Below are positions 1 through 47,319 of a DNA stretch of 47,319 nt, piece by piece. A program made the position numbers and the translations under genes. The notes beneath the pieces are model-generated. The model was given only the letters and a program-made list of their open reading frames with translations, did not search any database and was not told the DNA's origin. This DNA is from a virus (Duplodnaviria > Caudoviricetes), in IMG/VR virus record IMGVR_UViG_3300044260_000040, positions 1 through 47,319 of that record; one strand, given 5' to 3'. Positions within the stretch are counted from its first letter, which is position 1; each line of letters begins with the position of its first letter.

Positions 1-127
1 CCACAGGTTCTGAAGTCCGGTCACTCTGGCTCTCCCACTAGGTTGATGTCCACTCCGGTGGCGTTGACGATGGCCTCTGCGACAGCCTCGTCGCTTCGGA
101 CCGTTGCTGATGCGTACTCGGACGGCA
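1..127. repeat. Terminal direct repeat, left copy (identical to 47193-47319); circular-assembly overlap
   Basis: ccacaggttctgaagtcc...tactcggacggca occurs at both ends. Reading frames run across the junction: the holin start at 47216 equals position 24. Confidence 0.95.
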
Positions 128-212
128 GGCGCTCTGCGTCCTCGTCTTCAGACTCCGGCGCCGGTCGGATGGGCTCCGTCCGTGGCACCCATTTCCCGTT
201 CCTTACGGGCAT
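21..212 (-). CDS. Hypothetical protein, 63 aa
   Basis: AGGAG SD upstream of the ATG. The stop overlaps the GTG start of the holin across the circular junction. Confidence 0.55.
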   Translation of the reverse strand: MPVRNGKWVPRTEPIRPAPESEDEDAERLPSEYASATVRSDEAVAEAIVNATGVDINLVGEPE

Positions 213-417
213 CTGTCACTCTCCTAATCATAGCACGTCGCCACTCGTCGCTTGCCGCGCCGAAGATAGCATCCGCGACCTGTCCGGCGGTCAGGCCGGT
301 CTCCATGGCGATTTCGCGAGTCGTCTCGCCCGGAGACCAGCCGCCCGTCTCCATGATGGTCTGCTCAAACAGTGCTTGGCACTGCTTCGTCAGCTTGGGG
401 GTGCGTCTGACCTTCAT
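148..417 (-). CDS. Small protein with possible HTH
   Basis: TREIAMETGLTAGQVADAI resembles a helix-turn-helix. ATG at 417 overlaps the upstream stop. It overlaps the 21-212 ORF by 65 nt. Confidence 0.5.
   Translation of the reverse strand: MKVRRTPKLTKQCQALFEQTIMETGGWSPGETTREIAMETGLTAGQVADAIFGAASDEWRRAMIRRVTDARKEREMGATDGAHPTGAGV
227..235 (-). promoter_or_regulatory. Candidate extended -10 promoter (TGC-TATGAT) for the holin/exonuclease/GT block
   Basis: Minus strand reads CGTGCTATGATTAGGAG, an AT-rich island in GC-rich DNA. Confidence 0.4.
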
Positions 418-563
418 TCCTGTCCCTGTTCGAACCACTCGGCGGGCAGGTGAATGGGCCAGAACACTAGCTGCGGACGGGTCCGCTTGCCGAAGAACGT
501 GATGGGCATGAGAGCCGTGTTCGGAGGGAGGTCCCAGTCGATGCTGAGCACCGCTTGGACCAT
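414..563 (-). CDS. Hypothetical protein (start uncertain)
   Basis: Fills the gap between neighbouring genes; the stop overlaps the next ATG. Confidence 0.35.
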   Translation of the reverse strand: MVQAVLSIDWDLPPNTALMPITFFGKRTRPQLVFWPIHLPAEWFEQGQE

Positions 564-588
564 CTCACGGAAGGGCCATTGCTCTGGC

Positions 589-1194
589 TCATGCTTCTCC
601 GTCCCGTTGGCCTTGGCATCCGGCACACTGACACCCCTCATCTTCGTAGCACGCCAACTCGCAGCAAGTCGGGTGCCCATCCGTGGGCGCACGGTCGTCC
701 TCGCCCAAGCCGCGTTGTACGAACGCGGTGAGGGTGAGCGCATGCCACGCAACATGCGCCGTGTGCAGGAGTCCGCTCTCGGGGTCCGTGTCCTCGCCCG
801 CGAGGAACGCGAGCAGGTGCCGGAAGAGAGCGTCGATTGACAGGCTCCACGGGTAGCCCTTCAGGTAGTTATAGCGGGCGTACTTCGCCTCGCCGTAGCC
901 GAAGACTCGCGCCAACTCGTACAACGAGCCCGGGTCAGCGCCGCCCAGACGAGCGACCTTCTGCCCCTTCTGCCCGCCAGTGATGGAGGTGACGCGCACC
1001 TCCTCTTCCGTGGCGCGTAGTGCCTCGTGGGCAGCCTCACGCGCCTCGCGCCAGCGACGTTCCTTGTCGGACTCGGACTGGACAAGCGGCTCAGTCCGTT
1101 TCCATTCCACGGCGTCAGGGTCGGCGGTGCCAAAGCCGTGCGCGTGACGCCAAATGTCCTCGGGGTCCCACGAGGGGGCGATGTAATCGCTCAC
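589..1194 (-). CDS. dATP/dGTP diphosphohydrolase domain protein (DUF5664-like) with Cys-rich tail
   Basis: Motifs TGGQKG, LARVFGYGEAKYARYNY.KG, ALFRHLLAF..GED.DPESGL.H.AH.AW. GTG start overlaps the upstream TGA. Confidence 0.85.
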   Translation of the reverse strand: MSDYIAPSWDPEDIWRHAHGFGTADPDAVEWKRTEPLVQSESDKERRWREAREAAHEALRATEEEVRVTSITGGQKGQKVARLGGADPGSLYELARVFGYGEAKYARYNYLKGYPWSLSIDALFRHLLAFLAGEDTDPESGLLHTAHVAWHALTLTAFVQRGLGEDDRAPTDGHPTCCELACYEDEGCQCAGCQGQRDGEA

Positions 1195-1652
1195 AGCGGG
1201 CCGTACGGCTGCTGGTAGAACATCAGGTTCTTGCTCTCTGCCCACGCTCTGACGAGCGTCAGGAAGTCTACCTCTCGTAAGTGCACCTCCCCGTCTGTCG
1301 CGTGCATGCGCAACACGGGCAGCCCGCACAACGCATACGCCACGAAGGTCTCCAGTCGCGCACCCTTCGACTGGTTCCAGCCTCGGAGCACGACCACGCC
1401 TTCGATGCCATCGTCCGCCAGCATCTTCACGTCGCGGGCGAGGAAGTCTCCCCACGTCGTGCCGACGGGCAGGTCGCGCGGGTCTCCGCTCTCGCTGCGC
1501 ATCAGTTGCTCGCGCACGTTAGGCCCGTCCAACTCGGCCGGGCTCGTGACCATGTAGCCCTCGTCGCGCAGGCGCTCAGCCGTTGCGTCGAAGGCAGGGA
1601 TGTTGAACTGCGGGTAGCCCGTCATCGGGCCTGCGATGTACAGGCTACGCAC
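1191..1652 (-). CDS. DUF4406 / nucleoside 2-deoxyribosyltransferase-like protein
   Basis: LYIAGPMTGYPQFN..AF, V.SPAE, D..ML, L.GW.QSKGARLE signature. Confidence 0.85.
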   Translation of the reverse strand: MRSLYIAGPMTGYPQFNIPAFDATAERLRDEGYMVTSPAELDGPNVREQLMRSESGDPRDLPVGTTWGDFLARDVKMLADDGIEGVVVLRGWNQSKGARLETFVAYALCGLPVLRMHATDGEVHLREVDFLTLVRAWAESKNLMFYQQPYGPL

Positions 1653-2028
1653 TCTGCTTCTCCTGCAGGAAGGCGAGCGCGGCAGGGTTGTCGCGCATCC
1701 ACGAGAGCATGACCGGCGCGAGCACGCTCACGACGTGCTCATCGAAACCATCCGCCGCCTGCCCATTCATCAGAGTGTCAAGCTGGCTCATGGCGAGCAT
1801 GGCGTGAAGGTTCTCATGCAGGAAGGTCTCGCGCATGCGTTCGAACTGCATGCCGTCGTCCAAGGTGATTGTCTGGTCCTCTTCTGTATAGACCCCGTAG
1901 GCCCGATGGAGATGCGGCTCTCCATCAGGGCCCACAGGCTCCCCCTCGTCGGGGCAGTGCAGGTTAGGCACTGCCTCAACGTTGATGCGCTGGCTCAAGA
2001 GCCAGACGTGCGGGGGAAGCTCCATCAA
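1645..2028 (-). CDS. Small zincin-like metallopeptidase domain protein
   Basis: YG......QTITLD then [11 protein letters not shown] (HExxH) and a downstream E (DEHVV). Confidence 0.7.
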
Positions 2029-2702
2029 CCGACCGTATCAGTCGGGGGGAGCGTTGGCTCAGGGGTGGGGGTGGTAGTGGGCGTTGGGGTAGGGGTCGGT
2101 CCAACCGATGGTGCGGGCGTAGATGGCGATGGTGTCTCTGAGATGCCGGGCGAAGTCGAAGGCTCGCGCGGCTCTCGGGTGACGGGCGGCGTAGGCGTGG
2201 CGCTTGGCCCAACGCTTGGCGAACTGCTCGGCGCGGGCGTGGGCGAGGGCGTCGCGCTTGGCGATGCGCTCGGACTCGGCTCGGGTGTAGGTGAGGCCGA
2301 CCCTGAAGGTTCGGGGGTTGGCGTAGGGGTCAAAGACGGGCTGGGGCTGGGCTCGGGCGGGACTGGGCACTGGGCTTCTCCGATGTACTGATTGCCCTGC
2401 GCTGTGTTCGCATCTGTCTGGACGGCGAGGACGAATGACCGCCCCTGCGCGTCAGCGAAGTAGGAACCGACCCCACCGTAACTCGGGATAGCGTTGACGC
2501 TGACCACGATTGGGTTCGTGCCAGTCTGCAGGCGCTCGTCCACATCGGGCGTGCCTACGTACTTGCAGACCCAGACCTTGAAGTTGTCGCTGCCGCCGGT
2601 CGTGTTATCGCCGTTGCCATTCCCGTTACCGGGCGTGGCGGAGACGATGCCCGCAAGTGCGAGCAGGAACACCACCGACAGGATGACCGAAAGTCTCTTC
2701 AT
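2025..2702 (-). CDS. Secreted protein: signal peptide, small Cys-pair domain, long Pro/Ser/Thr tail ending TLPPTDTVG
   Basis: N-terminus [22 protein letters not shown] is a Sec-type signal; AAGGG SD; about 110 aa of PT/PS repeats. Confidence 0.8.
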
Positions 2703-3271
2703 GTTTCCCTTTCAAACTCGTCGCACGAGATGCAGGCGTGGTACTTGCGGCCACGTCGGGACGTAAGCTCGGTCGTGTTGGCGGCTCCGTGTTTCGGGCA
2801 CACCCAACCGTCCGGCGACGTGACGGGTGCGGGTGGGGTGTCCGGCTTGAAGGCCGCCGCCTGCGCTTGCTTGGACTTCTCAGCAAAGTGCTGTTCGAAC
2901 TGCACGCGTTCGCGTTCGGCCGCCGCTGCATCAGCCTGCTGTTCGGGCGTGAGCGCGGGCTCAACGGGCGTAGGTGTGGGTGCGGACAACGTGCGCGCTT
3001 CCTCGCTCACGAGCCCGTACAACGCAGCGAGGGCGTTCAGGCCCTCGCGAATGTGGGCGGCCTCTTCCTCCATCTGGGCGACGAGTTTCAGGCCGTTGAT
3101 GATGGCCCTGTGCACAGTCTGCGGGTCATCGAAAGGGAAGTTTACCTCATGCTTGCCATCCAGCGGGCCGTTGCGCTCGCGCCCGACGGGCGTGAGTGCG
3201 ACTGCAGCGCCCGCCTTGCGTGTCATCACGCTGGACGTGAGGGAGTCGAGGATGCTCTGCGTTCCGCTCAT
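2699..3271 (-). CDS. Hypothetical protein, coiled coil plus C-terminal Zn ribbon
   Basis: WVCPKHG...YHACISC; ATGA overlaps at both ends. Confidence 0.7.
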
Positions 3272-4296
3272 TCCTCGGGCTCCTGTGACTCGCCCTTAAT
3301 CGTCTCGCTGAAGATATTAGTGGGCTCGGGATACTTGGCGAGCAGGCGTGCGAACGCCACGCTCCCAAGGAAGGCCCGGACCACTTCCTCTTCGAACGCA
3401 AACAGGTGCAGCGCCCATCCGTTCGGGCGGATGTGGGCGAGGCCGCCATAATGCGCGGCCGTGAGCAGGTCCGTCAGGCGCGAGTCAGGCTTGCCGTTCT
3501 CATCGAAGGCAACCTCCGCACTCAGGTAAGCGTGGGCCTGAACCACTTGGTCGGTGTAGACACCAGTGCTGGTCTTCCAATCCAGCAGCGCCAGCTTGCC
3601 GCCCATCATCGCGATGTAGGCAGCGTCGATGACCTCGCCGCGCAGCGGGCACACGAAGCCATCTGGCAGCAGCCACACGAGCGCGTCGAACGTGCCCGCA
3701 TAACCCGCAGTCAGGTTGGCAATGCGCACCTCTCGGCCGAGAATGACGAACGGGACCTGCTTTCTCATGTCTGCATACTGGCGCAAGGCGTTGCGCACGA
3801 AGAGGACATCCTCGTCAGTCACGCCGTCGGCCAGCTTCTTCTGGTCGGCAGGACGAAGGTCCATCACGGCGTTCTCGACGTACGCTCGCTCGACGCGGCG
3901 CCAGTCAACGCCCTTCTCAATCGCCTCATGCGTGAGCGTCCCACGCACAGCGGCGATGTTGCGCGGCTCGTCTGCGCGAGCGCGCAGCCACTTGCGCAGG
4001 GCATCAATCTTGCCCTGCTCCCCGTTCGACGCCTCGTACATACGGGCGAACTCGGACGGGAACTCCCAGACCTGACGCGTTTCCTTCACGCCGCCGCGCG
4101 GGCCGATGGTCTGGCGCTTCTGCGTGCCCAAGGCAGCGTCCGCGAGGTTAGCCATCTGCCAGTTGACGAGGTTGAACGACTCGCCGCACAGCGTGCGGAT
4201 GCTGGTCACGGACAGCAGGTCAGTCGGCTCGCTCCCGTCTTCCGGGTCGTACCGATAGAACCTGAAGCCGTCGCCGTTGATTTGGTCGAAGCTCAC
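3268..4296 (-). CDS. PD-(D/E)XK (Cas4/RecB-like) exonuclease
   Basis: SVTSI, RGTLTHEAIE, E, YAGTFD, LLDWKTS...Q..AY motifs. GTG start at 4296 overlaps the upstream stop. Confidence 0.85.
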   Translation of the reverse strand: MSFDQINGDGFRFYRYDPEDGSEPTDLLSVTSIRTLCGESFNLVNWQMANLADAALGTQKRQTIGPRGGVKETRQVWEFPSEFARMYEASNGEQGKIDALRKWLRARADEPRNIAAVRGTLTHEAIEKGVDWRRVERAYVENAVMDLRPADQKKLADGVTDEDVLFVRNALRQYADMRKQVPFVILGREVRIANLTAGYAGTFDALVWLLPDGFVCPLRGEVIDAAYIAMMGGKLALLDWKTSTGVYTDQVVQAHAYLSAEVAFDENGKPDSRLTDLLTAAHYGGLAHIRPNGWALHLFAFEEEVVRAFLGSVAFARLLAKYPEPTNIFSETIKGESQEPEE

Positions 4297-4538
4297 ACGG
4301 CACCCCCACGGGTCAGGCGCAAGCGCCCGATGACCGTGCGGCTGACGACTGCGAACTCCGCGTCGTCGTCGGCCACCCAGCCCTGAACGGTGAACTTCTG
4401 AGCGTAGTCGCGCAGCATGCGGTCGCACTTCGCAGCCGCGTCGCGGACATCCGCGTCCACGGTGGCGATGCGCTCCGCAGGCGTTGCGTAGTCGGGCAGG
4501 CGCACCATCGCCTGCACGATACGCGGATGGTCAGTCAT
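4293..4538 (-). CDS. Hypothetical protein, 81 aa
   Basis: GAGG SD; coupled to the exonuclease start. Confidence 0.6.
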   Translation of the reverse strand: MTDHPRIVQAMVRLPDYATPAERIATVDADVRDAAAKCDRMLRDYAQKFTVQGWVADDDAEFAVVSRTVIGRLRLTRGGAV

Positions 4539-4544
4539 GGCGCC

Positions 4545-4766
4545 TCACAGCAAGCTGTCGGTCGCGAGCAGCAGGACGCCACTCGCAAGCGACACGACAA
4601 GGAATGGCGTGAGCCACACGCCGATGCCCAAGAACACGAACAGGGCGCAGTACAGGATGATGCGCCGGACCGCGCCCTGCGGGTGCCCGGCGATTGCGTT
4701 GCGCGCGAAGCCCTCGGCTTTCTCCTGCTTGGTCGGGGTCTCTTCCGACTCTGCATTCGTGACCAC
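4545..4766 (-). CDS. Small membrane protein (2 TM)
   Basis: IILYCALFVFLGIGVWLTPFLVVSLASGVLLLA. Confidence 0.6.
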   Translation of the reverse strand: MVTNAESEETPTKQEKAEGFARNAIAGHPQGAVRRIILYCALFVFLGIGVWLTPFLVVSLASGVLLLATDSLL

Positions 4767-5033
4767 TCACAGCACCTCTAGGGTAGACAGGTCAGGGAGA
4801 CCCGCCTCGCGAACTGCCTTGTCAACGCGGGCGAAGTACGTCGTCACCGACTCTTCGAACCCGTACAGCGGCCATAGTGCGCGGGTCGCAGGCACGCCAG
4901 CCCAGCCGTCGTGCATGCGATGCGAGCAGTATTGCCGTGGCGTGTCGCCGCGCAAGGCGTACATCTGCCCGTGGTCAGGGACCAGCGGGCAGATGTCACC
5001 GTTGCCAGCGTCGTTACCGCGTCTGCGGCTCAC
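4767..5033 (-). CDS. Small Cys/His protein (start uncertain)
   Basis: CPLVPDHG...YCSHRMHDG, a possible Zn site. Confidence 0.5.
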   Translation of the reverse strand: MSRRRGNDAGNGDICPLVPDHGQMYALRGDTPRQYCSHRMHDGWAGVPATRALWPLYGFEESVTTYFARVDKAVREAGLPDLSTLEVL

Positions 5034-5202
5034 GGAACTTCTCAAACGGGTCCTCGGGCTTGGGCAGGGGCGGGAGCGTGAAGCACTCACGGCACACGCT
5101 CCCCGCGTTGCTCGCGCCCCTGTTCGGGCACGCATTGGGCTCGTGCGCGTTCCCACAACGCTGCACGATGCACGTACACCTGTAGTCAGGCCAATCGCTC
5201 AT
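5014..5202 (-). CDS. Small Cys-rich protein
   Basis: CTC...RC..AH...AC...VCREC; ATGA coupling. Confidence 0.55.
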   Translation of the reverse strand: MSDWPDYRCTCIVQRCGNAHEPNACPNRGASNAGSVCRECFTLPPLPKPEDPFEKFREPQTR

Positions 5203-5426
5203 GGCATGTGGTCCTTGTGAAACGTGTCTAGGTGCTTAGCCACGGCCTGCTTGATGTCGTGGTCCCACTTCTCTTCGATGACATGGGTATGGCGCACCAT
5301 CATCACGCCGCCCTGATTGGGGTGGAAGAACAAGGTGCCGGGCAACAGCGGGTGCATAGAGTACACGGGCTCGCGGAGCCCAAGACTCTCTGCCCATGTG
5401 TGCACGGCCTGCTCATCCAACGTCAT
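5199..5426 (-). CDS. Hypothetical protein, 75 aa
   Basis: GGAG SD; tightly packed in the operon. Confidence 0.6.
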   Translation of the reverse strand: MTLDEQAVHTWAESLGLREPVYSMHPLLPGTLFFHPNQGGVMMVRHTHVIEEKWDHDIKQAVAKHLDTFHKDHMP

Positions 5427-5673
5427 CTGTCTCCACGCTCATGGGTCGAATGCCGGTGGTGGTCAGCATAGCTGCCACCATCGCGGCTGCGCGGTCGTTC
5501 GCCATCACGTTGCGGGCGAGCGACATGTACGAGCCTAGCTGTGCGACGCCTTCCACCTCATCCATCTCGGACAGGATAGTACGCATCTGCGCGGGTGTCA
5601 ACTCTGCGCGGATAGCCTCGTACGCCTGCAGCCACTGGCCCACGCGCTCGGGCACGGTCACGGGTCGGGTCAC
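5413..5673 (-). CDS. Hypothetical protein
   Basis: GGAGG SD before GTG; coupled overlaps. Confidence 0.55.
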   Translation of the reverse strand: MTRPVTVPERVGQWLQAYEAIRAELTPAQMRTILSEMDEVEGVAQLGSYMSLARNVMANDRAAAMVAAMLTTTGIRPMSVETDDVG

Positions 5674-5927
5674 AGGTTGTCCTCCCACTGCACGCGCACC
5701 TCGCATGCGAACACGGTGGCGTCGAGCAGGCTGTCTGGGAACTGCCGCATCACGGGCCTATCCACGAGGACAGGCCCGTTATCGCATATGAACTTCCAGA
5801 CCGCCTTGCCCATGTCCTCATCCAGCGTGCGGCCGACCATCTCCGTGACGACGGCGGGGTCGGCCGCCGTCAGCAGCGCACGCGTGACCGCGTGGCGAGT
5901 GCTGATGGTCGTCTCCTGTACTGACAT
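5670..5927 (-). CDS. Hypothetical protein
   Basis: MSVQETT start overlapping the upstream TGA. Confidence 0.55.
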   Translation of the reverse strand: MSVQETTISTRHAVTRALLTAADPAVVTEMVGRTLDEDMGKAVWKFICDNGPVLVDRPVMRQFPDSLLDATVFACEVRVQWEDNL

Positions 5928-6127
5928 CAGGTGCCCCTGATGTGATTGGTACATCCCAGCTTCGTGCACCCGGTCGCCCGGTGCACGTTCAGGATGTTGG
6001 TACGCCTGTACCCGTAGCGGCGAGTGCTGTCGGGCACCCATTCGTTACTGGGCAGGCTCTCACTCCGAAACCGCTCCACCTTGACGTGGCGCGGAGGCGC
6101 TGCGACGCGCCTAACTTCAGCCGCCAT
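5927..6127 (-). CDS. Hypothetical basic protein
   Basis: GGAGAGG SD before MAAEVRR. Confidence 0.5.
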   Translation of the reverse strand: MAAEVRRVAAPPRHVKVERFRSESLPSNEWVPDSTRRYGYRRTNILNVHRATGCTKLGCTNHIRGT

Positions 6128-6284
6128 TCGCTCGCCTCTCCAACTCTTCACGCATCTCAGGGCAGGCCCGGCAGCACGCATCGTGCTGCCGGATGTCCTG
6201 CTCGCAGGTAGGACACGCGTCCTCGCGTCCGCGCTTGTCGTACACGAGGGGCGTGCCGTCGTACTCACACGTTCGCTCAGGCAC
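6117..6284 (-). CDS. Small Zn-finger-like protein
   Basis: CEYDG...CPTC...HDACCRAC; GAGGAG SD. Confidence 0.5.
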   Translation of the reverse strand: MPERTCEYDGTPLVYDKRGREDACPTCEQDIRQHDACCRACPEMREELERRANGG

Positions 6285-6939
6285 GTCGCATGCGCTCCTC
6301 GTTGTACGCGTTGGCAAGCTCACGGATGAGCACGGCAACGCGGGGAAGGATGTCCAATGGCAGTCGCGACATCTCTTCGATGATGCCACGGGCCGCGCCG
6401 TCGAAGGCGACGAAGACAGCCGGGTCCTCGTCCTCGTGCAGCGCTTCCATCAGGTCCGCCATCGCGGCCTCGCGCACGGGGTCGCTCTTGGGCTTGTGCT
6501 TGCCGTAGAAGTTGTGCTTCGCGATGCGCTCGCCGCTCTTGCGCGCCTCTTCCAACCTCTCTTCGAATAGCCAGTCGGGCATCTGCGCGGCGGCCTTCCA
6601 CTGGACAACCCAGTTGAGCATGCGCGAGCGCCGTTGGGGGTCTACGCCAAGGACTTCAACCAGCGTAGGGAGTTGAAGAGGATTGTTCCCTGCGCGGGGT
6701 GCTACCAGACCTTGGTCTTCCATCTCCATGAGCACGCGCCCAAGGGCGCGCTCGCTACGAAGCACGACTTCGGCCGCCTCGTTCTCAGCTTCGATGCCGA
6801 GGGACCGTGCCTGCGCGCCCTTCTGGAACGCGGTCGCCATCGCGTGGACATCACGCAAGGCGCCCACATCCTTCGCTTCAGTCGCGAGGGCGAGCGCCTG
6901 CTTGACGGGCGAGATGTTTGCTAGTGCGGTTTCTGTCAT
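6277..6939 (-). CDS. Helical phage protein; N-terminus resembles the domain often preceding phage DNA methyltransferases
   Basis: ALALA...L.D....A.A.......L..E..NEAAE..LR.ER.LG..L pattern. No MTase motifs follow. Confidence 0.65.
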   Translation of the reverse strand: MTETALANISPVKQALALATEAKDVGALRDVHAMATAFQKGAQARSLGIEAENEAAEVVLRSERALGRVLMEMEDQGLVAPRAGNNPLQLPTLVEVLGVDPQRRSRMLNWVVQWKAAAQMPDWLFEERLEEARKSGERIAKHNFYGKHKPKSDPVREAAMADLMEALHEDEDPAVFVAFDGAARGIIEEMSRLPLDILPRVAVLIRELANAYNEERMRRA

Positions 6940-7160
6940 TTGTCACCTGCGACAGTGAGGAAGGACTCCAGTATACCACGTCGCCCGTCGTCGTGTCGCG
7001 TCACGCGTCGCGGGCGCGGCACACGGTTAGGCACGTAGAGCACTTCGATGGTCGTGAACCTGTGCTGGCAGCGCATACATATGCGCCGCCTATGCACGTA
7101 CCCGTTGCGTGGGCGGGAGTCGTACACCTGCGTGTCGAACCCGCACAAGGCGCACTTCAC
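6936..7160 (-). CDS. NrdR-like Zn-ribbon protein without ATP cone
   Basis: MKCALCGFDTQVYDSR...RRRICMRCQHRFTTIE matches the NrdR N-terminal pattern CxxC..T.V.DSR..RRR.CxxC..RFTT.E. Confidence 0.8.
   Translation of the reverse strand: MKCALCGFDTQVYDSRPRNGYVHRRRICMRCQHRFTTIEVLYVPNRVPRPRRVTRHDDGRRGILESFLTVAGDK
6970..6978 (-). promoter_or_regulatory. Candidate extended -10 promoter (TGG-TATACT)
   Basis: Minus strand CGTGGTATACTGG, about 30 nt upstream of the 6939 start. Confidence 0.45.
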
Positions 7161-7363
7161 TTGCGCACGTCCTGCAGCATGAACCAGAGCAGGCCCAGCC
7201 CAGCAATCCACATCCAGTTGTCGAGGATGAACCCCCACACGGACGTGATGAACCAGACCTGCCCCAGCAGCAGTAGTCCGCTCACGATGATGAACGCGGG
7301 CAGCGCGAACAGGGCCAACAGGCCCTCTCGCGTATCCGCCCACGTCACGCGCTCGTCATTCAC
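7157..7363 (-). CDS. Small membrane protein
   Basis: Two hydrophobic segments; AGGAG SD. Confidence 0.65.
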   Translation of the reverse strand: MNDERVTWADTREGLLALFALPAFIIVSGLLLLGQVWFITSVWGFILDNWMWIAGLGLLWFMLQDVRK

Positions 7364-7484
7364 GGTCCGCTCCTACCAGCTTGAGCACGATAGCCAAGAT
7401 GAGGCCGACGGCCGCCCCGTAGAGCAGCGCGTGCAGCAGCATGCCCACGAACACGAGGGCAATAGTGTCGCCGTTGACAATCAT
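7356..7484 (-). CDS. 42-aa membrane peptide (not in the ORF track)
   Basis: My translation: MIVNGDTIALVFVGMLLHALLYGAAVGLILAIVLKLVGADRE. ATGA overlap with the upstream gene; GGAG SD. Confidence 0.55.
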   Translation of the reverse strand: MIVNGDTIALVFVGMLLHALLYGAAVGLILAIVLKLVGADRE

Positions 7485-7786
7485 GTACGCATCTCCAGTG
7501 TCATACCGGGCGTGATTGGCAGCAGGTCCGTGTCATTCACGACGACACGGTAGCCGTGGTCGTCCGTGATGACGGACCAGTCATAGTGCCGGTAGCCACC
7601 GTGCGAGGAACACTCGCCGGGGGACCACACGTACGAGCGCTCCAGCACGCGGACAACGAGCCCGGGCTTGTACTTGGACGTGACGATGCACAGCGCGCCC
7701 TTCTCGGGTCCGCGCAAGCGCAACGAGTCTTCCGGCGGGATGGGGTGGCCCCTCCCGTTCGGGAAGCTGCATTCGTGCTCGCTCAC
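7481..7786 (-). CDS. Hypothetical protein, 101 aa
   Basis: GAGG SD; coupled. Confidence 0.6.
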   Translation of the reverse strand: MSEHECSFPNGRGHPIPPEDSLRLRGPEKGALCIVTSKYKPGLVVRVLERSYVWSPGECSSHGGYRHYDWSVITDDHGYRVVVNDTDLLPITPGMTLEMRT

Positions 7787-7959
7787 GCGGGCACCTCACT
7801 CTCAGGCACGAGCCGGTCACTCAGGACCGGCCCCTGCGCACGTCGCAGGATTGCCGCGCAGCGCTCGGCCGCCCACAACGAGCGCCACGGGCCCCACCAC
7901 GCGTGCCCATCCGTCACGAACCACACGTTGGCTCGTGGCACAACCATGTACTTCGTCAC

Positions 7960-8424
7960 TCACATGCTCCAGTACGTTTCGTAGCGCGGGTCAAGTGCAG
8001 GCGTGTCCATGAACACTTGCTCGCGATAGCGCTTCCACAGCTTCGTGCCCTCTTTGTACGGATTGCGGGCGAGCAAGTCCTCCTCACGCTCCAGCGTGGC
8101 GCGGAGGCATGGCTCGCAGTCCCACTCGTGCACGGGTCCGCCCCCGCGCACCTTGTGCACGGGAGCGAGCATGGAGTCAAGCGTCAGTTGCTCACCGCGA
8201 ATGGGCGTGAACACGACGGGCTCGGGATACCACGCTCCCGGTCCACTGCAATGATTGTCCTGTGCCCTCGGCAGCATTCCTCTTGCGGAGTGCGGCCCGG
8301 TATACCCGTGCGGGCACGTCGGCACATCATCTCCGTGGCATGGGCACGGGCCGGAGCACGGACGCGTGCCATCGACCCGTGGAAGAGGCCAGCAGCGCGT
8401 GCAGCACGGCCCACGGTCAGTCAT
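7960..8424 (-). CDS. Cys-rich hypothetical protein
   Basis: CCTRC...CSGPCPCH...CPHG...HEWDCEPC. Confidence 0.55.
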   Translation of the reverse strand: MTDRGPCCTRCWPLPRVDGTRPCSGPCPCHGDDVPTCPHGYTGPHSARGMLPRAQDNHCSGPGAWYPEPVVFTPIRGEQLTLDSMLAPVHKVRGGGPVHEWDCEPCLRATLEREEDLLARNPYKEGTKLWKRYREQVFMDTPALDPRYETYWSM

Positions 8425-8565
8425 GCGCGCACCCCTCGCACGTACAAGGCGGCCAGTAGTGCAGCCACACGTGCGGGAAACGCGACTGCACGTTGAGCCC
8501 GAAGATGTGCCCGCGAACGTGCAGGCGGAACGTGAGGGCGTGCTTTCCGCGCCAGAACTTCAGTT

Positions 8566-9444
8566 TCACAGCATCATCTCCTCTGCGGGCTCGACCCGGT
8601 TGCTATCGCATGCGCAGTGCACCTCGCAGTAGCCGCCGTCGCATTCGCGACGCGCCGTGTACCTGCAGGCGCCTTCGTTGCACTGCCGGAGCAGCGCGTC
8701 TGGATGAACGATGAACGACCCCGCCTGCATCTCAGGATGGCGGGCCCGGAAGTTGGCGACCGCTTCCGGCAGCCAAGATTGGGCCCGCTCCCACGACGCC
8801 TGCGACTCTTCGAAGGTCGGCGTGCGGAAGCAGAAGAACTCGCCGTGCGTCACGTCGTCGCCCGCGAGGGCGCGTCCGTCGCGTGTGCATTCGCACAACG
8901 GGGGCGCGTCCTGCGGGCGAGCGTCACGCCACGTGCGCACGAACTCGTCCTCGGGCTCGGGCTCGTCAGGCTCGTACCCGTCCGGGTCCCACGCATCAGG
9001 CGTGGGCCCGGGCTCGTACGCCGTGTTCGTGCGCTCGGCCACCTCGGCGTCAAGCTCGGAGCGGGACATGAAGTACCCGTCCGACTCAACACCGTTGGGC
9101 ATCAGGATGATGAGACCGGTCATCGTCACCGGATAGGCGTCCCGATACATCAGGCGCCATCGCCGGTTAGGCCCCACCCGCTGGAGGGTCCAGTCGAGCG
9201 GGAGTACCGCCTGCATGCGACGCATGACAGCGGTGTGGCCGGGGCGCGTACGCGGCGGTGCGAACAGCGTGATGTACCCGTTCTGGGCCCATGCCACGCA
9301 TGTGCGCCCGTTGTACGTCATGCTCACGCGCCCATCCATCTCGCGCACAAGGCGCGTGCCGGACGCGACGAGCACGCTGCGACGCATGCCCAAGCGCTCG
9401 TTCGCCTCGTACGCGGTGCGCGGGATAGGCTCGTACGCTGGCAT
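8566..9444 (-). CDS. Hypothetical protein with Cys-rich C-terminus
   Basis: Likely start MPAYEPI 2 nt after the GATase stop. The upstream part of track ORF 8566-10035 is shadow of the GATase. Confidence 0.65.
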   Translation of the reverse strand: MPAYEPIPRTAYEANERLGMRRSVLVASGTRLVREMDGRVSMTYNGRTCVAWAQNGYITLFAPPRTRPGHTAVMRRMQAVLPLDWTLQRVGPNRRWRLMYRDAYPVTMTGLIILMPNGVESDGYFMSRSELDAEVAERTNTAYEPGPTPDAWDPDGYEPDEPEPEDEFVRTWRDARPQDAPPLCECTRDGRALAGDDVTHGEFFCFRTPTFEESQASWERAQSWLPEAVANFRARHPEMQAGSFIVHPDALLRQCNEGACRYTARRECDGGYCEVHCACDSNRVEPAEEMML

Positions 9445-9446
9445 GG

Positions 9447-10436
9447 CTAGGCCACCACCAGCGCACTCGTCACGGGCGTCGTGCTCACGTACGCTTCCTC
9501 TTCGGTCGCGTCGTCCTGCGTGCCGTCCGGTGCCTTGTGCGCCATGTCGATGTACACGCCGCCGTCGATGACGTACACGTCGCCCAGCGTGTAGCAGGTG
9601 TCGCAGATGATGCCCTCGGGATAGTCGCCGTCTCGCGAGCGGTCGATAATCTTGAGGGCGGTGAGGTCGTGCCCATTGTGGCGGAACCGATACGGCCGGT
9701 CCACAACGCGCATCGAGCCCTTGTGCTTGCCCGCCTTGCGCTTGACCGTGCTCTGCGTGGTCGCGGTCACGGTGGCAGGCGTGCTCACGGCCGCCTTGTC
9801 CGACTGCTCTTGCGTGGTCGGCGTGTAGGCCCGTGTGGACTCGTACGGGCGCGGCACCCACGTGGACGGGGTGACGGCCGCGTATGGCTTGTGGTTGCTG
9901 GAGTACCAGAGGCCCCCATCCCACTTGCCCGACGTTTCCTGCAGGTTGACGGTCTCGGTCTCGGTCATCAAGACCAGCTTCGACCATCCGATGCTGCCGT
10001 TCACGAGGTAGCGCAGCGCGCCATCGCGCCACCACGCACTGGGCAGACGCGCCAGCACGTCGCGCACGAACACCTCGGTGTCCGACTCATCGGCCTTCGT
10101 CACGATGTCGATGACGCCGTTGTGAAAGACCAGCACCGGGCCTTCCTGCGGGTCCTCGTACATGTACGGGTGAGCGTGCGCTTGGTCCTCTGGACCGTGC
10201 GTCGCATAGCGGAAGTGCGCGACGTACTCGACCCCTGAGTGCTTGTCGAGGTCGCGCAGGAACTGAGCGAACTCGCGCTTCTCGTTAGGCGCGAACTTCG
10301 CGTAGCGCAGGCCCTCGTCCGTGCGCCATGCGGCCCCGAACCCGTCGGGGTGCCGCACCAACGCGGTGTCGATTACCTGCTGCGGGATGTTGCTCCCGCG
10401 CTCGCCCTTGACCGGGCGATGCGCAATCATGCACAC
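9447..10436 (-). CDS. Class II glutamine amidotransferase (Ntn hydrolase) with C-terminal CxxC domain
   Basis: GTG-TGC start gives Cys2. Motifs HPDGFG, AHFRYATHG, AHPY, FHNGVI, SDT; GGAG SD. Confidence 0.9.
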   Translation of the reverse strand: MCMIAHRPVKGERGSNIPQQVIDTALVRHPDGFGAAWRTDEGLRYAKFAPNEKREFAQFLRDLDKHSGVEYVAHFRYATHGPEDQAHAHPYMYEDPQEGPVLVFHNGVIDIVTKADESDTEVFVRDVLARLPSAWWRDGALRYLVNGSIGWSKLVLMTETETVNLQETSGKWDGGLWYSSNHKPYAAVTPSTWVPRPYESTRAYTPTTQEQSDKAAVSTPATVTATTQSTVKRKAGKHKGSMRVVDRPYRFRHNGHDLTALKIIDRSRDGDYPEGIICDTCYTLGDVYVIDGGVYIDMAHKAPDGTQDDATEEEAYVSTTPVTSALVVA

Positions 10437-10491
10437 GTTGTGCAATGCTCCATTCTGCCGGATGACCGGCGGCTGCGGTGTGTAGGCGACC

Positions 10492-10520
10492 ATCATAGGG
10501 CCGCCGCGCGTTCCTGTCAA
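10492..10520 (-). promoter_or_regulatory. sigma70-type promoter TTGACA-17-TATGAT
   Basis: Near-consensus boxes with 17-nt spacer upstream of the GATase. Confidence 0.85.
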
Positions 10521-10535
10521 CCCCCTTGTGCTCTC

Positions 10536-10640
10536 GCGCACAACGTGCGCGTATGTACGCACGCGCACAAGGCGCGTACGTGTGTAGGCATGAGCGCACA
10601 GGGCGCGCGCTCACAGGTGCACGGACGCACAAGGCGCGTG
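10536..10640. repeat. GCGCACAAGGCGCG-type repeats at 31-bp spacing
   Basis: Copies at 10563, 10594 and about 10625, plus a degenerate palindromic copy at 10536. Confidence 0.7.
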
Positions 10641-10724
10641 CACGTGTGAGGGCGAGACCGCACACAACGGCTCAGGGGCCCAGCGCACTGCACTGGACCC
10701 CTATAGACCGCACCAGACTGTACC

Positions 10725-10985
10725 TTAGCGCACCGCTCCTCTCGCGACCGCAGCTTTCAGGTCGGCCACGGTATATGGGCGCGGCCGGTCCGCGATGCTC
10801 GCGCGCCCGCTATCCAGTGACGCCGCGCGCAGCATGCCCGCTTGCGCGCGACGCACCCACGGGCTCGCGGCGCATCGCTCGTGCACGAGCGTACAACGCC
10901 CGTCCGCACCCACGCTCAGGATGCGCGCGTCCTCGGTGTACGCGATGGGCGCGAAACACCGGCCGCATGAACCCCGGTCACTCAT
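10725..10985 (-). CDS. Small Zn-finger-like protein
   Basis: CGRCFAPI...LVHERC. Confidence 0.55.
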   Translation of the reverse strand: MSDRGSCGRCFAPIAYTEDARILSVGADGRCTLVHERCAASPWVRRAQAGMLRAASLDSGRASIADRPRPYTVADLKAAVARGAVR

Positions 10986-11338
10986 GCTTCACCGCCCAGC
11001 ACGCCATCGTCCCAGAATGACGCATAGTCAACGCCTTCGGCGTCGCGCTCAGAGGCGATGCAGTCCTCGCCGTAGCGCGGCGGGATGCCGCTATCGTGCT
11101 CGCGGATGACGCCGCCGCACGTGCCGCAGGCGAGGATGTGCATGCCGGGCTCGCTCGGCTCGCACCACTCGTCCCACGAGAAGATGGCGCCGGGCCCGTT
11201 GCCCTCGGAGTCTCGCGTGCAGCACGCCACGAACCCGTCCGCACAACGCCCGAAGCGCGCCTCTGCGCAGGCCGGGCAGTGCGTGTCCGCGTCGTACGTG
11301 TACGCGATTGGTCGCGGGTCGCTGTTGAGATACGGCAT
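10982..11338 (-). CDS. Cys-rich hypothetical protein
   Basis: AYTYDADTHCPACA...ACGTCG; AGGAAGG SD. Confidence 0.65.
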   Translation of the reverse strand: MPYLNSDPRPIAYTYDADTHCPACAEARFGRCADGFVACCTRDSEGNGPGAIFSWDEWCEPSEPGMHILACGTCGGVIREHDSGIPPRYGEDCIASERDAEGVDYASFWDDGVLGGEA

Positions 11339-11343
11339 GTCTG

Positions 11344-11601
11344 CTACCTTCCTGTCGTGTAGAGTGTGGTCCAGATGCGGTTGAGTGCGGTTAGGGGCTT
11401 TCCGCTGGTGCGGTAGCCGTGCTCGTGCTTGGCGTGCGGCAGGCGCACAAGGTGCTTGGGCACGTTGCGGTGCACGCCATACGAGCGCTTGCGTCCGCAT
11501 GCCGCACAACGCTTGGGCCCGATTGCGGGCTCGTCGTATGCGTGCGCCTCGGGCAGAACCGTGATTGTGTGGTGTCGATTGCTGCGGTTACGAGTAGTCA
11601 T
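11344..11601 (-). CDS. Small basic Cys/His protein
   Basis: H...CAACG...H; GGAGG SD. Confidence 0.6.
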   Translation of the reverse strand: MTTRNRSNRHHTITVLPEAHAYDEPAIGPKRCAACGRKRSYGVHRNVPKHLVRLPHAKHEHGYRTSGKPLTALNRIWTTLYTTGR

Positions 11602-11656
11602 TGCTGGCACCCTCCGTCACTGAACAGGCCAAAGCTCACCAGAACTGCCAAGAGGC

Positions 11657-11686
11657 AGGCTAACCACACCAGAGTCACCTTGTCCA
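11657..11686 (-). promoter_or_regulatory. Candidate promoter TGGACA-18-TAGCCT
   Basis: Preceded by AAGGGG, like the 10520 promoter; lies upstream of the 11601 gene. Confidence 0.5.
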
Positions 11687-11705
11687 CCCCTTTCGCTGGA
11701 TGGCC

Positions 11706-11728
11706 GACCGGCGGTCCGGCCGCCGGTC
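11706..11728. terminator. 9-bp GC hairpin downstream of the amidoligase (no U tract)
   Basis: GACCGGCGG-TCCGG-CCGCCGGTC. Confidence 0.4.
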
Positions 11729-11853
11729 CTCGCGCGGAGCGCTCACGAGAGCGCATTCCCGCGCCTTGTGCACTCGCTGCATGTGCAGCCGGTGCGTCGT
11801 GCTCAGGCGCCCAAGGCGCACGTTGTACGTGACGTGTGAGGCTCGGTTCGGCG

Positions 11854-12921
11854 TCATTCCACACCACCTGTCGCCGCAAGGCGGCCAGCGAAGCGCTCGC
11901 GGATGAACGCGAGCAGGGCCGGGTACTCGGTCGGGCGCTGCTCGCACCAGTGCACGAACGCGCTGACCTGCGGGACGTTCGCCGCGTCGCGAGTGAACTC
12001 GACCATGGCGGCCGTCCACTCCAGCTTGGCGAAGAAGCGGTCCACCCGTAGGGTGCCGCGAGGAAGGCGGAACTCAATCCGCCCTCTGTTCTGAGCGTTC
12101 AGGACCGTGTAGCGGTCCTGCGAGGCGTATCCCCACGCGAACACCTGCTGCGCCCATGTGCGCCGCCGGTCGGCCGTGGACAACGCGTCGAAGCGCGCCC
12201 AGTGCGACATGCTCTCGTGAGTGCGCTGCGCCATGCGAACGCTCCAGCGCGGATTGGCGCACACCAGAGCGGCGAACCGCTCCAGATGCGAAGCATCTGC
12301 GAAGGCGTCCGTGCCGATGTTGACGTGCAGGCCGCAGGTGTCGCCGTCGTGGCTGCGGACCCCGCCGTGGAGCAGGCTGCGGAACATCTCGGAGAGATGC
12401 GGCTTGGCGGCCTGCCAGTAGGCCAGCGTAGCTGGCTGCGACGCGAACTCGGGCCCTGAGACGCTGCCGTCATGCTTCGCATGCCAGAGGCCACGAGGCG
12501 AGGCCATGCTCACGGCCTCATCAGCCGACATGTCGCCTTCGGCGGTCCAACGAGCCTGCTGCCGGGCCCTGTAGGCCCGGTTCCTGCGGTCCCACGCTGC
12601 ATACTCGCGCTCGGCCTGCATGTAGCGGGCCCGCTCGTCCTCGTTCGCGTTGTACGGCAGGTACGGCAGGTTCACCCTGCCGGGCAGGTCTCGGAAGCGG
12701 CGTTGCGGGACGGCCGTCTCAAGCTCCACACCGAAGGTGGGAGCGGCGGTGCCAGCAATCTGCTCGGCTGTCGTCCTACGGACGGTCCAGCCGCCTCGTG
12801 GCTGTGACGAGTACGAGTGAATGGTCCCGGCCCGAACGGAGTTCGGGAGGCCCTGCTTGCGCTTGCAGGGCTCGCATGTACAAGAGGCCATATCGGCTAC
12901 GCCGACCTGTTCCTCGCTCAC
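11854..12921 (-). CDS. Putative amidoligase (Amidoligase_2 / COOH-NH2 ligase fold)
   Basis: FGVELE, KHDGSV..PEF.SQP, CGLHVNI, RY..LN, IEFRLPRGTL; AAGGAG SD before GTG. Confidence 0.88.
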   Translation of the reverse strand: MSEEQVGVADMASCTCEPCKRKQGLPNSVRAGTIHSYSSQPRGGWTVRRTTAEQIAGTAAPTFGVELETAVPQRRFRDLPGRVNLPYLPYNANEDERARYMQAEREYAAWDRRNRAYRARQQARWTAEGDMSADEAVSMASPRGLWHAKHDGSVSGPEFASQPATLAYWQAAKPHLSEMFRSLLHGGVRSHDGDTCGLHVNIGTDAFADASHLERFAALVCANPRWSVRMAQRTHESMSHWARFDALSTADRRRTWAQQVFAWGYASQDRYTVLNAQNRGRIEFRLPRGTLRVDRFFAKLEWTAAMVEFTRDAANVPQVSAFVHWCEQRPTEYPALLAFIRERFAGRLAATGGVE

Positions 12922-12977
12922 TGCGCTCTCCTTCGGAGCTGCACCGGCCTTCGCCGTCTGGCGTCGTGCCGGACTCC

Positions 12978-13005
12978 AGCATCGGCCCGGCTGCCCGGAT
13001 GTCAA
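12978..13005 (-). promoter_or_regulatory. Candidate promoter TTGACA-16-GATGCT
   Basis: Perfect -35 upstream of the amidoligase; weaker -10. Confidence 0.55.
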
Positions 13006-13088
13006 GTGCACCGAACCGCACCAGACCGCTCAATCGCGAAGGAATGTGGTGCGGCGTGGCACCAGCCTCGTGCGCGCGTCTCTCGCGC

Positions 13089-13157
13089 GTGCGCTACGCG
13101 CTGCGCACAAGGCGCACGTGGGCAGCGCGCTGCGCCTTGTGCGCTATGCGCTGCGCA
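13089..13157. repeat. Inverted pair of GCGCACAAGGCGC plus a 19-bp direct repeat
   Basis: 13103-13115 and 13132-13144 are exact inverted copies; GTGCGCTA(C/T)GCGCTGCGCA at 13089 and 13139. Confidence 0.7.
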
Positions 13158-13413
13158 GGGCAGCGGTGAGGTGAGTGACGGTGAAGGGCGAGGGGGCCTA
13201 TCCTGCTGCCCGCTTGTGCAGTGGGGTGCGGTGGCGGCTCGCGCCCATACATACGTTGTGCGTGCGCTCGCAGAATGCGTGGGGGCGCCGCGCGCGCGTT
13301 CCGCGTACGGGTACCCGGGTACGGGCGGGTTCGCGAGGGACGGGGCGGCGCGGCGGACAGGCCCGTTCGTCAGCGTATTGACCGATTTCCGTTGACCCCC
13401 GGCACCGCATTCT

Positions 13414-13698
13414 CGGTTACGAAAACGCCCGAAATCGCCCGCCGTAACCGCTGCCGTAACCGTTTTGACGCAAGGTGTGACAATACGGTTACGGTGGCCC
13501 AAAAACCGTAACCGCCAGCCGTAACCGTAGTGGGGTTAGGTGCACTTAGGTGACCATTCCTCACGCTCAGCACCGGAGTTTCGGTACTCAGGGGTCCCTG
13601 TCCACCGTAACTTCCGTAACCGTAACCGAAACGGCCTATGGTTGTGAGGATTTGTGAGGTTCCTTGGAGAGCAAAGTTACGGGTTACGGCGGTTACGG
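13414..13698. repeat. Iteron-like array (12 copies of CCGTAACCG or its CGTAAC core, both orientations); probable replication origin
   Basis: Copies near 13414(-), 13442, 13454, 13486(-), 13506, 13519, 13605, 13614, 13620, 13675(-), 13682(-), 13690(-), in the non-coding strand-switch zone upstream of replication genes. Confidence 0.75.
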
Positions 13699-13741
13699 GG
13701 GACAGGGGGAGGGCTTCAACTCGCTCGCTTGGTTGAAGCCA

Positions 13742-13770
13742 TTGACCAGTGCTGGCACCGGGGGTATACT
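13742..13770 (+). promoter_or_regulatory. sigma70-type promoter TTGACC-17-TATACT
   Basis: Near consensus; heads the rightward replication operon. Confidence 0.85.
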
Positions 13771-13822
13771 TACGAAGCACGGTCGGCACTCAGCCCGCCC
13801 GGCAAGTAGGAGACATGCCGCA

Positions 13823-14314
13823 ATGGGCGACAACCTCTTCATGGCCTCGCAGCCGCACATCCCGAACATCGACCTCGGGCTGAACGATGCGAAGCTGGTC
13901 GGCGTCTCTACCATCTACCTCGCGGGTGGTCAGTTCGGTGAGGGCTTCGTCACCGAGAACGAGAAGGGCGAGAAGGTCAACCGGTTCCGCTGGGTGTTCG
14001 CACTCACGGACGAGAACGGCGCCACGTTGTACGACGAGGGCGACCCGGTGGAAGTGGACTGCGTGACCGGGCTGCAGTTCTTCGCCAAGGCCAAGTCGCC
14101 GTCCAAGCAGGTGCGCATCATGCGTGCGCTGCTCACGGCTACCGAAGCTCCCATGTGGGAAGCGGGCGAGGGAGCGCCGCCCCTCACGTCGCTCCTCGGA
14201 CGCCCGGTGCAGGTCGAGGTCGGCCTGAACGACAAGGGCTACCCCACTGCCGTTTCCGTGCTGGCGCCCACGAGGTCGCAGCGCGCTCGGGCGGAGGCCC
14301 GTTCGGCGGAGTAG
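13823..14314 (+). CDS. Putative single-stranded DNA-binding protein (OB-fold, DUF669-like)
   Basis: Beta-rich with RFRWVF, SK...IMRALL, LLGRPVQVEV...KGY pattern; first gene of the replication operon; AGGAG SD. Confidence 0.6.
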   Translation: MGDNLFMASQPHIPNIDLGLNDAKLVGVSTIYLAGGQFGEGFVTENEKGEKVNRFRWVFALTDENGATLYDEGDPVEVDCVTGLQFFAKAKSPSKQVRIMRALLTATEAPMWEAGEGAPPLTSLLGRPVQVEVGLNDKGYPTAVSVLAPTRSQRARAEARSAE

Positions 14315-14388
14315 CCTGTGGACCGCGCCCCCCTGCTCGCGTTGGCTGTCGCGGGAGGGGGGCGCCGGTTCCCCTTGATAGGAGAGCA

Positions 14389-14521
14389 CGTGCTCGACGC
14401 ACTGGTGTGGTTCGTTCTGGAGAACCCGCTGCTCGTCGGCGTGGCGCTGGGCATCCTTGCCGCCGTGTCGTCGCTGGCGTTCTTCACGTGGGTCGCTCTG
14501 TATGTGATGGGTCTGCCGTGA
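14389..14521 (+). CDS. Small membrane protein
   Basis: AGGAG SD before GTG; hydrophobic sequence. Confidence 0.5.
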
Positions 14522-14685
14522 CAACGCGCATCATCATTCCGTGCATCATGGTCGGTGCCCGGCCGCTCAAACACCGCTGGCGCTATGAGGGTGAGTACAA
14601 CCCCTACTCCGAGGAGACGGAGTGGCGGAAGCGTTGTACTCGTTGCCATCGCTGGTGGAACGACGTGCACGCGGCGTTCAGTTGA
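14518..14685 (+). CDS. Small Cys/His protein
   Basis: C...H.W...CTRC; GTGA and TGATG coupling. Confidence 0.5.
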   Translation: MTTRIIIPCIMVGARPLKHRWRYEGEYNPYSEETEWRKRCTRCHRWWNDVHAAFS

Positions 14686-16379
14686 TGGAGGGCAGCGACA
14701 TCACGCAACTGGATAGCGCGCTCAGCATCGCCGCCCACGGGCTGGCGGTGTTCCCGGCGCGCGACAAGAAGCCGCTCGTGGCGTGGTCGGACTACGCGAC
14801 CACGGACGAGAAGCACATCCGCCGCTGGTGGGAACGCTGGCCGGACGCGGAGGTCGGCGTGCCGATGCCCGAGGGCACGGTCGCCGTGGACATTGACGAC
14901 CTGAACGCAGTGAAGCTCGCAGAGTCCCGGGGCGAGCTATGGTTCGTCGCTACCGAGGGTCAGCAGACGCGCTCGGGCGGCTTCCACTTCTTCTATCGCA
15001 CCGACGGACGCCCTGTCCCGCAGGTCGTCAAGCGCGGCGGCATCGCGCTCGACACACGCAGCGGTGGCAAGGGCTACGTCATCGCGTACGACCCGGAGCC
15101 GTTCGACCCATCGCGCTGGGCGGAAGCGATGGAGTGGCTGTACACCGAGGTATCCGACCCACCAAATGTTCCGCAAACCCACCAAATCCTAACAACGCGG
15201 AACGACATCCTCTCGTGGTTGGGCACGTTCCCGGCGAGGGGCATGACGCTTTCGGAAGCGCAGTTCCGTGGGCTGCTGCTCACCCGCAGGGAAGAGGGCA
15301 GCATCGTCGCGTCGGACCCGGCTAGGCCGTGGACCGACGACGACCTCGCGAAGCTGGCCTACGAAGCCTCGCAGTGGGAGGTGTCGAAGGCCCTCCTGCC
15401 CCCGTTGCTGCGAGGCGAGGAAGCTGTCGTGGCGCAGGGCCTCGCTGGCATGGACGCCGTTGACCTGCTGAAAGAGGACATCCCTCCCATGCAGTGGGCG
15501 TTCCAAGGCTTGCTGCAGGAAGGGCTCGTCGTCCTCGCTGCGCCACCGAAGGCGGGCAAGTCGATGCTCGCGTACCAGATGTGCGTGCATCTGGTCATGG
15601 GGCTGGACTTGCTCGGTTGCGCAACAACGCAGAAACCCGTCCGCTATTACGCACTGGAGGACGGGAAGCGACGGTCGCAGCAGCGCATCCGTGGCGTGCT
15701 CGCCGGTCTGGGCGGGGCGAACCTGCGAAGGGGCATCGACCTGCGCTGGACATCGCCCAAGCTGAAGGGCGGGCTGGAAGAGGAGATTGACGAATACTTC
15801 GCGCTGAACCCCAGTGGTGTCGTCGTCATCGACGTTCTCGCCAAGGTGCGCCCGGAAGGCAAGGGCGGCAAGTCCCTGAACGCCTATGACGAGGACTACA
15901 ATCTGCTGTCCGGCCTGCAGGCCGTAACGACCAACCACCCCGGCACGACCGTCCTCGTCGTAACTCACGACAGGAAGGCCGCTTCCGAAGACTGGGTGAC
16001 GCGCATCACGGGCACACGAGGTGTCTCGGGTGTGGCGGATGCCGTCATCTACGTGGACCGCAAGCGCGACGAGATGATTGGGCGCATCCACGTCACCGGG
16101 CGCGACTCGGAGGACCAAATCCTCGCCGTAGAGTTCACCGGCTCGGGCTGGCGCCCCGCCGCAGCCGAAGCGCTCATCGGTGGAGCGCATCCGTCCCGGC
16201 AACTCATCTTCAACTGGCTCAAAGAGAACGGCCCCGCGTGGCAGAAAGCCATTGCGGAGGGCACCGGCCTGTCGCCAGACGTGGTAAAGTCCCGCGTGTA
16301 CGACATGTCGAAGGACGGCATCCTGTCTGGAGGACCCGCTGGGTACTCTGTGCCTGTTAAAGAGGACGACGAGGGGTGA
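14685..16379 (+). CDS. Bifunctional primase-polymerase fused to AAA_25 (RepA-like) helicase with C-terminal wHTH
   Basis: VFP..DKKP, WW..WPDA.VG, VDID, TRSGGFHFFY, DTR.GGKGYVIA; Walker A APPKAGKS, VVIDVL, VTHDRK, GT.G..GVAD. Confidence 0.9.
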   Translation: MEGSDITQLDSALSIAAHGLAVFPARDKKPLVAWSDYATTDEKHIRRWWERWPDAEVGVPMPEGTVAVDIDDLNAVKLAESRGELWFVATEGQQTRSGGFHFFYRTDGRPVPQVVKRGGIALDTRSGGKGYVIAYDPEPFDPSRWAEAMEWLYTEVSDPPNVPQTHQILTTRNDILSWLGTFPARGMTLSEAQFRGLLLTRREEGSIVASDPARPWTDDDLAKLAYEASQWEVSKALLPPLLRGEEAVVAQGLAGMDAVDLLKEDIPPMQWAFQGLLQEGLVVLAAPPKAGKSMLAYQMCVHLVMGLDLLGCATTQKPVRYYALEDGKRRSQQRIRGVLAGLGGANLRRGIDLRWTSPKLKGGLEEEIDEYFALNPSGVVVIDVLAKVRPEGKGGKSLNAYDEDYNLLSGLQAVTTNHPGTTVLVVTHDRKAASEDWVTRITGTRGVSGVADAVIYVDRKRDEMIGRIHVTGRDSEDQILAVEFTGSGWRPAAAEALIGGAHPSRQLIFNWLKENGPAWQKAIAEGTGLSPDVVKSRVYDMSKDGILSGGPAGYSVPVKEDDEG

Positions 16380-16382
16380 CGA

Positions 16383-16805
16383 ATGGCGCCGAAACGCGCT
16401 TCGGACGCGTCTGCGTGCCCAAACTGCGGTCGCAAACACCGCACGTTGACGCCGGAAGAGTGCAAAGACCGTCGAATGTCGGAGAAGACCCTCCAACAGA
16501 GGGTCATCTACCACGCTAAGCGACGCGGATGGACGGTCGCGCACGTCGGAAGGGGCTACGTCGGCGGTGACGGGGGCCAGTTCGTCACTCAGATGACGCC
16601 CGGGTGGCCGGACTTGGTGCTATTCAAGCCCGGGGCGCCTCATCCCATCCTTGCAATGGAGTTGAAGCGCCAGCAGGGCGTCGTTGCCGACAATCAGTTG
16701 GAGTGGTTGCGCCTCTTCAACGCCTGTGGCGTGCCCGGCGTGCTCATCAGGCCGAAAGACTTGCGTCTCGGGGTGCTGGACGCCATCCTGAGCCAGAAAG
16801 ACTGA
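16383..16805 (+). CDS. VRR-NUC family nuclease with N-terminal Zn knuckle
   Basis: SEKTLQ, PGWPDL, MELK, Q.EW, IRP.D. Confidence 0.85.
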   Translation: MAPKRASDASACPNCGRKHRTLTPEECKDRRMSEKTLQQRVIYHAKRRGWTVAHVGRGYVGGDGGQFVTQMTPGWPDLVLFKPGAPHPILAMELKRQQGVVADNQLEWLRLFNACGVPGVLIRPKDLRLGVLDAILSQKD

Positions 16806-16814
16806 TGGTATGCT
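16806..16814 (+). promoter_or_regulatory. Candidate extended -10 (TGG-TATGCT) before the terminase operon
   Basis: Directly after the VRR-NUC stop, just upstream of the ATG at 16823. Confidence 0.45.
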
Positions 16815-16822
16815 GGTAGGAC

Positions 16823-17239
16823 ATGCCAATCCCGCGTAAATCGCCAGAAGAGAAACGTGCTTCCGCCGCCGCAAGGATGGCGCGCTCTCGTGCACGCCGA
16901 AAGCAGCAGGCCGTTGACTACGCCGACCACGTGCTAGGCGTGAAAGAGTCGCCCGGCGTCGAGCCGCCACCCAAGACGGACGTGGCGAAGCTCTTGCGCG
17001 ACCGCTACCACGACATCATCAACCAGATGTCCGATGAGGACCTGCTGGTTAAGGATTTCGCACCGGGACTGAACGTCGCCTTGAAGGCTCAGGCGCAGTT
17101 GGACAAGCGCGAGGCGCAGAAGTCCAAGGGCGAGAACGCCGAACTGGCGTTCGCCATCATCGCGATGCTCGGCGGCCAAGCACCGCTGCAACTGAACGAC
17201 GGGAACACCGTTGAGGGCGAAGCCGTTGAGATTGAGTGA
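16823..17239 (+). CDS. Probable terminase small subunit
   Basis: Position, size, basic N-terminus and a C-terminal VEGEAVEIE tail; no diagnostic motif. Confidence 0.55.
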   Translation: MPIPRKSPEEKRASAAARMARSRARRKQQAVDYADHVLGVKESPGVEPPPKTDVAKLLRDRYHDIINQMSDEDLLVKDFAPGLNVALKAQAQLDKREAQKSKGENAELAFAIIAMLGGQAPLQLNDGNTVEGEAVEIE

Positions 17240-18773
17240 CCGCCAGCAGGACTACTTGCTGGCTAAGCGCTTCGGTCTCACGCCCGCGCAGGTAGAAGCC
17301 GCGCATAAGGTACGCAAGTTCGCGCGCGAGCGACTAGGCGTGCACCTGCACGTGGGCCAGTGCGCATTCGCGGGCCTTGTGCTCGCGCGTGACGATGCGC
17401 ACCCGCACAGCGCGCAGTACATGACGCTCCTGCTGGCGTCCGGCAACCGCGCTGGCAAGACGATGCTGCTTGCGGTAATCATCATCTTCTGCTGTCTCGA
17501 CAAGACCAATCGACCCAAGCCCGTCACGCCGGAGGAAGCGGTCAGATGGCTGAAGACGGAGTACAACTGGTATCACTTTGGGATTGCGCAGGAAGTGGCG
17601 GACTTGGTGTACGCGGACATCGTGCGTCTGCTGTCGGGGACGCACGAGGGGCAGGCGGGTGGCGGGTGCCCACTCACGTCCGCCGGACCGGTGGCCGATT
17701 GGTCGGTCAAGGAATACGGGGACTACAGATGGGTGCGGTTTGCCCCGGCATGGGGCGGCGCCGAGGTGCACTTCCGCACTACCGGTGAGAAGGCGCTCGG
17801 CCAGTTGGGCAAGGACATGCACGGCGTCAGCTTCGATGAGGCTGGCATCGAACGCAACCTGCCCTTCCTTATCCGCGAGGTCTTCAACCTGCGTCGCCTC
17901 GGCACGGGCGGGCAGTTGCTCATGGTGTCCACGCCGTCCGAGGACTTGGGCTCGGACTTCGCTGACGCTTGGGCGCTGGGCTGGCATGAGACACCCAAGC
18001 GCCTGCCGACGTGGGTCAGCATGCGCATGTCCACGCGCGACAACATCGGATACGGCATCAACGAGGTGATGTTCGACCGCCTCATCGCGGACATGGACGA
18101 GCGCGCCATCCGGCAGAACATCGACGGCGAGTTCCTGCAGTCGGCCGCCGCGTACTTCAACGGGGCGAACGTCGAGCGCTGCTTCTACGATGGACTGCCG
18201 GAGAAGTCCGCAGCGCGGCAGGGCGGCGTGTACCTGCAGGGAGTGGACCCTGCGAAGGCGGCCGACTCTGCGTGGAGCATCGTGCTGAAGATTGAGGCGA
18301 ACCGCGATGACCCCACGCGCCCGTTCCTTGTGGGCGTGCGAGCGGAGCAGGCGCGCGGCCAGAAGTCCACGGCCACACTCGTCTCGCTCGCAGCAGACGC
18401 CTTCAATGCCTACAACATCCCACGTATCCGCACCGTGTGTTACACTGCTCTCGACGCCACCGGTTTCGGCGGCAAGATGTTTCGTGAGGCGGTCGAGGGC
18501 GACATCCCCAACTTGACCAACGTCGAGTTCGGCGGAACGGTACAGAAGAAGAGGATGCTGCTCGGTGACCTTCGGACCCTGATAGACGAGGGTCGCCTTC
18601 TACTCCCCCGCGAGGGCGTCTGGCTACAGGTGAGGAAGCAGCTTCTTGGCTACAAGTTGGAAGACCGCAAACTTGAACAGGACGCTGTGATGGCGCTGGT
18701 CTGCGCCGTGTACCTCCTACGCCGAACCCCCGTAGACGGTCGCGTGAGCGCGGAGTTTGCCCTCTATGGCTGA
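17232..18773 (+). CDS. terL: Terminase large subunit (start uncertain, 17211-17232)
   Basis: Walker A SGNRAGKT, Walker B VSFDEAG, motif III VSTP; nuclease GVDPA, LDATG.G, QDAVMAL. Confidence 0.92.
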   Translation: MSDRQQDYLLAKRFGLTPAQVEAAHKVRKFARERLGVHLHVGQCAFAGLVLARDDAHPHSAQYMTLLLASGNRAGKTMLLAVIIIFCCLDKTNRPKPVTPEEAVRWLKTEYNWYHFGIAQEVADLVYADIVRLLSGTHEGQAGGGCPLTSAGPVADWSVKEYGDYRWVRFAPAWGGAEVHFRTTGEKALGQLGKDMHGVSFDEAGIERNLPFLIREVFNLRRLGTGGQLLMVSTPSEDLGSDFADAWALGWHETPKRLPTWVSMRMSTRDNIGYGINEVMFDRLIADMDERAIRQNIDGEFLQSAAAYFNGANVERCFYDGLPEKSAARQGGVYLQGVDPAKAADSAWSIVLKIEANRDDPTRPFLVGVRAEQARGQKSTATLVSLAADAFNAYNIPRIRTVCYTALDATGFGGKMFREAVEGDIPNLTNVEFGGTVQKKRMLLGDLRTLIDEGRLLLPREGVWLQVRKQLLGYKLEDRKLEQDAVMALVCAVYLLRRTPVDGRVSAEFALYG

Positions 18774-20778
18774 TTACTCGGCCGCCCCCGGCGGCGTCAT
18801 CTACGCCGACATGACGCTGCTTCGCGGCGTCCTTCATGCTGTTGACGAGGACACGAAGCAAATCCTCTTCAAGCTCGCGACGCGCGTCAGCGCCATTCGC
18901 CCGCATCAGGACCGGCTGCGCCAGTGGTGCGACCGGGCCGACCGGCTGTACTACGCCGAGGAACTGACCGATGGCGGCGCCGACCTGTGGGCGAAGGACC
19001 CGTCGGCCACCATCCCCGGCCGCTCGCACGTCAGCATCAACACGCCCGCCGTGTACGTCGATGTCCCGGCTGCCTTGCAGGCAGTGGACCCAATCGAGAA
19101 CATGCTCGCGACCGACACGACCAAGGAAGCTCGCGACGCGGCTGCCGCGCTGGAGCGCCTGTACACGTCGTGGAAGCAGGAAGAGGACTTCGACCTGAAG
19201 TGGCACAAAGCCTGCACGGTCAAGTCGCTCTACGGCATCACCGCCGCGCGCATCGCATGGGACGAGGACACGGAGCCCGGCGAGAAGGGCCATCCCGAAG
19301 TCGAGGTGGTCGAGCAGCCGAGGAACCTGCATCTGGGCTGGAAGTCCGACTCCTACGATGAACTGGAGTGGGTCGCCTACGTCACGCGCTACGAGCCCAA
19401 CGCCTTGTGCGAGGAGTTTGGCGTGGACGTGCAGCCGTACACGGACGAGAAGGGCGTGACCGTTCCGCTCGTCGGCACGCGTGACTTCACCTCTTCGCCG
19501 CAACGGCCGTGGCTCTCCATGGGTGACGCGCGGGTCGAGGTCTGGGATTACTGGTACAGGCAGCCAGTGTGGAAGGGCCCGAAGCTCGTGCGCATGGACA
19601 CGTACAACGTGGTCATCGCCGGGAACCTCGTCATCCGTGGACCCCTGCTCTACAAGGAATATCAGGGAGACCTGCCATACGTTCCGCTGTTCAACACGTT
19701 CATCCCGGGCATGCCGCAAGGCCGCTCGGACCTGTACGACGTAGAACACCTCATCCGCGAGAAGTACGAGACCGTGACCGCCGGGTCGCAGATGATACAC
19801 AACGGTATCGCGGGCGACTTCTGGCAGTTGACGGGGCCGGACGCACCGACCCGCGTTCCGGCGGGACTGAAGCCTAAGCGCAACGAGATGGTGGCCCCGG
19901 GACCGGGGAACCGCATCGAAACCATCACCCCCTACATCGCCCAGTTCCAACTGGAGCAATACTTGGGCAGGCTCGACCGGGAGATGGCCGCAGTTTCCGG
20001 CCTCAACGACTTGCTGTTGGGGCTGGCCCCTGCCCAAGTGTTGTCCTCTTCCAAGGCAATCAACGCCCTCATCGCCAACTACGAGAGCCGCCTGTCGATG
20101 CGTCGCAAGATGCTCTACAAGTGGCGCCGAGAGGTCTGGGAACTTGCCCTCAAGGTCTGGAAGACCAAGGACAAGGATGTCAAGACCATTCTCGCCAAGG
20201 ACAATGGCTTCCTTGACATCATCGACCCGTCCCTCTCGCCGCGAGACGAGCAGGAGACGGCCGTTCGCGCAGCCAACCTTGTCAACGCCAAGCTCTGGTC
20301 GCAGGCTCGCGGCATGGATGCCGTCGGAGTGGACGACCCGGAGACGGAGCAGCAACTCATCCGTGAAGAGAGCACCGACGCAACCCTCTGGCCGGAGCGC
20401 GTTCAGGTCATGGCCCAGTTGATGGCCGCCCTGCAGTCGCTCGGTCTCAACGCTCCCGCTGGCGCGTCCGCTCAGGCGGCAGGTCAGGCACAGAGCGGGC
20501 AAGAGGCGCTGCGCAAGGCACTGGGCGCGCAGACGCCCACCAACACACCAGCGTCCGGCGGGCCCGGTGGGGCTCCCGAGGCGCAGGGGCAGACGCCGCC
20601 CATCCCGGGCGCGCCACCCGAGGCTGGCGGCGCTGCCCCTCCCTTCGCTCAAGGACCGGGAGCGGGTCCGGCTACCGGCGGGCCAGCAGGCCCAGAGGCG
20701 CCAGTCATTCAGGGTATGCTGCAAGGCGGAGTGACTAAGGGACGCATCCTCACGCAGCAGAAGTTGGGGAGGCGTTAA
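18766..20778 (+). CDS. Portal protein with long Pro/Gly/Ala-rich C-terminal extension
   Basis: Follows TerL; LPYVPL.N...PG...GRSD, REM..VSG.NDLLLG, SS.AI typical of P22-like portals. Confidence 0.85.
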   Translation: MADYSAAPGGVIYADMTLLRGVLHAVDEDTKQILFKLATRVSAIRPHQDRLRQWCDRADRLYYAEELTDGGADLWAKDPSATIPGRSHVSINTPAVYVDVPAALQAVDPIENMLATDTTKEARDAAAALERLYTSWKQEEDFDLKWHKACTVKSLYGITAARIAWDEDTEPGEKGHPEVEVVEQPRNLHLGWKSDSYDELEWVAYVTRYEPNALCEEFGVDVQPYTDEKGVTVPLVGTRDFTSSPQRPWLSMGDARVEVWDYWYRQPVWKGPKLVRMDTYNVVIAGNLVIRGPLLYKEYQGDLPYVPLFNTFIPGMPQGRSDLYDVEHLIREKYETVTAGSQMIHNGIAGDFWQLTGPDAPTRVPAGLKPKRNEMVAPGPGNRIETITPYIAQFQLEQYLGRLDREMAAVSGLNDLLLGLAPAQVLSSSKAINALIANYESRLSMRRKMLYKWRREVWELALKVWKTKDKDVKTILAKDNGFLDIIDPSLSPRDEQETAVRAANLVNAKLWSQARGMDAVGVDDPETEQQLIREESTDATLWPERVQVMAQLMAALQSLGLNAPAGASAQAAGQAQSGQEALRKALGAQTPTNTPASGGPGGAPEAQGQTPPIPGAPPEAGGAAPPFAQGPGAGPATGGPAGPEAPVIQGMLQGGVTKGRILTQQKLGRR

Positions 20779-20781
20779 GCC

Positions 20782-20859
20782 ATGAGTGGAGAACTCGTCA
20801 CCGTCCTAGTCGTCGTGCTCATCATCGTCGCCATCATTTACCTCGTGCGGCGCATCTGA
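20782..20859 (+). CDS. 25-aa single-TM peptide (not in the track)
   Basis: MSGELVTVLVVVLIIVAIIYLVRRI; GGAGG SD. Confidence 0.6.
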   Translation: MSGELVTVLVVVLIIVAIIYLVRRI

Positions 20860-20860
20860 G

Positions 20861-20998
20861 ATGCCTCTGAAGCGCGGGGCATCCCGCAAGACCATCTCTG
20901 CTAACATCAAGACTGAGATGGCGGCAGGAAAGCCGCAGAAGCAGGCCGTTGCTATCGCACTGAGCGTCGCCCGTCGGGGCAAGGGGAAGCGGAAGTGA
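20861..20998 (+). CDS. 45-aa basic phage protein
   Basis: MPLKRGASRKTISANIKTEMAAGKPQKQAVAIALSVARRGKGKRK, a familiar small phage head-region family. Confidence 0.8.
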   Translation: MPLKRGASRKTISANIKTEMAAGKPQKQAVAIALSVARRGKGKRK

Positions 20999-21138
20999 GC
21001 TTCAAGTCCGTCCAGAACAAGATTGCCAAGAAGGAAGGCGTCAGCCAGAAGGCGGCTGGCGCTATCCTCGCGTCGTCCACCCGCAAGGCCAGCCCGGCCG
21101 CCAAGCGCAGGAACCCCAATCTCAAGAAGGTCAAGTGA
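20995..21138 (+). CDS. 47-aa basic phage protein
   Basis: MSFKSVQNKIAKKEGVSQKAAGAILASSTRKASPAAKRRNPNLKKVK; GTGA coupling. Confidence 0.75.
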   Translation: MSFKSVQNKIAKKEGVSQKAAGAILASSTRKASPAAKRRNPNLKKVK

Positions 21139-21314
21139 CCGCAGGTCGTGCGCCGCGTCCGCGCAACCGAGGGGCCGAAGCTGCGAAGCGCGAAGCCTAT
21201 CGGCAGTCGGACGCTGGCCGCATGGCCCGCAAGATGCAGATGATGAACCCTGAGACCCGCGCAAGGCGTAAGGCGTACAGGGATGCTCATAGGAAGATGA
21301 AGGCTGGCTTCTGA
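21135..21314 (+). CDS. 59-aa Arg-rich protein
   Basis: GTGA and TGATG overlaps fill the gap exactly. Confidence 0.6.
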   Translation: MTAGRAPRPRNRGAEAAKREAYRQSDAGRMARKMQMMNPETRARRKAYRDAHRKMKAGF

Positions 21315-23962
21315 TGGCACGTCGAGGAAAGTTCGGCAAGCTGACCGTCGTCTCGTCCAGCATCACGTCCAGCATCATCTCCATCGCTCGGGAGATGCAG
21401 CAGCAGGAATACCAGAACATGCTGGACGCGTGGAAGAACGGCGGCACCGTGGACGGCAAGCCCGTCACGGACGAGATGTTCCTCGCGTACGTCAAGGGGC
21501 GCCTTGACGGGCTCTCCACTTCCGACCCGATGTACGACTCGTGGAAGCTGCAGTACGACCAGACCGACTACGGCATTCAGGAGTCCAAGCAGTACACGCT
21601 GTACAAGCAGGGCCGCATCAGCGACAACCAGATGGCGCAGTTCTACCTCAACTGGGCCAAGAAGGTGCCCTCCAACAGCGAGTTCTACCGCACGCTGCAG
21701 AAGGACGCCGCCCAGTTCACGCAGGCAGCCGCTGCGCGTGGGCGTGCAGGCGCGGCCAAGGCGAAGTCGGACGCGTACAACGCGTACGCGCAGGAGATTG
21801 GCAACAAGTACATCGCCGTGGGCGACCTGTTGACCCAGACGATGACGACCATCGCCAAGAACAACAACCTCATCGGCGCCGACCAAGACCTGAGCGACTT
21901 CATGCTCGCGGGCCAGAACGACCCCGGGCGCATGGAGACGCTGCTCGGGCAAATCAACGCCGCGATGAAGGCCGACCCCAAGACGTATGCTGCTTTCGTC
22001 AACCAAATCAAGTCGTACGACCCATCGTGGGATGGCAACCTCACGTCGGCGTACTTCGCTTCGGCGTTGAAGTCATCCGTGCAGGGGCATGGCCTGCTCG
22101 CTGCCCGCGCCACCAAGGACGGGTACACGTCCGTGGCGAAGGCGCAGAACAAGGCGGCCGGGGCTGCCACCACGCTCGGGTCGCAGGTGCGGTCATGGCC
22201 CGTCGCGGCCAGTTACCAGCAGGCGCGTGACCAGTTTGACCGGGTGTACAACGACCCGACGGCGACGCAGCTTGACAAGTCTCAGGCCGCTGCCGACTTC
22301 GCCCAGAAGATTGACACGCTCGCGGCGACGCCCGGGCTGGACACCGCGATGTCGAACCGCCTGAAGAACGATGCTTTGGCGTATCGCGGCGACCCTCGCG
22401 CAGCCAACCAGCCCTCGTACTACGAGAACTACCTCGGCTCGCAGCACCTGACTGTCGGTGAGACGAGTACGTCTACGGGCGAGGCGTCCGGCGAGAACGT
22501 CCGGTTCCAGCAGGAGTTCCAGCGCGCGTCCTACATGCAAGCGCAGATGGCCGCGAACCCGCTCGGCTTCGTGTACGCGTCGTCGGTCATCGGGCCGGAC
22601 GGCGTGCCGACGTACGACCCGTCCGGCAAGGGCGAGGTTGCCATTGTCCCGAAGTCCTCGGTGGACCTCGCCGGTAACACCTTCGTCGTCCCGGTTCCGA
22701 CTGTTGGCGGCGATGCCATCATGCAGGCCATCCCCGTGCACGATGTCATCATGGAGGACCCGACCGGGAACAACTCCAAGGGCACGCAGGTGGGCGTGTA
22801 CATGCAGTACAGCGTGGGCGGGCAGAAGGTCACGTTGTACGGAGTCACGCAGGCGGACGGCACGAAGACGTGGACGCCGGTCTCGCCCTTCAGCGACACC
22901 ACTATGGAGACCGTCAAGCCCGACGGGACGCTCTCCCTGTCGGTCCCGAACGTCGCGGACCCGAACGCAGAGTTGGCTGGGCTGGACGCGCAGTATCCCG
23001 GGCTCGGGCTGAAGGGCATCTTCTCTAAGGATGTCAAGCCAGCGGCGGGCGAGCACTGGACGTACGTGACGCAGGCCAAGCCCGCCAAGGGCACGCCGGG
23101 TCAGGAGTCCGTCGTCACTATCACGTGGACCGGTCGGGGCTTCACGACCTCAACCCGCGATACGTCCTTCGACGCGGCCGGGTCCATCGCTGGCACGCAG
23201 ACAAGCCCGACCGTTCCCGTCACGCCGCCACAGACCGTGGACGCAGCGTGGGACAAGGCGCGTCTGGCGCATGGGCTCGACCCGCGTATCGACTTCACGA
23301 CGCCAGCCATGGCTGCGCTCGTGGCTTCGAAGGTCTCGGGCGACTCGGTGGTAAACGCATGGAATGACCCTCTCTTCCAGCAGAAGCTGTACGAGGAGGA
23401 GAACAGGGCCGCGAACGGCGACCCGAACAAGCTCGCTGCTATCGCGGCGGCCGACCAAGCGCTGGCCCACAACATGGCCGACATCGGACCGGACGTGGCG
23501 TATCACGCTGACCGCGAGTATGCGAACGGACGCGGCGACTTGCTCGTGCAGTCGCTCGGCATGAAGCAGACCGGCCAGCCTGCGGTGCCTGCCGTCAGGA
23601 CCGGCACGGCCATCATCGTTCCGTCGGCTCCGGTGCCCAGTTTCGGGACCGAGTACCAGCCGGGCAAGGCGCAGGACGACCTGCTCTACATGGCTGGCTC
23701 GCTCGCAGCGTCTTCGGCCAACCGAGGACGCGGTGGCGCGCTGCCGTATCAGAACGCGCCGACGACCCCGGTCCCGTCCCCGACCATCACGCCCAAGCCG
23801 ACGCCCACCCCGACTCCGGCCCCGACGACGACGCCTAAGCCGACGCCCACGCCGACGCCAGCGCCCATCCCGACCACCCCGAACGTGAACGCGCAGACAG
23901 GTTTCGTCATGCCGACCTACAATCCGGCCTCGCTGCCGATGCCCATGACGCGCGGCAAATGA
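21314..23962 (+). CDS. Large virion protein, putative internal/ejection protein (882 aa)
   Basis: Helical N-half, beta-rich middle, PT-rich C-terminus; located in the head operon. Confidence 0.6.
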   Translation: MARRGKFGKLTVVSSSITSSIISIAREMQQQEYQNMLDAWKNGGTVDGKPVTDEMFLAYVKGRLDGLSTSDPMYDSWKLQYDQTDYGIQESKQYTLYKQGRISDNQMAQFYLNWAKKVPSNSEFYRTLQKDAAQFTQAAAARGRAGAAKAKSDAYNAYAQEIGNKYIAVGDLLTQTMTTIAKNNNLIGADQDLSDFMLAGQNDPGRMETLLGQINAAMKADPKTYAAFVNQIKSYDPSWDGNLTSAYFASALKSSVQGHGLLAARATKDGYTSVAKAQNKAAGAATTLGSQVRSWPVAASYQQARDQFDRVYNDPTATQLDKSQAAADFAQKIDTLAATPGLDTAMSNRLKNDALAYRGDPRAANQPSYYENYLGSQHLTVGETSTSTGEASGENVRFQQEFQRASYMQAQMAANPLGFVYASSVIGPDGVPTYDPSGKGEVAIVPKSSVDLAGNTFVVPVPTVGGDAIMQAIPVHDVIMEDPTGNNSKGTQVGVYMQYSVGGQKVTLYGVTQADGTKTWTPVSPFSDTTMETVKPDGTLSLSVPNVADPNAELAGLDAQYPGLGLKGIFSKDVKPAAGEHWTYVTQAKPAKGTPGQESVVTITWTGRGFTTSTRDTSFDAAGSIAGTQTSPTVPVTPPQTVDAAWDKARLAHGLDPRIDFTTPAMAALVASKVSGDSVVNAWNDPLFQQKLYEEENRAANGDPNKLAAIAAADQALAHNMADIGPDVAYHADREYANGRGDLLVQSLGMKQTGQPAVPAVRTGTAIIVPSAPVPSFGTEYQPGKAQDDLLYMAGSLAASSANRGRGGALPYQNAPTTPVPSPTITPKPTPTPTPAPTTTPKPTPTPTPAPIPTTPNVNAQTGFVMPTYNPASLPMPMTRGK

Positions 23963-26900
23963 GCGACCCCTTCCAGCTTCCCGCTTCTGGGGGCGCGGCT
24001 CCCGCTGCACAGCCCGTGCAGGAGATGCAGTCCACCCTCTTCGGTGGTGGTGCTCCGGCCCAGTCCAAGGGCCCGAACCTCGGTCCGGTCAACGACCTGC
24101 TCGGCTTTGCCGCTGGCGCGGCCAGCGTCGTCGGTGGCGCGCTCGCGCGCGTGCCGCTGGGCTGGCTGCCCAATGGGGCGGATGACCAGTTCAAGCAGAT
24201 GGGCGACTGGATGAAGGTCAACCGCCCAGAGGACTACAAGCAGTGGGAGACCGTCAACGCGGCGAGCAACGCCGACAAGCTCTACGGCGGGAACATGAAG
24301 TCCGACTTCAACCGCGAGTGGGGCACGAAGTACCTTGACGAGTCGAAGACAGGCGGCGGCGTAGCCCCAGAGTTGGCCTTCGCTCCTGCCTCGCTGATGG
24401 GCGCGCTGGGCGATGTCGTCCCGCGCTTGGCGCTGACGGAGAAGAACGTCGAGCAGACGCTGGGAGGGCAAACCTACTTCAACCCGCTGGAGGGGACGAA
24501 GGCCATTACCGACACGACCCGCGCGCCGTCCGAGATGGTGGACCGCGTGGGTGTGGTTCTGGCTGCCTCGCAGCGCGGCGACCAACTGAACCCCGTCGAG
24601 CAGGAGGTCGTCAAGAACCTGCAAGAAGGGACGTGGGACAGGCAGCACGCTCTCGACTACCTCATCCGCAACAACCAAGGCTACTCGCGGGACGTGCTTC
24701 CGCAGACCGTCATGCAAATCGTCGCGGACCCGATGATGATTGCCGGTGGCGGCGAAGCGGCGGCCCTGAAGATTGGCGCGCGCGGGCTGCGCGTAGCGGA
24801 AGCGCTGGGCGCTACGGAGAAGGCGGCTGCGGCTGGGCGCGCCGCCACAGCGGGCGAGGTCTTCGGTGCGGCGGGCGAGGCGCGAGCCATCGACAAGGTG
24901 GCCGTGTCCGTTGCTGCCCTGCAGCGTACGCCACTCGCCCCTGTCTTCAAGGTCGGGCGCGCCATCGTGGACCCGCTCGGCGCCATCCAAGGTCGCGACA
25001 CTGCCACCAAGGCAGGACTGGACCTCCTGACCGGGAGCGGCGTGCGCGCCACGGAGCAGGCGTACGGGCCCGCTGCGTACAGCGCGGCGTTCGACTTCGC
25101 TCGCAAGCACGGCATCACGTCTGAGTTGCAGTCCGCGCTCGGCGGGTACACGGACAATGGCGTTCGCCAGTGGACCATCCTGCAGAGCCGCGTGACGCAG
25201 CTTCTGGCCGACACTGGCGGCGAGCGTCTGCTGGAGACCACGCCTGACTCGCTCGTCACGGAACTGATGAAGGTCGAGCCCAAGGACTCCATCGCCCGGC
25301 TGACTACATACTTCTCCGGCGTCAAGAAGCCGTTTATCACAGCCGAGGATGACGCTCAGTTGGCGGACCGCCTCACGGCCTCGTTCGGCAAGGACGCCGC
25401 GACGTGGGCAGAGGACATCGCCAAGATGACGCCGGACACGAAGTCTCTCCTGCACGCTGCCACGTACGAGAACTCGTGGCAGCAGTTCGCGGACGCGCTG
25501 GCGCACGTTGAGAACTACACTGGCCGCATCCCCATCAACAACTTCGTCATCCTCAATGACAACATCCTTGACAATGTGGCTGCCCAGTTGTTCGCGCGCG
25601 AGTTCAACGCGCCCGGGCTGGGCGTGGCAGAGCGGGCCAAGCTGTGGAACGACGCAGCGAGCCGGTGGGTCGAACTGCGTGACATCGGGCTGGCGGAGCA
25701 GTCGCCCATCCAGATGACCGACCTGTCGGAGCGCCTGACGAAGCTCATCGAAAGCGGTCGCCTGCACACCCGCATCCAGCTTGAGGCGCTTCGCGAGGAC
25801 CCGGCCCTGCAGCCGATTGCCGACTGGCTGGAAGCGCAGAGTATCAACGGGCGGCAGGTGTGGAACGTGGGCTTCCGGCCCGACGACATGCACGCGTGGG
25901 GCTTCGTGCGCAACCCGAACACGGGTCTGCTGGAGGCGGGCAGCACGCCCTTCGTGTCTCATGTGATGGACGCTACGCCTGCTTATCTGCCGGTCAATGA
26001 CGTGCTGACCAATCTGCTCGGTCAGGTCATCGGCCCCGCCGCTGCGGGCAAGCTCGCCAAGCCGGTCGAGGCGATGGAGGTCGCGTACAAGGTGGCGCGC
26101 GACCAGATTTCTGGCACCCGCCTGCTGCAGAACATGGAGCAGCGCTTCGTCGTGAAGGCTGGTCGGGATTACAACCTGTCGGTCGCGCAGTCGCGCAGGC
26201 TGTTCCGGCTCGGGCGTGACGCGGCTCAGCTTCAGCACACCACCATTCAGGGCATCGACCCGACCAACATCTGGGAGAGCATCAGCAAGGCGCTGCCCAA
26301 GGAACTGCAGGGTCAGGTCACGAAGCGCCAGTACATGGACCTGCTCATGCACGCATCCGCTGGCGACCTGCGCGTCATGGGGCTGACGCAGGGCTTCACG
26401 CAGCGCATCCGCAACCTCATCCAGAGCAAGCTCGGCTATCAGGAAGGCAACTTCGCCGGGCGAGCCACGGTGTCCTTCTACCGCGAGGTTCGCTACGGAC
26501 TGAACCCGCTGTTCTACATCCAGCGCATCACAGACGGCCAATACTTCAACATCCTCAAGGGCATCCCGTGGATTGGCTACCACGACTTCAAGCCGGGCAC
26601 TGCTCTGTACGACGCGCAGCAGGTGCTGGGCGTGCTGGGCGAGACGGCCACAGCACGTGACATGGCGATGGACCTTCCCGAGTACACGTTGCGGAGCAAC
26701 TTCCAGCAGGCCATCCGGTCGCGGCTCGGCAACATGGTGGACAGCGCGAAGCTGGAGGACTTGGCGACGGCCGGTGCGCGCTGGCAGCGCAACAACCAGA
26801 CCGCCACGTTCAACGCCGCTCTTGGCGACATCGTGAAGGAAAGCCTTGACGAGTCGCGCAAGGCGTTTGAAGCGCTCGCCAAGGATGAGACCCTGACGGC

Positions 26901-29520
26901 CGCAGAGCGCGCCACGTATCAGGACGCGCTTGACGGGCTCACGGAGTGGAGCACCCTGCGCAGGCAGGCGTACATCGCGACAGGTCGCATTCTGGACGAC
27001 CGGGAGTTGGGCCTGCGGTACATTCAGGAGATGTTCAGCGACTCCATGGGCGCGACGCTGGAGCCGGATGGGCTCATCAAGTACGCCGAGAGCATCAAGA
27101 CTGGCGTGTATCACAAGCCGACCAGCGTCGGGCAGATGCGGTCGCTCCAGCTTGACGACCTCGCGGCCCAGTTGGGCTACATCACGGAGCGCGGTGCGGG
27201 CGACATCTCCGCTCTGGCGAAGGCTGTCGGGCCCGAGGGCGACCGGTCTATGGGGTGGCTGGAGGAGCGGCTGCGGGAGGACTTCGGAGCGCACCCGGAC
27301 TACACTCAGCGCGCCATCCGCGCTCTGGGCTTCAACTGGAACGACTACTGGGCCGAGGCTCGCGCCACTCTCGACGTGAGCCCGAAGCAGGCCGAGTTCC
27401 TGCAGGGCGTCATCGCGCGCGAGGCGCAGCTTCGTGACATGAACCCGGTCGAGTATCTGTCGCAGGTGCTGGACTTCAACCTCGGGCGCGTCGGCTCCAA
27501 CGCCCACATGCGCCAGCTTCTGCAGCTTGTGCAGGCGTCCTCGGTGGGCGACAAGGCAGCGCAGGTCGAGAAGCTGTCGCAGATATTCGTCAGGACGCTC
27601 GACCCGTCTGCACAGCGCGTGGTGCTCGCCAACTACATGGCCGACCTGCCGCGCCAAATCCGCGACGCCGAGGCGCTTGGCACGGACGCGGGCCGCGCAA
27701 CTGCCGCGCAACTGCGCGACATCCGCACTCGCCTGAATGGCGAGGTGCTTGGCACGACCGGCGAGCACGCCGTGTCCGAGGCCATCGCCCAGAACCTTGA
27801 CGAGTTCAAGGCTTTCCACAACAACGACATCGCCGGAGTGGTCCACGTGACCGTTCCCACGGAGCAGGATGTCCACTACGCCAACTTCGTGGACGGTGCG
27901 TTCGACACCATCCCGAACCGAGCGGCCGTGGACGAGGCGTTCAACCTCATCGACTCCCTGATGCGCCAGTTCCCGAACACGAACCTGCGGCACGTCGGCC
28001 TGCGTGACCTCGCCGGTCAGGGGTGGGCGGCCGTGGACGGTACGGAGGATGGCGCTCCGGTCCTGTTCCTAGACCACAAGATGTTCGAAGAGGCGGGCGC
28101 TGGTAACTTCGCGGGCGAGATGGCGGCGAGCGACGCGTGGCGCACTGGCGGGCCCATCGACACGCGGTGGTCGTATCCCGGCGTGCCAAGCGCCGTGTCC
28201 TCTGGGCTGCGCGCCAACATCTACCACGAGTTCGGCCACATCGTTGCTGACAGCCTGCTCAACGCGAGCGCGATGAGCCCGGCTGAGCTTGACCGCATCG
28301 CCCCTCTCTCCGACTTCGTGCGTGCGTTGACCGCGCAGGACAGCAACTTCCCGGCGATGCTGAGCGAGTACGCCGCCATCCCCAAGGACGAGGTGGCGGG
28401 CGGCGACCTGCAGGAGTTCGTGGGCGAGTTGTTCGCAGCGGCGTACGACCCGGGCGTGGACCTCGCGCGCTGGCCGGAAGCCTTCCGGGCTGAGCTTCAG
28501 GACACCGCCGAAGAGTTCCGTGGCATCCTGCAGGACATCGGTGAGTTCAACCCGCCGCAGGTCCCGAACATCACGGCTCTCGACGCGCCCACGCGCGACG
28601 CGCTCGGGAGCGGATTTGCGGACCTTGTGCGCAGGCGCATGGCGGGCGAGAAGATTGCCGACGGCGACGTTGAGGCAGTGGCCCGCCACTTCGCCAACTG
28701 GACGCAGAACGCCGTTGCGGCGGCAGTGGCCGACCACCTCCAGACCTCGCGTCAGTGGATTGGCGAACTGGCGATGGAGATTGCCGACCGCATCCCGACG
28801 GATGGCGGCTTCGCCTACAGCCGCACGCAGGGACTCGTAGAGCAGCTTCTCCACCAGAAGATTGAGATGGCTCAGCGCGACGCCTACCGGCTGGCCGAGA
28901 TGTCCACGACGCGCTCGTGGCTCGACCGCTCGCTGAACCACCCGGTCTTCGGCCTGTACCCGTCGAGCTACATGTGGGGCAAGACGTTCCCCGAGACCGT
29001 GAAGTTCTTGTCCAAGGAACCGTTCGGCTTTGAGACTGGCGTCCTGCTCTACCAGATGATGCGGGCGGAGCACCAAATCACGACGCAGCGCGAGTACGAC
29101 CCGAAGTTCTCCACCATGTGGAACCAAGTCGGTGGCAGCGAGACGGCCTTCCTGCTCGACTACCTGACCCCGGGCCTGCCGTGGAGCGACATGCGAGCGG
29201 CCACACCGCCGTGGGCGCAGTCCATCGCGAAGAACGGGCTCGACCCGATGAAGCTCCTGAACGCCGAGGCCGCCACCATCTCTCCTGAGCGCTGGTATCG
29301 CAGTGCGGTACAGTCCGGTCAGGAAGTGGGCGGAGCGGCGCAGTCTGCGATAGACTCCCTCGTCAATCCCAAGCCCGCCCAATCGACAAGTGGCGGGAAC
29401 GGTCTCTTCCAGTTGCCATCCGGTACGAGCGCGACACCTGAGCCCACCACCCCGGCGGGCGTGTTGCAGCCGAAGTTGTCGTCCGCCATGGACGACCTGA
29501 AGAACATGCTCGCCCCGTGA
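23959..29520 (+). CDS. Giant virion protein (1853 aa), putative ejection protein with inserted zincin metallopeptidase domain
   Basis: Ala/Gly-rich hydrophobic segments; IYHEFGH (nt about 28219-28239), then LSEYA and EFVGELF. Confidence 0.65.
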   Translation: MSDPFQLPASGGAAPAAQPVQEMQSTLFGGGAPAQSKGPNLGPVNDLLGFAAGAASVVGGALARVPLGWLPNGADDQFKQMGDWMKVNRPEDYKQWETVNAASNADKLYGGNMKSDFNREWGTKYLDESKTGGGVAPELAFAPASLMGALGDVVPRLALTEKNVEQTLGGQTYFNPLEGTKAITDTTRAPSEMVDRVGVVLAASQRGDQLNPVEQEVVKNLQEGTWDRQHALDYLIRNNQGYSRDVLPQTVMQIVADPMMIAGGGEAAALKIGARGLRVAEALGATEKAAAAGRAATAGEVFGAAGEARAIDKVAVSVAALQRTPLAPVFKVGRAIVDPLGAIQGRDTATKAGLDLLTGSGVRATEQAYGPAAYSAAFDFARKHGITSELQSALGGYTDNGVRQWTILQSRVTQLLADTGGERLLETTPDSLVTELMKVEPKDSIARLTTYFSGVKKPFITAEDDAQLADRLTASFGKDAATWAEDIAKMTPDTKSLLHAATYENSWQQFADALAHVENYTGRIPINNFVILNDNILDNVAAQLFAREFNAPGLGVAERAKLWNDAASRWVELRDIGLAEQSPIQMTDLSERLTKLIESGRLHTRIQLEALREDPALQPIADWLEAQSINGRQVWNVGFRPDDMHAWGFVRNPNTGLLEAGSTPFVSHVMDATPAYLPVNDVLTNLLGQVIGPAAAGKLAKPVEAMEVAYKVARDQISGTRLLQNMEQRFVVKAGRDYNLSVAQSRRLFRLGRDAAQLQHTTIQGIDPTNIWESISKALPKELQGQVTKRQYMDLLMHASAGDLRVMGLTQGFTQRIRNLIQSKLGYQEGNFAGRATVSFYREVRYGLNPLFYIQRITDGQYFNILKGIPWIGYHDFKPGTALYDAQQVLGVLGETATARDMAMDLPEYTLRSNFQQAIRSRLGNMVDSAKLEDLATAGARWQRNNQTATFNAALGDIVKESLDESRKAFEALAKDETLTAAERATYQDALDGLTEWSTLRRQAYIATGRILDDRELGLRYIQEMFSDSMGATLEPDGLIKYAESIKTGVYHKPTSVGQMRSLQLDDLAAQLGYITERGAGDISALAKAVGPEGDRSMGWLEERLREDFGAHPDYTQRAIRALGFNWNDYWAEARATLDVSPKQAEFLQGVIAREAQLRDMNPVEYLSQVLDFNLGRVGSNAHMRQLLQLVQASSVGDKAAQVEKLSQIFVRTLDPSAQRVVLANYMADLPRQIRDAEALGTDAGRATAAQLRDIRTRLNGEVLGTTGEHAVSEAIAQNLDEFKAFHNNDIAGVVHVTVPTEQDVHYANFVDGAFDTIPNRAAVDEAFNLIDSLMRQFPNTNLRHVGLRDLAGQGWAAVDGTEDGAPVLFLDHKMFEEAGAGNFAGEMAASDAWRTGGPIDTRWSYPGVPSAVSSGLRANIYHEFGHIVADSLLNASAMSPAELDRIAPLSDFVRALTAQDSNFPAMLSEYAAIPKDEVAGGDLQEFVGELFAAAYDPGVDLARWPEAFRAELQDTAEEFRGILQDIGEFNPPQVPNITALDAPTRDALGSGFADLVRRRMAGEKIADGDVEAVARHFANWTQNAVAAAVADHLQTSRQWIGELAMEIADRIPTDGGFAYSRTQGLVEQLLHQKIEMAQRDAYRLAEMSTTRSWLDRSLNHPVFGLYPSSYMWGKTFPETVKFLSKEPFGFETGVLLYQMMRAEHQITTQREYDPKFSTMWNQVGGSETAFLLDYLTPGLPWSDMRAATPPWAQSIAKNGLDPMKLLNAEAATISPERWYRSAVQSGQEVGGAAQSAIDSLVNPKPAQSTSGGNGLFQLPSGTSATPEPTTPAGVLQPKLSSAMDDLKNMLAP

Positions 29521-29561
29521 TGTATACTCGTTTCAGGTAAACTCGCTAAGGAAGGTATAAT
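29517..29561 (+). promoter_or_regulatory. Tandem -10 elements (GTGATGTATACT; TATAAT ending 7 nt before the ATG), probable leaderless promoter
   Basis: TATACT at 29523-29528, TATAAT at 29556-29561, ATG at 29568. Confidence 0.6.
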
Positions 29562-29567
29562 CACGCT

Positions 29568-30122
29568 ATGACAGACTCAGACGCAGGCACCGCACCCGTG
29601 GCGGGTGAGGCCCAGACGCCCCCTCCGGCGACTGGCACTCCCCCGACGCCGGATGAGGTCACTACGCTCCGAAGTCGGAACGCTGGACTGGACGCGAAGG
29701 TCACATCCCTGAGTCAGCAGGCAGCGGCGGAGAAGGCCGCTCGTGAGGCTGCGGAGCAGAAACTCCGTGACTACGAGGCCGAACTGGTCAGCAAGGATGA
29801 GGCCCTTCGGGCACAGCTTGCAGCGAAGGAAGCCGAAGCCGCGCTCGCGCGGAAAGAGGCAGCGCTGGCGAGAGTGGAAGCGCGGTTCCCCGAGACCTAC
29901 GCGGTGCTCGGTGAGTCAGCGGCCAGTCTCAGTGAGGACCAACTCGCCGCAGCGGAAGCACGCTTCCGTGGCGTCGGGGATGACAAGTCGGCTCCCCCGC
30001 CGCTCGGCGCAAACCCCGCGAGGGGTGGCACTGAGCCGGTGAAGTCGATTGAGGACATGACGGTCGAGGAGCTTCGCAAGCATCTTGCGACGTACCCCAC
30101 CGAGGTGATGTTCCGACAGTAA
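29568..30122 (+). CDS. Capsid scaffolding protein
   Basis: Directly upstream of the MCP; coiled coil; C-terminal IEDMTVEELRK helix. Confidence 0.8.
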   Translation: MTDSDAGTAPVAGEAQTPPPATGTPPTPDEVTTLRSRNAGLDAKVTSLSQQAAAEKAAREAAEQKLRDYEAELVSKDEALRAQLAAKEAEAALARKEAALARVEARFPETYAVLGESAASLSEDQLAAAEARFRGVGDDKSAPPPLGANPARGGTEPVKSIEDMTVEELRKHLATYPTEVMFRQ

Positions 30123-30127
30123 GAGCG

Positions 30128-30146
30128 ACCGGGGCGCTTCCCCGGT
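30128..30146 (+). other. Hairpin between scaffold and MCP
   Basis: ACCGGGG-CGCTT-CCCCGGT just upstream of the MCP SD. Confidence 0.45.
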
Positions 30147-30161
30147 GCAGGGAAGGACCCA

Positions 30162-31130
30162 ATGACCCAGACGACCACGGCCACCAGCAACTTCGACAAG
30201 ACGGTGCAGGTGCTCATCCGCAAGACGCTGGAGCAGGAACTGCTCCCGACGCTGCCGCATCTCAACGCGGCTGCGGGCCCCATCATGGCGACGTTCGTGG
30301 CTGGCACGAACTCGACCATGCGCTTCCTCCGCGTCCCGTTCGCGACGCCGACCACCAACGGTGGCTCGGTCAGCGCGGGCACGGCCCCGTGGCTCACTGA
30401 GGGCGTCGCTCCGACGGCCCTTGGCCTGAGCATCGGATACGAGGAGTTCACCTCCTATCAGGCAGGCCAGCGGTGGGAACTCACCGACAAGGCCCTGATG
30501 GAGTCGCCCATCGACCTCATGGCGAAGGCCAGCGAAGTCTGCGCTCGCGACGCCGCAGAGACCGCCGACGAGTATGTCGGCCGCATCCTCGCCGCTGGGA
30601 CGAACGTCCTGTACGGCGGGACCGCCACCGCGCGGACGCTCGTCGCGGCCACCGACGTGCTCACGGGCACGCTCGTTCGCCGGGCAGCGCAGAACCTGAA
30701 GGCGGACTCCGTTCCGGCCTTCTCCGACGGCTACCATGCCATCATCCATCCGGCCGTCGTCTTCGACTTCGAAGAGGACCAGGATGTCGGTGGCTGGCTG
30801 GACGCTTCCCGCTACGCGGGCGCGAACGCCATCCTCTCGGGCGAGATTGGCAAGTACGCCGGGGTCCACTTCTACGAGAGCGCGCGGGCTCGCGTGTTCG
30901 CGACGGGTGGCTCTGGCTCCGCGCCGGTCTACTCGACCATCATCCTCGGCCCCGAGGCGTTCGCCTTCGGTGACTGGGGCAAGACCACCTTCCACTACGT
31001 GGCCCCGGGCGGCCATGGGGACGAGCTTTCGCAGGTCGCGAGCATCGGCTGGAAGGGATTTATCGGCGCCATGCTCGTGGATGAGGCGGGAGCCCGCTAC
31101 ATCCGCGTCGAGACTGGCTCCGGCCTGTAA
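30162..31130 (+). CDS. Major capsid protein (N4-gp56-like, HK97 fold)
   Basis: LTEGVAP, Q.G....LTD, YHAIIHP.V.FD, GEIGKYAGVHF, D.L.Q...IGWK. Confidence 0.92.
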   Translation: MTQTTTATSNFDKTVQVLIRKTLEQELLPTLPHLNAAAGPIMATFVAGTNSTMRFLRVPFATPTTNGGSVSAGTAPWLTEGVAPTALGLSIGYEEFTSYQAGQRWELTDKALMESPIDLMAKASEVCARDAAETADEYVGRILAAGTNVLYGGTATARTLVAATDVLTGTLVRRAAQNLKADSVPAFSDGYHAIIHPAVVFDFEEDQDVGGWLDASRYAGANAILSGEIGKYAGVHFYESARARVFATGGSGSAPVYSTIILGPEAFAFGDWGKTTFHYVAPGGHGDELSQVASIGWKGFIGAMLVDEAGARYIRVETGSGL

Positions 31131-31139
31131 GAGTGGCTT

Positions 31140-31165
31140 GGGGGCCCGCTGTCCGGCGGGCCCCC
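31140..31165 (+). terminator. Hairpin terminator/attenuator after the MCP
   Basis: GGGGGCCCGC-TGTCCG-GCGGGCCCCC (10-bp stem, weak U tract). Confidence 0.7.
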
Positions 31166-31186
31166 TGTCACACTAAGGGGACCTGA

Positions 31187-31840
31187 GTGACCACTCTGGC
31201 GGAACTCAACGCGCTGGTCGCCGCTGACCTACGTGACCCTTCATACGTCACCTTCTCGTCCACCGACGTGGACGGCTTCGTCAACTCTGGCGTGGCCGAG
31301 GTGGGACGTGTCGCCCCAGAGCGCGTCGTCATCGGCGCTACCGGCGACGACTCTTCGCTGGAGTACGACCTCGCTCGCGGCGACAACATCGAAATCCGCC
31401 GAGTCGAAGTCTGGGACACTTCCACTACGCCCGAGACCTTCGTCGGTCGTCTGAGCCCGGCGTCATCTGAGTACATCAACCAGAGCGACGTGGGATACGA
31501 CCTGTGGGGCGGAGTGCTGCGACTGACCAAGGCCCAGAACGATGCGCTGGTCGCCAACAGCGATTACGAGTTGCGCGTGTGGGCCTACGCGCCTTACGCG
31601 TACATGACATCATCCGACGACATCGACTTCGGCCCCGAGAAGGAAGAGGCCATCCGCCTCTACGCGCGCCTGCAGGCAGTGCGGTCCCTCGTGAGCGACC
31701 GGGCGCTGTTCACGCAGTGGCAGTCGGTCTCGCACAACACGGACGTGTCACTGGCCGCGCTGATGAACATGTACGCCACGCTGCAGCAGGAGTGGAGACA
31801 GCGCTCACGCGCCCTGATGGTGCTGCGCGAGGCCCCGTAA
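31187..31840 (+). CDS. Head-tail adaptor / head completion protein
   Basis: Starts TTLAEL...V...LRDP...FS..DV..FVN; helix-beta insert-helix layout; follows the MCP. Confidence 0.65.
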   Translation: MTTLAELNALVAADLRDPSYVTFSSTDVDGFVNSGVAEVGRVAPERVVIGATGDDSSLEYDLARGDNIEIRRVEVWDTSTTPETFVGRLSPASSEYINQSDVGYDLWGGVLRLTKAQNDALVANSDYELRVWAYAPYAYMTSSDDIDFGPEKEEAIRLYARLQAVRSLVSDRALFTQWQSVSHNTDVSLAALMNMYATLQQEWRQRSRALMVLREAP

Positions 31841-31841
31841 C

Positions 31842-32852
31842 GTGGACCTCACCTTCCCTGTCGTCATCGGGAGTGCGACCCTCAACGATGTAGCCTACAG
31901 CGGCGCGCTGTACGGCACGACGGTGGACGCCATCGACCTGAGCGAAGTCGATGTCCGCCAGTTTGAGGAACCGCTCGCCAAGGCGAACGGTATCGAGACT
32001 GGTGGCGTCTGGCTTGGCGCTCGCCACATCAGCATCAGCGGCACCCTGTACGGCACCGACCACGACGACCTGATGGACCGGGCGGCCAGCCTCATCGAAG
32101 ACCTGTCCCCGGCGACCGGCGGCTTCGGCCTCGTAACCATGTCGTGGTACGAGGACATCGACACGAGCGGTGCGATAGACGTGCGACCGGACGGGCCGCG
32201 CTTCCAGTGGGACCGCGTGAAGCACGGCGGCGCGAACATGCCGTCCGCCGTCCAGTGGACTCTGAAGTGCATCGCCCCCGCCCCGACCATCTACTACGCT
32301 GCGGCGACTCCGCTCGCGCTTCTCCGGCAGACGGCTTGGCTCTCCATCGTCAACGATAACGTCATCGCCCCTTGGGAGGGGCCGTACATCAGCTACTCGC
32401 CGCAGCCCGCCGTGGCAGTTGCATGGGACCGCACGTGGCCCGGCGACAATCCCAGTTACGTCGAGTCGAACAACTGCACCTTCGGTGAGTTCATGGTGCC
32501 GAGGGGCACGAAGCACGTGAAGCTGAGCGGGCAGATTTCTTTCTCCGGCGACCCCAATCTGAACTGGCGCCTCGTCGCTGGCGACTGGCCGCTTCACATG
32601 CACCCCGACGACTTCGACCCCGGCGTCGATGGCTGGCCTGACGGCACGGTCATCGCCAGCGGTACGACCTCTGCGACAGCCACGCTCACGGACGTGGATG
32701 TGCCGCTGGCAGCGGACGGGACAAGGTTCTGCCTGTACCTGACTGTTGATAGGCCGGGGACTCCGGCGTACCATCTCAACCAGCACTACCACGGGGGCGC
32801 CAACGCTTGGAACGGCGGCCACAACTGGTTCGACATCGTGTGCTCACGGTAA
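31842..32852 (+). CDS. Distal-tail (Dit)-like protein with C-terminal extra domain
   Basis: G...GGVWLGARHISISGTLYG.....L.....L pattern and W....IAP.PTIY end of domain. Confidence 0.55.
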   Translation: MDLTFPVVIGSATLNDVAYSGALYGTTVDAIDLSEVDVRQFEEPLAKANGIETGGVWLGARHISISGTLYGTDHDDLMDRAASLIEDLSPATGGFGLVTMSWYEDIDTSGAIDVRPDGPRFQWDRVKHGGANMPSAVQWTLKCIAPAPTIYYAAATPLALLRQTAWLSIVNDNVIAPWEGPYISYSPQPAVAVAWDRTWPGDNPSYVESNNCTFGEFMVPRGTKHVKLSGQISFSGDPNLNWRLVAGDWPLHMHPDDFDPGVDGWPDGTVIASGTTSATATLTDVDVPLAADGTRFCLYLTVDRPGTPAYHLNQHYHGGANAWNGGHNWFDIVCSR

Positions 32853-32862
32853 GGGGGCACGC

Positions 32863-33357
32863 ATGGACCTGACTCGCTCCGTCAAGTACCGCAACACCGA
32901 ACTCAACAGCGTGACCGACTCGTCCGATGTGCTCTCGGGCGTGCGCATTGACAACGCGGACTGGAGCGAGGTCGAGTGGCGCCAGTTCATGGAGCCCACA
33001 GCCCTGCACGACGGGCTGGACATCGGCCCCGTGTACGCCGGGCACCGCGTCATCCGCCTGTCTGGCACCGTGTACGGGTCCACGCGCAAGGCTGCGTTCG
33101 AAGCCATCCAAGCGCTCGACGCCTTGTTCGCGCCCACGGCTCCGTACGTTGCAGACGCGACGACCTTCGGCTACGCGCCGTTCGTCTTCTACTGGCATGA
33201 GGGCGGGGTCCGCGTGACCAAGACCTTCCAAGTCCTGAGCCACGGGCTTCGGGTGGTGTGGCGTCGGGAGTGGTTTGGTGGGTCTGATAGGGACCCCCTT
33301 GCTGTACCATGGACGGTGATGCTCGTCTCCAATGACCCGGACGGTTCCACAGCATGA
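32863..33357 (+). CDS. Dit-like protein, paralog of the N-terminal domain of the previous gene
   Basis: Both start MDLT and share LN.V, G..(V/I)D..D.SEV..RQF.EP....(N/D)G, G.R.I..SGT.YG, AV.WT. Confidence 0.6.
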   Translation: MDLTRSVKYRNTELNSVTDSSDVLSGVRIDNADWSEVEWRQFMEPTALHDGLDIGPVYAGHRVIRLSGTVYGSTRKAAFEAIQALDALFAPTAPYVADATTFGYAPFVFYWHEGGVRVTKTFQVLSHGLRVVWRREWFGGSDRDPLAVPWTVMLVSNDPDGSTA

Positions 33358-36335
33358 CCATGAGTGTTGACCCGCTCACGAGATGGCGCCTCAACATCAA
33401 AGGGATGGGGGGCGACAGCACTGGCGCCATCCCCTCCGAGGGCGCGCACTACCTCACGTTCAACGCGGCCACGGACCTGTGGACGCGCACGAGCGAGGGC
33501 ATCATCGCGTACGACTATGACATCGCCAACCTCGGCGGGGCAGGGACGGGCGGTCCCTACCGGGTCAACCCAGTCGTCGTCCCATTCGGTGACGACCACG
33601 ATACCGGCGGCTCGTTCTGGGAACTGAAGGAAGGCCCGCATCCGGGCTACCTCGTCAGCTTCTGGTCGAACAGCCTCGGCTACGGCGACATCACGGTCAC
33701 GAGCGACACGGCGTTCAACCGGGGCCCGGGCGAGACGCTGTTCACGCTGGAATACCCGGCCGCCCACCTGTGCGGCGCCAGCATGAACTACAATGCGGCT
33801 GGCGAGATGCACTTCACGATGCTGGTGGACGACCCCAACATCGCTCTCGTGCAGCCCAAGTTGACGCACTACAGCATCGACTTCTACATCAACGGCGATT
33901 GGGTCGAGGCGTTCGCCGGTCTCATCTGGGACATGGACGCGACCGACACCGAGGTCGTGTTCGAAGGCATCGACTACCTTGGCCTGCTGAACTACATACT
34001 GGACGAACGCTTCGACCCGAAGGCGCCCGACAAGGCTGCGCCGGACGGCTCCAAGTACGTGGACAAGTCCATCCACGACATCGTGGACGCGCTGCTCGAC
34101 TACGCCATCGCGCTGCCTGACTCACCCGTGAACTTCATCTCCGTGGGCGACATCGCCGCGATGGACGAGAAGGTGACTATCTTCTCCACCATGTCGCGCA
34201 TCCTGCCGTTCATCACGGACATGCTGAACAGCCACCGCGCTGGCACCGGCAAGTACACGCGCATCTATGTGAAGAAGACCGGCACGAACCAGTATCAGTT
34301 CACGGTCGATGACGACCCGGGCGTGCAGCAGACCGGGCTGCCAGTCGCCTACGGCGACCTCGCCAACGGCTACCGCATCATCAAGTTCGGCAAGAACTGG
34401 GCGTCCCGCGTCAGCGTCCTCGGGCGCTCGCGCGACGGCCTGCAGGTGTCCTACGAGCACAACGACTCGGGCGTAGACCAGAGCGTGTGGGGCCGCATCT
34501 CGCAGGACGCGCAGATGATTGAGCCCAAGGCTGGCTTCCTCGGGCCCAAGGTCAAGTCCGACGACACGAACGACCTGAAGCGGCGCGCACGGCAGGCCGC
34601 TCTCGACGCGTCGCGCCTCGGCCAGTCCGTGGGCATCGGCTTCAAGCTGGGCTCGTTCGCGCCGGAGGACGGCTGGGCGCTGCTCGACAGCCTGCCCATC
34701 GTCATCGAACACGGGGGCGCGCGTACAACGCAGTGGGCGAGCGACGTGTTCGGACAGGACACGGCCGCCGACCCGTCCGTTGTCAAGGCCAGCTTCTGGA
34801 CCATCGTCGGCTACCAGTGGGAGTCGTACGACGACGGGCACTGGATGAATACGCTGCTGCTGTTCCCGTCGGGTGGCGGTGATTTGCCGCAAGTCACCGT
34901 CACTCCGACCCTCAAGAACTTCGGTGAGACTGGCTGGCAGCCTAGCTACTATCCGAACCCTCACTCAGTCAGCCTTGCAGGCTTCACGGCCGCCGCAGGC
35001 GACACGATGTACGCCGTCCTGTTCCAGCGCGGGTCCGGTGCGACCATCGGGGCGGGCTCGGTCAGCGGCTTCACGCAGATTGGTACGACCGTCAAGGGAT
35101 ACGACGGCACGCAGTCGCCGCTCTCTGACGCGACGGCCGTGTCGCTCTGGTACAAGGTGGCTGCGGGCGGGGAGACGAGCATCGTCGTCAACGCCGACTC
35201 GCCGGGCGACCAAGTGTCCCTCCTGTGGGAAATCCACTCCGGCATCCCGGCAGCGGCCGTCCCGGTCTTCCACTCCGCGACCGGAACGATGGCGGCTGAC
35301 GGCAGCATGCACGACCTCATCACGGTCGCTGGCTCTGGCACGGGCTACATCTTCGGCGGCTGGGCGATGCAGCAGCCTGCGGGCTACGGCACGGGCGTGC
35401 GGTCTGCCTTCGACCACGACGCGTACCAGCCGCCGCTCTACGATGACCAAGAGCCGCGCCACCTGAAGTACGCTCTCACGAACGACACGCTGCCGCGCAC
35501 CATCCAAGGCCAGATGTGGGACAGCGGTGGCGTCAGCGCCGACAAGTGGGGCTGGGCGATGGCCGTTGCCACGGTCGGGTCTGTCGGGCCGCCCTACCCC
35601 ATCACGTCCTCGCCCGTGGTCCCGCGCACGCCCATCACTACGGGCGACGGTGCCCCCGCGTCGGACAACCCGCAGAACGTGAGCACGTACGTTGACCGCG
35701 TGACGGGCGACACGTACACGTGGAACGACAACACCGACTCGTGGGACGCGCCGGTCGCCGGGACCATCGACATCAAGGACTGGCCGCTCTCTGACGTGCT
35801 CGCGAAGGGCAACCTCGTGGGCGGCAACCTCATTGAGAGCGCGGCCGACGGGACATCAGGTGGCGGGACGCTGGAACTGGACGACGCGAGCGGAAGCTCG
35901 GCCGGGTCCGCGTTCCTGCTCGCGGGCGGCACGCCCGACGGTCTCGGCGGCGCGTTCGGCGCCTTCGGCGCTGACTCGGGCACGGGTGGCCGCGCCACCA
36001 TGCAGGGCGGGAACGCCTCGTCCGGCGGTGGCATGGGGGCATCCGTCCAGACGGACCCGGGTGCGTCCGGTGGCGTGCACGGCAAGGTCGCCATCACGAG
36101 CGACAACGACAGTGGCTCGGCGGCCGAGGTGCTGACCGCCAACGGCTCCGGCTACGCCACGTGGCAGGCCGTTGCGAACGGCATGCTGAAGTGGGGCACG
36201 GCCGACCCGTCCGCAGGCGCAGGCGTGGCGAGCGCCATCGGCAGCCTGTACATGCGCGACAACAGCGGCGCTGGCGAACTGTGGGTGAAGACCGCAGCGA
36301 GCAACACGTCGTGGACCAAGGTGACGCTGCCATGA
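33354..36335 (+). CDS. Tail hub / minor tail protein (siphoviral Gp37/Tal-like) with C-terminal receptor-binding extensions
   Basis: [29 protein letters not shown]...WGRI, W.L.D...I.I, IVGYQW; then beta-rich and Gly-rich domains. Confidence 0.65.
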
Positions 36336-37870
36336 CCGAACGCGAGCGCCTGCTCAAGCTGCTCAACGCGCAGCGCATCGCCGGACTGGACACGTCCGAC
36401 ACGCTGCGCAGGCTGTACGACTTGGACCAGCAGGCACAGACGCAACAGGTCATCGCCGCCATCCCGCAGCCCATCCCGGGGAGGCCCGGCGAGCCGGGTC
36501 CGGCTGGCCCGGTCGGACCCATGGGCCCAGAAGGCCCCACAGGGCCCACAGGAGCCACAGGAGCGGCCGGAAAGGACGGAGTGGCACCGGAGCCCACTCC
36601 GGGCCCTACCGGGCCTCTGGGGCCGTCTGGGGCGACAGGAGAGCAAGGTGAGCGAGGAGACCCGGGACCAACAGGACCAGCGGGACGAGATGGCCTACCG
36701 GGCATGGACGGCGCAACGGGTCCCACCGGACCCCGTGGCGCTGATGGCGCGACTGGTCCAACAGGACCGAAGGGCGACCCGGGAGAGGCCATCGCCGTCG
36801 CCGGAGACGGACGTAGCCACGTCATCGGACAGCCCTACGTCACCGGACTCCCCCGGCGCGTAGCCGAACTGGAGTTTCCCGGCGCCACGGTCGAGGGCTA
36901 CAAGAACGCGAAGGGACGGAACACCGCCCGCATCACTATCGTTGGAGGGACAGGCGATGGAGCCACAGGGCCGACCGGTCCTACAGGGCCGACCGGCCCG
37001 CAGGGTCCCGGTATCGGTGATACAGGCCCGACCGGACCTACCGGCCCGACGGGTCCGACTGGCGATACCGGACCGACTGGGAGCGGCGACCCCGGGCCCA
37101 CGGGTCCGACTGGCCCGACTGGCCCCGGCGGTGGCGACCCGGGCGCTACCGGTCCCACGGGCCCGACTGGAAGCGCAGGAACGGATGGCGGCACTGGACC
37201 TACCGGCCCTACAGGAACGGCTGGACCGACTGGTCCCACGGGGAGTGCCGGTCCTACCGGTTCGGCGGGTACTGCGGGCAGCAATGGAGCTACAGGACCC
37301 ACGGGGTCCGCTGGGGCGACGGGTCCGACCGGCTCTGCAGGCCCGACTGGGCCTACGGGAAGTGCCGGAACGAACGGCTCCGTGGGTCCGACTGGCCCTA
37401 CTGGCTCAGCGGGAGCGACGGGCCCGACAGGTTCCGCTGGAACTGCTGGAGGGGTGGGACCCACAGGACCTACAGGAAGCGCTGGAGCGACAGGACCAAC
37501 TGGACCTACAGCCTCATTTCTGCATCAGGTAGTTGTCGGCTTCGACGGCCTCGGCGCCGCTCTCGTGCCGGGCGCCATTCAGGACGTGGTTGTCCAGTAC
37601 GCCGGGACCATCCAGTCGGTCATGCTCCTCGCTGACCAGACCGGCAGCGTCTCGGTGGGCATCTGGAAGGATGTGTACGCGAACTTCCCGCCGACCATCG
37701 CGGACTCCATCGTGGCATCGGCGCCGCCTACGCTGTCTAGCGCGGTCAAGAGTGAGGACAGCACGCTGACAGGGTGGACGACGGCACTCGCGGCAGGCGA
37801 CGTGCTGCGCTTCTATCTCACGTCATGCGCCGACATCACGAAACTGCTTCTCGTGCTAACATACCTGTGA
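36332..37870 (+). CDS. Collagen-like fibre protein (GxT triplets) with C-terminal globular domain
   Basis: Two long Gly-X-Y tracts dominated by GPT/GAT/GSA. Confidence 0.9.
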
Positions 37871-37883
37871 AGGGAGTCCCCTG

Positions 37884-38249
37884 ATGGCGAACGACTATGA
37901 TGACACTGCCAAGGACGCGATGCTCGACGCGCTTGGCGCCCTGATGACAAGGGTGGCGCTCCACACTGGCGACCCGGGCGCTGCCAACACGGCATCCAAC
38001 GAGCTTACTGGCGGGTCTCCCGCCTACGCGCGCAAGGCCATCGCATGGGGCTCCGCTTCTGGCGGCATCATCGCGGCGTCGAGCGCGCCGGTCTTCGATG
38101 TCCCCGCGTCCACGACGGTCTCGTGGCTCAGCTTCTGGAACACTGCCGGAACTGTCCGGTATGCCAAGAAGAACATCACGGACGAGGTGTTCGGTGCTCA
38201 AGGAACCTACACTCTCAGTGCTGCCGACTTCGACCTCAACAACGCCTGA
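37884..38249 (+). CDS. Small virion fibre-associated protein (HTGDPG family)
   Basis: VALHTGDPG, NE.TGG..AYARKAI.W, FDVP motifs common in tail gene regions. Confidence 0.75.
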   Translation: MANDYDDTAKDAMLDALGALMTRVALHTGDPGAANTASNELTGGSPAYARKAIAWGSASGGIIAASSAPVFDVPASTTVSWLSFWNTAGTVRYAKKNITDEVFGAQGTYTLSAADFDLNNA

Positions 38250-38391
38250 GACGACGTTTGAGGAGCTTGTCCGGCTTCGGCTGGACGAGCTTGACAGGAA
38301 GCTGGAGCGGCTGCTTGAGATGACGTGCCCGGTTTGCGGACCGGCGCTGGTCGCGCAAATCCACCCCAAGGTGGAGGAGCATGGCAGCTAA
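38218..38391 (+). CDS. Small coiled-coil/CxxC protein (start uncertain)
   Basis: FEELVRLRLDELDRKLERLLEMTCPVCG; fills the gap before the fibre gene. Confidence 0.4.
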   Translation: MLPTSTSTTPETTFEELVRLRLDELDRKLERLLEMTCPVCGPALVAQIHPKVEEHGS

Positions 38392-41086
38392 CCCCGGTGT
38401 CATCGTTGCGTATGGCGCAGCTACAGCGCCGACGGGGTGGCTTCTCTGCGACGGCTCGGCCGTCTCACAAGCCACCTACGCCGCCCTGTACGCAGCCATC
38501 GGGACGGACTTCGGGCCAGACACGGGCGGCAACTTCACGCTGCCCGACTACCGGGGGCGCTTCGCTCTAGGCAAGTCCGCGACGGGCACGGGCTCGACCG
38601 TCGGTGAGACGGGTGGCGCACTCGACCACACGCATACCGGCCCCTCGCATACCCACGCTGTGGACCAGCCTGCGGACCATACGGCGCACACGGTCACGCA
38701 GCCGTCCTCGCACGGCACGCTGACGCATACCGGCGCGGCAATCGCGAACCACTCGCTCATGTCGCACACGGGCGCAGTCGTGGCCGCCCACTCCATCACC
38801 GAGGCATCTGCGCACTCGGACCACGCCTCTGGTGGAGCGCACACACACGACGGCCACGTCAGCGGCACCCGAAACCCAAGCGCCAACCCCGGCTTCTTCA
38901 CCGCGCCGACCGGGGCGCATAGCTCGGACGGCGGCCATACACACGATGCGCACAGCGCGCATACGGGCACGACCATCGACTCCGGCGCCGCTCACTCGGT
39001 GACGCAGGCAGCGGACCACTCGGCCGACACGCACACCATCTCGGCGCAGGCTACCTCCCACGGCACGCTCACGCACTCAGGCATGACGGTCACTGGCGCG
39101 CACTCGCACACGGGCATGGCGACGCAGGCAGGCGGGACGGCAGCCAGCGGTGGGGCGAACCCGCCGTTCCAAGTCGTGACCTTCATCATCGCCGTCGGCA
39201 CGACCGAGATACCAGTCGGCGCCATCAGCGACTTCGGCGGCACGAGCGCCCCGACTGGGCACATCATCTGCGACGGCTCGTCTTACAACACGACGACCGA
39301 TGCCGACCTGTTCGCTGTCATCGGGTACAACTTCGGCGGCTCTGGCGCAAACTTCAACGTGCCCGACCTGCGCGACCGCCACCCGCTCGGCAAGGCAGCA
39401 GCCGGGACTGGCTCGACTATCGGGGCGACCGGTGGCGCGGTGAACCACGTTCACGCTGGCCCGTCGCATACGCATACCGTGACGCAGGCCGATGCGCACG
39501 GCTCGCATACCATCGGTCAGGCGTCGAGCCACGGCACGCTGACGCATACAGGAACGACGGTCTCCGACCACGCAGCCCTGTCGCACTCCGGCTTGGCGCT
39601 TGGCAACCATACGGTCGGGCAGCCCGCCACGCACTCGACACACGCCACGAACGCGACACACACACACAACTCCCACACGAACGTCAGCAAGTACGGCAAC
39701 GGCACCGACAATGCAGGCTGGATGCACAGCCCGACTACGCACTCGGGCGATGGCGCGCACACACACGATGCTCACCCGGCGCACACGGGGCAGGCGCTCG
39801 ACGCGCACAGCGTCACAGCGCAGAACTCCAACCACGCCGCGCAATCGCATAGCCTGCTCATCACAGAGGCGTCGTCGCACGGCACGCTGAACCACACGGG
39901 CGCGGACCTTGACGCGCACTCCGCCCACTCGGGCGGGGCGACGAGCGCGGGCGGGACGGGCAACACGAGCGCTGGAGAGGCGCCGTACCTGACCGTCAAC
40001 TTCATCATCAAGGCGCACGAGGAGCCGACGCCTATCGGTTCCGGCTTCATGCTCGGCAGCATGGCCGTTCCCTCGCTGGCGCTGGCGTGTGACGGAGCGT
40101 CGTATCTGCGGGTCGATTACCCGTACCTGTTCGCCGTCATCGGGACGGCCTTCGGGGCGGCCGACAGCGACCACTTCAACGTGCCCGATATGCGCGGTCG
40201 CATCCCGCGCGGCAAGAGCGCATCTACCGCCCTGAACGACTCGGGCGGCGCGCGCGACCACACGCACACTGGTCCGCTCCATAGCCACGGCGTGACACAG
40301 CCGTCTGCCCACTCCGACCACACGCCGACGCAACCGACCAGCCACGGCACGCTGACCCACAGCGGCTTCGCCTTGTCAGACCACGCCGCCCTGAGCCACT
40401 CGGGGCTGACCATCGCGAACCACACGCCGACTCAGGCTGGCCTGCACGGCACGCACTCCACGGACGGCGCGCATACCCACGATGCGCATACGGCACAGAA
40501 CAAGATGGATGCTGGCTCGACCAACTACCTGAAGGCGAGCACGCATAGCAGCGACGGCGGCCATACGCACGACGCGCACTCCGCGCATACGGGCTTCGCG
40601 GTCAACGCGCACAGCATCACGTCGGCAGGCTCGGACCACGCTGCGCGCTCACATACGGTCTCGGCGCAGCCAGACAGCCACGGCACGCTCACGCATAGCG
40701 GCTTCGCCGTGGATGCGCACTCCGCGCACAGCGGCTTCGCCACGTACGACGACGGCAACGGCACGATGGGCGCGGCCAACCCGGCCTACATCACCGTCAA
40801 CTACGCCATCTGGGCCATCGGCTTCGACCGCAGCGGCACGTCCTCGGGGACTGGCGGCGGCGTCGTGACCATCACGCAGACCACGAGCCGGGAGCCCAGT
40901 GAGACGTTCACTGGCGGTGGCGTCGCCAGCATCACGCAGACCACGGACCGCCAGCCCAGTGAGGACATGACCGGGGGCGGCGTCCTCGGTTACACTGGTG
41001 CCAAGGGTGGGACAGGGACGGTGCACCTGTCCGACGGCGGCGGGACCGGCATCTCAGGCACGACTACGTTCGGGTGGGCAGCATGA
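38381..41086 (+). CDS. Tail fibre with three tandem collar + His-rich needle modules
   Basis: Three collar motifs (CDG.......LF/Y.AIG..FG....F..PD.R.R...G), each closed by P(F/Y)..V.(F/Y)(I/A)I; about 28 His per module. Confidence 0.9.
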   Translation: MAANPGVIVAYGAATAPTGWLLCDGSAVSQATYAALYAAIGTDFGPDTGGNFTLPDYRGRFALGKSATGTGSTVGETGGALDHTHTGPSHTHAVDQPADHTAHTVTQPSSHGTLTHTGAAIANHSLMSHTGAVVAAHSITEASAHSDHASGGAHTHDGHVSGTRNPSANPGFFTAPTGAHSSDGGHTHDAHSAHTGTTIDSGAAHSVTQAADHSADTHTISAQATSHGTLTHSGMTVTGAHSHTGMATQAGGTAASGGANPPFQVVTFIIAVGTTEIPVGAISDFGGTSAPTGHIICDGSSYNTTTDADLFAVIGYNFGGSGANFNVPDLRDRHPLGKAAAGTGSTIGATGGAVNHVHAGPSHTHTVTQADAHGSHTIGQASSHGTLTHTGTTVSDHAALSHSGLALGNHTVGQPATHSTHATNATHTHNSHTNVSKYGNGTDNAGWMHSPTTHSGDGAHTHDAHPAHTGQALDAHSVTAQNSNHAAQSHSLLITEASSHGTLNHTGADLDAHSAHSGGATSAGGTGNTSAGEAPYLTVNFIIKAHEEPTPIGSGFMLGSMAVPSLALACDGASYLRVDYPYLFAVIGTAFGAADSDHFNVPDMRGRIPRGKSASTALNDSGGARDHTHTGPLHSHGVTQPSAHSDHTPTQPTSHGTLTHSGFALSDHAALSHSGLTIANHTPTQAGLHGTHSTDGAHTHDAHTAQNKMDAGSTNYLKASTHSSDGGHTHDAHSAHTGFAVNAHSITSAGSDHAARSHTVSAQPDSHGTLTHSGFAVDAHSAHSGFATYDDGNGTMGAANPAYITVNYAIWAIGFDRSGTSSGTGGGVVTITQTTSREPSETFTGGGVASITQTTDRQPSEDMTGGGVLGYTGAKGGTGTVHLSDGGGTGISGTTTFGWAA

Positions 41087-42126
41087 CCTACGGACTCGTG
41101 ATGATTGCCAAGGACGAGGCGGCGGGCATCCTTGGCACGCTGGAGACTCTTCGCCCGTTCATCTCGTACTGGATTGTCTGCGACACGGGCTCTACGGACG
41201 GCACGCAAGACCTCATCCGCGAGTACCTGAAGGACATCCCCGGCAAGCTGTATCAGGACAAGTGGGTCAACTTCGGGCACAACCGCTCGCTCGCTCTCGC
41301 GCGCGCGTACAAGGCACGTGAGCGCGTGGACTGGTGGCTGGCGTCCGACGCCGACATGCACTGGACCATCGACCCGACGTTCACGCCGCCGCAGGTAGAG
41401 TCGCTGAGCCTCAAGATGGGCGCGGGCAGCGGCTTCGAATGGCGCCTGCCGCTGGTGCTGCGGGCGGACATCGAATGGAAGTCCGTCGGCGCGGTGCACG
41501 AGTACACGACACGCATGGACGGGCAGAAGCACGTGTCGCTCGCGACGGACAAGCTGAGCGTCATGTACCAAGACCGCAGCGACCCGGCCAAGACAGCGTG
41601 GCAGTTGGGCATGCTGCGCGAGGAGATGGAGAAGGACCCCGACAACAGCCGGACCGTCTTCTACGCGGCGCAGTGCTCGCGCGAGCTAGGCGCGTACGCG
41701 GATGCGCGCGCCTTGTACGCGCGTAGGGCGCAGATGGGCGGGTACGAGCAGGAGCGCTGGTACGCGATGTACTGGGCGGCTCAGTTGGAGGAGACGCCGG
41801 ACGCGCGCCTGCTTGCGCTCATCGCCTGCTGGGAAGCGCGCCCTGCCCGGCTGGAACCGCTGTGCTTGGCCGCGAGAGAGATGAACGCACGCGGCTGGCA
41901 CCATGCTGCCTATGCCCTGCTCAACCGTCCCATCCAGCCCACGGACGACGTGTTCTTCGTGCACACGACCGTCTGGGAATGGGGCATCGACTTTGAGAAG
42001 CACATCGCAGCGTGGTGGGTCGGCAAGCGCAAAGAGTCTGCGGACCTTGGGCGCAAGCTCCTGAAGCGCAAAGACCTGCCGGACCACATTCGGCTCGCCA
42101 TCGAAGCCAACCTTAAGTACACGTGA
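41083..42126 (+). CDS. Glycosyltransferase family 2 with TPR C-terminus
   Basis: MIAKDE, CDTGSTDGT, W.NFG.NR, DAD, GAVHEY, R.VFY.AQ. Confidence 0.92.
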   Translation: MTYGLVMIAKDEAAGILGTLETLRPFISYWIVCDTGSTDGTQDLIREYLKDIPGKLYQDKWVNFGHNRSLALARAYKARERVDWWLASDADMHWTIDPTFTPPQVESLSLKMGAGSGFEWRLPLVLRADIEWKSVGAVHEYTTRMDGQKHVSLATDKLSVMYQDRSDPAKTAWQLGMLREEMEKDPDNSRTVFYAAQCSRELGAYADARALYARRAQMGGYEQERWYAMYWAAQLEETPDARLLALIACWEARPARLEPLCLAAREMNARGWHHAAYALLNRPIQPTDDVFFVHTTVWEWGIDFEKHIAAWWVGKRKESADLGRKLLKRKDLPDHIRLAIEANLKYT

Positions 42127-42134
42127 TGTATACT
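42123..42134 (+). promoter_or_regulatory. GTGATGTATACT -10 element upstream of the lysis cassette
   Basis: Identical 12-mer at 29517-29528; TATACT ends 7 nt before an ATG at 42141. Confidence 0.55.
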
Positions 42135-42166
42135 AAGCCCATGTTTCCCCTCACCCCCACCCTGCC

Positions 42167-42463
42167 ATGACCGAACTTGTCGGCTTCGTCGTCGCAGCAG
42201 GGGTGGGCCTCGTGCTGTCCATCGCCACGCTGTTCCTGACGAAGAAGAGTGGGCTCGGGGAGGTGCAGGACGCACTCATCCAGACCATGCAGGAGAACAC
42301 AGTGGCCCTTACGCAGCGGGTGGACTTGCTTGAGGCGCAGGTGAAGGACCGTGATGCGAAGATTGAGCACCTAGAAGCCGAAGTGAAGAAGCTCGGTGAT
42401 ACGGTACTCCGTCTCTCCAAGGACAACACGAGGCTTAAGAAACTCGTGGGGGAGGAGACGTGA
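42167..42463 (+). CDS. Single-TM plus coiled-coil protein (holin/lysis accessory)
   Basis: N-terminal hydrophobic helix, heptad-rich C-terminus, upstream of the endolysin. Confidence 0.7.
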   Translation: MTELVGFVVAAGVGLVLSIATLFLTKKSGLGEVQDALIQTMQENTVALTQRVDLLEAQVKDRDAKIEHLEAEVKKLGDTVLRLSKDNTRLKKLVGEET

Positions 42464-42828
42464 ATATCACCTTCGACTGGGCCGACTTCTCCGCCCCCCT
42501 TGACCCGGCGGTCCTCGTCGCTGCTATTCTCCTCGGTTGCATGCTCGGCGCTGTGGTGGCGTTCAGCGATGGGTCGCGACGGCGACGGCTCAGTACCAAC
42601 CACTTCATCTGGATGACGGGCGCAGGCGTGGTATTCTACATCCCTCTCAGCATCATCCGCGCATTCGAAGGCTCGCCCGTGTGGGAGCGGTTCCTCGCGA
42701 CCCTGCCACTCTGGATGCTGTTCGAACTGGGGATGATGCTGGGCAACAGATACATGACGCGCGGGGACCGCACGGCATCTGCGGCAGAGCGCAAGCAGTG
42801 GGACGACGAGGGGAAGAATGGTTCTTGA
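42460..42828 (+). CDS. 3-TM membrane protein, putative holin
   Basis: Three hydrophobic segments, charged C-terminus, overlaps the endolysin start. Confidence 0.6.
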   Translation: MNITFDWADFSAPLDPAVLVAAILLGCMLGAVVAFSDGSRRRRLSTNHFIWMTGAGVVFYIPLSIIRAFEGSPVWERFLATLPLWMLFELGMMLGNRYMTRGDRTASAAERKQWDDEGKNGS

Positions 42829-44212
42829 GGGAGTCGATGTCTCCGTCTTCAACGGACTCTGGAGCGGGAAGGAACGACCCGCTTTCGCCATCGTGCGCGC
42901 GTGCTACGGCACGGGCAAGGATGCGAAGTACGACCTGCACGTCGCACGCTTCAAGTCGCTCGGCATCCTGACAGGAGCGTACGCCTTCGGCATCAACATG
43001 AACGGCACCGCTCAGGCGCGTGCCTTCCTGACCATCGCCAAGAACGCGGCCTTCATCGCGCTGGACTTGGAGACCGAGGCAGCCAAGCCGCGCATGACGG
43101 ACGAGCAGGCCAAGGCGTTCATCGCTGAGTGCCACCGGCAGGGCCGCAAGGTCGGGCTGTACCACAGCCGCAGTGGCTTCCCCCTCACGCTCGGGCAGGA
43201 CTGGAACTGGGTGGCCGACTATCGTGGACCGGCGTACAAGCCGAACATCCCGTTCGCCATCTGGCAGTGGCAGGGCAGCCCGCTCGACCGCAACCACTTC
43301 TACGGCACGAAGGCGCAGTTGGTCGCGCTCGGAGCGCCGTACGGCGCGCCCGTTACCCCTCCGCCGCCCCCGCCTGTCCAGACCGGCAACCCATATCCCA
43401 TCGGGTCGATTGAGTCGGTCCAGTGGTATCACGACCACGGCTTCATCTCGCAGGGCGGCGTGTGGGTGAAGGTGTCCACTCCACCTCCTGCTCCCACGCC
43501 CACCACGCCCCCGCCTGCACCGGTCCCGGCAGCGCCGCCCATCCCCACGACGCCTACCTCCGTGGGCGCGAACGTGGGTCAGGTGACGTACGCCCTGCCG
43601 CGCATGGTCGTGCTCGCGGGCCTGCAGGCGCTGGACCTCGGGCCGACGAACGGGCCTGTCTACGTCCTCGTGCACGGCGGGCCCGTCCCGCTTGGCAACG
43701 CGGCCATGCTACAGGACCTCGCGCAGCGGCTCGCCAATCGCGGCGCTCGCGTGTTCTGCATCGACTATCGCTCGGACACGTGGCAGAACGCGGTCGCTGA
43801 TGTGACCGCAGCCGTGGCCGACGTGAAGCGCATCATCCCGGCGCGCGTGACGCTCGTCTCGCACAGCTATGGTGGCTTCCCGGCGGCCATCGCGTTCTTC
43901 CAGAACGCGGCAGCCGACGCCTACGTGGCCGTCAACGCCATCTGCTCGACCCCTGCGGTGAGCGAGAACAGCCGGGCGGGTGCGCCCGACATCTTCGAAC
44001 TGACGAAGCTGCGGCCGGGAGCGCCGGTCAGCGTGGTCGAGGGGATGACGATGCCCTATCCCGCGACCGACGACAAGCCGGGCTTCGTGCGAGCGCTCAA
44101 TGCCGCCGGGCATCCCGGCTTCTGGACTCAGGGCCCGGGCGACCACACGGGCACGTTGTACACTAGTGAGACCGTCGGCACCATCATGCAGACGGCCGCG
44201 CTCATCAGGTGA
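42818..44212 (+). CDS. Endolysin: GH25 muramidase, Pro-rich linkers and alpha/beta-hydrolase domain
   Basis: GVDVS, GAYAF, ALDLE, WVADY, IWQW, LDRN; then LVHGG, IDYR, SHSYGG, GDH. Confidence 0.88.
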   Translation: MVLEGVDVSVFNGLWSGKERPAFAIVRACYGTGKDAKYDLHVARFKSLGILTGAYAFGINMNGTAQARAFLTIAKNAAFIALDLETEAAKPRMTDEQAKAFIAECHRQGRKVGLYHSRSGFPLTLGQDWNWVADYRGPAYKPNIPFAIWQWQGSPLDRNHFYGTKAQLVALGAPYGAPVTPPPPPPVQTGNPYPIGSIESVQWYHDHGFISQGGVWVKVSTPPPAPTPTTPPPAPVPAAPPIPTTPTSVGANVGQVTYALPRMVVLAGLQALDLGPTNGPVYVLVHGGPVPLGNAAMLQDLAQRLANRGARVFCIDYRSDTWQNAVADVTAAVADVKRIIPARVTLVSHSYGGFPAAIAFFQNAAADAYVAVNAICSTPAVSENSRAGAPDIFELTKLRPGAPVSVVEGMTMPYPATDDKPGFVRALNAAGHPGFWTQGPGDHTGTLYTSETVGTIMQTAALIR

Positions 44213-44223
44213 GGTAAGCCATT

Positions 44224-44559
44224 ATGGCAGCCCCAGCCGCGCCGGTCATCAGCGTCATGCAGAACGGCTACGGCATGGTCTACATCAACTGGGCCGCCGT
44301 CGCAGGCGCGACCTCGTACAAGGTGTATGAGGGGCACTCGACCGCCCCCACGACCCTGAAGGCAACGGTCACGACACCGCTGTCGGACGGCACCTTCGGC
44401 TACATCTTCATGGGCACGGGCACAGAGTTCGTGCGCCTGAAGGCCAACAACCTGAGCGGGGATAGCGCGTACGGAAACGAGGTGCGCGTAGCAATCAGCA
44501 TCGGTCGCCTGCCGACGAAGGGTTCATCGCAGGCCCTCCAGCACATCAAGGGGACTTGA
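44224..44559 (+). CDS. Fibronectin type III-like protein
   Basis: PAAP, INWAAVAGATSYKVY, LKA.N.SGDS. Confidence 0.75.
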   Translation: MAAPAAPVISVMQNGYGMVYINWAAVAGATSYKVYEGHSTAPTTLKATVTTPLSDGTFGYIFMGTGTEFVRLKANNLSGDSAYGNEVRVAISIGRLPTKGSSQALQHIKGT

Positions 44560-44561
44560 CC

Positions 44562-45026
44562 ATGGGTTCAATCGTCGCAAGCGAACTTCTGAACGGCGTT
44601 AGTGGGGCCAACGCCACAGCCATCGACACAGACACAGGGGCGAGGTTCAACAAGTCCTACGCCAAGGAATGGCTCGCCACGCAAATCATGGACAGCGACG
44701 GGGCGATGCTCGACCTGTACATCGCCGGAGACCCGGGCGCCTACACGGACGAGATGCTGCTCGCAGAGGCGCAGTTGACGGACTGCAACGATGCCTGCTC
44801 GCCCGCGTTCTTCGAACGCATCCGAGACTACTCGGGCTTCGTCATCGCGGTCCACCCGGGGCCCATCGTCAACACGTGGAGTGAACTCATCGCCACGCTG
44901 AACGACATCAGCAACTGGTCTGTTCCCTACGTCAGCGACGCGGACATCTGGGCCGGGCTGCGTGGAGCGAGCGGCCCCTCGGGGACCAACACGTTCGTCA
45001 CGGAAGCTGAGATTGCGGTCGCCTGA
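44562..45026 (+). CDS. Hypothetical protein
   Basis: AAGGGG SD; coding-like codon bias. Confidence 0.65.
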   Translation: MGSIVASELLNGVSGANATAIDTDTGARFNKSYAKEWLATQIMDSDGAMLDLYIAGDPGAYTDEMLLAEAQLTDCNDACSPAFFERIRDYSGFVIAVHPGPIVNTWSELIATLNDISNWSVPYVSDADIWAGLRGASGPSGTNTFVTEAEIAVA

Positions 45027-45029
45027 TAC

Positions 45030-45114
45030 GGGCCCGCGTAGACGAGGTGAAGGGCCCGCCGGAAGGCGGGCCCGTTAGCCTAACGAGGGGTGCGACTCCC
45101 CTCCGGGTCCACCA
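45030..45114 (+). ncRNA. tRNA-like RNA with Ala identity (G3.U70, A73, CCA) and no anticodon loop
   Basis: Acceptor stem GGGCCCG/CGGGTCC + ACCA; T arm GAGGGG-TGCGACT-CCCCTC; 9-bp hairpin with GGAA loop; short variable hairpin GTTA-GCC-TAAC. Confidence 0.7.
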
Positions 45115-45115
45115 C

Positions 45116-45757
45116 CTACCAGCGGCGGGCGGCCTTGACATCAGCGATGATGCGGTCAGGGTCGCCCGCTGCGCCTTTGTACTGCTCAATCCAGTCGGGC
45201 TTGACCGCGCCCTCCATCGTCTCCTCCGGCTTCCGCGTGTGTTCGAAGGCGACGATGGTGCCCTGAACTGCGTGGAAGGGAGCGATGGCGCGGGCCAGCC
45301 CGAGGAACGCAGCGTCCTCCCAGCCCCAGTCCGTGAAGCGCTCGTCCCACCCGCCCATGCGTTCGAACAAGGCGCGCGCGATGGCGAGGTTGCCGCTGTT
45401 CATCACCGGCCCGGTGCACACGCGGGGCACAGACTGGCCGGTGTACGGGTTCATGCTCAGGAAGCGCGTGTACGGCTGGACAAGGCTCTCATCCTCGGCG
45501 GCCATGCGCACTGCCTCTCGCAGTTGCGCGGGCGGGATGTAGGTGTCCGCGTCGTTGAACACCAGCACGTCCACATCGCCCGCCATGACGGCGGCGCGAT
45601 TGCGCGCTTGGCACAGGTTGAATGGGAGGTCGGGGTCGCTGTCTCCGACGCATACGGTGTAGCCCTCCCGGGCGAGGCCGGTCTGGACTTGCGCCCAGAT
45701 GGCCTCGCGGGAGGGGACGCCGCCGCGCCAAGGCACGCAGACGGCGAAGGTGGTCAT
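45116..45757 (-). CDS. Glycosyltransferase (GT2 / galactosyltransferase C-terminal-like)
   Basis: VCVPWR, FN..QARN, VFNDADT, GGWDERF.DWGWED. Confidence 0.9.
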   Translation of the reverse strand: MTTFAVCVPWRGGVPSREAIWAQVQTGLAREGYTVCVGDSDPDLPFNLCQARNRAAVMAGDVDVLVFNDADTYIPPAQLREAVRMAAEDESLVQPYTRFLSMNPYTGQSVPRVCTGPVMNSGNLAIARALFERMGGWDERFTDWGWEDAAFLGLARAIAPFHAVQGTIVAFEHTRKPEETMEGAVKPDWIEQYKGAAGDPDRIIADVKAARRW

Positions 45758-46398
45758 CGGTGGCGGCCCTCAGTGACCTCGGACCAGCCGCCACCCGGGT
45801 CCCAGATGCGCGGCGGGCGAAGCCAGCCTCGCTCCAGCATGGCGTCGTACATGTGCCAGTGGCTGTGCACGTCAGACATGACGCGCTGCGCCGTCTTGCA
45901 CAGGCCCTCCGGCGTGAGGCGGTTGGCCTCGCGCCAGTCTCGCTGTGACATGTGGCGCTTCTCGACAGCGATGCCGATGGGACAGGTCGGCTGAAGCTGC
46001 TCCAGCAGGAACTCCTGCGTAGCAGGAACGTCTGCCTTCACGAACATGTCTAGCTTGGTATCGTGCGTGCGCTTCGACCCAAGCATGGGCATGTCCAACT
46101 CGTACAGTGCGCCATTGATGATGGGCAAGTCGTGCTTGCGAATGTAGTGCCCGGTCACAAGGTCGGCCTGCTCGTACACCTGCAGGAACTGCTCCAGCAG
46201 GCGCACAGGGCCGTCCTCGCCGGGCTCCAGCAGAGCCACAGTCAGCGAGTCGTGGTCGCCATGCCACATCCACGCGATGGCCGTGATTTCGGCGGTGGGC
46301 CGGTCCGCCATCCAGTAGGACAGCGGTCGATTTTCGATGTCGAAGTCAAGGATGCGAGTCTCCCGCGCATCTGGCGGGAAGAACTCATGCGCCAGCAT
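45754..46398 (-). CDS. RNase H-like (DnaQ/PolB-type) 3'-5' exonuclease
   Basis: LDFDIE (ExoI), TGHYIRKHDLP (ExoII), HDT, SDV (ExoIII). Confidence 0.8.
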   Translation of the reverse strand: MLAHEFFPPDARETRILDFDIENRPLSYWMADRPTAEITAIAWMWHGDHDSLTVALLEPGEDGPVRLLEQFLQVYEQADLVTGHYIRKHDLPIINGALYELDMPMLGSKRTHDTKLDMFVKADVPATQEFLLEQLQPTCPIGIAVEKRHMSQRDWREANRLTPEGLCKTAQRVMSDVHSHWHMYDAMLERGWLRPPRIWDPGGGWSEVTEGRHR

Positions 46399-46600
46399 CA
46401 AGCAGCCTTCGCGCTTCGGACTCCAAGTCGAGCACCTGCGGCACGCTGCCACGGACTCGGGCTTCGAACTCCGCCTTCCACTCGGGCAGCGAGCGCGCCA
46501 CCTCTGCGTCGGCCATCAGCGCGTAACGCAAGCGGACTTCTGTGCGCCTGCTCTTGATGAACTGGGCCTTCGCCACCTCAAAGTCAGTCGGTGAGGCCAT
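46385..46600 (-). CDS. Hypothetical protein
   Basis: GAGGAG SD before MASPTDF. Confidence 0.55.
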   Translation of the reverse strand: MASPTDFEVAKAQFIKSRRTEVRLRYALMADAEVARSLPEWKAEFEARVRGSVPQVLDLESEARRLLDAGA

Positions 46601-46817
46601 AAGCTCGGAGTCTCCTCTTCGCGTTCTGCAGGGTATCCGTCGCCATGATGGCGCCGGGGTGCGTCTCGCGGTAGCGAGCACGAGTAATCGCATTGGCGCC
46701 AGAGGCGACCCTGTTCCGGTCTCTCCACGCCATGCACGGGACGCAGGTGCCGTGATGTCCGCGAGTCACGGGCATGCCGGGGTGGCGTGCCTCGTGGTCT
46801 ACTGGGCTACGCGGCAT
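46584..46817 (-). CDS. Small basic Cys/His protein (start uncertain)
   Basis: HHGTCVPC followed by Arg-rich helix. Confidence 0.45.
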   Translation of the reverse strand: MPRSPVDHEARHPGMPVTRGHHGTCVPCMAWRDRNRVASGANAITRARYRETHPGAIMATDTLQNAKRRLRAYGLTD

Positions 46818-47031
46818 GCCGGTTGCGGTGGCGCCTGACAGCGCCCTCCGACACGTTCACGCCCCGGCGTGCGAGGGCCCGCACAACGGCCGTGTTACCC
46901 ACGACGCTGATGGGCAGAGAAAGCTCTGCGCACCACTCGTCGCACTCGGCCGTGGTCAGGCTCGCAAGGTACGCACAGAGCTTGCAGGCGTTGCCGGGCG
47001 GGTCGCCCGCAAGCTCGTCATGCAGTCTCAC
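46807..47031 (-). CDS. Small Zn/HTH-like protein
   Basis: CKLC...RAL..RG.NVSEGAVRRHR..H; GTGA coupling to the holin. Confidence 0.6.
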   Translation of the reverse strand: MRLHDELAGDPPGNACKLCAYLASLTTAECDEWCAELSLPISVVGNTAVVRALARRGVNVSEGAVRRHRNRHAA

Positions 47032-47216
47032 TTGGCGACAGGCGTGACCTGCGACCGCGTGAGCAGGCCGAGGATGATGGCCGTGACAGCCACGATGGCG
47101 CCTGTCTGGTCGGCCGTAAGCTGCAGCCCGAAGGCCACCGCGAGGACGATGATTGCCTGCACGAAGGCGAGCACCATGGCGGGCTCGCGGCCCCACAGGT
47201 TCTGAAGTCCGGTCAC
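47028..47216 (-). CDS. Putative holin (2 TM)
   Basis: REPA....(A)FGL.L..DQ..AI......LL.R.QVTP, the pattern of small actinophage-type holins. Confidence 0.75.
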   Translation of the reverse strand: MTGLQNLWGREPAMVLAFVQAIIVLAVAFGLQLTADQTGAIVAVTAIILGLLTRSQVTPVAK

Positions 47217-47319
47217 TCTGGCTCTCCCACTAGGTTGATGTCCACTCCGGTGGCGTTGACGATGGCCTCTGCGACAGCCTCGTCGCTTCGGACCGTTGCT
47301 GATGCGTACTCGGACGGCA
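47193..47319. repeat. Terminal direct repeat, right copy
   Basis: Identical to 1-127. Confidence 0.95.

Follow-up and report, generated by a model that had tools for sequence, protein, structure and literature searches.

A 901-aa phage protein was found to carry three diverged copies of a fiber-tip module, each consisting of a collar domain and a His-rich needle, and these fused modules probably fold intramolecularly to form a single six-stranded needle that resembles gp37 and is stapled by metal ions. Phage fiber tips are textbook symmetric homotrimers. The window, i.e., the whole stretch of 47,319 bp that was analyzed, is a complete phage record with direct terminal repeats and a GC content of 65.8%, and contains genes for a terminase, a portal, a major head protein, and an endolysin, the latter composed of a GH25 domain joined to an alpha/beta hydrolase domain (42818-44212). 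The triple collar+needle gene has no internal stops, and the motif GGAGGAG lies ahead of its start (Table 1).

The Pfam Collar profile (PF07484) matched the protein three times above the cut-off (E 1.3e-50), and no other collar match was found anywhere in the complete genome. Module 1 shares 49% identity with each of the other two modules, and the linkers between the modules comprise ~7 residues. The first-pass annotation of this DNA had described three collar+needle modules, 28 His per module in a common register, and unrelated central loops. This description was borne out by the three PF07484 matches and three ladders, with 28, 29, and 28 His counted from the first to the last ladder His. 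In every module 16 of these precede the loop and 12 follow it, module 2 having an additional one (H449) within the loop, and the loop sequences of modules 1–3 are unrelated, as had been written. A closing P(F/Y)xxV motif had been ascribed to all three modules and was recovered in modules 1 and 2, but in module 3 Ala replaces Pro. The 88-aa C-terminal tail with its 20-residue repeat had been omitted. An assembly artefact or a recent tandem duplication was ruled out because of the divergence of the modules and because the same layout is shared by nine other proteins and by L091, an IMG/VR locus with a close triple needle relative that is truncated by the contig end.

Table 1 Features of the triple collar+needle gene and its upstream neighbors; positions refer to the window.
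Feature	Position	Strand	Basis
Gp80/whisker-family gene (PF23140)	37884..38249	+	E 2e-08; matches to PDB 9c39, 9mt4, 8jou
Small ORF, ~57 aa, start codon uncertain, CPVCG motif	38218..38391	+	Conserved directly 5' of the needle gene in relative L091
Triple collar+needle fiber gene, 901 aa (P0001)	38381..41086	+	ORF and domain matches
Collar domain 1 (PF07484)	38396..38563	+	Pfam; pLDDT 90-98
His ladder 1 (H83-H243, 28 His)	38627..39109	+	His count, spacing
Tip loop 1	38858-38917	+	Within His ladder 1
Closing strand of module 1, then short linker	39164..39190	+	Sequence and AlphaFold2 model
Collar domain 2	39212..39397	+	Domain match (PF07484 at 39218-39382)
His ladder 2 (H356-H516, 28 His and one in loop)	39446..39928	+	His count, spacing
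Tip loop 2	39677-39739	+	Within His ladder 2
Closing strand of module 2	39983..40009	+	Sequence and AlphaFold2 model
Collar domain 3	40031..40219	+	Domain match (PF07484 at 40049-40207)
His ladder 3 (H627-H783, 28 His)	40259..40729	+	His count, spacing
Tip loop 3	40490-40543	+	Within His ladder 3
Closing strand of module 3	40781..40810	+	Sequence and AlphaFold2 model
C-terminal tail with 20-residue repeat (about 40850-40969)	40820..41083	+	Repeat scan; putative "rope" anchor

The outbound His spacing (2-5-2-8-3-8-5-8-5-8-8-3-6-2-3) is identical in modules 1, 2, and 3, and 79 of 90 His were invariant across eight full-length relatives. Read from the loop outward, the outbound spacings 3, 8, 8, 5, 8, 5, 8, 3 are a mirror image of those on the return strand (r 0.96–0.99; exact permutation p about 0.002 per module for a stretch picked after inspection), and a position-matching version of this test was non-significant (p 0.13–0.91). 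As in gp37 and gp12, a PF07484 collar is present and the chain comes back to it through a closing strand, but the predicted metal sites are not generally made of HxH pairs as in gp37, whose six-stranded needle has seven iron sites of the di-His type according to the accessible text of two reports (PMC12609058, PMC6957217). Of the 14 His pairs that each module has in the shared register, 4 are HxH; the others are spaced by 3, 5, or 8 residues, and HxH pairing is impossible for a lone His between 8-residue gaps. The earlier proposal of up to about 14 metal sites holds as the best reading of the number; the pairs other than HxH would have to form across strands. On sequence grounds, the simplest reading of the mirrored spacing is four HxH and ten cross-strand sites, giving 14 predicted sites. 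HxxH pairs could instead chelate within one strand, which would alter the geometry and leave the count unchanged. The tip loops are 15–30% identical among relatives, compared with 45–49% at non-His strand positions.

In a tree of eight relatives the modules clustered by position (support 90/91 for m1, 95/93 for m2, and 99/94 for m3), which indicates that the triplication is old and has been kept. Changes in needle length were also coordinated. The ladder family comprises 7-, 9-, 14-, and 16-site versions, among which the length shifts in all three modules together and in both strands equally, and outbound minus return His equaled four in 43 of 45 ladder modules, across the 9/5, 11/7, 16/12, and 18/14 versions. 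P0008 has a duplicated His unit that adds four His (two outbound, two return) to every one of its three modules, each of which stays within its own position clade despite the addition, and the modules of P0009 and P0010 are without 7 outbound and 7 return His. These last two proteins have triple 7-site ladders and an extra region of ~170 aa inserted at the second collar. In the 46 triple-collar proteins among the matches listed, the two module periods, which range from 150 to 375 aa, differed by a median of 2.5 aa; none of 10,000 permutations was as close, the proteins not being independent of each other. Coordinated module lengths favor one in-register needle, since separate needles would not require matching, and local conversion between repeats could be the source of part of this pattern.

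Ten single-module relatives fell with m1 (five), m2 (three), and m3 (two, with small profile margins) in the tree; with these sequences added, m1 split into two groups and the support for m2 was 87/86. The two m3-type singles each end in a C-terminal tail, as does m3 of the 901-aa protein. Three pairs of singles were noted, each consisting of two different classes, with a shared contig presumed from equal listed sizes (12414, 6011, and 34743) and not from DNA. In other subfamilies, three-gene clusters of single-collar genes were found at 6 of 90 loci. A viral contig (L002:7302-11934) carries three adjacent genes of ~520 aa, each with one collar and 32–35 His, and this set is likely a three-gene heterotrimer of another subfamily. 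Such an arrangement is known from the virophage DSLV2, whose three diverged collar proteins form a heterotrimer according to co-purification and EM; in trees they sort by the position of their genes, comparable to the sorting of the modules of the 901-aa protein (accessible text of PMC12724248). The DSLV2 proteins differ in being encoded by three separate, unfused genes (196–247 aa), and a long His ladder is not described in that part of the report. The 901-aa protein has three position-specific, diverged subunits in one ORF, not in three separate adjacent genes, though split relatives exist. An asymmetric tip with three receptor loops had been put forward as a consequence of fusion. The three different loops are there, but fusion is not required for asymmetry, as three-gene heterotrimers also provide it (PMC12724248, in the text accessible, and the split relatives).

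The AlphaFold2 model computed with 64 sequences had a pTM of 0.54 and 249 residues with a pLDDT of at least 90, located in the collars, closing strands, and linkers. This monomer prediction, which the first-pass annotation had suggested as a check, was confident for the collars and closing strands (pLDDT 90–98) but not for the needles (<50). With 8 sequences, pLDDT was 30.5 and pTM 0.21. The rough expectation for the pTM is 0.20–0.28 with one placed collar, 0.30–0.37 with two, and 0.40–0.46 with three; as 0.54 is above these values, the collars appear to be placed relative to each other in the model. Their packing may be driven by likeness to solved trimers. The ESM Atlas returned generic collar clusters at 0.85 and a low-confidence model (pTM 0.39). 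Foldseek matched the AlphaFold2 model to the cyanophage A-1(L) fiber, T4 gp12, and T4 gp37, and among the 50 matches listed from viral models the highest query TM-score (0.23) belonged to the three-module protein Pas28.

The idea that the copy number of modules is always three, which had been raised for testing, was refuted. The His-ladder family, which comprises 25 of 356 stored proteins, contains 10 triple, 14 single, and one double protein (P0261), plus the triple at L091. For all collar proteins such a rule was ruled out by common doubles: 135 further representatives of any length had one (42), two (32), three (42), four (6), five (2), six (9), nine (one), or eleven (one) collars. Among 120 listed of 344 matches, 66 proteins had one collar, seven had two, 46 had three, and one had four, in a set restricted to 495–1577 aa that is biased because summed scores favor multi-domain proteins and the length window drops short doubles. 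Two of these seven doubles (P0018 and P0030, among the matches listed) were found on reading to have a degenerate middle collar. Where all closing strands could be located (in 30 of the 40 doubles and 53 of the 88 triples), adjacent needle pairs agreed within 10% in length in 17 of 30 cases for doubles vs 87 of 106 for triples, and the median linker was 28.5 vs 12 residues. Giant proteins of 2,400–4,800 aa (P0121, P0128, P0140, and P0155) have 6 to 11 collars, mostly grouped by three. No ladder member was present among the loci listed from a metagenome scan (at least 80 loci kept, of 424) or a species-genome scan (79 loci), and IMG/VR protein and pattern scans yielded one further ladder locus, L091. 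In GenBank phages 369 records matched, none across >80% of the query, and the 30 matches listed covered the collar region.

Several alternatives to a single one-chain needle were considered. Three full-length chains might trimerize, each module forming its own homotrimeric needle, to give a branched fiber with three specificities. The solved relatives that were found are without exception homotrimers built from a single type of chain, and two-collar proteins are common yet cannot make a one-chain trimer, both of which would suit such a fiber. We consider it very unlikely, as the short linkers and the lack of a trimeric shaft speak against branching, changes in length affect all three modules together where matching is not needed, and split relatives retain three distinct classes. 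Needles combining m1, m2, and m3 could also be built between chains by domain swapping, or after cleavage of the linkers. Coordinated lengths would be explained equally well in this manner as by the one-chain model, and the split forms show that the modules can be separate proteins; linkers this short, however, favor intrachain folding, and the AlphaFold2 model is confident across them, which makes assembly between chains or from cleaved pieces highly improbable. The single-chain pseudo-trimer proposed by the first-pass annotation is the best reading and gains comparative support from position clades, coupled lengths, and split classes as well as from the model, except in the needles, which lack a confident model; as judged from these comparative and predicted data, the evidence leans to one chain instead of the homotrimer of three identical chains that gp37 forms.

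A further possibility accepts one needle but assigns it a different task. The needle could serve mainly in metal capture or mineral binding or, an idea known from the literature, as a lure that offers iron to an uptake receptor of the host, with partial occupancy of its sites and not in loop-based receptor binding. The 84 ladder His fit this role, as does the one sequencing run listed for this DNA, a sediment metagenome that is probably the source sample. It is nevertheless very unlikely to be the main one, because variability is highest in the tip loops, as in receptor-binding tips, and because T4 needs its iron-binding His and tip residues for function (accessible text of PMC6957217).

The C-terminal tail may provide the attachment of the predicted one-chain needle. 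Repeats of ~19–22 residues were found in the tails of the 901-aa protein and of most relatives examined, and no clear repeat was detected in the short tails of P0004, P0005, and P0008. Among 16 window genes scanned, the tail repeat was the strongest outside low-complexity regions. A Gp80/whisker-family gene lies upstream of the needle gene. GP4, A1002, and Bas63 each have a single-chain rope surrounded by Gp80/whisker dimers, with the rope completing the beta-sandwich of the dimers, according to the accessible text of PMC13730344 and PMC12609058. By analogy, the tail and the Gp80/whisker gene may form a single-chain "rope" anchor, and such a rope, being a single chain, would account for the retention of just one tail. 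The likeness to GP4 fiber I, the Bas63 whisker, and the A1002 chain-like fiber consists in the Gp80-family neighbor and the single-chain tail of ~20-residue repeats; in the accessible descriptions, by contrast, the ropes are part of collar or nozzle proteins or are proteins of their own, and none ends in a metal needle. Comparison of a relative's repeat tail with solved structures gave low-complexity or unrelated matches and no solved rope. At the corresponding upstream place in L091, a 145-aa gene gave only a weak Gp80 lead (0.87); its Gp80 identity was not established, with no match in other searches.

Other genes surround the needle gene. The small CPVCG ORF is 52% identical to L091:7333-7578 and has a predicted helical stretch; a viral scan with it recovered L091 again and no other locus, and one might guess at a role as an assembly or metal chaperone. 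A collagen-repeat fiber gene, i.e., a second fiber type, lies closely upstream of the needle gene (36161-37870), and a glycosyltransferase-like gene lies immediately 3' (41074-42126). In L091 the needle relative follows a head module of another kind, read as a fusion of prohead protease and capsid, and this suggests that the fiber cassette moves between phage types.

Compared with known systems, the 901-aa protein shares with T4 gp37 (PDB 2XGF) and gp12 (1OCY) the collar, the out-and-back needle, the His-lined core, and the variable tip, with matches of the collar in sequence and fold. The T4 tips are symmetric and homotrimeric and have HxH sites, whereas the phage protein described here has three diverged modules in one chain, no N-terminal shaft, and 14 predicted sites, about twice the number of the T4 tip, 10 of which are not HxH. 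Three-module chains also exist in a cultured phage, as Pas28 and Pas29 of Actinoplanes phage phiAsp2 (NC_005885) contain three tandem modules with 4 HxH each, and Pas28 is a fold match to the AlphaFold2 model. Their needles, by contrast, are short, all-HxH, and placed inside larger multi-domain proteins, and the record annotates Pas29 as "possible receptor recognizing protein; contains HXHY motifs" with no mention of a pseudo-trimer for either protein. Five further proteins (P0021, P0025, P0028, P0056, and P0090) combine a prepilin N-terminus, mostly with fn3, and three collar modules, and P0021 and P0090 are from Saccharibacteria by source name. Judged by their domains, they are candidate pilus-tip adhesins built on a one-chain fiber tip. 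Such triple-collar proteins on the surface of Saccharibacteria and other cells resemble the phage protein in their tightly linked modules, matched needle length, and single chain, and differ in being cell-encoded and in having 1–5 HxH pairs per module; no description of them was found in the literature searched. Nor did this literature, which covered a minority of the subscription journals, contain an account of a single-chain triple collar fiber or of a cross-strand site made of an outbound and a return His from each of three modules. Already known are the three-gene heterotrimer (DSLV2, accessible text of PMC12724248) and fused short modules (Pas28/Pas29), whereas the long His ladder with its predicted cross-strand sites and the split-to-fused series are new here.

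In the proposed needle, the three collars would pack as a pseudo-trimer and each module would form a hairpin that runs outward and returns. Each of 14 levels would have a metal ion held by six His, two per module, via HxH pairs at four levels and via one outbound and one return His at ten, and the three different loops would form an asymmetric tip. Its predicted role is that of a receptor-binding fiber. The one C-terminal tail might thread Gp80/whisker subunits and in this way fix a monomeric needle to the virion; the 901-aa gene might be the fused form of a three-gene heterotrimer. Taken as a whole, the picture of a monomeric, 14-site receptor-binding needle with ten cross-strand sites, tuned in length by symmetric insertion in all three modules, carried on a Gp80-coated rope, and standing at the fused end of a series from homotrimer over three-gene heterotrimer to single chain, is a tentative one to which we give somewhat less than even chances.

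If true, the one-chain version would let the three tip loops evolve independently and would fit a one-chain anchor, and it would be a natural scaffold for studying the loops and the metal sites one by one. The family with 7, 9, 14, and 16 sites offers a direct test of the coupling between needle length and metal number, and it predicts a geometry of His-metal sites beyond HxH. The one-chain needle would also connect the virophage heterotrimer with the fused short-needle adhesins of small symbiotic cells.

Follow-up and report, generated by a model that had tools for sequence, protein, structure and literature searches.

What lies between the two converging gene arms of this phage genome? The window, that is, the whole stretch of DNA analyzed (47,319 bases), is a complete-looking sediment-phage genome with a terminal overlap of 127 bases and a G+C content of 65.8%, assembled as a single contig at a depth of 31 with no variants listed. 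Terminase, portal, capsid, tail-collar, and GH25 lysin genes lie on the + strand and a nucleotide-metabolism arm lies on the − strand. No close cultured relative was found, and the best capsid matches were 27–36% identical. Where the late (+) and early (−) arms meet, the convergent stop codons leave a gap of 89 bases: a TGA stop (45024–45026) is followed after 3 bases by an element at 45030–45114, then by 1 base and the opposing TAG stop (45116–45118), the element filling the gap. These positions, proposed in the first-pass annotation for an alanine-identity tRNA mimic, were confirmed from the sequence and the open reading frames (ORFs). The features around the gap are:

44224..44559, + strand, 111-aa ORF with a weak PHROG tail-protein match
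44556..45026, + strand, 156-aa ORF upstream of the element, no family; last gene of the late arm
45030..45114, + strand, whole putative tag-less tmRNA-like RNA gene (tRNA-like domain only), 85 nt, from its fold and a match to model R1
45116..45757, − strand, convergent glycosyltransferase gene (family 2/galactosyltransferase; PF10111, E 7.7e-7; phrog_1721, E 3.5e-27); last gene of the early arm
45754..46398, − strand, exonuclease-like gene (phrog_403, E 4.9e-9; 2228 homologs)

The RNA is probably co-transcribed with the 156-aa ORF. Elsewhere in the window, the early arm carries glutamine amidotransferase class II and amidoligase genes near each other (9447–13011, − strand; weak Pfam matches), and another glycosyltransferase is encoded at 41074–42126. 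A 901-aa protein (38381–41086, + strand) has three tail-collar domains with long His-rich repeats between them, and the lysin (42818–44212, + strand) joins a GH25 muramidase to an alpha/beta hydrolase domain via a proline-rich linker.

Fold of the element

The minimum free energy (MFE) fold of the 85-mer reaches −52.8 kcal/mol (z = −4.07), a value equaled by none of 200 shuffles; the opposite strand of 45030–45114 is unremarkable (z = −1.43). It comprises a 7-bp acceptor stem with a G3.U70 pair (45032/45108), A73, and an encoded CCA; a T stem of 6 bp that carries a 7-nt loop; and a 9-bp hairpin with a GNRA loop, all of which had been drawn in the first-pass annotation. The parts of the element are:

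45030..45036, + strand, 5′ strand of the acceptor stem (G1, G2, and G3; G3 = 45032); 7/7 pairs with 45104–45110, probability 0.99 in the 85-mer
45037..45044, + strand, shortened, stem-less D loop of 8 nt; same 8 bases in an 85-nt IMG/VR family, one base longer in related phage G004
45040..45041, + strand, AG elbow; 45042, A15-like; 45043..45044, C18/G19-like (E. coli numbering inferred, aligned by eye)
45045..45081, + strand, interrupted helix in place of tmRNA helix 2, probabilities 0.96 and 1.0
45082..45084, + strand, connector ending in AC (45083 is A334-like, by eye); AC in 16/16 short-loop representatives and 20/20 full-length genes described below
45085..45103, + strand, T arm with a 6-bp stem, a 7-nt loop (45091–45097), and a G51–C63 pair; 19 bases identical in full-length genes L312 and L316
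45104..45114, + strand, 3′ strand of the acceptor stem (U70 = 45108), A73 (45111), and encoded CCA (45112–45114), read from the sequence

From the D loop to the three-base connector, the central arm forms a single helix with an interruption: 4 bp (45045–45048/45078–45081), an internal loop, and a 9-bp GC hairpin (45052–45073) capped by the GNRA loop (45061–45064). A short variable hairpin proposed at 45074–45084 did not survive, since its pairing probability in the 85-mer is 0.0 and 45045–45048 pairs with 45078–45081 instead (0.96); the interrupted-helix fold has an energy of −52.7 kcal/mol versus −47.9 for the variable-hairpin fold. What had been taken for that hairpin is thus the 3′ strand of the helix that leads up to the GNRA hairpin, an arrangement matching tmRNA helix 2. 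The unpaired D-like region described earlier is present as an 8-nt loop with an AG elbow, but the GG assigned to it sits within the helix.

When the element was folded in 11 flank contexts, the 9-bp hairpin formed with probability 1.0 in every one and the acceptor stem with 0.62–0.99 in nine; in the other two the acceptor stem was outcompeted (0.01 and 0.04). An alternative pairing of 45028–45037 with 45066–45075, raised in the first-pass annotation as a possible competitor, had a computed probability of 0.0 in 11/11 contexts and does not dominate. A search rule for the general features (7/7 acceptor, G3.U70, ACCA, and a T arm), written after the element had been seen, is matched once in the window and in none of 500 dinucleotide resamples. 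There is no reading frame within the element: it is a closed 85-nt unit, and the stop of a coding gene begins at the next base but one.

Standard detectors, which the first-pass annotation had suggested running, are silent here. ARAGORN reported 0 genes in the window, with no tmRNA or tRNA call at the element, and Rfam gave no call at gathering level there or elsewhere in the window. Weak Rfam matches far below their cut-offs (Tymovirus tRNA-like, 15.1 bits; tRNA-Sec, 15.8 of 47) were set aside. Canonical tRNA and tRNA-Sec were rejected, as the D stem and the anticodon arm are missing, and so was full-length tmRNA (RF00023/RF04321), RF04321 (tmRNA_permuted) scoring 7.5 bits against a cut-off of 47. 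A scan for intrinsic terminators, defined as a GC hairpin plus a U run and so excluding the U-less terminators of high-GC hosts, found 0 sites in 44000–46000 on both strands. Both this result and the lack of conservation of the strong central hairpin among relatives speak against the terminator role once suggested for the element.

Probable kinship with tag-less tmRNAs

The element is very probably a tRNA-like-domain-only (tag-less) tmRNA, of a kind already known in print from mycobacteriophage DS6A. The DS6A element, which we located at 28478–28560 of JN698994, is catalogued as a "TLD only" (CDS-less) tmRNA in the tmRNA Website (tmID 11587; PMC4131195, PMC11915505). The two papers, citing Mao 2009, report that the DS6A form acted as a tmRNA inhibitor in E. 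coli and that the same effect was obtained with a similar molecule, chargeable or not, perhaps through titration of SmpB (PMC4131195, PMC11915505). Both elements are phage-borne, intergenic, and of like size (83 nt in DS6A, 85 here), and share a 7-bp acceptor with G3.U70 and A73, a stem-less D loop, a hairpin-closed interrupted helix in place of the message, an AC-ending connector, and a T arm. They differ in the D loop (13 nt and canonical in DS6A; 8 nt without the YYGA end here), the T stem (5 versus 6 bp), the T loop and elbow (UUC with GG versus UGC with AG), and the 3′ end (CUA versus an encoded CCA). The earlier description of an RNA with alanine identity and no anticodon, resembling tmRNA's tRNA-like domain, is supported and can be sharpened to this kind.

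The closest T arms are found in full-length genes. A search of bacterial genomes for the 6-bp T arm type gave 20 matches, all of them 345–404-nt genes with a tmRNA-type 5′ half; ARAGORN called 9 of the 20 as tmRNA and missed 11. These 6-bp-T-stem forms of one-piece tmRNA (RF00023) come from Bacillota, Limnochordia, Planctomycetota, and Gammaproteobacteria genome bins. They share G3.U70, A73, and CCA with the element; besides the T arm identity of L312 and L316, the D loop of L315 starts with the same five bases. In contrast, the element has no mRNA-like domain, pseudoknots, or tag, its D loop is 8 rather than 11–12 nt, and Rfam does not match it. Among tmRNA-like genes of 345–404 nt, mostly with a 6-bp T stem, ARAGORN made no call at L306, L309, L310, L313–L316, L319, L321, L324, and L325, nor at the further genes L007, L011, L030, L047, L269, L281, and L290.

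Tag frames are also missing from CDS-less organellar tmRNAs (mitochondrial RF02544; the ~65-bp plastid genes of Mallomonadaceae), which consist of a tRNA-like domain as here and which are described as thought still to assist with incomplete mRNAs (PMC11915505). Unlike the element, they are organellar, usually permuted, and served by their own SmpB; the element has no RF02544 match.

The first-pass annotation had compared the T loop with that of the staphylococcal non-proteinogenic tRNA-Gly species, whose T loop departs from the standard. This analogy is not needed: the same T loop is present in 20/20 of the full-length tmRNA-sized genes, and it covaries with the AG elbow. Hence the odd T loop and the 7 + 6 bp helix are features of tmRNA, requiring no non-proteinogenic tRNA. 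An A49–U65 pair is indeed common to the element and the staphylococcal tRNAs (PMC7826273), but the latter are full cloverleaves with anticodons and A51–U63, whereas the element has G51–C63, no D stem, and no anticodon. A non-proteinogenic tRNA was also rejected on its EF-Tu pairs, as the weak pairs described for such tRNAs (A51–U63 and U50–A64; PMC7826273) are absent and replaced by G51–C63 and G50–C64; G–C at 51–63 is given there as the high-affinity EF-Tu type.

We scanned IMG/VR with the T arm and 3′ end of the element. Among the 119 loci listed of about 430, many were two-piece tmRNAs with normal tags and others were closed units of 70–97 nt. Because the first patterns demanded U70, A73, and CCA, G3.U70 tallies obtained with them are partly true by construction, and an acceptor-free scan was run whose only specified parts were four D-loop bases, the connector, and the T arm. 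A 7/7 acceptor with G3.U70 and A73 was present in 83 of its 85 loci (39 of 41 distinct sequences), although these 83 loci make up about three sequence families and so represent few independent events; CCA is encoded in 73 of them and other ends in 10.

When 23 elements were aligned, 96.6% of cells were paired and two-sided changes affected 7 of 13 pairs, a level reached by none of 500 shuffles. Compensatory changes were seen in the acceptor and T stems, whose covariation the first-pass annotation had proposed to test; acceptor pairs 4–6 covary among relatives. The central arm spans 12–50 nt in the different families and is unrelated in sequence between them; within two families its opening pairs, those of helix 2, covary through compensatory changes. 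Ordinary tRNAs and cloverleaf-like sequences (L007, L030, L080, L088, L100, L102, L110, and L119) were removed before alignment, as were two-piece tmRNAs and the duplicated tmRNA copies L144/L155; one copy, L094, entered one tally unaligned. Model R1, built from 41 other elements, matched the window only at 45030–45114, with exact ends (52.7 bits, E 8.5e-9), its training set having been picked with patterns taken from the present element and so being not fully independent.

Other structured loci differ from this pattern or extend it. L394 and L399 carry a 6-bp T arm of the same type with another closing stem, without G3.U70 or CCA, and are another structured RNA. In one family (L125:3001–3081 on the − strand, L147, L169, L186) a 78–81-nt G3.U70 element of the present subtype lies in frame within a ~390-aa ORF that encodes a Pro/Ala/Val-rich linker and has no Pfam match; its 78- and 81-nt forms differ by one codon, so that frame and pairing are both kept, and the tRNA-like structure could lead to RNase P cleavage of that message. 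In L155, L172, and L144 (compare L018), a two-piece (permuted) phage tmRNA gene is partially duplicated in tandem, with the 5′ half before the acceptor piece. The duplication creates a closed 91-nt unit containing the tRNA-like domain only, a visible route by which elements of this kind can originate.

Shortened D loops and distribution among phages

We compared 24 representatives. Eight of them, including DS6A, have an 11–13-nt D loop with the canonical YYGA end; the other 16, including the present element, have an 8–11-nt D loop without YYGA, most of them having a four-base connector and many a 6-bp T stem (L367 was wrongly flagged as canonical by the regular expression used in this tally). 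Elbow and T loop covary in 24/24, AG occurring with T-loop GC and GG with T-loop UC; several representatives had been selected on one side of this pairing, but L328, L359, DS6A, and the Microbacterium copies had not. Similarly, several of the search patterns specified the AC of the connector, but L328 and L359 were retrieved with model R1 and the Microbacterium copies with blastn, in searches that did not include it.

How much of the SmpB site is left in such a loop? SmpB binding is stated to need contacts between the D and T loops (PMC3968760). As described for tmRNA, SmpB Trp122 contacts A15, U17, and A334, SmpB stacks on G19 and C18, and a G19C change abolishes function (PMC8363625). Aligned by eye, the element has candidates for A15, C18, and G19 (45042–45044) and for A334 (45083); U16–U17 and the YYGA end are absent. 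In the short-loop families a G is retained at the last or last-but-one position of the D loop, together with the AC-ending connector, and this retained G is the reason to think that SmpB still binds. Binding may instead be weak or lost, because U17, part of the Trp122 pocket (PMC8363625), is gone. The Microbacterium copies, in which a GG elbow is followed by three bases and a G, look transitional. What is new is a subtype with an 8–10-nt D loop lacking YYGA that retains candidates for the SmpB contacts G19 and A334. Our literature search, which covered few subscription journals, found no description of a widespread or short-loop phage class beyond DS6A; the tables of the tmRNA database itself may hold some of these sequences.

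A single-protein search for related viral loci gave no match, and the exonuclease-like gene served as the anchor for finding related phages. Its alignment yielded 32 loci, ten of which share at least six genes with the window, and we searched the whole records of nine of those ten and of six more distant phages. A version of the element is present in two of the nine, G003 and G004, in the same convergence zone of early and late genes. The G004 copy (101 nt) occupies the same convergence in the same orientation and has nearly the same D loop; it shows a compensatory acceptor change and a T stem that is different yet fully paired. The G003 copy (L328; 62 nt) lies directly before a tRNA-Met gene and has a GG elbow with a standard T loop. 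In another relative, L335, three tRNA genes occupy that slot, and only eight bases match the 3′ end of the L328 element. The element was not seen in seven of the nine records, two of which are under half complete, and R1 found no match in five genomes sharing little more than the exonuclease. Two R1 matches were dropped: G007 (18.4 bits), a tRNA-Trp, and G002 (23.1 bits), readable as a tRNA whose anticodon loop holds CAU. It follows from this patchy presence that the element is dispensable, optional cargo of the tRNA slot.

In L328, the homolog of the 111-aa ORF lies ~300 bases upstream of the counterpart of the element; in L335, it immediately precedes the tRNA genes. The cassette of small ORF and RNA (44224–45114 in the window, 9388–10091 in L328) points in the late direction here and in the early direction in L328, L335, and L332; these opposite directions would mean that the cassette was locally inverted, or inserted anew, at the convergence zone.

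With the copy from Microbacterium phage Vitas as query, 34 Microbacterium records matched, 16 of them over at least 71% of the query. Six of the seven records fetched carry an unannotated 91–93-nt G3.U70 element in a tRNA cluster (L216:1441–1531, L364–L367, and L369, from Microbacterium phages Vitas, Franklin22, Armstrong, Dismas, Celaena, and Bachaco); the seventh, Eula (L368), gave no parse. A different unannotated tRNA-like gene precedes lysin A in Mycobacterium phage Baehexic (L217:1440–1527): it has a D arm, no G3.U70, and an 18-base insert with a GNRA hairpin in place of the anticodon loop. It matches 12 records; the insert is longer in relatives, and one is annotated as tRNA-Leu.

Possible functions

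We lean slightly toward a mechanism linked to SmpB, in which the RNA competes with the host rescue-and-tag system; a decoy for SmpB is the best of the options listed in the first-pass annotation. The RNA would form the final part of the late transcript, to be excised by RNase P and 3′ trimming, as for tmRNA. AlaRS would charge it through G3.U70 and A73, SmpB would bind the elbow via the G19-like 45044 and the A334-like 45083, and EF-Tu would bind the acceptor–T helix. The element could then sequester SmpB, enter stalled ribosomes, or both, giving the chain one alanine and no tag; by competing with host tmRNA for SmpB and stalled ribosomes it would leave chains untagged for proteolysis. Beyond the fold, we infer all of these steps. 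As the DS6A-like molecule inhibited whether chargeable or not, charging would be unneeded for simple titration. The strict retention of G3.U70, which plain titration could do without in the DS6A-type experiment, suggests that charging matters.

A bolder reading, which we hold only tentatively and consider rather doubtful, is that the short-D-loop elements are a widespread phage RNA class with a rebuilt SmpB site, acting as tag-free ribosome-rescue RNAs. The alanine-charged RNA would enter a stalled ribosome with SmpB and EF-Tu, take the nascent chain, and free the ribosome, so that the phage protein would not be marked for destruction. Strict conservation of alanine identity points in this direction, and the role would resemble that proposed for mitochondrial tmRNA (PMC11915505).

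An unlikely alternative takes the element out of the SmpB pathway altogether, as an alanine-charged decoy soaking up defense enzymes directed at the acceptor end or the elbow of tRNA or tmRNA. Such a decoy would be immune to anticodon nucleases because it has no anticodon loop. Occupation of tRNA-gene slots fits this idea, as do the patchy presence in related phages, expected of host-dependent counter-defense, and the fact that the eroded part of the D loop is the SmpB-facing part; moreover, tmRNA is a predicted target of defense systems that contain SmpB-like domains (PMC11090510). However, a decoy for generic toxins of tRNA ends would need neither an invariant G3.U70 nor a tmRNA-type connector, and such a defense target has been shown for none of the carrier phages. 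Less probable still is that the element is solely a processing or stability signal in cis (t-element type), with RNase P cutting at G1 and the GC hairpin stopping or stabilizing the converging transcripts. The way it fills the gap between convergent stops would suit such a signal, and so would the equal position and orientation of the G004 copy at this convergence, the hairpin that forms fully in every context, and the family located inside a coding sequence. But RNase P does not need G3.U70 or A73, and both are conserved; the L328 and Microbacterium copies adjoin real tRNA genes that already provide a cut site, no terminator-like site was detected, and the strong hairpin is private to the present copy. 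Action in cis may occur as a side effect.

We give very little credence to a role outside the ribosome, as an alanine donor in the synthesis of cell wall, lipids, or peptides, analogous to that of the staphylococcal tRNA-Gly. Alanine identity without an anticodon and the A49–U65 pair speak for it, but G51–C63 and the whole T arm match full-length tmRNA-type genes, the layout is that of tmRNA rather than a cloverleaf, and no aminoacyl-tRNA-dependent transferase was found among the 31 window proteins scanned. Equally improbable is that the element is a relic without function, left by the decay of a tmRNA gene or attachment site that had been captured. Loss from most relatives, the 8-base remnant in L335, and the failure of both ARAGORN and Rfam to recognize the element are what a relic would predict; yet both halves are present and pair perfectly, no integrase was found among the proteins scanned, and the compensatory changes relative to the G004 copy and within families largely refute this reading.

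A tag-less tmRNA, very probably the identity of the present element, is a rarely catalogued object: the 2025 tmRNA database reports 9 one-piece genes without a coding part (PMC11915505). Pattern scans revealed dozens of distinct phage sequences missed by ARAGORN and Rfam. The short-loop subtype offers a natural mutational series for the requirements of SmpB binding, and the unannotated copies in cultured Microbacterium phages provide a ready, non-pathogenic test system. If these RNAs act on trans-translation, it would be common for phages to use a small RNA to disturb a quality-control system that is essential to bacteria.
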